From a virus (lineage: Duplodnaviria; Caudoviricetes), in the IMG/VR virus record IMGVR_UViG_3300020440_000022, positions 1-48,466 of that record: DNA of 48,466 bases; one strand, given 5' to 3'. The translations under genes were made by a program, and so were the position numbers. Below are positions 1 to 48,466 of the stretch, in pieces. Under the pieces are notes generated by a model. That model ran no database searches. It worked only from the letters and a program-made list of their open reading frames with translations, and was not told the DNA's origin. Numbering within the stretch: position 1 is the first letter of the stretch; every line of letters starts with the position of its first letter.

Positions 1-1817
1 GTTTTTACAACATTTGACATCCCACTAATAAGTTCGTTTATTTGACCGGCAATTTCATTTTTTTCCTCTGTTGTTGTGGCTTCATTGTATTCAACTTTCA
101 ATTGTGCAATTTTGTTAAGAGTTGCTTGAAGAATTTCCTTTTGATTGCTACTAAATGCGTCTTCGTTGTCTTTGAGCATTTTTTCTACTACTGCAACTTG
201 AGATGCCGCAGTATCACTTACTATATTAAATAAACCTTCAACACCATCGCCGATCACTCCTGACAAAACTTTAGGATCCATTTGTAAACTATCTGCAAAT
301 TTTTTAAATCCACCTTCTAGTATAGGTCTTCCTGATTCAACAAACGCATCTACTGTTCCTGCCCTAGCATCTGCTACTGTGGCTATGCCTGCTGTAATAG
401 CATTCGTAATAGGCTGTTCTATAGCAGTTTTTTGATCAATAGCAATCTGTGATTTTGCAGCATCAAGTGCTAGTGCAAATCCTTGTACGCTTGTGGTTGC
501 TATACCTGCTTGCTCTCCCATTTTAGATAGTGCATCTGCAAACTTTCCGCCATTTTCTACTGCTTCAGCAGCTACATCACCTATGTCTGTAAGTCCTTTT
601 GTGGTTGCAATACTCAAATATGTTGAATCATTTTTTATTGTGTTAGCACTTGCAGCAGTTGCTTTTGCCATTAATTCTTGACCTTTAACAAAATCACCTG
701 CGTTCATTGCCGCAATAGCGTCGGACATCAAATTATAACTATCTCCAAACAAAGCCGCAGTACCGTGTTGACTTTTTGTAATCGCACCATTTGACGCTAT
801 CATAGTATCTGCCATTGCTTTAAGTTGAGGCGGCATTCCTTCAGTTGCTTTTTGCATTTGGTTAATACCTTCGGCAGCTCCTTCAATGCCTTGCATTTCT
901 AAAAGACGCACTCTAGCTTGTACATTACCTGCACTTTGTCTTTCCATAAGTTCGTCTTGCATTTCTTGTCTTGATTTACCTGTAAGTTTGGCTAAAACGT
1001 CTAGTTCTCTTACATAATTGGCAATAGACTGGCTCTGTTGTTGTGCAGACATATTTTGAAAACGTGTGTTACGTCTCTGCATGTCTAAATAATCAACAGT
1101 AAAATCGTTTATTTCTTCTAATCCTACACCCATGTTCTGCAGTTGTAAATTTAATCTGCTATCAAATAATGCTCTGCTTACTTGTGTAAAGGCTCTAGCA
1201 CCTTCTGTGACTCCTCCTCCTAGAGCATTTAATTTTTCGGAATTTTTTGCAACCATGTTGGCAAATTGATCCAAAGTCATTCTTGCTCCGGCTGCATTTT
1301 GTTGTAATTCTAATAAGTCTCCGCCAAAATCTGCACCTACATCACTCAGTCCTTTGTATGTTTCATAGGTGTTGTTCATGAAACCTATAGTTTCATTTAC
1401 CGCTGTACCCATACGTCCTAGAGCACTATTTTGATTTACTAGACTCTGGAAGTTTTTGGTTAGCATGCCGGTGTGGGACATAAGACCCATTTCACCGTTG
1501 AGTAATGCTATTGCATGTTTGTCTAGTCTACTGGCAACACCGATAGCTGCCAGTCCCATTTGATCATTGTTGGCTGCAAACGCAGTTCCGTAGGTATTGA
1601 GTATACTTTCTAATGATAGGAATTTTTTAGAAACACCACCTATACCAGTAAGTATTCCGGTGCCTTCTATACCTTTGCTACTGCTTCCTCCGCCGTCGCC
1701 GCCGGATCCGCCGCTAGACGAACTACCCATACTACCTTTGCCGCCAGCCTGAAAATCCTTGTGCAATACATTTCTCAGTGCTTTTTCAAGTGCGGCCGCT
1801 AATTCAGCTTCGTCCAT
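1..1817 (-). CDS. Tail tape measure-like protein (runs off the window start)
   Basis: Not in the ORF track because no stop lies in the window. ATG at 1817 with AGGAG at 1826-1830 (minus). Hand translation MDEAELAAALEKALRNVLHKDFQAGGKGSMGSSSSGGSGG...FGGDLLELQQNAAGARMTLDQFANMV...LDVLAKLTGKSRQEMQDE; still in frame at the window edge (NEIAGQINELISGMSNVVK). Ala/Gly/Gln-rich and helical; sits next to a baseplate hub assembly gene. Confidence 0.7.
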   Translation of the reverse strand, partial: MDEAELAAALEKALRNVLHKDFQAGGKGSMGSSSSGGSGGDGGGSSSKGIEGTGILTGIGGVSKKFLSLESILNTYGTAFAANNDQMGLAAIGVASRLDKHAIALLNGEMGLMSHTGMLTKNFQSLVNQNSALGRMGTAVNETIGFMNNTYETYKGLSDVGADFGGDLLELQQNAAGARMTLDQFANMVAKNSEKLNALGGGVTEGARAFTQVSRALFDSRLNLQLQNMGVGLEEINDFTVDYLDMQRRNTRFQNMSAQQQSQSIANYVRELDVLAKLTGKSRQEMQDELMERQSAGNVQARVRLLEMQGIEGAAEGINQMQKATEGMPPQLKAMADTMIASNGAITKSQHGTAALFGDSYNLMSDAIAAMNAGDFVKGQELMAKATAASANTIKNDSTYLSIATTKGLTDIGDVAAEAVENGGKFADALSKMGEQAGIATTSVQGFALALDAAKSQIAIDQKTAIEQPITNAITAGIATVADARAGTVDAFVESGRPILEGGFKKFADSLQMDPKVLSGVIGDGVEGLFNIVSDTAASQVAVVEKMLKDNEDAFSSNQKEILQATLNKIAQLKVEYNEATTTEEKNEIAGQINELISGMSNVVK

Positions 1818-1845
1818 ATATTAAACTCCTATATTATATATACCA

Positions 1846-1870
1846 ATAAATATCTATATAAACTATTTAT
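1846..1870. promoter_or_regulatory. Pair of oppositely oriented late-promoter-like boxes (ATAAATA)
   Basis: ATAAATA at 1846-1852 (+, upstream of 1883) and at 1864-1870 (-, upstream of 1817); similar to the T4 gp55 consensus TATAAATA. Confidence 0.6.
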
Positions 1871-1882
1871 CGAGGATTTAAT

Positions 1883-2719
1883 ATGAGCAGTTTTCTTTCA
1901 AAATACAAAAGACAACCCAAACTAATGATCGATCTGCCTAGCCTTGGAAGATACTACCCTGATGGTGTTTTACAAGATGGACAAGCAACTCAGTTGCCTG
2001 TTTTTGGTATGACAGCCGCAGACGAAATAACAGTCAAAACACCAGATGCACTATTTTCAGGTGCTGCAACAGCACAAATTATAAGCAGTTGTATACCAAA
2101 CATACTAGATCCTTGGCAAATGCCTACAATCGATATAGATTACTGCCTAACAGCAATAAGAATAGCCACGTATGGTAGCACCATACCTATGACAGTAAAA
2201 TGTCCGCTGTGTACAACAGAACAAGAATTAGATCTTAATTGTTCTAATCTGTTGGAAACACAGGGTGCTAAAGAGTTTGACGACACACTCAAAATAGAAG
2301 ATCTTGTGTTTAAATTACATCCTATAACTTATAAAACACAAACTGATCTTAATATTCAATTGTATACTATTCAACGTCAATTGAGTGAAATACCTACAGA
2401 ATGGACTGAGGAACAAAAAAATGAAACCATTAAAAAGTTGCTACTAGATGCAGGCAATGTAAACATCAAAGTAATGATGAGTTATATACAATCGATAAGT
2501 GATCCAGAAAACGAAGAAAGAGACAGAGCAGAAATAGCAGAATTTATCAATCAAAGTGATAGTTTATTTTTTAACAAACTCAAAAGTCATGTAGAAAAAA
2601 CAAAAAAATACTGGGAACACAATAAAATAGATGTAACCTGTAGTAACCAAGAATGTAAACATGAATTTAAGACAGACGCAAATTTGGATTACTCGAGTTT
2701 TTTCGCGCCCGCATCTTAA
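1883..2719 (+). CDS. Baseplate hub assembly / tail assembly chaperone, T4 gp26-like
   Basis: Motifs LPSLGRYYP, MTAADEI, IDIDYCLTAIRIATYG and two Cys pairs (CPLC, CSNQEC), ending in ...YSSFF; typical of the gp26/gp51 family. GAGG RBS upstream. Confidence 0.75.
   Translation: MSSFLSKYKRQPKLMIDLPSLGRYYPDGVLQDGQATQLPVFGMTAADEITVKTPDALFSGAATAQIISSCIPNILDPWQMPTIDIDYCLTAIRIATYGSTIPMTVKCPLCTTEQELDLNCSNLLETQGAKEFDDTLKIEDLVFKLHPITYKTQTDLNIQLYTIQRQLSEIPTEWTEEQKNETIKKLLLDAGNVNIKVMMSYIQSISDPENEERDRAEIAEFINQSDSLFFNKLKSHVEKTKKYWEHNKIDVTCSNQECKHEFKTDANLDYSSFFAPAS
2698..2704 (+). other. Candidate -1 programmed ribosomal frameshift heptamer T TTT TTC
   Basis: Fits X XXY YYZ in the correct phase (agT TTT TTC gcg), four codons before the TAA; the -1 frame reads FFRARILTLSHSDLLKLDKDMELEIK... 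with no stop until 2937. Confidence 0.7.
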
Positions 2720-2757
2720 CACTCTCTCATTCTGACCTCTTAAAACTAGACAAAGAC

Positions 2758-2937
2758 ATGGAGTTGGAAATCAAACAGCTCAAGGACAATATCTTTAGGA
2801 TTGGTTGGCACATGCGAGGAAGTATCTCTTATGAAGATCTATTCCATACACTATCTCAAGAAGATTTTGAAATACTCAATAGGATTATCAAAGAACAGAT
2901 AGAAACTGTTAACAAAACAGGATTACCTATACTATAG
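2758..2937 (+). CDS. 59-aa gp51-like ORF, probably the -1 frameshift extension of 1883..2719
   Basis: Below the ORF-track cutoff. MELEIKQLKDNIFRIGWHMRGSISYEDLFHTLSQEDFEILNRIIKEQIETVNKTGLPIL, stop TAG at 2935-2937. The frame is open upstream to the slippery site at 2698 and there is no clear SD before the ATG. Confidence 0.7.
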   Translation: MELEIKQLKDNIFRIGWHMRGSISYEDLFHTLSQEDFEILNRIIKEQIETVNKTGLPIL

Positions 2938-3988
2938 TTTTCTTTGCTAGTTGTTTTTTCTTGGCTGTGCTTATAGGAAGATCTTGAATTACTTGTTGAG
3001 CAGTTTTTCTTCCTCTTTTCTTGTCTATGTGTTTGACAAAATCAACAACGCCTTTTTCATGCAAAATATCTCTTGCAACAAGATCTTCTAGCACAACTTC
3101 TGCGTCTGATGTCTTACTGTCTGTGAAAGTTTGTGGTTGTACTCTAGTGTCACCGCTTCCGGCCATAGGACCATCTACGGGCTTTTCAGGTGCAACATAT
3201 GTGCCGCTTTCTATTGATCCTAGTAGTGAGTTCAATCGTTCAAATGAGTCAACAACTTCTGGGTTTTTTGTTGTGGTTTCTTTTATTACCTCTTCTGTTT
3301 CCGGAATAAACAGTTGAGTAATCAAATAGACCACTGCACTTATACCTAAATAGTATAGTATCTCTGTGCCTATCCATGTTGCTATACTAGGAATCGCAAC
3401 AAGCAAACTTGCTCCAGCTGTAGAGATTGATGACATCAAACTTGCAAGACTTATACCCTTGGCACCACGTTTGATGTTTTTAACTAGTTTGGCTCCCCAC
3501 ATAGCTTTAACACTAGATGTTATAGTGTTTTTGACAGCACTGATGTTTTTTAAACCTTTATAGCCGTACTTGATAAAAATATAAGTGCTTCTGAGAGCTG
3601 TAACACCAGTTTGCGTTGCAGCGCCTGCATAAGCAGCCACTACATCTGTTCTTGAAGAATCATCTCGTACATGAATTGCTATAGCATTTGCCCACGAAAC
3701 ATAAGTTAATACTGTAGCAGCTCCTATTTTGACTGTGAATTTGCCTAGATCTTTAGCAACGCCGTGAGCTGCCTTACCAAGATCATCGGTTGCTTGTTGA
3801 GCTTTTTTTGCTATAAGAGGCGCGGCTTTTTTAGCATCCTTTGCATCAAAGGTTTTTCCGTCAACTTCTATATTTCTAGTAACAGGATCAACTTTTACAC
3901 CTTTGGTAAAATCTACTTTTACCACATTATTTTTGCGAGGAGGTATTTCAGGAGGATCTTGTTCTTTAAGAATGTCAAATACACGCAT
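2927..3988 (-). CDS. Hypothetical membrane-associated protein
   Basis: 353-aa ORF with AAGGA RBS and an upstream ATAAATA; hydrophobic segments (IGAATVLTYVSWANAIAI; LLVAIPSIATWIGTEILYYLGISAVVYLITQLFI). No family recognised. Confidence 0.7.
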   Translation of the reverse strand: MRVFDILKEQDPPEIPPRKNNVVKVDFTKGVKVDPVTRNIEVDGKTFDAKDAKKAAPLIAKKAQQATDDLGKAAHGVAKDLGKFTVKIGAATVLTYVSWANAIAIHVRDDSSRTDVVAAYAGAATQTGVTALRSTYIFIKYGYKGLKNISAVKNTITSSVKAMWGAKLVKNIKRGAKGISLASLMSSISTAGASLLVAIPSIATWIGTEILYYLGISAVVYLITQLFIPETEEVIKETTTKNPEVVDSFERLNSLLGSIESGTYVAPEKPVDGPMAGSGDTRVQPQTFTDSKTSDAEVVLEDLVARDILHEKGVVDFVKHIDKKRGRKTAQQVIQDLPISTAKKKQLAKKTIV

Positions 3989-4004
3989 ACTTCTGTTCCT
4001 TATA

Positions 4005-4026
4005 TTTTATTTATCGATAAATAAAA
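4005..4026. promoter_or_regulatory. Perfect 22-bp palindrome holding back-to-back late-promoter-like boxes
   Basis: TTTTATTTATCGATAAATAAAA; ATAAATA on each strand points to the divergent genes starting at 3988 (-) and 4054 (+). Confidence 0.65.
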
Positions 4027-4053
4027 CTAATAAGTTTATAGGAGAATCTATAT

Positions 4054-4371
4054 ATGCACTATTTGGTAAGAACACTTGCAAACACAGGGTGCTCTAATCT
4101 CACAGAATGGAATGCTTCAGCTGTAATCAGTGAAATGACACAAATTTACAATGACTACACAGGCAACAAAGTTGAAATGCTAACAGGTGCTTCATCAAAC
4201 AATTCAACCATGAGAGTGACATTTACTTTTAACACAGCTGAAGAGCTAACAGCTTTTGCCAACTATTTTAGAACATCACGTGATAGACGTGAAGCACATG
4301 GTATTACTCTTGTTGATGCTATTGATTTTTCAGAAGATGCATTATATAACACTTGGTTAAGTAGTTATTAG
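4054..4371 (+). CDS. Hypothetical protein
   Basis: 105-aa ORF with AGGAG RBS, an upstream ATAAATA and a hairpin right after the stop. Confidence 0.7.
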   Translation: MHYLVRTLANTGCSNLTEWNASAVISEMTQIYNDYTGNKVEMLTGASSNNSTMRVTFTFNTAEELTAFANYFRTSRDRREAHGITLVDAIDFSEDALYNTWLSSY

Positions 4372-4398
4372 AAATGAGCTAAAGCTCATTTGTTTTTT
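4372..4398 (+). terminator. Probable intrinsic terminator, possibly bidirectional
   Basis: AAATGAGC-TAAA-GCTCATTT hairpin (4372-4391) followed by GTTTTTT, immediately after the 4371 stop and between convergent transcription units. Confidence 0.55.
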
Positions 4399-4430
4399 CG
4401 CTTGCGCTCAAAAACATTTTTATTTACAAT

Positions 4431-4778
4431 AAAGTGCGAAGCACTTTTAGCTTCATGTAGATTGTTTCAGTCAGACGGAACCTACTAGCGGCTCCATCAT
4501 CTCGAAAACTTCATGTGAGTTCGTCACAGCCGAGACCGGAAGTAGGTGTTTGACTTTGCTACTGGGCTCTGACCTTTCCCAACCTACGTCGACATCACGA
4601 AAAAATTTGCAAAACCGCTTTACCGCTTCGCGGATTTCTTCGCTATCCCCCGCTTCGTTCCTAGTGCTAGGGGTTTTCGTAGCATACAGCCTGTTGAACT
4701 TCTCCACACCCATCGGCGATATTTCACGCAGAATCTTGGAGGATCGAGCAGCCTCGATCAAACAGTGTTCTTGTTTGC
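4431..4778 (-). ncRNA. Candidate large structured non-coding RNA of unknown class
   Basis: About 50% GC by hand count (4471-4770) in an AT-rich genome; ten or more complementary segments including crossing (pseudoknot) pairings; two stems close with G-U pairs only on the minus strand. Boundaries approximate. Confidence 0.6.
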
Positions 4779-5204
4779 CTATTTGTGTTCTAGTAGTGCT
4801 TTGCGCAATTTATCAGAACCGCCAACTCTAACATTAATAATACCATTATAATACTCATCCGTCTCTAACACACGGCGGTCAAATTGCTCTCTAGCCTCTA
4901 TGTAACTCATTTCTGCTCTGCTTTTGCAAAAATAAAGTATTTCCCTTGTGAATTTGTCCGGGCCTAACTCGTCTACGTCTGCCTGCAATCTATCTGAAGA
5001 TCCCCAATAGTCTCTCCAGTCACTTTCTTTGAAGCCTCGTCTTTTGTTTTTTCTGCCTTTGAGTGGTGGCTTTGTGGTTTTGAATTTTGATAGTTTTTTG
5101 CCTATGTACTTTTGTCCAGAGATAGTGTTTGTTATGAGATATACAAATCCTTCGTAATCATCTGATACTTCATTAATCTCTTTACCTTGGTAAGTCCATT
5201 GCAT
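4779..5204 (-). CDS. Stand-alone GIY-YIG family endonuclease
   Basis: GFVYLITN...KYIGKK (GIY-YIG), DYWGSS, FTREIL, conserved Glu helix (YIEAREQF) and YYN; no C-terminal NUMOD DNA-binding repeats. Confidence 0.8.
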   Translation of the reverse strand: MQWTYQGKEINEVSDDYEGFVYLITNTISGQKYIGKKLSKFKTTKPPLKGRKNKRRGFKESDWRDYWGSSDRLQADVDELGPDKFTREILYFCKSRAEMSYIEAREQFDRRVLETDEYYNGIINVRVGGSDKLRKALLEHK

Positions 5205-5212
5205 ATGGATAC

Positions 5213-5425
5213 TTAACCAACTTGATCAGTTTCTGCCTTCGGTTTTGAATTGTGTTTGTGATGTATTTCGTCCATTCTTTGTTTTGCAAGAGATCTTATT
5301 TCACGCAACCATTTTCTTGCTTCTCTGTGAGTCCGCACAGAATTTCTTACTTCAAATTTTTCACTTGCTTTGAAATACTCCATATATGCCTTTGTTAGTC
5401 TATCGTGGGTATCGTCGTTAATCAT
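5213..5425 (-). CDS. Small basic helical protein (possibly Hc1/histone-H1-like phage family)
   Basis: The ATG at 5425 overlaps the end of the upstream gene and is a better start than the track's 5470; YFKASEKFE...REARKWLREIRSLAKQRMDEI resembles small phage Hc1-like helical hairpins. Family call is weak. Confidence 0.55.
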   Translation of the reverse strand: MINDDTHDRLTKAYMEYFKASEKFEVRNSVRTHREARKWLREIRSLAKQRMDEIHHKHNSKPKAETDQVG

Positions 5426-5693
5426 GCCTAATTTTATTACTAATATACTTGAAAATTGGAATAAATGCAAGTCCTAATAAACAACCAAACGCAGTTCCAA
5501 ATGCTAGATCCCAACTTGCAGTAGTTGCACCGCCTAGAAAATCACTTAATGAATTTCCTAAACCAGCACCTACAACAGTTCCAACACCTTGTTGAAATTG
5601 GCTGGGTAGATATTTTTCTACACTCAGTCCGGTCATTGCACCTAAAATCATAATAGCATTATCTACAATGCCAAAAATGATAAAATCAATCAT
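5418..5693 (-). CDS. Small membrane protein, TMEM65/VIT1-CCC1-like
   Basis: Three hydrophobic Gly-rich helices with FGIVDNAIMI, GLGNSLSD and GCLLG, matching the order of motifs I recall in TMEM65 (FGFxDNxIMI, ALGNxxSD, GCxLG). AAGGA RBS. Confidence 0.65.
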   Translation of the reverse strand: MIDFIIFGIVDNAIMILGAMTGLSVEKYLPSQFQQGVGTVVGAGLGNSLSDFLGGATTASWDLAFGTAFGCLLGLAFIPIFKYISNKIRHD

Positions 5694-5701
5694 TATTTTC
5701 C

Positions 5702-7474
5702 TTACTCGACAATTTCTATGTCGTTTTCATATGATGTAAAGCCGTTTTCTTTGATCACTTTCATCACATGATTTACTCTTCCTACTAGTTCATCTTTATG
5801 AGAAATTAAAAATACATTTTTCTGTCTTTCTCTTCCCATTTTTTTAATTACACTTAAAGAACCTTCAACACCGGCAGTATCCATGCCGCTATCAATAAGT
5901 TCGTCGATGAACAATAAGTTGATATTTTGATATAAACTTTCCCACACATCGCGGAAAGCAAAACTCATTCCTAGTATTAGCCTGTTACGTTCTCCTCTTG
6001 ATAGATTATCAAAGTCGAGGTCTTGTCCTAGTTGTGTAATTTGTACTGAAAGATCGTTTTGAAACTCTACTTGATGAGGTAATCCTAATCTGTCTAGATA
6101 ATATGTAAGCCTGTTGTTTAGATAAGCAAGATTTTGGTCAATTATTTTTTTACGAATAAAACTATCTTTGTTAGTTAGAAGTTTTAACAAAAACTCTTGA
6201 TGATCTTTATAACTTGTAAGATCATTTACAGGAGACCAATCTATAATTTGAATTGCAGTATTGTTTAATTCGTCAATTTGTTGCTGATAAGGATCAGTTT
6301 CTTCTTGTTTGCTTACAAGTGCCTGTTTTAGATTTTCTACATTGTTTCTATGTTCATATGCTTCTTTTATGCTTTCATAGAATGTGTTTGGTCTACCGTT
6401 TATATCACCTATCTCTTGCAAATCATGGAATATTCCTTGCAGTGAGTCAGAAACTTCTTGTTGGTAATGCTGTGCGTCTTCAAATTCTTTTTGTTTTCTT
6501 TGCTCAAGTTCTGCTTTTTTATCATCGTGTAACGGTTGTCCACAAGTGTAACACATTGCTTCTTCTAAATTTATAATATCTTTACTTGCTTTTTCTACAG
6601 ATTTATTTGCTCGAAGTAGAGCACTTTCAAGTGTTCCTTTTTCTTTGTTAAGTGCGGTAATTTTATTGTTTAGCTCAGTCCAATTTTGCAATTTTTCATG
6701 TGCATCTAGTTCTGAATCAATATCAACTTCTTCAAGTTGCTCTATACCTTGTTCGATTTTTTCAACATCTTGTTTCTTTTTTGCAAGCCAAGCACGTTGA
6801 TTGTTTTGAAGACTATCAACAGTTGCTTGTATTTTTTCGTTTGCCGATTGTATTGCGTCTATTTTAAGTGTTTCTTGAGTTATTTTATCTTTTGTTTGTC
6901 GGACATTGTCCTTTAGTTTTTCCGCTTTTTCAGAAAGAATAGTAATACCAAGTAACTGTTCAATAATAGCACGTTGATCATTTTGTCGCATACTCAAAAA
7001 AGGTTCAGTATAGGTGTTTAGTGCAACAATGTGTTTAAACATGTCATGACTCATACCTAAAAGCGTGTCTATTTGTTCTTGAGTCTTGCGACTGTCACCT
7101 TGCGACTCATCAGTCATTTCTTGTTCTTGGTCGTTGATATAAAACTTCAATACATTAGGAGAACGTCCTCGTTCAATCCTGTAGTCTTGGCCGTCTTTAT
7201 CAAAGTGTAAGGTGACTAACATACCTTTAGAATTAGTCTTGTTTATAAGATTGTTTCTTCGTATGTTAGTCAGTGCCTGGCCGTACAGAGCGTAAGATAG
7301 TGCGTTGATTATTGTTGTTTTCCCTGTACCGTTTCGTGAGCCTGAATCGTCACCTCCTTGATCAAGATTTTCACCAAGCACGAGTGTTAGTTGCTCTTTA
7401 TTAAAGTCAACTGCTTGGGTTTGATTACCCACACTCATAAAGTTTTTTACTGTAAGATCTTTTATTCTTATCAT
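5702..7474 (-). CDS. gp46: Recombination endonuclease ATPase subunit (T4 gp46 / SbcC / Rad50-like)
   Basis: VKNFMSVG, Walker A NGTGKTT, coiled coil with zinc hook CYTC, signature LSRGE, Walker B LLFIDE, ISH switch. Confidence 0.95.
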   Translation of the reverse strand: MIRIKDLTVKNFMSVGNQTQAVDFNKEQLTLVLGENLDQGGDDSGSRNGTGKTTIINALSYALYGQALTNIRRNNLINKTNSKGMLVTLHFDKDGQDYRIERGRSPNVLKFYINDQEQEMTDESQGDSRKTQEQIDTLLGMSHDMFKHIVALNTYTEPFLSMRQNDQRAIIEQLLGITILSEKAEKLKDNVRQTKDKITQETLKIDAIQSANEKIQATVDSLQNNQRAWLAKKKQDVEKIEQGIEQLEEVDIDSELDAHEKLQNWTELNNKITALNKEKGTLESALLRANKSVEKASKDIINLEEAMCYTCGQPLHDDKKAELEQRKQKEFEDAQHYQQEVSDSLQGIFHDLQEIGDINGRPNTFYESIKEAYEHRNNVENLKQALVSKQEETDPYQQQIDELNNTAIQIIDWSPVNDLTSYKDHQEFLLKLLTNKDSFIRKKIIDQNLAYLNNRLTYYLDRLGLPHQVEFQNDLSVQITQLGQDLDFDNLSRGERNRLILGMSFAFRDVWESLYQNINLLFIDELIDSGMDTAGVEGSLSVIKKMGRERQKNVFLISHKDELVGRVNHVMKVIKENGFTSYENDIEIVE

Positions 7475-8485
7475 TTATAACTCGTTGTATATGTCTAAAA
7501 GTGTTTTGATATTGAATTGTTCACTGTCAATTGCACTTATTTCGTTGGTTACAATTTGATCTACACTTTCAAATTGCGCTATATCAAGTTCTGTAGAAAT
7601 TTCTTCAATTTGTTTTTGTGGAATAAGACTTATTTCTCTACAATCGTACTGATTAATAAATGTTTCTTTGATGAACTGTGCTTCTTCATAAGAAATAGGA
7701 ACGTCAATGCTTACACGAAGATACATCTTTGGCTTAATAATTTTATCTGTTTCTTCGAGAAGTTGTTTTAGTCCTATAGTTCTATATTTAGGACAGTTCT
7801 CCCAATTGATATATTGTGGTTCTTTGTTGTTTTCTCTATCAAGAATCATCATACCACGGTCGTCATCCCAAGCATCAGCATAATTGTGTGGTAAAGCATT
7901 TCCTATGTAGTGAATTTTTCCTTTGACTTGTCTTTTATGGAAGTGTCCGCTAAAAACATATTCCTGATGTTCGAAGTGTTCTGCACGTAAATCACCGTGG
8001 TCGGGCATCTGTACCATAGCATTCATATAGAAACTTGGTAATTCAAAGTGTCCAAACATGTATCGTGCTTTTATTTTAGGAATCCTCTTCCATTCTTCTC
8101 CTACTAACCACGGAACAAGGGCTACATCGTCTTGTTCTAATATCTCATTTACAACAGTAACACCTGGAATATGTCGTCCAAACTCAACACTGTGTAAGTC
8201 ACGCTTGTCTTTGTAGTATAAATCGTGGTTGCCAGGAAAGTAAAAGAATTGATCAAAACTTTTACCTAGTTTTTCTAAACACCGAATGGTATAATCCATA
8301 GTGTTGATATTGAGACTGTTTCGATTGTGATGCCAGTCGCCACAGAATATAGCTGTCTCACAGTTATTTTCTTGTGCTTGTGTAATAAACCAATCTACAA
8401 ACTCTTCACAATCATCGTTGTGTTGTTTACTGTTTCCTTTTAAGCCAAAATGGATGTCAGTAAACACTGCTGCTTTCTTAAACAA
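7475..8485 (-). CDS. gp47: Recombination nuclease subunit (T4 gp47 / SbcD / Mre11-like)
   Basis: Metallophosphoesterase motifs DIHFG, GDWHH, GNHD, GHFE, SGHFH; TTG start with GAGG RBS; adjacent to gp46. Confidence 0.95.
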   Translation of the reverse strand: MFKKAAVFTDIHFGLKGNSKQHNDDCEEFVDWFITQAQENNCETAIFCGDWHHNRNSLNINTMDYTIRCLEKLGKSFDQFFYFPGNHDLYYKDKRDLHSVEFGRHIPGVTVVNEILEQDDVALVPWLVGEEWKRIPKIKARYMFGHFELPSFYMNAMVQMPDHGDLRAEHFEHQEYVFSGHFHKRQVKGKIHYIGNALPHNYADAWDDDRGMMILDRENNKEPQYINWENCPKYRTIGLKQLLEETDKIIKPKMYLRVSIDVPISYEEAQFIKETFINQYDCREISLIPQKQIEEISTELDIAQFESVDQIVTNEISAIDSEQFNIKTLLDIYNEL

Positions 8486-8511
8486 ATCTAACCTCTTCCT
8501 TACGCTGTTGT

Positions 8512-8540
8512 ATTATAGCGTAAATGTTTACACATGTCAA
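8512..8540 (-). promoter_or_regulatory. Perfect sigma70 consensus promoter for the gp47-gp46 operon
   Basis: TTGACA (8540-8535), 17-bp spacer, TATAAT (8517-8512). Confidence 0.85.
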
Positions 8541-9370
8541 GTGTTTTTTCCTAGTTCTGCTTCTCTTTTTTGTTGATTTTCCCAATCACCTTGTGCTTGT
8601 CTAGTGTAACTAGGGTTCATATTGTTCATTTCAAGTATGTCGTCTCGGATATTTTGATTTCGTTTTTCAATATTAATAACTCTGACAAATGAGTTTGTAA
8701 CTGCGGCTGTATAATAAGCGAATGGATTGTTGGACTTTGACTCGTCAAACTGTAAACCAATTTGAGCAAGTTGTAATATCGCTTGTCCTCGCATTTCGTC
8801 ATTGTACGTATATCCTCTAACATTACCTCTTGTACCATATCTGTCACACAGTTTCATCCACATCATAGCAAGTTTATTTGTGGCCTTTCCATGGTCTTTT
8901 GAAAAATAGCCGTTTTCCATTCCCCCTTGCCAATGACTTTTACCTACACAAATTAGTTCATCATTTTCATTAAACTTATAATGCATGAAAGGAGGAAAAT
9001 TTAGCCTTACTTTTTTATCTGCTTCTGTTTTAGGATTTTTCTTTCTACCAGGTTCGTCTGGTATATGCTCGTACGTCATTATTCTAAAGATGAGTTCGTG
9101 TTTTGATATTTTTCTATAGTCAATTTCAAACTCAGCTAGTTTTACTTTTTGTCCTTGTGACTTTGCAAGGTCGAACTGTTGAGTTTGAAGTCTTTTTGCT
9201 TTGTTTCTTTTTGCCTCAGCAATGGTTCTTACATTTATTTTTTCAACACTAGCTAATATTATGTCATATTGACTGTGTTCTTCGGTATCGACATAACTAC
9301 AGAAAGTACCTTTTGACTTATGTATTTCTTTAAGTATGTCTTTGTTGTTAAGATAATTAACTTTTCTCAT
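8537..9370 (-). CDS. gp55: Late-transcription sigma factor, T4 gp55-like
   Basis: N-terminal NYLNNKDIL and C-terminal GYTYNDEM...FDESKSNNPFAYYT...NSFVRVINIEK; the 55-47-46 order is typical of T4-like phages. Confidence 0.85.
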   Translation of the reverse strand: MRKVNYLNNKDILKEIHKSKGTFCSYVDTEEHSQYDIILASVEKINVRTIAEAKRNKAKRLQTQQFDLAKSQGQKVKLAEFEIDYRKISKHELIFRIMTYEHIPDEPGRKKNPKTEADKKVRLNFPPFMHYKFNENDELICVGKSHWQGGMENGYFSKDHGKATNKLAMMWMKLCDRYGTRGNVRGYTYNDEMRGQAILQLAQIGLQFDESKSNNPFAYYTAAVTNSFVRVINIEKRNQNIRDDILEMNNMNPSYTRQAQGDWENQQKREAELGKNT

Positions 9371-9392
9371 TTTTTCTCCAAATTATACTCTT

Positions 9393-9421
9393 ATTATAAA
9401 CTACTCTGTTAAAAAAGTCAA
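9393..9421 (-). promoter_or_regulatory. Sigma70-type promoter for the gp55-like gene
   Basis: TTGACT (9421-9416), 17-bp spacer, TATAAT (9398-9393); GGAG RBS follows. Confidence 0.8.
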
Positions 9422-9427
9422 TAAATA
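9421..9427 (+). promoter_or_regulatory. Late-promoter-like box for the baseplate operon
   Basis: ATAAATA 24 nt before the 9451 ATG, overlapping the -35 of the divergent sigma70 promoter by one base. Confidence 0.6.
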
Positions 9428-9450
9428 CTTTATATAAAAGGAGTTTTTTT

Positions 9451-10353
9451 ATGCCAACAACATTCAAAGACGGAATAATATCAAAAAACGGTGTCAATAT
9501 GGGAGTAGACGTTAATCCGTCTGGTGATCCTGGAGTTGCAAGTGCGTTAGCATCACAAGGACGTGGCATAGCTGATCCTTTAGCAAGTGTATCTAATACT
9601 ATTGGTAGCGAGTTTACAAGAGTAACTGAGGGTATAAAACAAAATGTAGAAGATTTTGTGCAAGATACTGGCTTTGGCAAACTTTTACGGGCAGTCAACT
9701 TGTTAGATGACGCAATGCCTGAAGCTTTTAGTTTTGGAGGAGACGTGAGCTTTGGAAGTAGTGGCGGTGAACCTGACTGGAGAGTCAAATTGTCATTGCC
9801 TAGCACATTCAAATCTAGCAACGTTCTTGCTCCTTTGTTGAAAACTGGAGGAATGGTATGGCCATATACCCCGCAAATTTATGTTACACATTCAGCTGGT
9901 TATACCCCTATTAAACCAGTACATAGTAATTATCCTTTTTTTGCATATCAAAATTCACAAGTGGATTCATTCAGTATTACTGGAGATTTTACAGTTGAAA
10001 ATAGTTTAGAAGGCCAGTATTGGCTAGGAGCAGTTCATTATCTACGTTCTGTTACTAAAATGGCATACGGTAAAACAGATCATCAAGGTGCTCCACCACC
10101 AGTAGTAAGACTAAACGGATATGGAGATTATGTATTTAAGAATGTCCCAGTCATTGTACAAAGTTTTTCAGTAGAATTAAACCAAGATGTTGATTATATA
10201 AAGGTGGATATAGGACCAAACGGGTCTTATGTACCAACAAGAAGTAACATACAGGTCACTGTACAACCTATTTACAGTAGAAGAGCAGTTGAAACATTTA
10301 GTTTACGTAACTTTGTTAACGGAAACTATGTAGCTAGAGGCGGATTTATCTAA
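9451..10353 (+). CDS. Baseplate tail-tube initiator/cap (gp48/gp54-like tube fold)
   Basis: WPYTPQI and GAPPPVVRLNGYG..FKNVPVIV motifs; placed before gp53-like, hub and spike genes as in contractile tail loci. Confidence 0.6.
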   Translation: MPTTFKDGIISKNGVNMGVDVNPSGDPGVASALASQGRGIADPLASVSNTIGSEFTRVTEGIKQNVEDFVQDTGFGKLLRAVNLLDDAMPEAFSFGGDVSFGSSGGEPDWRVKLSLPSTFKSSNVLAPLLKTGGMVWPYTPQIYVTHSAGYTPIKPVHSNYPFFAYQNSQVDSFSITGDFTVENSLEGQYWLGAVHYLRSVTKMAYGKTDHQGAPPPVVRLNGYGDYVFKNVPVIVQSFSVELNQDVDYIKVDIGPNGSYVPTRSNIQVTVQPIYSRRAVETFSLRNFVNGNYVARGGFI

Positions 10354-10655
10354 TGGCAAATTATACTGCACAAAGTCCTTGGCATAAGACCAAAGTTAGA
10401 AACGGACAATACCTTGATGTTTTATCTATTCGTGCAATTCCGGCACAACCAGATGACATACTTTATACAATTGACGAACAGTATACACATAGACCAGACT
10501 TACTTGCGTATGATTTATATAATGATCAAAAATTATGGTGGGTGTTTGCCCAAAGAAATATGGACATTATAAAAGATCCCGTGTATGATATAGAAGCAGG
10601 TGTGCAAATTTACTTGCCAAAAGGTCCAAGTTTAAGAAAACAATTAGGATTATAA
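10353..10655 (+). CDS. gp53: Baseplate wedge protein, gp53-like (LysM-like fold)
   Basis: HRPDLLAYDLY...LWWVFA motif; start overlaps the upstream stop (TAATG). Confidence 0.75.
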   Translation: MANYTAQSPWHKTKVRNGQYLDVLSIRAIPAQPDDILYTIDEQYTHRPDLLAYDLYNDQKLWWVFAQRNMDIIKDPVYDIEAGVQIYLPKGPSLRKQLGL

Positions 10656-13136
10656 ATGGTAAAATTACCACAAAACATTCAATCGCGCATGGAAGCCGCA
10701 GGCAAAACTGTTGATAGTTATATTACAGATAAAGCATCTAAATTACAACTAGAGTTAGCAAATGCAAAATCAATTATAAATGTAAACGGCGTTGCTGATT
10801 CTGTTGCAGGAGTAATAGGAGACTTTGAATCAGCACTTGTAGATCCAGAAACCAATGTTTCTACTAAATTTACTGAGGCATTTCCAAAAGCAACAAACAT
10901 TTTTGATAATTTACTAGGCGGACTATTTAACGGACCTCCTTTTCCTAATCCGTTAAGGAAATTTAGCTCTATGAACTACATTCTAGGTCTAGGAGTTTTG
11001 TCTAATACAGAAATAAATTTTCCTGATTTGACATATAGACGCAGAGATCCTAACATAATGATTGCTAGGTCTGGAGGCGGTTTAGAAAATAAAGCAAGCA
11101 CATTCTATGAAAAAAATGGACAAACTGAATATTTTATAGATGATCTTAATGTAGATTTAATATTAGGATCCAATCCAAAAACAAAACAAACTAATGCAGT
11201 AGCAATTGACTTTAAAATTACAGAACCATATAGTATGGGTCTTTTCCTACAAACATTGCAAATTGCAGCACTACAAGCAGGTCATAAAAACTATCTTGCC
11301 GCACCTTACATAATAACAATTGGATTCAAAGGTTGGGACGATAACGGAAATCCTATATCTTCCCCTGATCTACGTAGATTCGTTCCGATTAAGATAGTAG
11401 ATTTAAATTTTGAAGTTACTGAAGGTGGTAGCGAATATCAGGTTACTGCTATACCTTGGAACGAACAAGCATTTACAAATCAAATACAAAGTACGAAATC
11501 AGATATAAGGGTTACTGGAAAAACAGTTGCAGAGATTTTACAAACTGGCGGATTTAGTGTATCCGCCTCATATAATCAAAGAGAACAAGAAAAGAAAAAA
11601 GATAAACAAGTCAAAACTCCCGACGAGTTTGTAATACTTTTTCCTAAATCTAGGTCTAGTGCAGAGGAACAACTTTTACTAAATGAGCAAGACGATGAAG
11701 GTGCAACTACTGGCGAAGAAAGGGAACTTAATCAAGACGAAAAGCAACAAATATATGACAGTATCAGCGGCACAGAAAACGGGCAAATGCCTGCAGATTT
11801 TGACGCAGAATTGAGTAAACTGTTAGGAATTGTAATAAAAAGAAGTAGCATTGGTGAAAGTATAAGAGAATTTGCACAAAATCCTGAAAATCTTAATCAA
11901 ATAGGTCAAGCAAAACTAGTAGAATCTTATCTTGATGGCGGCAAACAACCATTTGGAAGACCAAAGTTTACAGAAGTTGACGGTAAAGAAGGAGTATTTG
12001 AAAGAGGAAAAATTACAGTCAGTAATAATTTGCGTGATTTAACTTTTGCTAGTGGAACAAAAATACAAACAATGATAGAAGAGATTGTGTTGTTAAGTGA
12101 GTACGGAAAACGTATTGCTGAAACTGAACCAGATGAAAATGGTATGATCCCCTATTTTAGAGTAGAAACTGATGTTTATAATATTACAGATCATGAACAG
12201 ATGGACATGTCTGGAGAATATCCTAAAGTATATGTATATAGAGTTTTAGAATATATGGCACATATTTCTCACTATGCACCTCCTACCAAAAGCGGTATAG
12301 GATATAAGAGTTTAGAAAAACAAGTATGTAAAGAATATGACTACATATACACCGGAAAAAATGATGATATTTTAGAATTTGATATAAAAATAGACAAAGC
12401 ATTTTTTACTGCAATACAACCGTTTGGCGGAGCACATAATTTTGGACCTAAAAGCCAGGAACAAAATAAAACAGCCGGAGATAATGACAATCAAGAGTAT
12501 GAAAAAACAAGTGGTGACACTGATAATTTATCATCTAGTGGTAACGCTAGTTCTGGTGAAGATGATTCTCCTGGATCTGGAGAAACCGCACGAGGAGGAC
12601 TTGACGACAGAACAAGCACTTCAGTAGCAAGAGATTTTAACGATGCTATAGTAAACAGTAATGTTGACTTGTTTAGTGTGCGGATGAAAATATTAGGTGA
12701 TCCATATTACATTGCTGATAGTGGCCTGGGAAATTATAGTAGTGGTACAACACCTTTAATAAATCTTACACAGGATGGAACCCTGGATTATCAAAGTAGC
12801 GAAATACATGTAGCTTTGAACTTTAGAACACCTTTAGATTATGGCAGCGACGGTTGGATGGATTTTCCTGGACTAGGTACACAACCCGTAGGAGCATTTA
12901 GTGGATTATATAGAGTGCTTTATGTGTACAATACGTTCAATCAAGGAGTTTTTAGTCAAGAATTGTATCTGCTGAGAATGCGTAACCAAGAAGGAAAAGA
13001 TACAAAAATTGCAGGAACAACAACTGACAATGTTGCTCTCAAACCAAAACAACAGGGTGAAAGTAACGGTGGTACTGGAGGAACCGCAGATACAAATGAA
13101 ACAATAGCAAAAGGTCAAGAAGGAAATGGGTTCTAA
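10656..13136 (+). CDS. Baseplate hub protein (gp27 / P2 gpD-like)
   Basis: Lies between gp53 and gp5; ITEPYSMG, MKILGDPYY and FSGLYRV...FNQGVFSQEL motifs typical of hub C-terminal barrels. Confidence 0.65.
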   Translation: MVKLPQNIQSRMEAAGKTVDSYITDKASKLQLELANAKSIINVNGVADSVAGVIGDFESALVDPETNVSTKFTEAFPKATNIFDNLLGGLFNGPPFPNPLRKFSSMNYILGLGVLSNTEINFPDLTYRRRDPNIMIARSGGGLENKASTFYEKNGQTEYFIDDLNVDLILGSNPKTKQTNAVAIDFKITEPYSMGLFLQTLQIAALQAGHKNYLAAPYIITIGFKGWDDNGNPISSPDLRRFVPIKIVDLNFEVTEGGSEYQVTAIPWNEQAFTNQIQSTKSDIRVTGKTVAEILQTGGFSVSASYNQREQEKKKDKQVKTPDEFVILFPKSRSSAEEQLLLNEQDDEGATTGEERELNQDEKQQIYDSISGTENGQMPADFDAELSKLLGIVIKRSSIGESIREFAQNPENLNQIGQAKLVESYLDGGKQPFGRPKFTEVDGKEGVFERGKITVSNNLRDLTFASGTKIQTMIEEIVLLSEYGKRIAETEPDENGMIPYFRVETDVYNITDHEQMDMSGEYPKVYVYRVLEYMAHISHYAPPTKSGIGYKSLEKQVCKEYDYIYTGKNDDILEFDIKIDKAFFTAIQPFGGAHNFGPKSQEQNKTAGDNDNQEYEKTSGDTDNLSSSGNASSGEDDSPGSGETARGGLDDRTSTSVARDFNDAIVNSNVDLFSVRMKILGDPYYIADSGLGNYSSGTTPLINLTQDGTLDYQSSEIHVALNFRTPLDYGSDGWMDFPGLGTQPVGAFSGLYRVLYVYNTFNQGVFSQELYLLRMRNQEGKDTKIAGTTTDNVALKPKQQGESNGGTGGTADTNETIAKGQEGNGF

Positions 13137-14488
13137 TGTCTCAACGTAATGTACTAGAAAGAAGTGAACGTCCTTCCTGGATGAAAGGTGTTGGACCGTA
13201 TATAGGAAAAATTGTTAACCATCTTGATCCAGAATACAACGGAAGAATTGAAGTTGAAATTTTAAAAATTACAAAATCTGGAAATTCAGAGGAAGGCAGC
13301 GGTTATCTTATACCTTGTCAATACATTAGTCCGTTCTATGGTGTTACACCTAGGGAAGGCTTATCAGAAAACGCAGGTTATGACTACACACAAAAAAGTT
13401 ACGGTATGTGGGCAATACCCCCAGATGTAGGCGTAAGAGTATTAGTGTTCTGTGCAGAAGAACAATTTGGTTATGGTTTTTGGTTTGGTTGTATACCAGA
13501 TAATAAGATGAATTTTATGTTACCTGGATATGCTTCAACAACATATAACGACACAGATAAATCTTCGCCGTTACCTGTAGGTGAGTATAATAAAAAAACT
13601 GAAAAAGGGGTTGGAACTGATGCCACAGCATTTATCAAACCTGCAAACACAGATGCAGTATCTGCTTTAACTACAAGCGGACTCAAAAATGATAACATAA
13701 GAGGAACCAACACTTCTAGTGCAAGAAGAGAAGTTCCAAGTATGGTGTTTGGTTTGTCTACTCCGGGAATATACGATAGAAGGCCAGGCAAACCTAAAGC
13801 AAAATACGGTGAAAAAGTTGCATCTGCAAATATACCTTTTTCAAGATTAGGTGGGCATAGCTTTGTAATGGATGATGGTGATGCAACACTATTGCGTAAA
13901 GGACATCCTTCTTCATCACCTCCTACATACGCTAATTTTGAAGCTGGAGAATCAGGAGATTTTACACTTCCTCATAATGATTTAATAAGGTTAAAAACTA
14001 GAACAGGGCATCAAATATTGATGCACAATTCAGAAGATTTAATCTATATTAGCAATGCAAAAGGAAGCTCTTGGATAGAATTAACTTCTAACGGAAAAAT
14101 TGACATTTATGCAACAGACAGTGTTAGCGTACATACTTCAAATGATTTGAATATTACAGCAGATAGAGATATAATAATGAAAGCTGGTCGCAACATAGTT
14201 TTAAATGCAGGCAAAGATGGACTTATAACAGCGGCAGAAGGAACACACATATCAGCCAAAACCCATACTGAAAGTGCACCTGATGGAATTAATATGAACG
14301 GTCCGCAAGCAAAACCTGCGTATTCTCCAATGAGAACACCAGAGCATGAACCTTGGGGAGGCCACGAAAATCTTGCACCTACAGAACACACATCTGAAAA
14401 ATCAGATGCCGATCCAGCCGCAGGAAATACACCATTTGTTGCTACAGGATCTCCATCGGTTCCAGATACTTTTAGGAAGTCTAAATAA
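13136..14488 (+). CDS. gp5: Baseplate central spike, gp5-like
   Basis: OB-fold N-terminus (DPEYNGRIEV, PPDVGVRVLV), GHSFVMDD, LKTRTGHQILM, then short beta-helix repeats; no lysozyme domain seen. Confidence 0.8.
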   Translation: MSQRNVLERSERPSWMKGVGPYIGKIVNHLDPEYNGRIEVEILKITKSGNSEEGSGYLIPCQYISPFYGVTPREGLSENAGYDYTQKSYGMWAIPPDVGVRVLVFCAEEQFGYGFWFGCIPDNKMNFMLPGYASTTYNDTDKSSPLPVGEYNKKTEKGVGTDATAFIKPANTDAVSALTTSGLKNDNIRGTNTSSARREVPSMVFGLSTPGIYDRRPGKPKAKYGEKVASANIPFSRLGGHSFVMDDGDATLLRKGHPSSSPPTYANFEAGESGDFTLPHNDLIRLKTRTGHQILMHNSEDLIYISNAKGSSWIELTSNGKIDIYATDSVSVHTSNDLNITADRDIIMKAGRNIVLNAGKDGLITAAEGTHISAKTHTESAPDGINMNGPQAKPAYSPMRTPEHEPWGGHENLAPTEHTSEKSDADPAAGNTPFVATGSPSVPDTFRKSK

Positions 14489-14502
14489 GGTTAAATAGTA
14501 CT

Positions 14503-14949
14503 ATGAGCACTCAAGAAAAACAATTATATAAACAGATAAACATTAAAAGTAATCAAAAAGACACTGTACCTGGAAGTAGAGTCTATAGAGGTATTTCTAC
14601 AGTAAATCCAGAAAACACTAATGTTGTTCTGTATGATATTGCGCTCATAAAACAAGATATATTAAATCATTTTCATATACGCCAAGGTGAGAAGTTATCT
14701 GATCCAGAATTTGGAACTATCATATGGGATGCCTTGTTTGAACCTTTAACACCTGCTCTCAAAGATGCTATTACACAAAATGTACAAAGAATTATATCAA
14801 GTGATCCAAGGGTAAGGGCAGAAAATGTAATTGTAGATCAATACGAAAGTGGTCTACGTATCGAAGCGTCACTGACATATTTGCCTTACAATATTTCTGA
14901 AAGTTTAAGACTTACATTTGATGAAAATGCAGGCTTCTTAAGTTCATAG
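14503..14949 (+). CDS. gp25: Baseplate wedge / sheath initiator, gp25-like
   Basis: IKQDILNHFHIRQGEKLSDPEFGTIIWDALFEP...DPRV motif; TAAATA at 14492-14497. Confidence 0.9.
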   Translation: MSTQEKQLYKQINIKSNQKDTVPGSRVYRGISTVNPENTNVVLYDIALIKQDILNHFHIRQGEKLSDPEFGTIIWDALFEPLTPALKDAITQNVQRIISSDPRVRAENVIVDQYESGLRIEASLTYLPYNISESLRLTFDENAGFLSS

Positions 14950-15000
14950 AATTAACTACCCAGTTTTTAAATTGTGGTAAATATATAAAAGGAATAAAGT

Positions 15001-18000
15001 ATGTCCTCAACAGATAGACAAAATAGATTATTAGTAGCAGAAGATTGGAAGCGGGTATATCAATCCTACAAAAATGCTGACTTCCAGAGCTATGATTTTG
15101 ATAATTTAAGACGCACTATGATAAATTATTTGCGTGAAAATTATCCTGAAGATTTCAATGATTACATTGAAAGCTCTGAGTATCTTGCACTGATAGATTT
15201 AATTGCATATCTCGGACAGAATCTAGCATTTAGAATGGATTTGAATGCAAGAGAAAATTATTTAGAACTTGCCGAAAGAAGAGAATCAGTCTTACGCCTT
15301 GCCCGATTGCTTTCTTATAATCCTAAAAGGAACCAATGTGCAAATGGACTTCTTAAAATTGCCAGTGTGTCTACGACAGAAGAAGTAAAAGACAGCAATA
15401 ATATAAATTTAAAAGATCAAACAATCTTATGGAACGACAGTAGCAACACTAATTGGTATGAACAATTTATTAAAGTTTTAAATCGTGCTTTGCCAGTCAA
15501 CGGCACATATGGAAGACCTGTAAAAAAGGAAACAGTGGCAGGGGTTCCTACAGAACAATATAGGTTCAACAGCACAAATGCTGACGTACCTGCTTTCAGT
15601 TTCAATAAAACAATTGATGGAAATACAACTAGGTTCGAAATTGTATCAAGTGATATAAACAATGGAGCTATTAACGAAGAAGCACCATTTCCTGGTAACA
15701 ATTTTGCTTTCCTTTATAGGGATGATGGACAAGGAGCATCTAGTTCTAATTCAGGATTTTTCTGCCATTTTAGGCAAGGGACTTTAGATCAAGGAACATT
15801 TGCAATTACCAACCCTAGCACAAACCAGACCGTAAGTATTGATGCAACAAATATCAATAATAGTGATTTATGGCTTTACAAATTAGACAGTTTTGGTAAC
15901 GAAGATGAATTGTGGACTAGAGTTGATTCTGTTGAAGGCAACAATGTTGTTTATAATAGTTTGTCAAAAAATATTAGAAATGTCTATAGTGTGTTAACAC
16001 GTATCAATGATAGGATAAGTGTTATTTTTTCAGACGGAGTATTTGGCAATTTACCCCAAGGTACTTTTAGGGCATACTATAGAACAAGCAGAAATGCAAA
16101 GATTGTAATAAAACCGAGAGACATGCGCGGAGTAAGCATTGATATTCCTTATCTATCTCGTACCGGAAAAATTGAACAGATTAGTTTGATATTTGAATTA
16201 CAATACACAGTTGATAATGCATCAGTATCAGAAACAAATGCTAATATAAGAAGTAGAGCTCCTGCAACCTATTATACACAGAATAGATTGATTACAGGTG
16301 AAGACTATCAGATAGGTCCTCTTTCTTCTAGTCAAGAAATTATTAAAGTCAAGAGCGTAAATAGAACATCAAGTGGGTTAAGTAGATATTTTGATCTTAC
16401 AGATGCAACCGGCAAATATAGTAAAACTAACTTGTTTGGTACAGACGGTGTATTATACAAAGAAGTTTATAACAAAAAAACCAAATTTAATTTTAGCACA
16501 AGCATAGATGTTCAAGGCACAATATTAAATATTATTGAACCAATTTTGGGATCAAAAGAAGTATATAATTTTTATAGCAGTCAGTTTCCAAAAATAGATA
16601 CTACAGATCTAAATATTACCTGGACTCAAAATACCAAAGATACAAATGTATCTACAGGATATTTTAAAAATGTAAATGATATAAGACAATTTTTAGGACA
16701 GTTTACTACAAGTGTTTTAAAATTAATTAAACCTGGTGCAAGCATTAAACTACAAGCACCTGCTGGTAAACATTTTATGCCAGATGGTACCTTAATGAAT
16801 GGAGCTGCAGATCATCTAAACAGTAGAACATACAAGTGGGTGAAAGTTGTAAGCGTAAATGGTAATGGTACATTAGACAACACAGATGGAACAGGTCCTG
16901 TAACATTTAATGATGTTATTCCAACTTCGGCTCAATTGGTAGAAATTAAACCAACTGTGTCAAAAAAATTAGAAGACGATGTTAAAACACAATTAATTGA
17001 CCAAACAGTTGCATATCTAACTTATGGGCTACGCTTTGACAGAGATCTAGGACAATGGCGTATAATTACTGCAAACAACCTAAACGCTACAGGTGACTTT
17101 AGTATAGGTAAAACCGGAGACATAACTGGACAACAATTAGATGCAAGTTGGTTACTTAAATTTACAACAGATGGCAACACTTACACTATAGACTATAAAG
17201 GGTCTAGATATGTATTTGAAAGTGACAAAGAAATAAGATTTTACTATGACAGTAGTGACAAAATTTACAACAATCTTACTGGTAAAATAGTCAAAGATAA
17301 AATTACAGTTTTAAATAATAACAACAAGCCAGATTCTGTAGAAAAATTCACAGTTGATTTTGATTGGGAAATAACAAAAGAATTTAGAGATAAAGAGGGA
17401 TACGTAAATAGTAAGAAAATAGAAGTAACATTTTTTGATCAAGACGATGACGGAGTTGTTGATGATCCCCAAATTTTTGAAGAAATAGTTCAAGAAACAA
17501 ATAATCCTACGACAAAATATATCTTTAATAAAAGGTATACTACATCCGATGGAGTAGAGGATTTTAATTATATAAGCAAGGATGAACTTAAACCTATAGT
17601 GCTACAGAATAAAGGTTTTCTAGGAGCATTGAGTCAGTATGATAACGGACAAGTTTTTTATTTTATAGATGAAGATATATTCGAAGTTTATAATGGTACT
17701 ACAGTTACAACATCTCTAACTACAGAATACAAAGCATATATAGGTAGAGAAGGTTTGAGATTTCAATACGTACACGCCGCAGATGATTCATCAAGAATAG
17801 ATCCAAGTGCTAGTAATATAATAGATTGTTATATGCTCACAAGAAGTTATGATACACAGTTTAGACAATATTTAGACGGTACACTTGCTACTAAACCTTT
17901 ACAGCCTTCTAGTGATGCATTATACACAGCGTTTGGACAACAATTAAACAACATAAAATCATTAAGTGATGAAATTATATATAGTCCTGTTAAGTACAGA

Positions 18001-18555
18001 GTGCTGTTTGGAGATAAAGCAGAATTGGATCTACAAGCAAAATTTAAAATCGTAAAAAATCCTGATTTAGTGTTAAATGATAATGATATTAAATCAAGAG
18101 TAATTTCTTCTATTAACAAATTCTTTGCATTAGAAAATTGGGACTTTGGTGATAAGTTTTACTTTAGTGAATTGAGCACATATGTGATGAATGATTTAGC
18201 ACCTGATATTGTAACATTTATAATCGTGCCAGAACAAGTTACACAAGTATTTGGTTCTTTGTATGAAATAAAATCAGAGGTAGATGAAATTTTTATTTCA
18301 GGAGCAACGGTTGATGATTTAGAAATCATAGACGCAATAACCGCAACAAGATTACAAGCACAAGGTAATGTTACTACAGCAGGAAACACTATCAATGTAG
18401 GAATACAAAGTTCACCTAACACAACATCATCTCCTGCAATAACAACCAGTGGAACAGTTTCATCGAGCAGTTCGAGTAGTTCAAGTGGCAGTGGAGGTTC
18501 AGGTGGTAGTGGATCAGGTGGTAGTGGATCCGGCGGCGGAGGATATGGTTACTAA
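15001..18555 (+). CDS. gp6: Baseplate wedge subunit, gp6-like
   Basis: DFDNLR..MINYL, LIDLIAY, ENYLELAERRESVLRLARLLSYNP, FSDGVFG, TQNRLITGEDY; Ser/Gly-rich C-terminal tail; TAAATA at 14978-14983. Confidence 0.9.
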   Translation: MSSTDRQNRLLVAEDWKRVYQSYKNADFQSYDFDNLRRTMINYLRENYPEDFNDYIESSEYLALIDLIAYLGQNLAFRMDLNARENYLELAERRESVLRLARLLSYNPKRNQCANGLLKIASVSTTEEVKDSNNINLKDQTILWNDSSNTNWYEQFIKVLNRALPVNGTYGRPVKKETVAGVPTEQYRFNSTNADVPAFSFNKTIDGNTTRFEIVSSDINNGAINEEAPFPGNNFAFLYRDDGQGASSSNSGFFCHFRQGTLDQGTFAITNPSTNQTVSIDATNINNSDLWLYKLDSFGNEDELWTRVDSVEGNNVVYNSLSKNIRNVYSVLTRINDRISVIFSDGVFGNLPQGTFRAYYRTSRNAKIVIKPRDMRGVSIDIPYLSRTGKIEQISLIFELQYTVDNASVSETNANIRSRAPATYYTQNRLITGEDYQIGPLSSSQEIIKVKSVNRTSSGLSRYFDLTDATGKYSKTNLFGTDGVLYKEVYNKKTKFNFSTSIDVQGTILNIIEPILGSKEVYNFYSSQFPKIDTTDLNITWTQNTKDTNVSTGYFKNVNDIRQFLGQFTTSVLKLIKPGASIKLQAPAGKHFMPDGTLMNGAADHLNSRTYKWVKVVSVNGNGTLDNTDGTGPVTFNDVIPTSAQLVEIKPTVSKKLEDDVKTQLIDQTVAYLTYGLRFDRDLGQWRIITANNLNATGDFSIGKTGDITGQQLDASWLLKFTTDGNTYTIDYKGSRYVFESDKEIRFYYDSSDKIYNNLTGKIVKDKITVLNNNNKPDSVEKFTVDFDWEITKEFRDKEGYVNSKKIEVTFFDQDDDGVVDDPQIFEEIVQETNNPTTKYIFNKRYTTSDGVEDFNYISKDELKPIVLQNKGFLGALSQYDNGQVFYFIDEDIFEVYNGTTVTTSLTTEYKAYIGREGLRFQYVHAADDSSRIDPSASNIIDCYMLTRSYDTQFRQYLDGTLATKPLQPSSDALYTAFGQQLNNIKSLSDEIIYSPVKYRVLFGDKAELDLQAKFKIVKNPDLVLNDNDIKSRVISSINKFFALENWDFGDKFYFSELSTYVMNDLAPDIVTFIIVPEQVTQVFGSLYEIKSEVDEIFISGATVDDLEIIDAITATRLQAQGNVTTAGNTINVGIQSSPNTTSSPAITTSGTVSSSSSSSSSGSGGSGGSGSGGSGSGGGGYGY

Positions 18556-21500
18556 TGGCCTATAACGATAATCAAAATGAACCAGCACTTCCAGCAGGTA
18601 ATGAAAACTATAAAAGAAAAACTGAAAATCATTTACCTCGATATTTTAGGACTAGGTTTAACAAAAAATTTCTACAGTCTACAGTTGACCAATTAACGCA
18701 ACCAGGAGTAGTTGAAAAAATTAATTCATACTATGGTCGTAAAACTGCAAAAGCATATAAAGCAAATGACAATTATGTGGGTGATGTTGATAAGCAAAGG
18801 GAAGACTATCAGCTTGAGCCTGCATCTATAATTAAAGATGAGCTTGGTAATGTAAATTATTATGCTGATTATAACGACTTTACTAATAAATTAAATGCAG
18901 TAGGAAATATAAACAAAGACCATAGTATAGTAAACCAGCAAGAATACTATGCATGGAACCCGCATATTGACTGGGATAAATTTGTAAATTTCAGAGAATA
19001 TTATTGGTTGCCTAGCGGTCCACAACTTATTACAGTTGTCGGTCAAAGCAGAGATATTGAAAGTACGTATTCTTTAGAATTAGCAGATAATGTAGATAAC
19101 GTAACTTATAAGTTTACTCCTGATGGATTAACAAATAATCCTACACTTACTTTGTATCGAGGACAGACTTACAAGTTTGACATAGATGTACCAGGTCATC
19201 CTATTGCGTTTGCTACTAAAAAAAGTTTCACACCGGGAGCATCGGTACTTGTTGAAGCGACAGATGGTATTAGATCTCCAGGAGTTTACGATATTGGATT
19301 ATACGATCAAGAAGGTTTAGTCTATGATGGCGGAGGATATATTGTTGAACCTGCTGAAGCAAGTTTTACAGCAGGCACTTCTCAAAATACATCATTAATT
19401 TATGATACAGGTGTAAAACAGTATAATGACGAAGGAGAAGAACAGTCTGTTGTATATTTAGAAAAAGGTACAATAGAATTTACAGTTCCTGAAACTGCTC
19501 CGGATAGGCTATATTATATCTCAAAAAATGATCCTAATATTTCTGGTTTTATAAGAATCTTTGACATAATAGAAAACACAGAGATAAATGTTGAAAATGA
19601 AATAATAGGAAAGAAAACTTATAAAACTACTGGTGGTTTTGAATTAAGTAACGGAATGCAAGTAGAGTTTGCAGGTAATGTTACTCCTGCAAGTTATGGA
19701 ACTGGACAGTATTTTGTTGAAGGTGTAGGCGATAAAATAAAATTAATCCCTGCAATTAGACTAGAGACTAGCGGTGATTTTACCAAAGACATAGATTTAG
19801 AATTTGATGTTAATGCATTTGATTTTTATCCTTTTGATAAAGCAATTGGCTTTCCTGACAAAAAAGATTACATAGTTATACATAGATCAAGTACAGACGG
19901 TAATCTATGGAGTAGGTATAACAAATGGTTTCATAAAGATGTTATAGAAAAGTCAGCACAAATAAACAACAGAGTTGTTGATATTGATGTTAACGCCAGG
20001 GCAAGTCGACCTATTGTAGAATTTGAACCTGGATTAAAATTATATAATTTTGGCACGCAAACTAAAGATGATGTTGATCTTATAGATAATTTTACAAAAG
20101 ATGCTTTTAGTACAATAGAAGGATCTCAAGGATACAACATTGATGGAGTTGATGTAACAAATGGAATGAGAATTTTGTTTACAGCAGATACTGATTTGCT
20201 TGTCAAAAATAGAATTTATCAAGTTAAATTTATTACAGTTAACAATATTTCGCAAATTACTTTAACTGAAATTGCAGATACTAATCCTATCTTAAATGAA
20301 ACTGTTTTAATTACTAACGGAACTACCAATAGAGGAAAGTATTATTTTTATAATGGCATAGAGTGGAAAGCAACACAAGCCAAGACAAAAGTTAATCAAC
20401 CACCTATGTTTGATTTGTTTGATAAAGACGGAAAAAGTCTATCAGATGCAACAGTATATGCGTCAACTAACTTTATTGGTAACACTGTCTTTGAATATAA
20501 GATTGGTACAGGCAGAAATGACACAGAGTTAGGATTTCCTCTATCATATAGGAATATAGAAAATTCAGGTGATATAGTCTTTAATTTTAAATTATTGAAC
20601 GATAAGTTTGCATACCAAGATCAAAATGAAATAATAGAAATCAATACAGATACAGCATACGTAAGATTGTACGATAGCATAGACAACTTTAGAACAGAAA
20701 ATGGTTGGATTAAGGCTGATAGTTTGAGCAATCAATATGTTTTACGACAGTATGTTTTTGATAACTCAACTAACGACTTTGCAATAGATGTATATGATTC
20801 CGTTGATTTGTCTGATTTATGGATAAGGGTTTACAAAAATAATAAATTACAATTTAGAAGTACAGACTATACTATTGTATCTGACTCTAATAATGACAAA
20901 GCAGTTAGATTTGTAAATGATCTTAAATTAGATGATGTTATACTTCTTAAAACTAAAAGCTCAAAACCAAAAAATGAAAATGGTTTATATGAAATAGTCG
21001 CAAATTTAGAAAAAAATCCTTTAAATGAAAACTTAAATGAATTTACTATAGGAGAAGTAGTAGACCATGTAAGCACTATTGTAGAATCATACAATAATTT
21101 CCAAGGAGTGTTTCCAGGTGTAAGTAATTTAAGAGATGCAGGACCAATAAGTAAATTAGGCACGAAATTTGTAAAGCATAGTAGTCCGTTTAATTTACCT
21201 ACCTATCATTTAGTAGACAAAAGTGCAAACATTGTTTTAGCATTAGATTTTGCTAGAATTGAATATTCTAAATTCAAAAGAAGATTTTTAGAAACAGCTG
21301 ATACTTTAGGATATGATGGTCCTATAAAAAGTACGATAGAAGAAATATTTAAAGAACTAAACAAAGATAAGACCACCAGTATGCCGTTCTTCTTTAGTGA
21401 TATGGCGGCCACACTAGGATCAATAAAAACTTCCTATACTATAGAAGATCCTGACGAACAATATTTTCCGTTATCTACAGCATTTTTTAAAAATAAAGCC

Positions 21501-24500
21501 AGTAAAAGATCTGTACTTGTTTATAACAATAATATACAACTTACCTATGGTAAAGATTATACTTTTGATGACGATGGATTTATAAACTATACCGGAACAA
21601 AAAGCCAAGATGATATTGTTGATATTTACGAATATGAAAATACAAACGGTAGTTTTATTCCGCCTACCCCGACAAAATTAGGTCTGTATCCATCATATAT
21701 ACCTAAACTCTATATAGATGATAGTGTCAATGCAGAAGCACCAGCAGACGAAAGTGGACCTTGGAAGATTTATGCATCAGACGATAAAGGAAAATTAGGT
21801 TGGTATTATCCTTTATATGCTGACATACAAGATGCAAAAACAAGAGATACAGAACTAGGTGGTTCTGGACAAGCTCATGCTCATAAATTTGACGGTCTTA
21901 ATAGAACTTTCTTTATGCCTAATAGTTCTATGAATCATGCCACTAGAGATAATGAATCAATATCTGAATGGCCACAAGGACTAACAGTAATACAAGGTCA
22001 TGACGGAAGCAGATATACTGCCTTCAAAGATTATAGAGATGAATTATTACTAGATTTAGAATTAAGAATATACAATAACCTTAAACAACCTTATGATACC
22101 ACGCTCTTTGATCTAGCAGATTTTGTGCCAGGTCAGTATAGACCTAACAGTATTAACAAAACTGATTTCGATACAGCTATCACAGCAGATTTTGTCAAAT
22201 GGGCAGAATCTATTAATGCTGATTATACATCAAACACTTACTTTGATAGAAACAATACATTTTCCTTTAATTATAAAGGTATGAACTTTACCACTGGTGG
22301 AAGGCTACCTGGATGGTGGAGAGAAATATATAGATTAGCGTATGATACTGATCGTCCACATACACATCCTTGGGAAATGCTAGGATTCAACGACAAACCT
22401 AGTTGGTGGGAAGATGTATATGGACCAGCACCCTATACAAGAAATAATGAGCTATTATGGAATGATATCGAAAACGGCTTTATAAAAGAACCAAATAAAA
22501 AGTTAATTGTAAATAGCAAATTTGCAAGGCCGGGTATAAGTTCACATCAACCTGTTGACGAATCTGGTAATTTGTTAAGTCCTAATGATTCGGGCATTGT
22601 TACAGATTTTAGTATAAGTGGCGCAAGAGACAATTATAGTTATGGTGATGGTGCCCCTGTAGAAAATGGATATAAAAGAACAAGTGAATATCCTTTCAGT
22701 ATAATAAAAAGTATTGTAATAAACAGACCGAATAGGGTTTTTGCAACAATTTTTGATAGACAAAGACAAACACGCAATAGTGCAGGACAACTACAATATA
22801 ATAGTAGCGAAAACCAAATCATTCTTAAAAATATTATATTTCCTAGTACAAAAAATGATGCAACTCAGATTTTTACAAGCGGGTTGGTAAATTATATTGC
22901 TGACTATATGAGTTCTGATAGTTTACAAACATATCAATCATATAAAGATAATTTAAAAAGTATAACTAATCAGATTGGTTTTAAGGTTGGCGGATTTACT
23001 GATAAAGAGAAGTTTAGATTACTTTTAGATAGCAGAACTCCACTTAACCAAGGTAATGTTTTTGTCCCAGATGAAAACTATAAAATTTTCCTAAATGAAA
23101 GCTCAGCCTTAAAAGAAGTAAGTTACAGTGGAGTAATTATTGAAAAACTTGCACAAGGATTTATTATAAGAGGCTATGATACAAGAACACCTAGTTTCAC
23201 ATATTTCAAACCTATTAAACTTCAAAATGATCCATTCATAAATGTTGGAGGGGTTAGTGAACGGTTTGTAGAATATACACAAGGTAGAACATATACTACA
23301 GGAACATTAGTTTCTTTTAATGGTGCATATTATAGGGCAAAAGAAAATTTAACAAATGTCGCTGAATTTGATAGTAGTAAGTTTGCTAGATTGCCTTCAC
23401 TACCTGTTGTAGGAGGCGTTTCTGCACAGTTGCGTAGACAATATGAATCTACACCTTCTATTTTAAAGTACGGTGAAGTTCTACAGTCTTTTCAAGACGT
23501 AGTTGACTTTTTATTAGGATATGGTGCTCATTTAGAATATTTAGGATTTCAATTTGAAAACTTTGACGATGCTGAAACTGAAGTACAAAACTGGAACACA
23601 GCCGCAAGACAATTCCTGTTTTGGACTTCACAAAATTGGAGAGCCGGCACTGTATTAACTATTTCACCTAATGCTGAAAATTTAAAATTTAAATCTCAAT
23701 ATTCAACTGTAGGTAATGTCTTTGATAGTATGTTTGGATATAGTATTCTTAAATCAGATGGTAAGCCACTGGAACAACAGTTTGTCAAAGTAAGTAAAAA
23801 CAGTGACAACGAATTTGAAATGTATACAGTAAACACAGCAGACGGAATATATGCTGTAAGATTACCATTAATTCAAAAAGAACATATTGTATTATTAGAT
23901 AATTCTACTGTATTTGGTGACGTTATTTACGATGTTGCACCTGGTTATAGGCAGGAAAGAATAAGAGTTTTAGGTTATAAAACCATAGATTGGAACGGTA
24001 GTCTAAACATTCCTGGATTCTTTTATGATGATGCCAAACCTACTCAATGGACGCCTTGGCAGGATTATTCTGTAGGTGATATTGTAAAATACAAAGAGTT
24101 TTTCTACACTGCTGATACAAAAATAGCAGGTTCAGAAGTTTTCGAAGAAAATAAATGGATTAGATTAGCTAATAAACCTAATGCAGGATTATATTCAAAC
24201 TTTGATTATAGAATTAATCAATTTACAGATTTTTATGATTTAGATAGCGACAACTTTGATACAGAACAACAGAGACTTGCACAGCATTTGATAGGTTATC
24301 AAAAAAGGCAATATCTTGAAAATATTATAAATGATGACGTCAGCCAATATAAGTTTTATCAAGGATTCATACAAGAAAAAGGAACACGCAACAGTCTTAC
24401 AAAATTGTTTGATGCACTAGCAAGTGCAGACAAAGATAGTTTAGAATTTTTTGAAGAATGGGCTATCAAAGATGGTCAGTATGGTGCAAGTGAAGGATTT

Positions 24501-27500
24501 GACGAAGTTGAATATAAATTAGATGAATCTAAATTTAGATTAGTTCCACAGCCTATTTTACTAACAGATAATATTACAGGACAAGAGACTGATCTACTTT
24601 ATAGAATACCTACTTATCAAACATATTTAAAACCAAAAAATTATGATCATTCGCCGTTTCCAGAGAAATATGTAGGCACTGGTTATATTAAAGATGCAGG
24701 ATATGTAAATTACGAAGATGTAGATTTTGTAATTGGACAATATTCTGAAATACTACAAATTGATATACAAAAAGTAAAAGAAAGTGATTATATATGGGTC
24801 CAAAACTATGGTTATAAATCTTGGAATGTATTACAGCATATTAACAGTGGATATTCAATAGAAAAAATAGAACCAGATAATACTGATATAAAAATCACAA
24901 TCAATGCAACTCCTACAGATATTAAAAAGGGTGATATCATCGGTATATTTGATATTATTAGCACATCTGTAACAGAGGATTCTACCACTGTTGCAACCAC
25001 TACTGTTGATCCTTTAAAAGGATTTTATAAAATCAAGGATGTAACACTTAATACAATTACTGTTGAAAATTCAGAGGCTGTAGATGTAATAGAAAATATA
25101 GAAGGAACACTTACTAAATTTATTGAATGTAGAGTTAGCAATCTAAAAGATGCAAACATATTTTCTCAAAATCACATTCAGCCTCAAGAAAATATATGGA
25201 TAGATGATAATGATTTTGCAAATTGGACAGTCCTAAAGAATGCAAACAAATTTGATTTACTACAAGAAGTTTCAAATAACAATAGTGGTACTGCGATAAA
25301 TTTTGCAAAAGCATTTGCTGTTAATGATAGAAATACAATCCTTGCAGTTGGTTTACCTAATAAAGATGACGGTCAAGTTTTAATTTATCAAAGAGCAACA
25401 AATAGTTTAAATTATGTATTGAACCAAGTCATATTTGCTCCAGAAAATATTGCAGACCCTAATCAAGAATTTGGTTTTAGTATAGATTTAAGTGACGATG
25501 GAAAATATTTAATTGTAGGTTCACCGTCTGCATCAAAGGTTAAGACAAAATACAGGGGTGGTTTTGAACCTACAGCAGATTATGCGCAAGGTGATATAGT
25601 CAAAAAAGACGATCAATTATACGAAGCTATAAACCCTATTATTGGCGCAGATGATAATATTGAATTTGTTAGTTTTTCTAGTGTTGCAGACATACTATTC
25701 GATTTGAATCTTGACGAAGAAGACAGCGAACAGATACCTATGTTACTAACAGGAAATTATCCTTTTGAAAATGTAACAGCTGATCACTTTTTAGTAAGAG
25801 CTCCTAAAACACAATATGAAGGATCCGGCGAAGGTGATGAAATAAAGTTAGCTTGGAACCCACTAACCAACGCCAATCAGACACAGCTTAATCTTGTTAA
25901 CACATTACCGTTTGGCGGGAATGTGTCTTATCTTTCTGAAAACTACCTACAGTCACAACATACCATAAGCAAAAAAATTGATGCAATACTATTTGTTGAC
26001 CAGTCAACAGTTATTCCTAATATTGGTGATACTGTAACAACTCAAGGCGCAGTGGCTAATGTTGCATATACCTTCAACGTAGGAGCACAGGTTACAATTT
26101 ATGTGAATCAAGTCAATGGTGAGTTTCCTGCTAATAACAGTTTGTTTATAGAAGGAAATGATTTTGTTGGTGAATATGTTTTATCAGGACCTAACGAACA
26201 AACAGCTACAAGCACACAATTAGGAGGATATTGGTTTGTACAATCAAGTAATCCCTATAGTGTAACTACAACAACATCTGATGTTGCTAGAGGATTAGTT
26301 ATATATGACCTTATTCCTGATAGCAGTGTAACTGGAAATTATTACTATAATATTTTAGACTTTGAAACTTCCACTATAGATAGTGAAAACACAGACCATA
26401 GTTACGTAAGAGTTCTGTCATTTCAAGGAAGTCCAGGACCATACGGCACTACATCTCCTACCTTGAGTCAATATTGGCTAGCTAGAGCTCCTAAAGCAGT
26501 TACAGATTCTCTGACAGCAGGAGATAAAATTAATTTTCACTGGAATGAAATGAAAAAGACCGTGTCAAAGATGACGCTAGTGAACAATGTTACAGTTGTT
26601 AAAGGTGAAGTTATAACTCAAGATGTTACTGGAGCAACAGCTACCGTATTTCAAAATGCAACTAATAGTAAAGAAGTTTTATTACAAAATATAACAGGAA
26701 CATTTTCAACAGTAAATTTATTAAACGGAAGCATCAGCGGCAGATTGTTTACTAATGTATTTGCTCTTCCAGTAGAAGATACACTTGTACAGCCTTCTGA
26801 CATAGGGCTTTCATACACTTTGACTAACAAAGAACAGACTGTATTTGATATTTGGGACGGATATATCGATTATGAAAATTTATTCTTTGAAGCCGGTCAA
26901 CCGTTAGAACCGAGAATAGGCCAAACACTACAAGACATGAACACGGGTGCGACAGCAGAGGTGGTATTCTATCAAAGAGACTTAAACTCTGTTAGAGTAT
27001 ATGTAAAAAATGTCCAAGAAGGCACAGTTGATCCGATAAAAGGTTTTGTTGGCGGAGGTTGGAGTAGAGGTGATGATTTTGGCAATGCTGCTGAAATACA
27101 AATGTTAGCCTTTCCAGGCGGACCTAATCCAGATGAATATGGCAGAGTTGATATATACACTATTGATCGACCTATAGGACAAGTTGATAAAGTAAGTTTA
27201 GGTTATACTCCAGACGGCATAGGTAAATTGGTAGTATTTGATACTGGATCAAATATTTCTTTACCAACAACAAATGAAATTAAAGATATAGAATACTGGT
27301 TGTATACCAAGACCACAGTATTAGGAGTACCGAGAGGTGCAAATGTTCCAGCACCTGATAATTTGGATTATATTACAAAATATTTTATTCCTACATCTAC
27401 AAATGGATATCAAAGCAATTATCAAAACGAGGGAATGTATTCTATCTATGAAAGACTGTCTACTGGTAGATACGAACCTGTTAATTCTTATATAGGACAA

Positions 27501-30500
27501 ATTTCAGACGAAAACACATACACAGGTTATAATGTCCAAATTAGGAAGAACAATGACATTTATAGAGGTTACATAGGACAACCAGGACCTCAAGATAGTT
27601 CGGGAATAAGTCTAAATGATACACCTGGTAAAATACTTTTCATTAAAAAAGGCATAGAGAACAATAATACATATAATTGGGAATACGCAAGAAACAAAAA
27701 ATTTAGAGGAGAGTTTTCTTCTACAACAGAATATTTTCAAAACGATATTGTTTATCTAAACGATCCGCAAGGTACATTGTACAATGCTATTACTAATATT
27801 CAACCTGGTGAATTTGATGCAACATTATGGGATAGCACAGATGACCTTATAGATTATGTTGGTTACATTCCTAATAATACAGGTTTGAAGGTTATAAATG
27901 ATAGTTCGCAAGATAGTGTTCTCGATCAAAGTGAAATGTTTGATTTTGCGAGTAGTTTTGATGTAAGTAAAAACGGTGAAGTTTTATTAGCACAAGTTAA
28001 GTATTTGACAGTGCCTAATATTGTTGCTGTTTATAGAATCAAAGATGGACATTATCAGTTTAGTCAAAATATAGAAGCTGAAACAGTTGGTTCACAGTTT
28101 GGCCATAAGGTACAGATTAGTGATGACGGAAAAATGATTGCTATATCTGCTCCGTATGATGACACTAATTTTGATGATCAAGGCAAGGTTTATATTTACA
28201 AACAAAAAAATGGTGTGTTTGAATTAGTGCAAAAGCTATCTAGTCCGGTTGACCTGTCATCTCAACAGTTTGGTAGTAACATAGACTTTGATGGCAATAA
28301 TATTGCAATAACTGCAAAAAATGCAGATTCATTTATTGAAACTACATTTGATAATAAATCTACAATACTTGATCAAGGTTTTACCAATCTTAAAAACTTT
28401 ACCGAAGATACAGGAATAGTCTACTTGTATCAATTAATTAATGACACTTTTGTTTATGGCCAACCTTTGCAGTACAATAACAAGTACGGTGGTGTGTTAC
28501 GTTTTGGTGAGAATATAAAATTACAAAATAATCATATATATGTAGGTTTGCCTGCTGTACAAAGTGATGATGATTATATAGGAACACTAGTTGATTTTAG
28601 AATTGCTGAAAATAAAAATATATTTGAAGTACATAGATCAGCGAAAAGCACAGTAAATTTAGAAAAAATTAAACGTGTTATACTTTATAACACAAAAAGT
28701 AAAAAACTTTTGACTTATCTAGATTACATAGATCCTATTCAAGGAAAAATAGCCGGTCCAGCTGAAGAAAATTTAAGATATAAACTTTATTATGACCCTG
28801 CTTATTATACAAATGTTACAGATGGAACTAGTGCTACTAAATCTGATGCATTTTGGGGTAACACTCAAGTGGGTCAATTGTGGTGGGATCTAACAAATGC
28901 TAAATTTGTAAATCCTTATCAAGATGACATATTTTATAGCGTAGCAAATTGGAATAAACTAGCAGACACAAACTCAATTGACATTTACGAATGGGTAGAA
29001 TCAAATATACTTCCTGCCGAGTGGGACAATATTGCAGACACTGCTGAAGGAACACCTCTAGGTATAAGTGGATTAAGTAAATATGGTAATAATGCATATG
29101 TACAGAAACAAGTTTTTGATAGTGTTTCTCAATCTTTTAGCAACAAGTACTATTTCTGGGTAAAGAATAAAAAAATAAAACCAAATACAGAGTTTAGAAC
29201 ACTGTCAGCAGAAGCAGTAGCAAAATTAATTTCAAATCCAGCTGATCAAGGTTATAAATTTGTATCGTTTGTTACTTCAAATAGTTTCACCATACATAAT
29301 TGCGATTCTTTATTAGAAGATAATGATGTAGCTTTAAGTGTGCAGTATTGGACTATAGATAATCAAAATATAAACATTCATAATCAGTACCAAATTATTA
29401 CAGATGGTTTAGAAACAAGTGTTCCTAACAGAGATATAGAGAATAAATGGGTTGATAGTCTTGTAGGTTATGATATGTACGGAAGAGAAGTACCTGATCC
29501 TACACTTTCAGAAAAAGAAAAATACGGTACATTGTTTAAACCTAGACAATCTTGGTTTGTTAACAGAGAAGAGGCATTAAAGCAATACATTGAAAGAGTT
29601 AATAGAATACTAAAAACCAATTTAATTGTTGATAATAAAGATATTTCAGAATTACAGCGTCAAGAAATAGTACCTGATAGTAGTTTAAATTTATACGACA
29701 CTACAGTTGACACAGTTTCTGATTTAGAATTTATTGGAGTAGCTAAAGCAAAGCAAGCAGAAATACAACTAGTGATAGAAAATGGAACTGTTGTAGATAC
29801 TTTGATATTGGATCCTGGTAGAGGGTATCTAGTAGCACCATCATTTACAATAAACGGTACAGGAACTGACCTTGAATTAAATATTACAATTAATAATTTA
29901 GGTGTTATTACAAATGTTGATATTACAAATGGCGGCAAAAACTTTAGTCCAAACGATAGTATAACATTACGTAAGTATGCAGTCCTAGTAAATGCCGATG
30001 AAAATATTCAAGGAAGATGGGCTTTATACGAACGTGCAGGAAACAGTTGGTCTAGAATAAGAAGCCAAAGTTTTAATTGTAATAATTATTGGGATTATGC
30101 AGATTGGTATGCACCAGAGTTTAGCGAATCTACTAAAATTGACAATATAATTGATAGATCATATGAATTGCAAACTGTAAGTGATAATATAGGAGACATA
30201 ACAAAAATTAACAATGTTGGTTCCGGAGGATGGTTGCTGTTAAGAAAGATAGACAACCAAGAGAACGTTGACTACACAGTAAATTATGAAACTATTGGTA
30301 GACAAAATGGCACTATACAATTTAAAATTTCTATATTTGATACTACCGAATCTCTTACAGGTTTTGATGTAACTAGTTTTGACATTAGATTCTTTGATAG
30401 TGTGCCTACAAATGAAACCAGAATAATAATCAATGCTATAAAAAATGATTTATTCACAGAAGAACTTAAAGTAGAATATAATAAGTTATTCTTTGCTAGT

Positions 30501-33500
30501 TTAAGATATGTATTATCTGAACAGCCATTTGTTGACTGGATGTTCAAAACAAGTTTTGTAAAAGCTAAACACAATGTAGGAAACTTAAGAGAAGATATTA
30601 CATTTAACAATGATAATTTACCTAGTTATGAGGAATATATTAATGAAGTTAAACCATTCAAAACAAAACTGAGAGAATATTTAAGTTCCTATGAAAGAAT
30701 AGATAATTCTCAAAGTAGAATAACTGATTTTGATTTAGCACCAACATATAATGCTTCTGATAATGCAATAAGTCCTATAAGAACACAAGTTATAGATAAT
30801 AGTATTGTTGGTTTAGCAGATGATTTAAATAGTTATCCTAATAAAAACTGGTCAGATAGTGTAGGATTTGTAGTTAAAGAAATAAACGTTGCAAAGGCAG
30901 GACAGGGATACTCAAGTGCGCCTCAGATTATTATTTCGGGCGGTGGCGGCACAGGAGCCAAAGCAGTTGCGAAGTTAGGAAGAGGAAACGGTGTTACATC
31001 TATTGAAGTAATTAATAGCGGTAGTGGATATATTTCAGCTCCTACTATTACTATAAATGGAAATATAACTGAAGGCGGCACCGAAGCAAAAGCAAGTGTA
31101 GTCATTGGACAGTCATTACCGAGAACTATTCACACGTTAGTAAAGTTTGATAGGACTACAGGAAATTATCTAATTACTACATTAGGTGAAACGCAAACAT
31201 TTATTGGTTCCGGATCAAAATATATATTTGATTTAGAATGGCCAATGGATCTACGCAAAAGTGAAATATCAGTTAGTGTAGACAACATTGTTTTATTAAA
31301 CAGTCAGTACACATATGAAAATATTTTAGACAACTCTAAAGGTTATGATAGATTCTTTGGCAGAATAACTCTTACAGAACCTGCTAAAAATAACAGCAGT
31401 GTAATTGTTCAATACAAAAAAGACATAAATCTATTGCAAGCACAAGATAGAATTAATCTAGCATACAATCCCACAACAGGACAGTTTGGAAAGGATCTAG
31501 GACAACTAATAGAAGGTATAGATTATGGCGGAGTAGAAGTAAAAAGTTTTGACTTTGGCGGATTAACCGGTTGGGATAGTGCTCCATGGTTTACAGGAGA
31601 ATATGATACTTACGATACTACTTATGAAGATGAAATAATAACACTTGATGGTTCTACAAATATTATTACATTGAATAGTGCTTTGGAAAATAATGTTGTA
31701 TACAATGTTTATAAGAATGGTATAAGATTAGATGATCCTGATTGGACAGATGACTCTACGCAATTTACTAATCCTAATGCTGTTATGCGTAGCATTGTAG
31801 GCAACGGATCACAAACTACAATTAATATAGGTGAACTTGGTATATCTGGAGTTGCTGATGATACATTTATTATTAGAAAATCTACAAGTGATGGTAGTTT
31901 CCTACCAACCAACATTAATTTTGATACATTAATTACAGGCGGCACTTTAGATTATACAAACGCAACCGGACTAGCATCTGAAGATATTAACATTGACGGT
32001 GACGGATTCTTTACTCCATTAGCAAATGGCGGCCCAGAAGAAGTTATGCCAGGGCAGGTATTTGATACTCTTGATCTTAAAGTTTACGAAAGACCTACCG
32101 GAGGTGCCTCTACAATAACAAGTAGAAATTATACAGGTAACGGAATTAGAACAGTATTTGATATTGGAACCGGTCCTATTACAAAAAATAATCTGCTAGT
32201 AAAAGTGAATAGCACAGTAAAGAAAATAGATACTGACTATACAATTGACTTTGATAATAAAACAGTAACATTTACATCTGCTCCGGCAATCAACTCAACA
32301 GTTTCTTTATTAAGTATGGGATATGCAGGAGAAAATATCTTGGATATTGATTCTTTTGTAAGTGACGGTTCAACTGTTGACTTTTTAACAAACATTACAT
32401 ATTCTGATAATGTAAAAGCACTTGTAACTATAGAAGGTGTTGAAATACCACATGATATTGTAAAAGCAGATAATTCATACTTGAAACCAGGAAACATTAT
32501 AATACGATTTGCAGAAGCTCCTGCTTTAGATAAGATCGTTAATTTTGGTCTATTCATAGGACAAACACAAAACTATAGTGTAGTTACAATAGACGAATTT
32601 GAAAGTGACGGAAGTACAACTTCTTATTCTCTTACTACTACACCATTTTCTCAAACACCTACAGAATGGTATACTCTTGTAACAATAAATGATCATGTGT
32701 TAAATGCAGGATACAATGAAATCTTTACAATTTCTTCTACTAGAGAATATAGGCTGAAGAAATGGCAAGTCCCATTAGGAACATTATCAAATAAACAAAT
32801 CAAAGTTTATATTAATAATATTGAAAGACAATATATTAAGGATTGGTCTTTTAGTAGTGCAGGAGAATTTGATCCAACTATTCCTGCAAGTCAACAGGCT
32901 GGAAGCACAATTACTCTGTCAAGAACAGCTGGATCACCAGGTGATGAATTAAGAGTGTTTATTTTAGGATTAGACGATAGCACTGGTTCTGGCGGTGATT
33001 ATCGGTATGGATATTTTGACGCCGACGGTGACTTTATATCTACTCCTGGAGTATTACATATTGCAAAGAATTATGCAGTAGGGGATATAATAAAGGTTAC
33101 TCAATTTAGTAATCATAACTCCCAAGGAATAGATAGACAGAGTTTTGACGTTAAAGAAAAAACAGAAATATTAAAAGGAACTATAGAAGGTGAACAAGTT
33201 TTTGCACTTGACGGAAGTACCGCTGAATTAGAGTTATTTCCATTAAGCGATAGAGTGAAATATGCTGTATTTCTAAATGATATAAGAATTGATGATATTA
33301 ATTTTGGAACTGGAAATACTGTTTTGAATCCAAATGCAGTAATGAAAACAATAGAAGGTGCAGGACAAACAGTATTTAATTTAGATAATAATAATGTATC
33401 TGCAGATGTAGGAGACATTATAAAGATAAAACCTGTAGAAATAATATATACTCCAACAGAAGATACTGATGATTACTATGAATTAAGACAGTTGCGTAAC

Positions 33501-34427
33501 GGGATAATTCCTTTGCGTAAATCAGCAGTTGATGATCAATATGTTTGGGTAATAAAGAATGGTAACTTGTTAAGTCCTAGTGTAGATTATGTGCTTACTG
33601 AATCTAAACAAAGTATAAAACTTGTAAGCCCTCTTGCAGAAGATGACACGGTTGAAACAATACATTTTGCAAATAAGATATTGCAACAAAAAGTAGGCTG
33701 GCGCCAGTTTAAAGATGTATTGAATAGAAATCATTACAAACGTATTAACGGAACATTCAATTATACACTTGCTGAAGATTTACATTGGTGGTCCAAATCC
33801 ATAGTTCTAGATACTACTGATGGACTACCAAGTCCTTCAATTGATACAAAAACACCTGGTGTAGTCTTTATTGATGGAGAAAGAATAGAATATTTCGTTA
33901 AAGACGGTAAACAGTTAAAACAACTACGTAGAGGTACACTAGGTACAGGGGTGAAAAACATGTATTCTGCAGGAACAGAACTTTATGATCAAAACATAGC
34001 AGAATCACTACCGTACAAAGATGAAATATTAACAACAATATTTACTGCTGATGGAACAACTAAAACATATGAATTAGATTTTACACCAAATAGCATCAAT
34101 GAATTTGAGGTATTTGTAGCAGGTCGCAGATTAAGAAAAACTGCACTCCAGTCTTATCAATTAGATACAGATTTAAGGACTACATATGCTGCAACAGGAG
34201 AACAAATAAGTCAAGATTCTCCTGAAGGCGATATAACATTACCGGCAGAGTTTAGTATTAATAATGGAAATGAGCTTACATTGACTGATTTTCCAGCAGA
34301 AAATCAAAAAGTGATAGTAATTAGGAAACAGGGTAAATTGTGGTCACCGGCTGGTACTGCGTTAGTTGATAGTGATACAGATGTAGCTAAATTCGTACGT
34401 GCCGCACAGCCTGACTTGCCAGGATAA
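18555..34427 (+). CDS. Giant (5290 aa) baseplate/structural protein, gp7-like with adhesion-type domains
   Basis: Follows gp6 with TAATG coupling; LPRYFRT..NKKFL and FIQEKGT..SL..LF wedge-like motifs; FG-GAP-like blades, CBM5/12-like aromatic repeats, GxGYxxAP repeats and DG(S/T)T beta-sandwich repeats. Confidence 0.8.
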   Translation: MAYNDNQNEPALPAGNENYKRKTENHLPRYFRTRFNKKFLQSTVDQLTQPGVVEKINSYYGRKTAKAYKANDNYVGDVDKQREDYQLEPASIIKDELGNVNYYADYNDFTNKLNAVGNINKDHSIVNQQEYYAWNPHIDWDKFVNFREYYWLPSGPQLITVVGQSRDIESTYSLELADNVDNVTYKFTPDGLTNNPTLTLYRGQTYKFDIDVPGHPIAFATKKSFTPGASVLVEATDGIRSPGVYDIGLYDQEGLVYDGGGYIVEPAEASFTAGTSQNTSLIYDTGVKQYNDEGEEQSVVYLEKGTIEFTVPETAPDRLYYISKNDPNISGFIRIFDIIENTEINVENEIIGKKTYKTTGGFELSNGMQVEFAGNVTPASYGTGQYFVEGVGDKIKLIPAIRLETSGDFTKDIDLEFDVNAFDFYPFDKAIGFPDKKDYIVIHRSSTDGNLWSRYNKWFHKDVIEKSAQINNRVVDIDVNARASRPIVEFEPGLKLYNFGTQTKDDVDLIDNFTKDAFSTIEGSQGYNIDGVDVTNGMRILFTADTDLLVKNRIYQVKFITVNNISQITLTEIADTNPILNETVLITNGTTNRGKYYFYNGIEWKATQAKTKVNQPPMFDLFDKDGKSLSDATVYASTNFIGNTVFEYKIGTGRNDTELGFPLSYRNIENSGDIVFNFKLLNDKFAYQDQNEIIEINTDTAYVRLYDSIDNFRTENGWIKADSLSNQYVLRQYVFDNSTNDFAIDVYDSVDLSDLWIRVYKNNKLQFRSTDYTIVSDSNNDKAVRFVNDLKLDDVILLKTKSSKPKNENGLYEIVANLEKNPLNENLNEFTIGEVVDHVSTIVESYNNFQGVFPGVSNLRDAGPISKLGTKFVKHSSPFNLPTYHLVDKSANIVLALDFARIEYSKFKRRFLETADTLGYDGPIKSTIEEIFKELNKDKTTSMPFFFSDMAATLGSIKTSYTIEDPDEQYFPLSTAFFKNKASKRSVLVYNNNIQLTYGKDYTFDDDGFINYTGTKSQDDIVDIYEYENTNGSFIPPTPTKLGLYPSYIPKLYIDDSVNAEAPADESGPWKIYASDDKGKLGWYYPLYADIQDAKTRDTELGGSGQAHAHKFDGLNRTFFMPNSSMNHATRDNESISEWPQGLTVIQGHDGSRYTAFKDYRDELLLDLELRIYNNLKQPYDTTLFDLADFVPGQYRPNSINKTDFDTAITADFVKWAESINADYTSNTYFDRNNTFSFNYKGMNFTTGGRLPGWWREIYRLAYDTDRPHTHPWEMLGFNDKPSWWEDVYGPAPYTRNNELLWNDIENGFIKEPNKKLIVNSKFARPGISSHQPVDESGNLLSPNDSGIVTDFSISGARDNYSYGDGAPVENGYKRTSEYPFSIIKSIVINRPNRVFATIFDRQRQTRNSAGQLQYNSSENQIILKNIIFPSTKNDATQIFTSGLVNYIADYMSSDSLQTYQSYKDNLKSITNQIGFKVGGFTDKEKFRLLLDSRTPLNQGNVFVPDENYKIFLNESSALKEVSYSGVIIEKLAQGFIIRGYDTRTPSFTYFKPIKLQNDPFINVGGVSERFVEYTQGRTYTTGTLVSFNGAYYRAKENLTNVAEFDSSKFARLPSLPVVGGVSAQLRRQYESTPSILKYGEVLQSFQDVVDFLLGYGAHLEYLGFQFENFDDAETEVQNWNTAARQFLFWTSQNWRAGTVLTISPNAENLKFKSQYSTVGNVFDSMFGYSILKSDGKPLEQQFVKVSKNSDNEFEMYTVNTADGIYAVRLPLIQKEHIVLLDNSTVFGDVIYDVAPGYRQERIRVLGYKTIDWNGSLNIPGFFYDDAKPTQWTPWQDYSVGDIVKYKEFFYTADTKIAGSEVFEENKWIRLANKPNAGLYSNFDYRINQFTDFYDLDSDNFDTEQQRLAQHLIGYQKRQYLENIINDDVSQYKFYQGFIQEKGTRNSLTKLFDALASADKDSLEFFEEWAIKDGQYGASEGFDEVEYKLDESKFRLVPQPILLTDNITGQETDLLYRIPTYQTYLKPKNYDHSPFPEKYVGTGYIKDAGYVNYEDVDFVIGQYSEILQIDIQKVKESDYIWVQNYGYKSWNVLQHINSGYSIEKIEPDNTDIKITINATPTDIKKGDIIGIFDIISTSVTEDSTTVATTTVDPLKGFYKIKDVTLNTITVENSEAVDVIENIEGTLTKFIECRVSNLKDANIFSQNHIQPQENIWIDDNDFANWTVLKNANKFDLLQEVSNNNSGTAINFAKAFAVNDRNTILAVGLPNKDDGQVLIYQRATNSLNYVLNQVIFAPENIADPNQEFGFSIDLSDDGKYLIVGSPSASKVKTKYRGGFEPTADYAQGDIVKKDDQLYEAINPIIGADDNIEFVSFSSVADILFDLNLDEEDSEQIPMLLTGNYPFENVTADHFLVRAPKTQYEGSGEGDEIKLAWNPLTNANQTQLNLVNTLPFGGNVSYLSENYLQSQHTISKKIDAILFVDQSTVIPNIGDTVTTQGAVANVAYTFNVGAQVTIYVNQVNGEFPANNSLFIEGNDFVGEYVLSGPNEQTATSTQLGGYWFVQSSNPYSVTTTTSDVARGLVIYDLIPDSSVTGNYYYNILDFETSTIDSENTDHSYVRVLSFQGSPGPYGTTSPTLSQYWLARAPKAVTDSLTAGDKINFHWNEMKKTVSKMTLVNNVTVVKGEVITQDVTGATATVFQNATNSKEVLLQNITGTFSTVNLLNGSISGRLFTNVFALPVEDTLVQPSDIGLSYTLTNKEQTVFDIWDGYIDYENLFFEAGQPLEPRIGQTLQDMNTGATAEVVFYQRDLNSVRVYVKNVQEGTVDPIKGFVGGGWSRGDDFGNAAEIQMLAFPGGPNPDEYGRVDIYTIDRPIGQVDKVSLGYTPDGIGKLVVFDTGSNISLPTTNEIKDIEYWLYTKTTVLGVPRGANVPAPDNLDYITKYFIPTSTNGYQSNYQNEGMYSIYERLSTGRYEPVNSYIGQISDENTYTGYNVQIRKNNDIYRGYIGQPGPQDSSGISLNDTPGKILFIKKGIENNNTYNWEYARNKKFRGEFSSTTEYFQNDIVYLNDPQGTLYNAITNIQPGEFDATLWDSTDDLIDYVGYIPNNTGLKVINDSSQDSVLDQSEMFDFASSFDVSKNGEVLLAQVKYLTVPNIVAVYRIKDGHYQFSQNIEAETVGSQFGHKVQISDDGKMIAISAPYDDTNFDDQGKVYIYKQKNGVFELVQKLSSPVDLSSQQFGSNIDFDGNNIAITAKNADSFIETTFDNKSTILDQGFTNLKNFTEDTGIVYLYQLINDTFVYGQPLQYNNKYGGVLRFGENIKLQNNHIYVGLPAVQSDDDYIGTLVDFRIAENKNIFEVHRSAKSTVNLEKIKRVILYNTKSKKLLTYLDYIDPIQGKIAGPAEENLRYKLYYDPAYYTNVTDGTSATKSDAFWGNTQVGQLWWDLTNAKFVNPYQDDIFYSVANWNKLADTNSIDIYEWVESNILPAEWDNIADTAEGTPLGISGLSKYGNNAYVQKQVFDSVSQSFSNKYYFWVKNKKIKPNTEFRTLSAEAVAKLISNPADQGYKFVSFVTSNSFTIHNCDSLLEDNDVALSVQYWTIDNQNINIHNQYQIITDGLETSVPNRDIENKWVDSLVGYDMYGREVPDPTLSEKEKYGTLFKPRQSWFVNREEALKQYIERVNRILKTNLIVDNKDISELQRQEIVPDSSLNLYDTTVDTVSDLEFIGVAKAKQAEIQLVIENGTVVDTLILDPGRGYLVAPSFTINGTGTDLELNITINNLGVITNVDITNGGKNFSPNDSITLRKYAVLVNADENIQGRWALYERAGNSWSRIRSQSFNCNNYWDYADWYAPEFSESTKIDNIIDRSYELQTVSDNIGDITKINNVGSGGWLLLRKIDNQENVDYTVNYETIGRQNGTIQFKISIFDTTESLTGFDVTSFDIRFFDSVPTNETRIIINAIKNDLFTEELKVEYNKLFFASLRYVLSEQPFVDWMFKTSFVKAKHNVGNLREDITFNNDNLPSYEEYINEVKPFKTKLREYLSSYERIDNSQSRITDFDLAPTYNASDNAISPIRTQVIDNSIVGLADDLNSYPNKNWSDSVGFVVKEINVAKAGQGYSSAPQIIISGGGGTGAKAVAKLGRGNGVTSIEVINSGSGYISAPTITINGNITEGGTEAKASVVIGQSLPRTIHTLVKFDRTTGNYLITTLGETQTFIGSGSKYIFDLEWPMDLRKSEISVSVDNIVLLNSQYTYENILDNSKGYDRFFGRITLTEPAKNNSSVIVQYKKDINLLQAQDRINLAYNPTTGQFGKDLGQLIEGIDYGGVEVKSFDFGGLTGWDSAPWFTGEYDTYDTTYEDEIITLDGSTNIITLNSALENNVVYNVYKNGIRLDDPDWTDDSTQFTNPNAVMRSIVGNGSQTTINIGELGISGVADDTFIIRKSTSDGSFLPTNINFDTLITGGTLDYTNATGLASEDINIDGDGFFTPLANGGPEEVMPGQVFDTLDLKVYERPTGGASTITSRNYTGNGIRTVFDIGTGPITKNNLLVKVNSTVKKIDTDYTIDFDNKTVTFTSAPAINSTVSLLSMGYAGENILDIDSFVSDGSTVDFLTNITYSDNVKALVTIEGVEIPHDIVKADNSYLKPGNIIIRFAEAPALDKIVNFGLFIGQTQNYSVVTIDEFESDGSTTSYSLTTTPFSQTPTEWYTLVTINDHVLNAGYNEIFTISSTREYRLKKWQVPLGTLSNKQIKVYINNIERQYIKDWSFSSAGEFDPTIPASQQAGSTITLSRTAGSPGDELRVFILGLDDSTGSGGDYRYGYFDADGDFISTPGVLHIAKNYAVGDIIKVTQFSNHNSQGIDRQSFDVKEKTEILKGTIEGEQVFALDGSTAELELFPLSDRVKYAVFLNDIRIDDINFGTGNTVLNPNAVMKTIEGAGQTVFNLDNNNVSADVGDIIKIKPVEIIYTPTEDTDDYYELRQLRNGIIPLRKSAVDDQYVWVIKNGNLLSPSVDYVLTESKQSIKLVSPLAEDDTVETIHFANKILQQKVGWRQFKDVLNRNHYKRINGTFNYTLAEDLHWWSKSIVLDTTDGLPSPSIDTKTPGVVFIDGERIEYFVKDGKQLKQLRRGTLGTGVKNMYSAGTELYDQNIAESLPYKDEILTTIFTADGTTKTYELDFTPNSINEFEVFVAGRRLRKTALQSYQLDTDLRTTYAATGEQISQDSPEGDITLPAEFSINNGNELTLTDFPAENQKVIVIRKQGKLWSPAGTALVDSDTDVAKFVRAAQPDLPG

Positions 34428-34448
34428 ATAACACAGTAGGATATAAAA

Positions 34449-35063
34449 ATGACAGACAATTTAAAAGATAAATCAGGTGTACTCATACAAGGACATATTA
34501 AAATTCATGATCCTGAGTCGGGTCAAGTAATTGTTAACAAAAGGAATGCTATTCATTATGAAAACATGAGTATAGCATTAGCTGATAGTCTAGCTAATAG
34601 TGGTAAAGGTTGGATTTACGAAATGAGCTTTGGTAATGGTGGTACTAGCGTTGATCCTACAGGGATAATTACCTATCTTACGCCGAACAATACTGGCACA
34701 AATGCAAGTTTATATAATCAGACTTATACAAAAGTTGTAGACGGAAATAGTGTTAACAATAGTGATCCTGTAAGAAACAAAATTGAAACAAGGCACGTAA
34801 GTGGTACAAACTACACAGATGTGCTTGTAAGTTGCTTGCTAGATTACGGTGAACCAAATGGACAAGAAGCATTTGACACTGCTACAGATCCGGCAAGTTT
34901 GTATGTCTTTGACGAACTTGGATTAAGAAGTTGGAATCCAAGCGGCACAGGCAATTTAATAACTCATGTTATTTTTCATCCTGTACAAAAGTCTCTTAAT
35001 AGATTAATACAAATTGATTATACAGTACGAATACAAAGTTTATCTGGACTAGCAGGGGAGTAA
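34449..35063 (+). CDS. Virion baseplate / fibre-attachment protein
   Basis: FDELGL...HVIFHPVQKS..RLIQIDYTVRI; between the giant protein and the fibre genes; ATAAATA at 34424-34430 and AGGA RBS. Confidence 0.6.
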   Translation: MTDNLKDKSGVLIQGHIKIHDPESGQVIVNKRNAIHYENMSIALADSLANSGKGWIYEMSFGNGGTSVDPTGIITYLTPNNTGTNASLYNQTYTKVVDGNSVNNSDPVRNKIETRHVSGTNYTDVLVSCLLDYGEPNGQEAFDTATDPASLYVFDELGLRSWNPSGTGNLITHVIFHPVQKSLNRLIQIDYTVRIQSLSGLAGE

Positions 35064-35066
35064 TAA

Positions 35067-37082
35067 ATGGCATATACAATACCATATACAGACCAAGCTA
35101 ACAAAGGTACAATTACTATTGAAGACTCTACTATTAATACAGAAACAAGTCTTAAATTACCGGGTAGAAACACAACAGCATACGGAAGTGCAATAGCTGA
35201 AAACTTTTTGCATCTTTTAGAAAATTTTGCAAGTGCAACAGAACCAAGTACTCCGGTTGAAGGTCAATTATGGTACGATGCAACTCCTGGTGTAGAACAA
35301 CTTAAAGTTTATGACGGAACTAATTGGGTATCATCAGGTGGATTGAAAAAAGCAAACACAGCTCCAGAAGCAGGACAAAGTTTAATTGGCGACCTATGGG
35401 TAGATACTGATAATCAACAGTTATATTTGTATTCTGGATCTGGATGGGTATTAGTTGGACCTACATTTAGTGATGGATTAGTTACAGGTGCAAATCCTTT
35501 AAGTGTAATAGGTACGGATGATACAACATATAATATACTACAGATTGAAGTAAATGCACAACCAGCAGCTATTATAAGCACATCACAGTTTACCCCTAAA
35601 GTTAAAATACCAGGTTATACCACACTACAACCTGGAATAAATTTATCAACAAGTAATATTACAGGCGACGGCGTACCTAAATACATAGGAACAGCAGAAA
35701 AAGCAGAAGGCTTAATTGTTGCTGGTAACACAATCGCTGCAGGAAATTTTTTACGTGGCGACACTGCAAGTACAACTGCATTTCCGATAAACGTGCAAAA
35801 TAACAATGGTATAGCATTTGGTGTAAATGCAGAAATGGACATAGGCGTCGAAGGTAACGCTGGAATAATACAGCACAACATTGCTGGATCTAGTATAGAC
35901 TTTAAAGTAAAAAATGATGGAGTTCTAAAAAATATATTAAGATTAGATAGTGATCTTAAAGTAGGTATAAACAATGTAGCCCCTGATGAAGCACTTGATG
36001 TTACAGGAAATATACAATCATCAGGAGTTCTTAAAGTAAAAGATACTACTAATAGCACATCTTATTCTACAGGATCGATCACCACACTAGGTGGTTTAGG
36101 GATAGCTCTAAATACAAATATTGGCGGAACACTTACAGTTCACCAAACTATTACATCTAGAGATATTCTTCCTGATCAAAACAATTTAAGATCTATTGGT
36201 TCTACAAGTTCTAAATATTCAAACATGTATGCGACAACTTTTATAGGAAATCTTACTGGAAACGTAAGTGGAACTGTAAGTGGTAGATCGGGATCTTCTG
36301 ATAAACTTACATCAGCTACAACTTTTAGATTTGCCGGAGACGTAGCAGCCGGCGATACAGTTTTTGACGGACAGACTGGCGGATCATTAAAAGTTTTCAA
36401 TACAACACTGAGTAATCAGATAATTGCAGGTAAAGATTTAGTAGAAGCTTCGCAAGCAGATGACGAGTTTTTAATAAACAGGGTTACTGGTGCAACAGGA
36501 CTTAAAAAAATAAGTCAGCAAGATTTATTAGCCGCAGTTCCAACTACTCCTGTTGGACTTATAGCACCTTATGCAGGTACAGCTGCTCCTACAGGTTGGT
36601 TGCTGTGTGACGGTAGCGAGGTTTTTATTGCACAATATAATCAGTTATACCAAGTAATAGGTTTTATATACAAAGCATCTCCTACAAGTGGAAAATTTGC
36701 ATTACCAGATTTGCGTGGACGATTTGGTTTAGGTAAAGATGACATGGGAGGCACTAGTGCAAATAATGTTACTGATTTGTCTGCAGATGTCCTTGGTTCA
36801 AAGAATGGTTCAGAAGAAGTTAATATACAATTAGAAAACTTACCAGAACATGAACACGATTTGCGTGGTGACAGTGGTGACCAGTATTATGCTATTAGAG
36901 ATGTAAGCGGAAATCCTACAGATCCAGAAGCAATAAGATATGATGCGCCAACTGGTTCCCAAGCAGGACAGGCATATCCAAACAGTGGCGGAATATTGAC
37001 AAGTGATGATTTAGGCACAGCCTTGAATGTTATGAATCCATATATTACATTGAACTATATAATTTACGCAGGAACTGGATAA
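35067..37082 (+). CDS. Tail fibre with tail-collar domain (short-fibre-like)
   Basis: Collar motif PVGLIAPYAG..APTGWLLCDG...YNQLYQVIG...FALPDLRGRF; tip LPEHEH and NPYITLNYII; N-terminal domain shared with the next two genes. Confidence 0.85.
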   Translation: MAYTIPYTDQANKGTITIEDSTINTETSLKLPGRNTTAYGSAIAENFLHLLENFASATEPSTPVEGQLWYDATPGVEQLKVYDGTNWVSSGGLKKANTAPEAGQSLIGDLWVDTDNQQLYLYSGSGWVLVGPTFSDGLVTGANPLSVIGTDDTTYNILQIEVNAQPAAIISTSQFTPKVKIPGYTTLQPGINLSTSNITGDGVPKYIGTAEKAEGLIVAGNTIAAGNFLRGDTASTTAFPINVQNNNGIAFGVNAEMDIGVEGNAGIIQHNIAGSSIDFKVKNDGVLKNILRLDSDLKVGINNVAPDEALDVTGNIQSSGVLKVKDTTNSTSYSTGSITTLGGLGIALNTNIGGTLTVHQTITSRDILPDQNNLRSIGSTSSKYSNMYATTFIGNLTGNVSGTVSGRSGSSDKLTSATTFRFAGDVAAGDTVFDGQTGGSLKVFNTTLSNQIIAGKDLVEASQADDEFLINRVTGATGLKKISQQDLLAAVPTTPVGLIAPYAGTAAPTGWLLCDGSEVFIAQYNQLYQVIGFIYKASPTSGKFALPDLRGRFGLGKDDMGGTSANNVTDLSADVLGSKNGSEEVNIQLENLPEHEHDLRGDSGDQYYAIRDVSGNPTDPEAIRYDAPTGSQAGQAYPNSGGILTSDDLGTALNVMNPYITLNYIIYAGTG

Positions 37083-37083
37083 A

Positions 37084-39009
37084 ATGGGATATAGAATAAA
37101 CAGAACAGATGGCGAACTGCTAATAGATTTAACTGATGGTACTATTGATAATACAACCACTGATATTACCCTTATAGGTAGAAATTATAAAGGTTTTGGC
37201 GAATTAGTTAATGAAAACTTTGTATCTATTTTAGAAAATTTTGCATCAACAAGTGCTCCTGCAAATCCTATGATAGGACAATTATGGTGGGACAAACAAG
37301 ATACAAGATTAAAAGTTTATGACGGTACAAGTTTTAGATCTGCCGCCGGTACAGTAATCAGCTCTAGTCAGCCAAGTAACTTGACAGCAGGCGATATTTG
37401 GATTGATAATGAAGCCAACAAGTTATATTTGTTTGATGGCACAGATTTAGTTTTAGTTGGACCTGAATACGATGCCGATCAAGGCAAGACAGGATTTGAA
37501 GTTGCAAGTCAACTTGATAATACAGATGTACAACGTACTATATTAAAATTATTTTTAGGTGGCACACTTATAGGTATTCATTCTCCTGCAACTTTTATTG
37601 TTCCTACTGAATATGCTATACCCGGATTTCCCGAATGGGCCGACGACACATTTTTTCCAAAAAGACAGAGATTAGAAAAAGGATTTAATCCAACACAGAG
37701 TGGCTACAATTATAACGGCACTGCTACTGCGGCTCTATCACTTGTAGATACAGGTGGAGTCGAATTTACAACTACTGACTTTTTACCAACAACTACCGAC
37801 GGCACTACTTCAGGAAAGTTAACAATTAAAAATAGTGCTGGTTTAAGTATTGGAATTGGCGATACTTTATATCTTTCTCAGAAAATCAGCGGAACAACAA
37901 GTTTATTAGAAACACAGCAAAGTAATGCAGATTTTGGTATAAGAATTAAATCAGGTAGTAGTTTTTTAACGCCATTCTACGTAGATAGCAGTGAACAAAA
38001 AGTTGGATTTTGGAAAACAAATCCTTCTTTTTCTTTAGACGTTGCTGGAAACGGAAGATTTACATCTGATCTACAAGTTGACGGAAGTTTAACAGTCAAA
38101 GGAGATTCAACTTTTATAAATGCTTCTACCTTAAGAGTAGAAGATAAAAATATTGAATTGGGACTTTTAGATGATAGCACAGAAGGTAATGATAGTGCTG
38201 TTGATGGCGGAGGAATAACTTTACGTAGTTCTAATGGTAGTAAAGACATTGCATGGTATACTGCAACAAACTCTTGGACATTCAATACACACATAAATTT
38301 AGAATCTAATCCTAACCTTCCTAATCCTGCTATAAAGTTTAATGGTAACACAATTTTAACTGAAACTGCATTAGCACCTAGCGTGACTGTTGCAAGCGGG
38401 GTCACTACTTTAGGTACATTGGTTAACTTAACAGTAGATAATGTAAAAATAGACGGATCAACAATATCAAGAATAAACGGTTCAGGTTTAGTGCTGGATA
38501 GCAATAATGGTACTGTTAGTGTAAGTAATGATAAAATATCAGACGTAGGTACTCCTACATTGGCAAACGATGCCGCAAATAAAACATACGTAGATAGTGA
38601 AATCATAAATGAAAACAAATTAGTAACAATGGATGTGACGGGATTAGTAAATCCTGATCCAATTGGAACCAACAATGGACCGACTAATGATATTGCAGCA
38701 ATATTAGAACTAATGATTCCTGCTGCATCATACAGTGGTGCATTTGCAAAACTTCTTGCAACATCTTACAGCGGAAGCACAGTTTCGGGAATTAACATAT
38801 CTGTAACTACAGATAGCACTGGCGTCTTGCAAAAGTCATCAATCGCAGTTGATAGTGCAGGAACACAAAATGAAACAGTAATACAGGATATTGCTGCTGC
38901 GAACACAGCAAGTGGTACGGTTAACCTTACTGCAACTAGGTATGTATATACTTTCCAAAGCAATGGAAGCGTATGGCAGTTTAGTTCAAGGACCCAGTAT
39001 GTACCGTAA
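37084..39009 (+). CDS. Tail fibre protein
   Basis: Shared N-terminus (LIGRNYKGFGE..NENF..ILENFA...GQLWWD); fibre motifs LRVEDKNIELG and DAANKTYVD. Confidence 0.75.
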   Translation: MGYRINRTDGELLIDLTDGTIDNTTTDITLIGRNYKGFGELVNENFVSILENFASTSAPANPMIGQLWWDKQDTRLKVYDGTSFRSAAGTVISSSQPSNLTAGDIWIDNEANKLYLFDGTDLVLVGPEYDADQGKTGFEVASQLDNTDVQRTILKLFLGGTLIGIHSPATFIVPTEYAIPGFPEWADDTFFPKRQRLEKGFNPTQSGYNYNGTATAALSLVDTGGVEFTTTDFLPTTTDGTTSGKLTIKNSAGLSIGIGDTLYLSQKISGTTSLLETQQSNADFGIRIKSGSSFLTPFYVDSSEQKVGFWKTNPSFSLDVAGNGRFTSDLQVDGSLTVKGDSTFINASTLRVEDKNIELGLLDDSTEGNDSAVDGGGITLRSSNGSKDIAWYTATNSWTFNTHINLESNPNLPNPAIKFNGNTILTETALAPSVTVASGVTTLGTLVNLTVDNVKIDGSTISRINGSGLVLDSNNGTVSVSNDKISDVGTPTLANDAANKTYVDSEIINENKLVTMDVTGLVNPDPIGTNNGPTNDIAAILELMIPAASYSGAFAKLLATSYSGSTVSGINISVTTDSTGVLQKSSIAVDSAGTQNETVIQDIAAANTASGTVNLTATRYVYTFQSNGSVWQFSSRTQYVP

Positions 39010-39042
39010 TTTGAATAAATAAATACACAAGGGGTATATAGA

Positions 39043-40527
39043 ATGGCTTATACAATAAACAAATTTTCCGGAACCCAGCTCACTGTAGTTGAAGACGGTA
39101 CAATTGATCAAACAACCGATCTTAAACTGGTAGGTAAAAACTATGCGGGATATGGAGAAATTCAGAATGAAAACTTTGTTTTCTTACTAGAAAACTTTGC
39201 TAGTGCAAATCAACCTCCCAAACCATTAGGAGGGCAAGTTTGGTTTGATAGCGGAAATTCAAAATTAAAGTTTTATGATGGTTCTAAATGGCGTACCACA
39301 GGAGGCGCAGAAGTAAGCGGCAGTACCCCGGCCGGTCTTTCTCAAGGTGACTTTTGGTGGGACACTACTAACGAACAGCTTTATGCATACAATGGATCTA
39401 GTTTTGTACTAGTTGGTCCACAGGGTGTTGGAGACACAGTAACACAATTTAGAAGCGCAACAATTAGAGATAATGGCGGCACAGCTAGACCTGTAATTAC
39501 TAGTTTAATTGCAGATGAGGTTATACATATTATATCTGCACAGCAATTTACAATAGGTAGCGAAGATGCTGCTTCTTATCCAGGCTTTGACGTAATTAGA
39601 CAAGGTATTACTTTAAAGAATACACAAAATAGCACAAATGGTGTCACAAGCACTAATCATAGATTTTATGGTACAGCATCCAACGCTGATAAATTGGGCG
39701 GTGTAGACGCGGCAAATTTTGTGCAAACCAGTGCAGCATCATTTACAAGTCTTGTTGAGTATGGTGATGCTGGTATTGCTATAGGAGCATCTAACGATTT
39801 AGTAATTAAGATTGTAGATGACGATAAAGGACTTATTGCTAATGAACAAGGCCAAGAAATTTATGTGCAAGTGAACAATGCAAGTTCTGCACAAAAAATG
39901 CCTGTAAGGTTCCAAGCTAATAAAGTTCTTCCAGGTTATAGCAATATTTCTACATTCTCTGGTACAGAAACAGTTGACATAGGTAGTTCAACAAATGTAT
40001 TTGCTAATATGTATGCTACTACATTTAATGGCACAGCAACAGTTTCTCAAGCACTAGAAGTAAGCGGCCAGTCAAGATCAGGAAGCACTGGAGCTACACC
40101 TAACACAGTTGCAATAAGAGATGCAACTGGTAATTTAACAGCAAACGAATTTGACGGGGTAGCAACAAGTGCTAAATTTGCTGACCTGGCAGAAAAATAC
40201 ACAACTGATCAAGAATATCCTGTAGGAACAGCAATGTGTGTTGGTGGTGATGAAGAAACTACATCAGCAAGTGCAAGTTCTATGTGTATAGGTGTTATTT
40301 CAAATGCACCTGCATATTTAATGAACAGCGAGTGTGACGGACAAGCAATAGGACTTAAAGGTCGTCTACCAGTAAGAGTTAATGGTATAGTTAAGAAAGG
40401 CGATCCTATCTATGTTTGGCAAGACGGAGTTTGTTCAACTGTTACAACAAGCGGACTGGTAGGTATTGCACTAGAAGATAATGACGAAGAGTCAGAGAAG
40501 CTAGTCGAATGTATCTTGAAGGTATAA
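39043..40527 (+). CDS. Tail fibre with C-terminal intramolecular chaperone / auto-cleavage domain
   Basis: Shared N-terminus; C-terminal ADLAEKY...IGVIS.APAYLMN...GLKGRLPVRV.G.VKKGD; tandem ATAAATA at 39015-39025. Confidence 0.75.
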   Translation: MAYTINKFSGTQLTVVEDGTIDQTTDLKLVGKNYAGYGEIQNENFVFLLENFASANQPPKPLGGQVWFDSGNSKLKFYDGSKWRTTGGAEVSGSTPAGLSQGDFWWDTTNEQLYAYNGSSFVLVGPQGVGDTVTQFRSATIRDNGGTARPVITSLIADEVIHIISAQQFTIGSEDAASYPGFDVIRQGITLKNTQNSTNGVTSTNHRFYGTASNADKLGGVDAANFVQTSAASFTSLVEYGDAGIAIGASNDLVIKIVDDDKGLIANEQGQEIYVQVNNASSAQKMPVRFQANKVLPGYSNISTFSGTETVDIGSSTNVFANMYATTFNGTATVSQALEVSGQSRSGSTGATPNTVAIRDATGNLTANEFDGVATSAKFADLAEKYTTDQEYPVGTAMCVGGDEETTSASASSMCIGVISNAPAYLMNSECDGQAIGLKGRLPVRVNGIVKKGDPIYVWQDGVCSTVTTSGLVGIALEDNDEESEKLVECILKV

Positions 40528-40530
40528 ATA
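40523..40530 (+). promoter_or_regulatory. Exact T4 late promoter consensus
   Basis: TATAAATA 21 nt before the 40552 ATG, overlapping the upstream stop. Confidence 0.7.
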
Positions 40531-40551
40531 TCATAAGAGAAGGACAGTAAT

Positions 40552-41487
40552 ATGGCAGTAAATACTGGCGATACTATAAGCGCAGCCGAATACAACACAT
40601 TGCAGAGTAGAATAGATACTATAATGGGTAACGGAAGTGCTCAAGACGGTTATGGACAAACTGTTGCTAGTAGCCAAGTCAGTGTAGGAACAATAGTAAC
40701 AGCTGCTTTGATGGATAATTTACGCACCGACTTAAACAAAGCAAACAATCATCAATTAGGATCAAATGCACTAATAGGGGATATAGCTGCAGGCCAAATA
40801 ATTGGTGCAGATGCAAGCGGAACTGGTTTAGGTTCACTCACACAAACTGACGAAGGTTTTAACGACTATGAAGTAGCCGTTGGAGTAATTGAAACTAACA
40901 AGAATTTGATTGATGCAGGTAACAGTTCAGTTGAAAGCACAGGAAATTCCAGCACTAGAACTACAGCTTGGGGCGGAGGCGGAGGCGGAGTAATTACACA
41001 TACTTTCACCGTGTCGTTCAATGATGCAGATCATCGCAGACATTTTTTCAACGCAGGCGGAGAAATACGGTTTAGTGCTAATTTATCAGGCCAATCAGGA
41101 TCAAAGTCGAACGATTGGGCAACAATGTTAAGCAACATGGGAACAATAACTTTCAATAGAACAGATACTACAGCAAGCGGTACAGGTACAGCACAAGCGA
41201 TAGGAAACTTTGATTTGACAGGTACATACCAACAAATTTTTATAAAGTCTGGCACTGGAGTATATGCAGAGAATGATTACAATATAGAGGCTAGAGCTGA
41301 TAGTTCTAGCGTAATCAATTTCAAAATAGAATTCCGTGATGACGATACAGGTGACCAAACAGGTGTAGGTCCGCCTGTAGATGAAAATGTAAATGGTACA
41401 CTTGTCAGCCAAATCCAACAATTAAGAGCAACTGGATCTAATGTATCTGTAGCATCTCCAAGTTATTCCAACACTTCTACACTCTAA
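40552..41487 (+). CDS. Virion structural protein (fibre-associated)
   Basis: Gly/Ser/Thr-rich; GDTISAAEYN, RHFFNAGGEIRF; under a late promoter at the end of the fibre block. Confidence 0.6.
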   Translation: MAVNTGDTISAAEYNTLQSRIDTIMGNGSAQDGYGQTVASSQVSVGTIVTAALMDNLRTDLNKANNHQLGSNALIGDIAAGQIIGADASGTGLGSLTQTDEGFNDYEVAVGVIETNKNLIDAGNSSVESTGNSSTRTTAWGGGGGGVITHTFTVSFNDADHRRHFFNAGGEIRFSANLSGQSGSKSNDWATMLSNMGTITFNRTDTTASGTGTAQAIGNFDLTGTYQQIFIKSGTGVYAENDYNIEARADSSSVINFKIEFRDDDTGDQTGVGPPVDENVNGTLVSQIQQLRATGSNVSVASPSYSNTSTL

Positions 41488-41494
41488 AAAGTAC

Positions 41495-41523
41495 TTGACT
41501 TTTCTTCTCTAATGTTATATACT
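41495..41523 (+). promoter_or_regulatory. Sigma70-type promoter for the modification operon
   Basis: TTGACT (41495-41500), 17-bp spacer, TATACT (41518-41523), then AGGAGG RBS. Confidence 0.75.
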
Positions 41524-41543
41524 ATAGCATAATAGGAGGATCT

Positions 41544-41891
41544 ATGGACGAAAGACTAGATAAAGCACTTGAATTTTCAGCTTATATGGATACACTTAAT
41601 AATCAAAAGAGATTACTTAAGGAAAAGTTTCTAGAAAATAACGTATACTATCATAATGGTGGTAGGTTTACAATTAAACCTGAACTTATAAACTTTTGTT
41701 ACACACTGGTGCAGATAGGTAAAACTAGTGTTGTGTTGATAGATGACAATGACATTCCAGTTGAAATTGAAAACATCGAAGAGTTTTTTGAAAAAGTTGC
41801 AGATCTCTACTACGAAAACACCAATCAGTACGTGGCAGACTATACTGAACTAAAAAATAAACGGAGCGTAGAGGGATTAATTGATTTATGA
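41544..41891 (+). CDS. Hypothetical protein (possible fibre assembly chaperone)
   Basis: 115 aa with a strong RBS; function guessed from position only. Confidence 0.6.
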   Translation: MDERLDKALEFSAYMDTLNNQKRLLKEKFLENNVYYHNGGRFTIKPELINFCYTLVQIGKTSVVLIDDNDIPVEIENIEEFFEKVADLYYENTNQYVADYTELKNKRSVEGLIDL

Positions 41892-42721
41892 CGTTTGGTG
41901 TATTGTTATTTGCACATAATAATTCTGACATAGATTATGTAAAGCAGTCCTTGTATTGTGCAAAGCAAATTAAAAAACATCTTAATTTGCCTGTTACCCT
42001 TGTAACTTCTAGCAAGGAATATCTTTTAGATAAGTTTCCATTTTATAAAAAATATATAGATACTATAATAGAAGATAGTACTTCTTATAAGCAAAATAGA
42101 AAATTTTACGATGGCGCTTATAGTTACAAAACACTCAATTGGAATAATTTTACAAGATCTGATTGCTACAATCTATCACCTTATGATAAAACTATTGTTA
42201 TGGACACAGATTTTATTGTTGGTAACAGTAAATTGTTAGATTGTGTTTGCAATGCAAAGGTAAAAATAAGCAAAAAGGTAACAGATTTACATCCTTCAAG
42301 AAATGATTTTAGTCTAGAAAAAGTAAGTGATACATCAATGGACATGTATTGGGCAACTGTATTTTACTTTGAAAAAAATCATTCTTCAAAACTATTTTTT
42401 GATCTTGTAAAGCACATAAAGGATAATTGGCACTTTTATAGATTACAGTATCAGATTATTCCTACTAATTTTAGAAATGACTTTGCCTTTAGTATTGCTT
42501 TACATATTATTAACGGATTTGGCTCTGGTAGTTTTTCTGAGCCTTTGCCTATAAAAGTATGGTTTACTTCTGATAAAGATAAAATAATATCTTACAAAAA
42601 TAACAGTTTTTCAGTGCTTATAGAAGAGCCTTTGGTAATAAAAGTTAAGGATGTAAATATTCATCTTATGAATAAATTTTCTCTAGATAGGATAGTTACG
42701 GAGGATCTCAAAGATGAGTAA
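41888..42721 (+). CDS. GT-A fold glycosyltransferase-like protein
   Basis: GVLLFAHN...SPYDKTIVMDTD (DxD), RNDFAFSIA; paralog of the next gene. Confidence 0.7.
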   Translation: MTFGVLLFAHNNSDIDYVKQSLYCAKQIKKHLNLPVTLVTSSKEYLLDKFPFYKKYIDTIIEDSTSYKQNRKFYDGAYSYKTLNWNNFTRSDCYNLSPYDKTIVMDTDFIVGNSKLLDCVCNAKVKISKKVTDLHPSRNDFSLEKVSDTSMDMYWATVFYFEKNHSSKLFFDLVKHIKDNWHFYRLQYQIIPTNFRNDFAFSIALHIINGFGSGSFSEPLPIKVWFTSDKDKIISYKNNSFSVLIEEPLVIKVKDVNIHLMNKFSLDRIVTEDLKDE

Positions 42722-43532
42722 AGGATTTTGTGTATTGGCACAAAATAATTCTACTACTGACTATGTGAAGCAAGCATATGCTTTAGCATTGAGTATTTCA
42801 AAACATAATAAATTTTCAAATGTTACTTTGTTAACAAATGACAATGTGCCGGACTTGTATAAACATGCGTTTGATCAAATATTACCAATCCAATGGCATG
42901 ACGATGATTTGAACGAAAACTGGAAGATTAAAAATAGATGGAAAATTTACCACCATAGTCCTTACAAGGAAACCATAGTTCTTGATAGTGATATGTTATG
43001 CTGTAGTAATGTCGACCATGTTTGGGATAGATTGAGTAATTTTGATCTTTACTATACAAGTAATGTTTTGACTTACAGAAATGAAAAAATACACAGCGAT
43101 TATTATAGAAAAACTTTTACAGCAAATGACTTGCCCAATCTTTATAGTGCATTTCATTATTTTAAGAAAAAAGATTATTGTAAACAATTTTATATGCTTC
43201 AACAACAAGTGGTTCAAAATTATAGACAGTTTTATAATAAGTTTACACCAAAAAAGATGCAAGATTGGTGTAGCATAGATGTTAGTGCAAGTATAACTGC
43301 TAAAATACTTGGAATAGAAGACGAAATTACTGACGGCGTGTGTAATTTTATACATATGAAACCAAAATTACAAAATTTTGAAAATAGTCCACCAAGTTGG
43401 ACTGACATATTACATAGTGACATTGATAACAATGGAAATTTATTAGTAGGTAATTTTAAACAAGTTGGTTTTTTCCATTATGTTGAGGACAATTTTTTGT
43501 CTGATAGTTTGATTGAAAGGTTAGCTTTATGA
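42714..43532 (+). CDS. GT-A fold glycosyltransferase-like protein
   Basis: GFCVLAQN...DYVKQAYALALSI...SPYKETIVLDSD (DxD), late FIHMK and FHY motifs. Confidence 0.75.
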   Translation: MSKGFCVLAQNNSTTDYVKQAYALALSISKHNKFSNVTLLTNDNVPDLYKHAFDQILPIQWHDDDLNENWKIKNRWKIYHHSPYKETIVLDSDMLCCSNVDHVWDRLSNFDLYYTSNVLTYRNEKIHSDYYRKTFTANDLPNLYSAFHYFKKKDYCKQFYMLQQQVVQNYRQFYNKFTPKKMQDWCSIDVSASITAKILGIEDEITDGVCNFIHMKPKLQNFENSPPSWTDILHSDIDNNGNLLVGNFKQVGFFHYVEDNFLSDSLIERLAL

Positions 43533-44089
43533 GTTTCTATGCGTGTTTTGATATAGATTCTGGACAGGTAATAAAAGTAACTAATGAGTTACAAACATCT
43601 GATGAATTTTTAGAAATAGAAAAAGATATGTACGTTAGATTTATACAAAATGAACTATCAATTAATGACTATGTCATAGTTCCTACAGCTAGTCCTTTAG
43701 AAAAGTATAAAATTGTTGAAAAAGAAAAAGTTGGAACTGTTGACTTGACTAACAAATCTATAGTTCCTATTACTGAAGCAAAATATGATAAAGAAATACA
43801 AAATATTTTCTATTTGATACACAAACAAAACAAATGGAAAGGATATGCAAATTTGTCTTTTGAGTACAAAAATTATATAAGTAAAAGTCCTACTTACAAA
43901 GACTTTGTAAAAAGATTTTATATAACTGAAAAACATAATCCTTACAGATTATTAGATGTTTTAGATGTTCCGATGAAAAAGTTTTTAAACAAAAGACAAT
44001 TTGTTATCAAGAGTGCAAAGTATCAAACACCGATTAGCATATTTACTATAGTAGCTCACGATAAGTTTATACAGGTAATGGAAGAATAA
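43529..44089 (+). CDS. Hypothetical protein
   Basis: 186-aa ORF with ATGA overlap to the upstream stop, abutting the next gene. Confidence 0.65.
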   Translation: MSFYACFDIDSGQVIKVTNELQTSDEFLEIEKDMYVRFIQNELSINDYVIVPTASPLEKYKIVEKEKVGTVDLTNKSIVPITEAKYDKEIQNIFYLIHKQNKWKGYANLSFEYKNYISKSPTYKDFVKRFYITEKHNPYRLLDVLDVPMKKFLNKRQFVIKSAKYQTPISIFTIVAHDKFIQVMEE

Positions 44090-45013
44090 ATGAAAAAAGT
44101 AAAAATTGTTGACTGTGATATAATATATCTATCATATGATGAACCTAACGCAGAAAAAAACTACGCAGACCTACTAACTAAAGTACCGTGGGCAAAACGT
44201 GTACATGGAGTTGAAGGGTCAGACTCAGCACACAAAGCATGTGCAAGGTTAAGTGATACAGACCGTTTTGTAACTGTTGACGGTGACAACAGAATAAGAC
44301 AAGATTTTATAAATCAAGTTCTTGATTTTGAGGAACACGAAGATTTAGAAAACAGCGTAATAAGTTGGTGCGGAAAAAATGCAATTAACGGATTGCTATA
44401 CGGCAATGGCGGCCTAAAGTGTTGGCCAAAAGAACATGTTTTACGTATGAAAACACATGAAAACGCAGGAGATAATGTCGCCGCACAAGTAGACTTTTGC
44501 TGGGATTTAAATTATATACAGCAAAATAGTTGTTACTCTGATGTTTACAATAATGAAATACCACATCAGGCTTGGAGAGCAGGTTTTCGTGAAGGTGTGA
44601 AAATGGCGTTAGATAGAGGAGCTAAACTTACAAAAGAAGATTTTCTTAAAGGCCATTGGAAAAACTTGCATAGACTATGGATATGGCTCATGGTGGGTGC
44701 AGATGTCGAAAACGGTCTTTGGGCTATATATGGTGCTCGCGAAGGTTTATATAAAACCATGTGTTCCGATTGGGACTATGTTAATGTACGTGACTTTGAA
44801 TACCTAAATTCTATGTGGAACGAAACGTACAGTAAAATTACAGAAGAAATGCTGCCATATGAAATAATGGGTCTAGGCGAAACACTTAAACATGAGCTAG
44901 GCATTCCAATTGCTACAGATCCATTAGATCAAGATCAAAGTAAGTTTTTTAAAACAGTGTATCAGAACCCAAGCCGTAATAGCAATGAACAATTTGTAAT
45001 AGATCCAGAATGA
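44090..45013 (+). CDS. GT2-like glycosyltransferase
   Basis: DIIYLSYDEPNAE...RVHGVEG...FVTVDGD (DxD)...YGNGGLK...AWRAGFREGVKM. Confidence 0.65.
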   Translation: MKKVKIVDCDIIYLSYDEPNAEKNYADLLTKVPWAKRVHGVEGSDSAHKACARLSDTDRFVTVDGDNRIRQDFINQVLDFEEHEDLENSVISWCGKNAINGLLYGNGGLKCWPKEHVLRMKTHENAGDNVAAQVDFCWDLNYIQQNSCYSDVYNNEIPHQAWRAGFREGVKMALDRGAKLTKEDFLKGHWKNLHRLWIWLMVGADVENGLWAIYGAREGLYKTMCSDWDYVNVRDFEYLNSMWNETYSKITEEMLPYEIMGLGETLKHELGIPIATDPLDQDQSKFFKTVYQNPSRNSNEQFVIDPE

Positions 45014-46422
45014 AAACATTAAAAGAAATAGATTTTGACACAACATCTGAATTAGAATTAGACAATTCAAATCTATCTAAAATGAAAAATCTTTTAGATG
45101 ACACAGGTTGCGGATTTTGTTTGGCTAAATGGACGCAAGTTACAATACACCTTGGAAGTGGAATAAATCATAGTTGTCATCATGTAGGTGCTCATAAAAT
45201 TCCTTTAGAAGAATTGCAAACAAATCCTAATGCTCTACATAATACAATTTACAAAAAACAGCGAAGAAAAGAAATGAAACAAGGTATTCGTCCTGAGGAG
45301 TGTGACTACTGTTGGCGAATAGAAGATAACACTGAAGATTTCAGCGATCGAGTGCTTAAAAGTATCAGTCCTTGGAGTAGAATTGATCATGATAGTATTG
45401 TACAAAAATCATGGGAAGAAGATTTTTATCCCAGATATGTAGAAGTAAGTTTTTCTAATGTTTGTAATTTTAAATGTGCATACTGCGGTCCGCCTTTTAG
45501 CAGTAAATGGACTGAAGAAATTAAACAACATGGACCTTATCAATTGTATAAAACCCATTACAATGGGATAAAAGATCATGAAATACCTTTTAGAGAAAGA
45601 GAAGAAAATCCATACATAGAAGCATTCTGGAAATGGTTTCCTGAAGCAGTCACACACATGTTAGAATTTAGAATCACAGGTGGTGAACCATTGTTGAGTA
45701 AGCATACTTTTAGTGTTATTGAACATTTGATACAAAATCCTCAACCTCATCTTAATTTTTCAATTAATACCAATGCATGTCCTCCTGGAGACAAATGGAA
45801 AGACTTTGTTGAACTACTACAAATTTTAGAACAAAAAAACTGCGTCAACAGTGTTAACATATTTGTAAGTGCAGAAAGTAAAGGTAATCATGCAGAGTAT
45901 GTGAGAATGGGAATGGATTGGTTCAAGTTTGATAGTAATGTAAATTATCTACTTACACAAACTAAAAAAGTTGGATTAAGTTTTATGAGTGCTGTGAATG
46001 TTTTAAGTTTACCTAGTTTAAAAGAATATATAAATTTTGTACTCAATCTAAAAAAAATGTATAATACGCAAGAAATGAGAGTAAAAGTTGATTTTGCATA
46101 CGTAAGACACCCACATTTTTTGGATATCAAAATTGCAGATAAACAGTTATTGGACAATTATCTCATGCCAAGTATACAGATTATGCTTGATAATATTACA
46201 GATTTATTATATAATAAATGGGAAGTAGACAAATTACAAAGGATAGCAAACGATTGTTATAATAGAATTGAACGTAATGATTCTGTTGAGAAGACAGATA
46301 TAAACAGATATAGACTACAGTTGTCTCAGTTTATAAAAGAATATGATAAACGAAGAAAAAGTGATTTCGAAACAGCCTTTCCGGAATATGAAAGATTTAT
46401 TAATTTGTGTAGGGATAGTTGA
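45010..46422 (+). CDS. Radical SAM enzyme with N-terminal twitch/SPASM-like Cys cluster
   Basis: CNFKCAYC (CxxxCxxC), ITGGEPL, INTN; N-terminal FCLAKW...SCHH...CDYCW. Confidence 0.9.
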   Translation: MKTLKEIDFDTTSELELDNSNLSKMKNLLDDTGCGFCLAKWTQVTIHLGSGINHSCHHVGAHKIPLEELQTNPNALHNTIYKKQRRKEMKQGIRPEECDYCWRIEDNTEDFSDRVLKSISPWSRIDHDSIVQKSWEEDFYPRYVEVSFSNVCNFKCAYCGPPFSSKWTEEIKQHGPYQLYKTHYNGIKDHEIPFREREENPYIEAFWKWFPEAVTHMLEFRITGGEPLLSKHTFSVIEHLIQNPQPHLNFSINTNACPPGDKWKDFVELLQILEQKNCVNSVNIFVSAESKGNHAEYVRMGMDWFKFDSNVNYLLTQTKKVGLSFMSAVNVLSLPSLKEYINFVLNLKKMYNTQEMRVKVDFAYVRHPHFLDIKIADKQLLDNYLMPSIQIMLDNITDLLYNKWEVDKLQRIANDCYNRIERNDSVEKTDINRYRLQLSQFIKEYDKRRKSDFETAFPEYERFINLCRDS

Positions 46423-47093
46423 TGTTTGATATTGTCTTTATAAGTTATAACGAACCTAATGCAGATGAAAATTTTAAAATTTTGAAACAGCGTTTTCCTA
46501 TAGCACAACGGGTACATGGAGTAAAAGGAATACATCAAGCTCATATACAAGCAGCTAAATTATGCATGACTAAAATGTTTTGGATTGTAGACGGTGACGC
46601 AGTGATTAAGGATGATTTTAATTTCAATTATAAACCAGATGATTGGAACCTAAACACAGTCCATGTTTGGAGAAGTGAAAATCCAATAAATGATATGCAG
46701 TATGGATACGGTGGTGTAAAACTTTTTCCTACCAAGGCAACTATCAACATGGATGTTTCTAAAGCAGATATGACAACAAGCATTAGCAAAAACTTTTCAG
46801 CAATGGAGCAAGTCAGTAATATTACAGCATTTAATACAGATCCATTTAATACATGGAAGAGTGCTTTCAGAGAATGTGCAAAATTAAGTAGTAAAACAAT
46901 TGACAGACAAAAACAGGAGGAAACAGATGAACGACTCAAAACTTGGACAACCGTGGGACACACTCGAAAGTTTGGTGAATATGCGGTTCGAGGTGCTAGG
47001 GCTGGTATGGTCTTTGGCCTTTCTAGGAGGACTGATCTTCGGTTAATAAATGATTTTGATTGGTTAAAGGAACAATTTAATGAACAACAGTAA
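46422..47093 (+). CDS. GT2-like glycosyltransferase (paralog of 44090..45013)
   Basis: ATG at 46422 overlaps the upstream TGA; DIVFISYNEPNA...RVHGVKG...FWIVDGD...YGYGGVK...TWKSAFRECAKL. Confidence 0.65.
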   Translation: MFDIVFISYNEPNADENFKILKQRFPIAQRVHGVKGIHQAHIQAAKLCMTKMFWIVDGDAVIKDDFNFNYKPDDWNLNTVHVWRSENPINDMQYGYGGVKLFPTKATINMDVSKADMTTSISKNFSAMEQVSNITAFNTDPFNTWKSAFRECAKLSSKTIDRQKQEETDERLKTWTTVGHTRKFGEYAVRGARAGMVFGLSRRTDLRLINDFDWLKEQFNEQQ

Positions 47094-47931
47094 TTCGTTA
47101 AACTGGGTAAGAGGATTGTCAGCTTATCTTGATTTTGTAAATGATAAAAAGGCAAAAGATTTTATAGATTTTCTAGAACAGTCGTTGTATGCTGAAAACA
47201 GCATTATTGATGATACCAACCAAAAAGGAATGATTGAATTTATCAGTATTTTACGCAAGTTTGCACCAAATGAAATCTTTGATATATTCCACAAATATTA
47301 TAGGTTAAATTATGAACCAACAGCATTGCAGGATGCGTTTAGTAGAGGACAAGTATTAAGTAAAATATGGTTGTCACAGGAACTATCTAAAATAAAACAA
47401 AAAGAGTTTCCAACTATCTTTATTTTAGCAGGATGGTTTGGACAAACAGTAAAGTATCTTGATAGGGCAGGGATAGAATATAAGCGTATAAGAAACTTTG
47501 ATATAGATCCTAATGCTTGTGAAATAAGCGATAAGATTTTTAATATAGATAAGATAGACGGTTTTGTTGTAAAAAGCGTTGAAATGGACATTAATAATCT
47601 TGACAAATTATACAAGACCGGACTAGAGTTTACTATTAAAAATTACTCCAATGGTCACGAACATAAAGAAAAAAGGTTTCCTAGTCTTATTGTAAATACA
47701 AGTGCAGAACATTTTAACGAAGATTGGTATCATAAGTTTGTGTTAAGAAGCCAAGATAGCAATCCTTTATACATAATACAATCGAACAATTTATTTGGTA
47801 TAGAAGAACATGTGAACTGTGTTCATAGTATTGAAGAAATGCAAAAAAAGTTTCCTATGTCTGACATAGAGTATGCTGGTGAAAAAGAACTTTTTGGATA
47901 TAAAAGATTTATGCTGATAGGAAGACCATGA
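47080..47931 (+). CDS. Class I SAM-dependent methyltransferase-like protein
   Basis: IFILAGWFG (motif I-like), RNFDID (acidic end of strand 2), IVNTSAEH. Confidence 0.65.
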   Translation: MNNSNSLNWVRGLSAYLDFVNDKKAKDFIDFLEQSLYAENSIIDDTNQKGMIEFISILRKFAPNEIFDIFHKYYRLNYEPTALQDAFSRGQVLSKIWLSQELSKIKQKEFPTIFILAGWFGQTVKYLDRAGIEYKRIRNFDIDPNACEISDKIFNIDKIDGFVVKSVEMDINNLDKLYKTGLEFTIKNYSNGHEHKEKRFPSLIVNTSAEHFNEDWYHKFVLRSQDSNPLYIIQSNNLFGIEEHVNCVHSIEEMQKKFPMSDIEYAGEKELFGYKRFMLIGRP

Positions 47932-48413
47932 TAATCGAAAAACAGAATTCTACTATTGAATTATTAGACGACTGTGTAGTAAAAACACTCAAGAACAGAA
48001 AAAAATCTTACGAGTGGTATGAAGCATACAAGAAGTTTTCTCACGGAAAAGATAGTTATGTAAAAATATTAGAATTTGAACCTACAAGACTTGTTATGGA
48101 AAAGATCAAAATTTGGCAGCCGGTAAATTATTATTTAAAAAAATTAACACATGATAGACAGCTAAATTTGCAAATTGCTAAAACATACACAACCGTAATT
48201 CTTGATTGTTTTAACTTTAATACAAACGATAGATACAAATATTGGGCACATGATGACTTGACTATAGATAATTTTGTAATCACTAAAGACAAAAATATAA
48301 TCTTGATGGATCCTGATAGTTTTCATTTTACCAAATACATGATAGATTACAAGTATAGTTTTGGATATATCGAATTGCAAAATTTGATAACAAGGAATGA
48401 GTATGAAAAGTAA
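47928..48413 (+). CDS. Small kinase-like protein (protein kinase / APH-like fold)
   Basis: VVK, LVMEKI, HDDLTIDN (HxDxxxxN catalytic loop), LMDPD. Confidence 0.6.
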   Translation: MIIEKQNSTIELLDDCVVKTLKNRKKSYEWYEAYKKFSHGKDSYVKILEFEPTRLVMEKIKIWQPVNYYLKKLTHDRQLNLQIAKTYTTVILDCFNFNTNDRYKYWAHDDLTIDNFVITKDKNIILMDPDSFHFTKYMIDYKYSFGYIELQNLITRNEYEK

Positions 48414-48466
48414 AAAAACAGTAGCAGTAATAGGCTGTAGTTTTAGTAAATGGCACAACTCTTCAG
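48403..48466 (+). CDS. Start of an SGNH-hydrolase-like ORF (truncated by window end)
   Basis: MKSKKTVAVIGCSFSKWHNSS; GCSF after a hydrophobic strand resembles the GDSL block I. Only 21 codons visible. Confidence 0.45.
   Translation, partial: MKSKKTVAVIGCSFSKWHNSS

Follow-up and report, generated by a model that had tools for sequence, protein, structure and literature searches.

A long intergenic element behind gp46 and a small nuclease gene

The window analysed here, the whole stretch of 48,466 nt at positions 1 to 48,466 of IMG/VR virus record IMGVR_UViG_3300020440_000022, is a fragment of a T4-like phage in which Pfam and PHROG searches identified a late sigma factor, gp47, gp46 and baseplate genes. 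The nearest cultured relatives of its gp46 are found in jumbo phages of the PA5oct kind (49% identity) and the Serratia BF kind (35%). The gp46 operon also holds a gene for a TMEM65-like membrane protein of 91 aa (5418-5693, minus strand; PF10507, E 9e-7), and an ORF of 5290 aa at 18555-34427 on the plus strand probably encodes a baseplate or tail protein. A SegE-like stand-alone GIY-YIG nuclease of 141 aa is encoded at 4779..5204 on the minus strand (PF19835, E 5e-34; phrog_447). The label 'NAD synthetase' carried by PHROG 447 is a misannotation of this small GIY-YIG protein, and a PDB sequence search with the nuclease returned nothing meaningful.

A sequence-only reading of this DNA had drawn attention to the one long intergenic stretch in the window. 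With a spurious ORF excluded, the gap indeed runs from 4372 to 4778, the next largest being 80 nt, and the GC content put at about 50% by that reading came to 48.6% in the element compared with 34.3% window-wide. We rejected a protein-coding gene at 4471-4761 (96 codons) because the frame is open in only 1 of 36 homologues and has no Pfam or PHROG match. What occupies the gap is instead a predicted structured RNA of about 330 nt (4451..4780, minus strand), delimited by homologue alignment and pair counts. It is taken to run, on the minus strand, from the conserved sequence AGGC, which overlaps the nuclease stop codon, as far as the second of two repeat boxes. An RNA start within the coding tail of the nuclease found no support: across 125 genes, synonymous variation in codons 107-133 does not drop.

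A related element, in several subtypes, lies behind most of the best 80 GIY-YIG relatives. Pattern scans recovered 107 B-pattern and 88 window-type loci, together with at least 120 loci of the A type, for an estimated total of about 430, and at least 120 of the C type, for an estimated total of about 1100. The conserved element is real and is common to hundreds of uncultured T4-like phages, in which it sits behind gp46 and a small nuclease gene. At six loci (L009, L033, L064, L072, L098 and L107) additional sequence, which in several cases looks like a short ORF, separates the nuclease gene from the RNA and leaves the RNA undisturbed. Many of the contigs at L001-L080 stop within or just past the RNA, and a conserved element that breaks metagenome assemblies probably explains these ends.

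The slot after gp46 varies in content: among the loci compared (window 4779-5204; L206, L212, L227, L239, L255, L262; L568; L569) it holds a GIY-YIG nuclease, a PD-(D/E)XK nuclease, a RusA-like resolvase (PA5oct) or endonuclease VII (XaC1). This alternation suggests that the small GIY-YIG protein stands in for a Holliday-junction resolvase.

Homologues support a pseudoknotted minus-strand fold

Folding of the lone window sequence was not significant against shuffles (z -1.44 on the minus strand and -0.76 on the plus strand), so support for the fold rests on homologues. We aligned the window with 35 of 44 non-redundant window-type elements, giving 36 sequences. Over these, the fold from the sequence-only reading was 91% paired and a revised fold, which leaves out a hypervariable insert, 97%, compared with 25-44% for slid controls. 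The sequence-only reading had proposed a large, pseudoknotted, minus-strand structured RNA, and each of the complementary segments it listed is present in the DNA at the positions given. In outline this proposal is well supported by covariation, by one-sided G-U changes and by GNRA loops on the minus strand. Most of its stems and one of its pseudoknots covary; three of its helices are not conserved, and two of these are replaced by better-supported ones.

The element opens with an exchangeable 5' domain (4696..4770, minus strand) that contains the hairpin 4742-59 and the stem 4737-41/4702-06. Both had been proposed: 4742-48/4753-59 holds in the 36 window-type sequences, and 4702-06/4737-41 holds and covaries, with some alignment noise. 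The domain is closed by 4767-70/4696-99, which is 100% paired with 12 compensated cells and takes the place of a proposed long-range helix, 4696-4700/4518-22, that is only 76% paired. Another suggested helix, 4760-64/4772-76, is 70% paired. The following hairpin (4647..4673, minus strand) presents a conserved large loop, GCA..GGAACGA, that in our estimation resembles T-loop motifs; its stem, 4670-73/4647-50, is 100% paired with covariation and supersedes the proposed 4660-63/4668-71, which is 79% paired. The stem read at 4597-4643 exists in the window as part of a region that the alignment of homologues identifies as a hypervariable hairpin insert (4597..4643, minus strand). In the window, 12 nt of this insert match the phiX174 F-G intergenic hairpin region, and the minimal insert in other homologues repeats a motif of the tail described below.

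The core consists of three stems, 4589-93/4529-33, 4582-87/4542-47 and 4578-81/4563-66 (4529..4593, minus strand), that are 99-100% paired and almost invariant; the latter two had been predicted from the window. Between the two boxes lie a hairpin, 4490-96/4476-82, and the 3' strand of a pseudoknot (4470..4498, minus strand; pair counts). This hairpin is the part of the predicted 4474-82/4490-98 that holds.

Two pseudoknots cross these stems. The first, helix a (4552..4691, minus strand), combines 4688-91/4552-55 with 4679-84/4557-62 and shows wide covariation. Its second segment, already part of the sequence-only reading, forms a helix of 5 bp or more in 43 of the 45 distinct strand pairs present across all A-type cores, compared with 19.8 after shuffling. 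In the second, pseudoknot b, the loop 4568-73 pairs with 4470-75. This pairing is kept in the homologues, but its strands are invariant apart from C-to-U changes, which yields no compensatory support within the subtype, and they were partly fixed by the search patterns used to collect homologues. The counterpart of pseudoknot b in C types occurs in several compensated forms. Judged by these patterns of pairing and change, the knotted element of about 330 bases very likely functions as RNA.

A new subtype of the Polynucleobacter-1 family

No Rfam 15 model for raiA, ROOL, GOLLD, HEARO, RNase P, tmRNA or the group I and II introns matched the window or 20 homologous loci at E values up to 10, and the Rfam scans gave no self-cleaving ribozyme. 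The earlier statement that hallmarks of tmRNA, RNase P and introns are missing agrees with the Rfam and ARAGORN searches, which gave nothing on the window. We accordingly rejected a tmRNA on the negative ARAGORN result, and set aside resemblances to motifs of RNase P, raiA, twister, group I introns and box C/D RNAs because no model matched. The further view that the RNA belongs to no recognised class stands for the window, which has no Rfam match, but does not stand for the family, since sequence ties connect it to the Polynucleobacter-1 RNA motif (RF01718; Weinberg et al. 2010, PMC2864571). When 20 short homologous loci were searched against Rfam, the sole match was RF01718, on one C-type locus.

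With its own model, RF01718 matches 20 of 20 C-type loci, in which it corresponds to the 5' domain. The window goes unmatched at the gathering threshold of 37 bits and at E values up to 10. A C-type profile spanning the core, 3' part and tail, on the other hand, matches window positions 4374-4527 (E 2.9e-15) and 73 of 110 A loci, and a window-type profile reaches 16 of the 96 B-pattern loci by way of the 5' domain. B and C profiles match each other. The 5' domain of the window is 92-96% identical to that of five B-type loci over 67 nt, which argues that modules have been swapped among subtypes. A B/C core profile did not match the window, where inspection found similar motifs in a different order.

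C-type elements resemble the window element in occupying the same genomic slot and in carrying twin boxes and a tail. The window element differs from Polynucleobacter-1 in its 5' domain and core, and its partner for pseudoknot b lies downstream rather than upstream. As far as the available part of PMC2864571 goes, the 2010 alignment ends before the boxes and tail, its long rows reach the C-type core, and no function is stated. By homology to the RF01718-bearing C types (3' part and tail), and through B types for the 5' domain, the window element classes as a new subtype of a family that was catalogued in 2010 only in its first third. Searches of the open-access literature found no description of this subtype, of the twin boxes or of the multi-copy jumbo-phage element described below.

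BLAST searches of the window, C-type and B-type elements against cultured phages gave no match, nor did the C-type element against plasmids. A GTDB scan returned three matches, each on a phage-like contig inside a MAG. The element-bearing regions concerned (L433, L434 and L432) are in MAGs labelled Neomarinimicrobiota and Crocinitomicaceae and are probably mis-binned; we therefore draw no host from them.

Twin boxes change in concert

The window was said to carry an 8-nt repeat, and ACATGAAG is present at 4509-4516 and 4451-4458, 58 nt apart. Within it, the 7-mer ACATGAA defines box 1 (4510..4516, minus strand) and box 2 (4452..4458, minus strand), which covary in identity. Box 1 and box 2 agree in all of their first six bases in 160 of 160 A elements, where shuffles average 113, and in 74 of 74 C elements, where they average 16; the shuffles were made within subtype, and relatedness inflates this control. 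On a tree of 65 C-type rows constructed with the boxes left out, the box label switches at least 26 times (minimum 8) and the boxes stay concordant. Positions -5, +9 and +10 around the boxes also agree above shuffled levels; positions -3 to -1 always differ between the boxes as a consequence of anchoring.

A 7-nt complement of the box occurs on the same strand in only 1 of 171 elements, and the flanks hold no third copy or complement at any conserved place. Forced identity implies that both boxes share a partner, which would be the template strand of box 2 or antisense RNA from there, and the lack of a same-strand complement points to the element's own template DNA. We infer that box 1, as a predicted internal guide, pairs with its predicted target on the template strand of box 2, a partner that follows automatically, or else with antisense RNA.

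A hairpin tail of DNA type

Behind box 2 lie three hairpins (DNA folding z -3.1). The helix proposed at 4431-47 belongs to this separate downstream tail, which had gone unnoticed. Hairpin H1 (4431..4447) has a C(GAA)G triloop on the template, or plus, strand, as found by tail folding and loop counts. After an AT-rich spacer, a motif scan placed the ColE1-like motif GAGCGCAAGCG (4409-4399) in H2 (4391..4416, minus strand). H3 (4373..4390) doubles, by terminator scoring, as a candidate plus-strand terminator for the converging gene at 4054-4371. Across homologues, the motif GAGYG-n-ARCG within 200 nt is on the RNA-like strand in 159 of 186 cases and on the template in 2, with none at 200-400 nt. 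The motif is short, and in its strict form it is also present elsewhere in long records, with ten occurrences in G004 (none behind the RNA) and seven in G001 (one behind the RNA).

Loops of the C(GNA)G type are especially stable in DNA. Such triloops were found in H1 on the template strand in 108 of 161 cases and in H3 on the other strand in 118 of 194. Among 224 distinct perfect core hairpins, by comparison, GNRA loops numbered 31 on the RNA strand and 2 on the other strand, and C(GNA)G loops 4. The tail loops are thus of DNA type and occur on both strands, whereas the core loops favour GNRA on the RNA strand.

Look-alike elements in cultured jumbo phages and a small phage

In Xanthomonas phage XaC1 the same slot contains a gap with a core like that of the B and C types, twin 7-mers 58 nt apart that enclose a CCC/GGG hairpin, and a tail of hairpins. 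This element matches 75 cultured jumbo-phage records, with 4-6 places each among the 20 listed. Copies lie on one strand at 15, 49, 117, 209 and 303 kb in XaC1, at 30, 93, 175, 259 and 335 kb in Serratia phage BF, and at 1, 114, 199 and 250 kb in Escherichia phage Ecwhy_1. These loci (L573-L590) amount to a non-coding element of about 600 nt in 4-5 dispersed, co-oriented copies per genome, unannotated or lying under doubtful small ORFs. Most of the cultured copies are far from gp46 and the nuclease. Long uncultured records have one copy each.

In XaC1 and BF the 7-mers, in which the search pattern fixed a central CGTC, agree within the copy in 10 of 10 cases, and one copy per genome has switched both (L576 and L587). 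The base just upstream of the boxes agrees in 14 of 14 cultured copies; in Ecwhy_1 the first box position is mismatched between the boxes in 4 of 4. Full profiles matched 0 of 14 cultured copies and a core profile 4 of 14, at E values of 0.06-0.26. The kinship of these look-alikes with the window family is therefore weak by profile and rests on architecture.

In PA5oct, the gap at L568 6340-7500, annotated as several tiny ORFs, shows by eye tail-like hairpins and a B-type-like loop; the boxes and core were not found there. Four published PA5oct ncRNAs are located elsewhere according to the part of PMC7318152 available to us. The gap examined in Atu_ph07 held none of the element's motifs.

A small phage (L431 4900-5300; also L095, L591 and L592) carries an A-type RNA and its tail between tail-fibre and terminase genes, just upstream of the latter and without the GIY-YIG gene. 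The ORFs tested from the tail fibre to the terminase included no recognisable replication gene. Further searches placed all of these cases in one lineage.

Alternative readings of the element

The reading we favour, at a little under an even chance, is that the element specifies an RNA primer that acts in cis through an R-loop at an origin of phage replication. Its most serious competitor is a free structured RNA, either an RNP scaffold or a ribozyme, whose boxes would be recognised by a protein dimer or by an RNA acting in trans and whose tail would be a 3' end and terminator. The near-invariant pseudoknotted core is more elaborate than an R-loop requires, the variable box spacing (49 to 68 nt) suits an RNA, and H1 and H3 score as terminator-like, all of which speak for such a molecule. 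However, its reader would need at least 26 switches of specificity, would have to treat copies within one genome differently and would meet GGATGAA boxes alongside GIY-YIG and PD-(D/E)XK neighbours alike, and the tail loops are of DNA type on both strands. Twin boxes that change in concert, and a tail of DNA type, are easier to reconcile with an RNA that acts on its own DNA than with a free ribozyme or RNP scaffold. We consider a free RNA of either kind unlikely.

An R-loop element acting in cis could also serve another DNA transaction, as a recombination hot spot, packaging start or genome tether. The location beside gp46 and the variable slot for branched-DNA nucleases is consistent with such a role, as are the small-phage copy just upstream of the terminase genes and the dispersed co-oriented copies, which would suit sites of this kind as well. 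Set against this, the ColE1-like motif lies at the strand and distance expected for primosome loading, and most cultured copies are distant from gp46 and the nuclease. We regard this use of an R-loop as distinctly unlikely.

That the element is a folded single-stranded DNA origin with no role for RNA seems improbable. DNA tolerates G-T pairs, and the tail and some inserts resemble primosome sites, but the pseudoknots covary, the core has GNRA loops as opposed to C(GNA)G in the tail, and many unpaired bases are invariant.

Proximity to the nuclease raises the idea of a guide or scaffold RNA for the GIY-YIG protein, in the manner of OMEGA RNAs. Where the available DNA is long enough, which sets aside 42 A-type and 36 B-pattern loci, the GIY-YIG gene immediately precedes the element in 77 of 78 A-type loci, in 65 of 71 B-pattern loci and in 60 of 66 C-type loci. 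Yet a different nuclease fills this place in 6 B-pattern and 3 C loci (the one scanned is PF24608, a PD-(D/E)XK nuclease), and the nuclease is missing at L095 although the element is present. Conversely, the phage Melnitz encodes a 68% identical GIY-YIG protein followed by a 148-nt gap with none of the element's motifs. No variable terminal guide is apparent. These swaps, the Melnitz nuclease without the element and the small-phage element without the nuclease indicate that the GIY-YIG nuclease is the usual but exchangeable neighbour of the RNA and no obligate partner. A guide function is thus very improbable, and we rejected an OMEGA/HEARO-type nuclease RNA, which would be tied to one nuclease family.

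Hardly credible is a template RNA for a reverse transcriptase jumping from box to box, which we would liken to DRT2, or a self-splicing or mobile element with target duplication: direct repeats do flank a short structured region, but none of 5 large records (completeness 95% in one, under 90% in four) had RVT_1 (PF00078), the boxes are internal with conserved parts on either side, and no intron family matched in Rfam.

A possible R-loop primer at a replication origin

On the preferred origin reading, a transcript would arise, probably by read-through from the gp55-gp47-gp46-nuclease operon, and fold. Box 1 would then pair with the template DNA of box 2 and seed a lasting hybrid of RNA with DNA, an R-loop, much like the rG/dC contact of ColE1. 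The 3' end of the RNA would prime leading-strand synthesis, and the opened tail, exposed as single-stranded DNA, would permit loading of helicase and primase through host PriA-type proteins (PMC5778457) or phage proteins. Support for this reading comes from the concordance of the boxes through at least 26 switches, the lack of a same-strand complement and the strand-specific tail motif, and equally from the DNA-type tail loops, the dispersed co-oriented look-alikes and the independence from the nuclease. The RNA and tail have, in addition, moved together into a small phage without a detected replication gene. Consistent with the origin reading, gp59 was not detected in 5 element-bearing records and was detected in Melnitz, a comparison confounded by clade and by incomplete records.

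Other results count against it. In the related 332-kb record G004, a scan of 120 among 189 selected ORFs identified a polymerase, helicase, primase, SSB and UvsX, so it need not rely on a host primosome. Skew at four-fold sites in two long records tracks the coding strand and does not change over at the element; what little skew is left points, if in any direction, to the opposite strand. RNase H turned up in XaC1 and BF and not in three uncultured records, and a search for sigma-70-like promoters found none for the window element. The co-orientation of the cultured copies may follow the majority gene strand. Further points against are the weak profile link to the cultured phages, the first-position mismatch in Ecwhy_1, the occurrences of the strict tail motif away from the RNA in G004 and G001, and the single lineage behind the small-phage case.

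A bolder version of the origin reading appears to us possible, if on balance doubtful: a ribozyme-sized pseudoknotted RNA with a reprogrammable internal guide would clasp the gene that encodes it and set off genome copying, serving as one or several origins across a large jumbo-phage clade that is without the T4 helicase loader, and its invariant core may process the primer end. Literature searches returned no mapped origin for these phages. If the boxes are a guide and target in cis, the family becomes a self-guided origin RNA, which would give a large structured phage RNA a defined job, something that most such RNAs lack. Cultured E. coli jumbo phages with look-alike copies offer a bench system.

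Comparison with known systems

GOLLD, ROOL, raiA, HEARO/omegaRNA, RNase P, tmRNA and the group I and II introns are like the element in size, pseudoknots and phage setting; in sequence, the likenesses between these RNAs and the element extend only to short motifs.

The T4 origins oriF and oriG, which use a middle promoter, a DNA unwinding element and an R-loop primer, differ in that no conserved folded RNA, twin boxes or hairpin tail is described for them in the available part of PMC4412123, and in that gp59 was not detected in element-bearing records. They resemble the present case in belonging to a T4-like phage with several origins and, here, in the AT-rich stretch behind the RNA (PMC4412123). 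R-loops are used both by T4 origins and by ColE1, where an rG stretch of the transcript pairs with a template dC stretch (PMC4412123, PMC5043065).

Relative to ColE1, the predicted guide here is a variable 7-mer instead of a run of G, the core contains pseudoknots and related phages encode a replisome themselves; neither an RNA I-like antisense RNA nor a sigma-70-like promoter of its own was detected for the element. A profile search of ColE1 601-1500 gave no match and hence no RNA II homology. On the RNA II strand of ColE1, some 140 nt beyond the origin, lies GAGCGTAGCGA, a stretch that we take to be the n'-pas primosome site; no paper stating the n'-pas motif was found in a literature search. 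The likeness to ColE1 lies in the arrangement: in both, a structured RNA would pair with its own template, which for the element we deduce from the concerted repeat, and in both a GAGCG..AGCGA motif lies downstream on the displaced strand.
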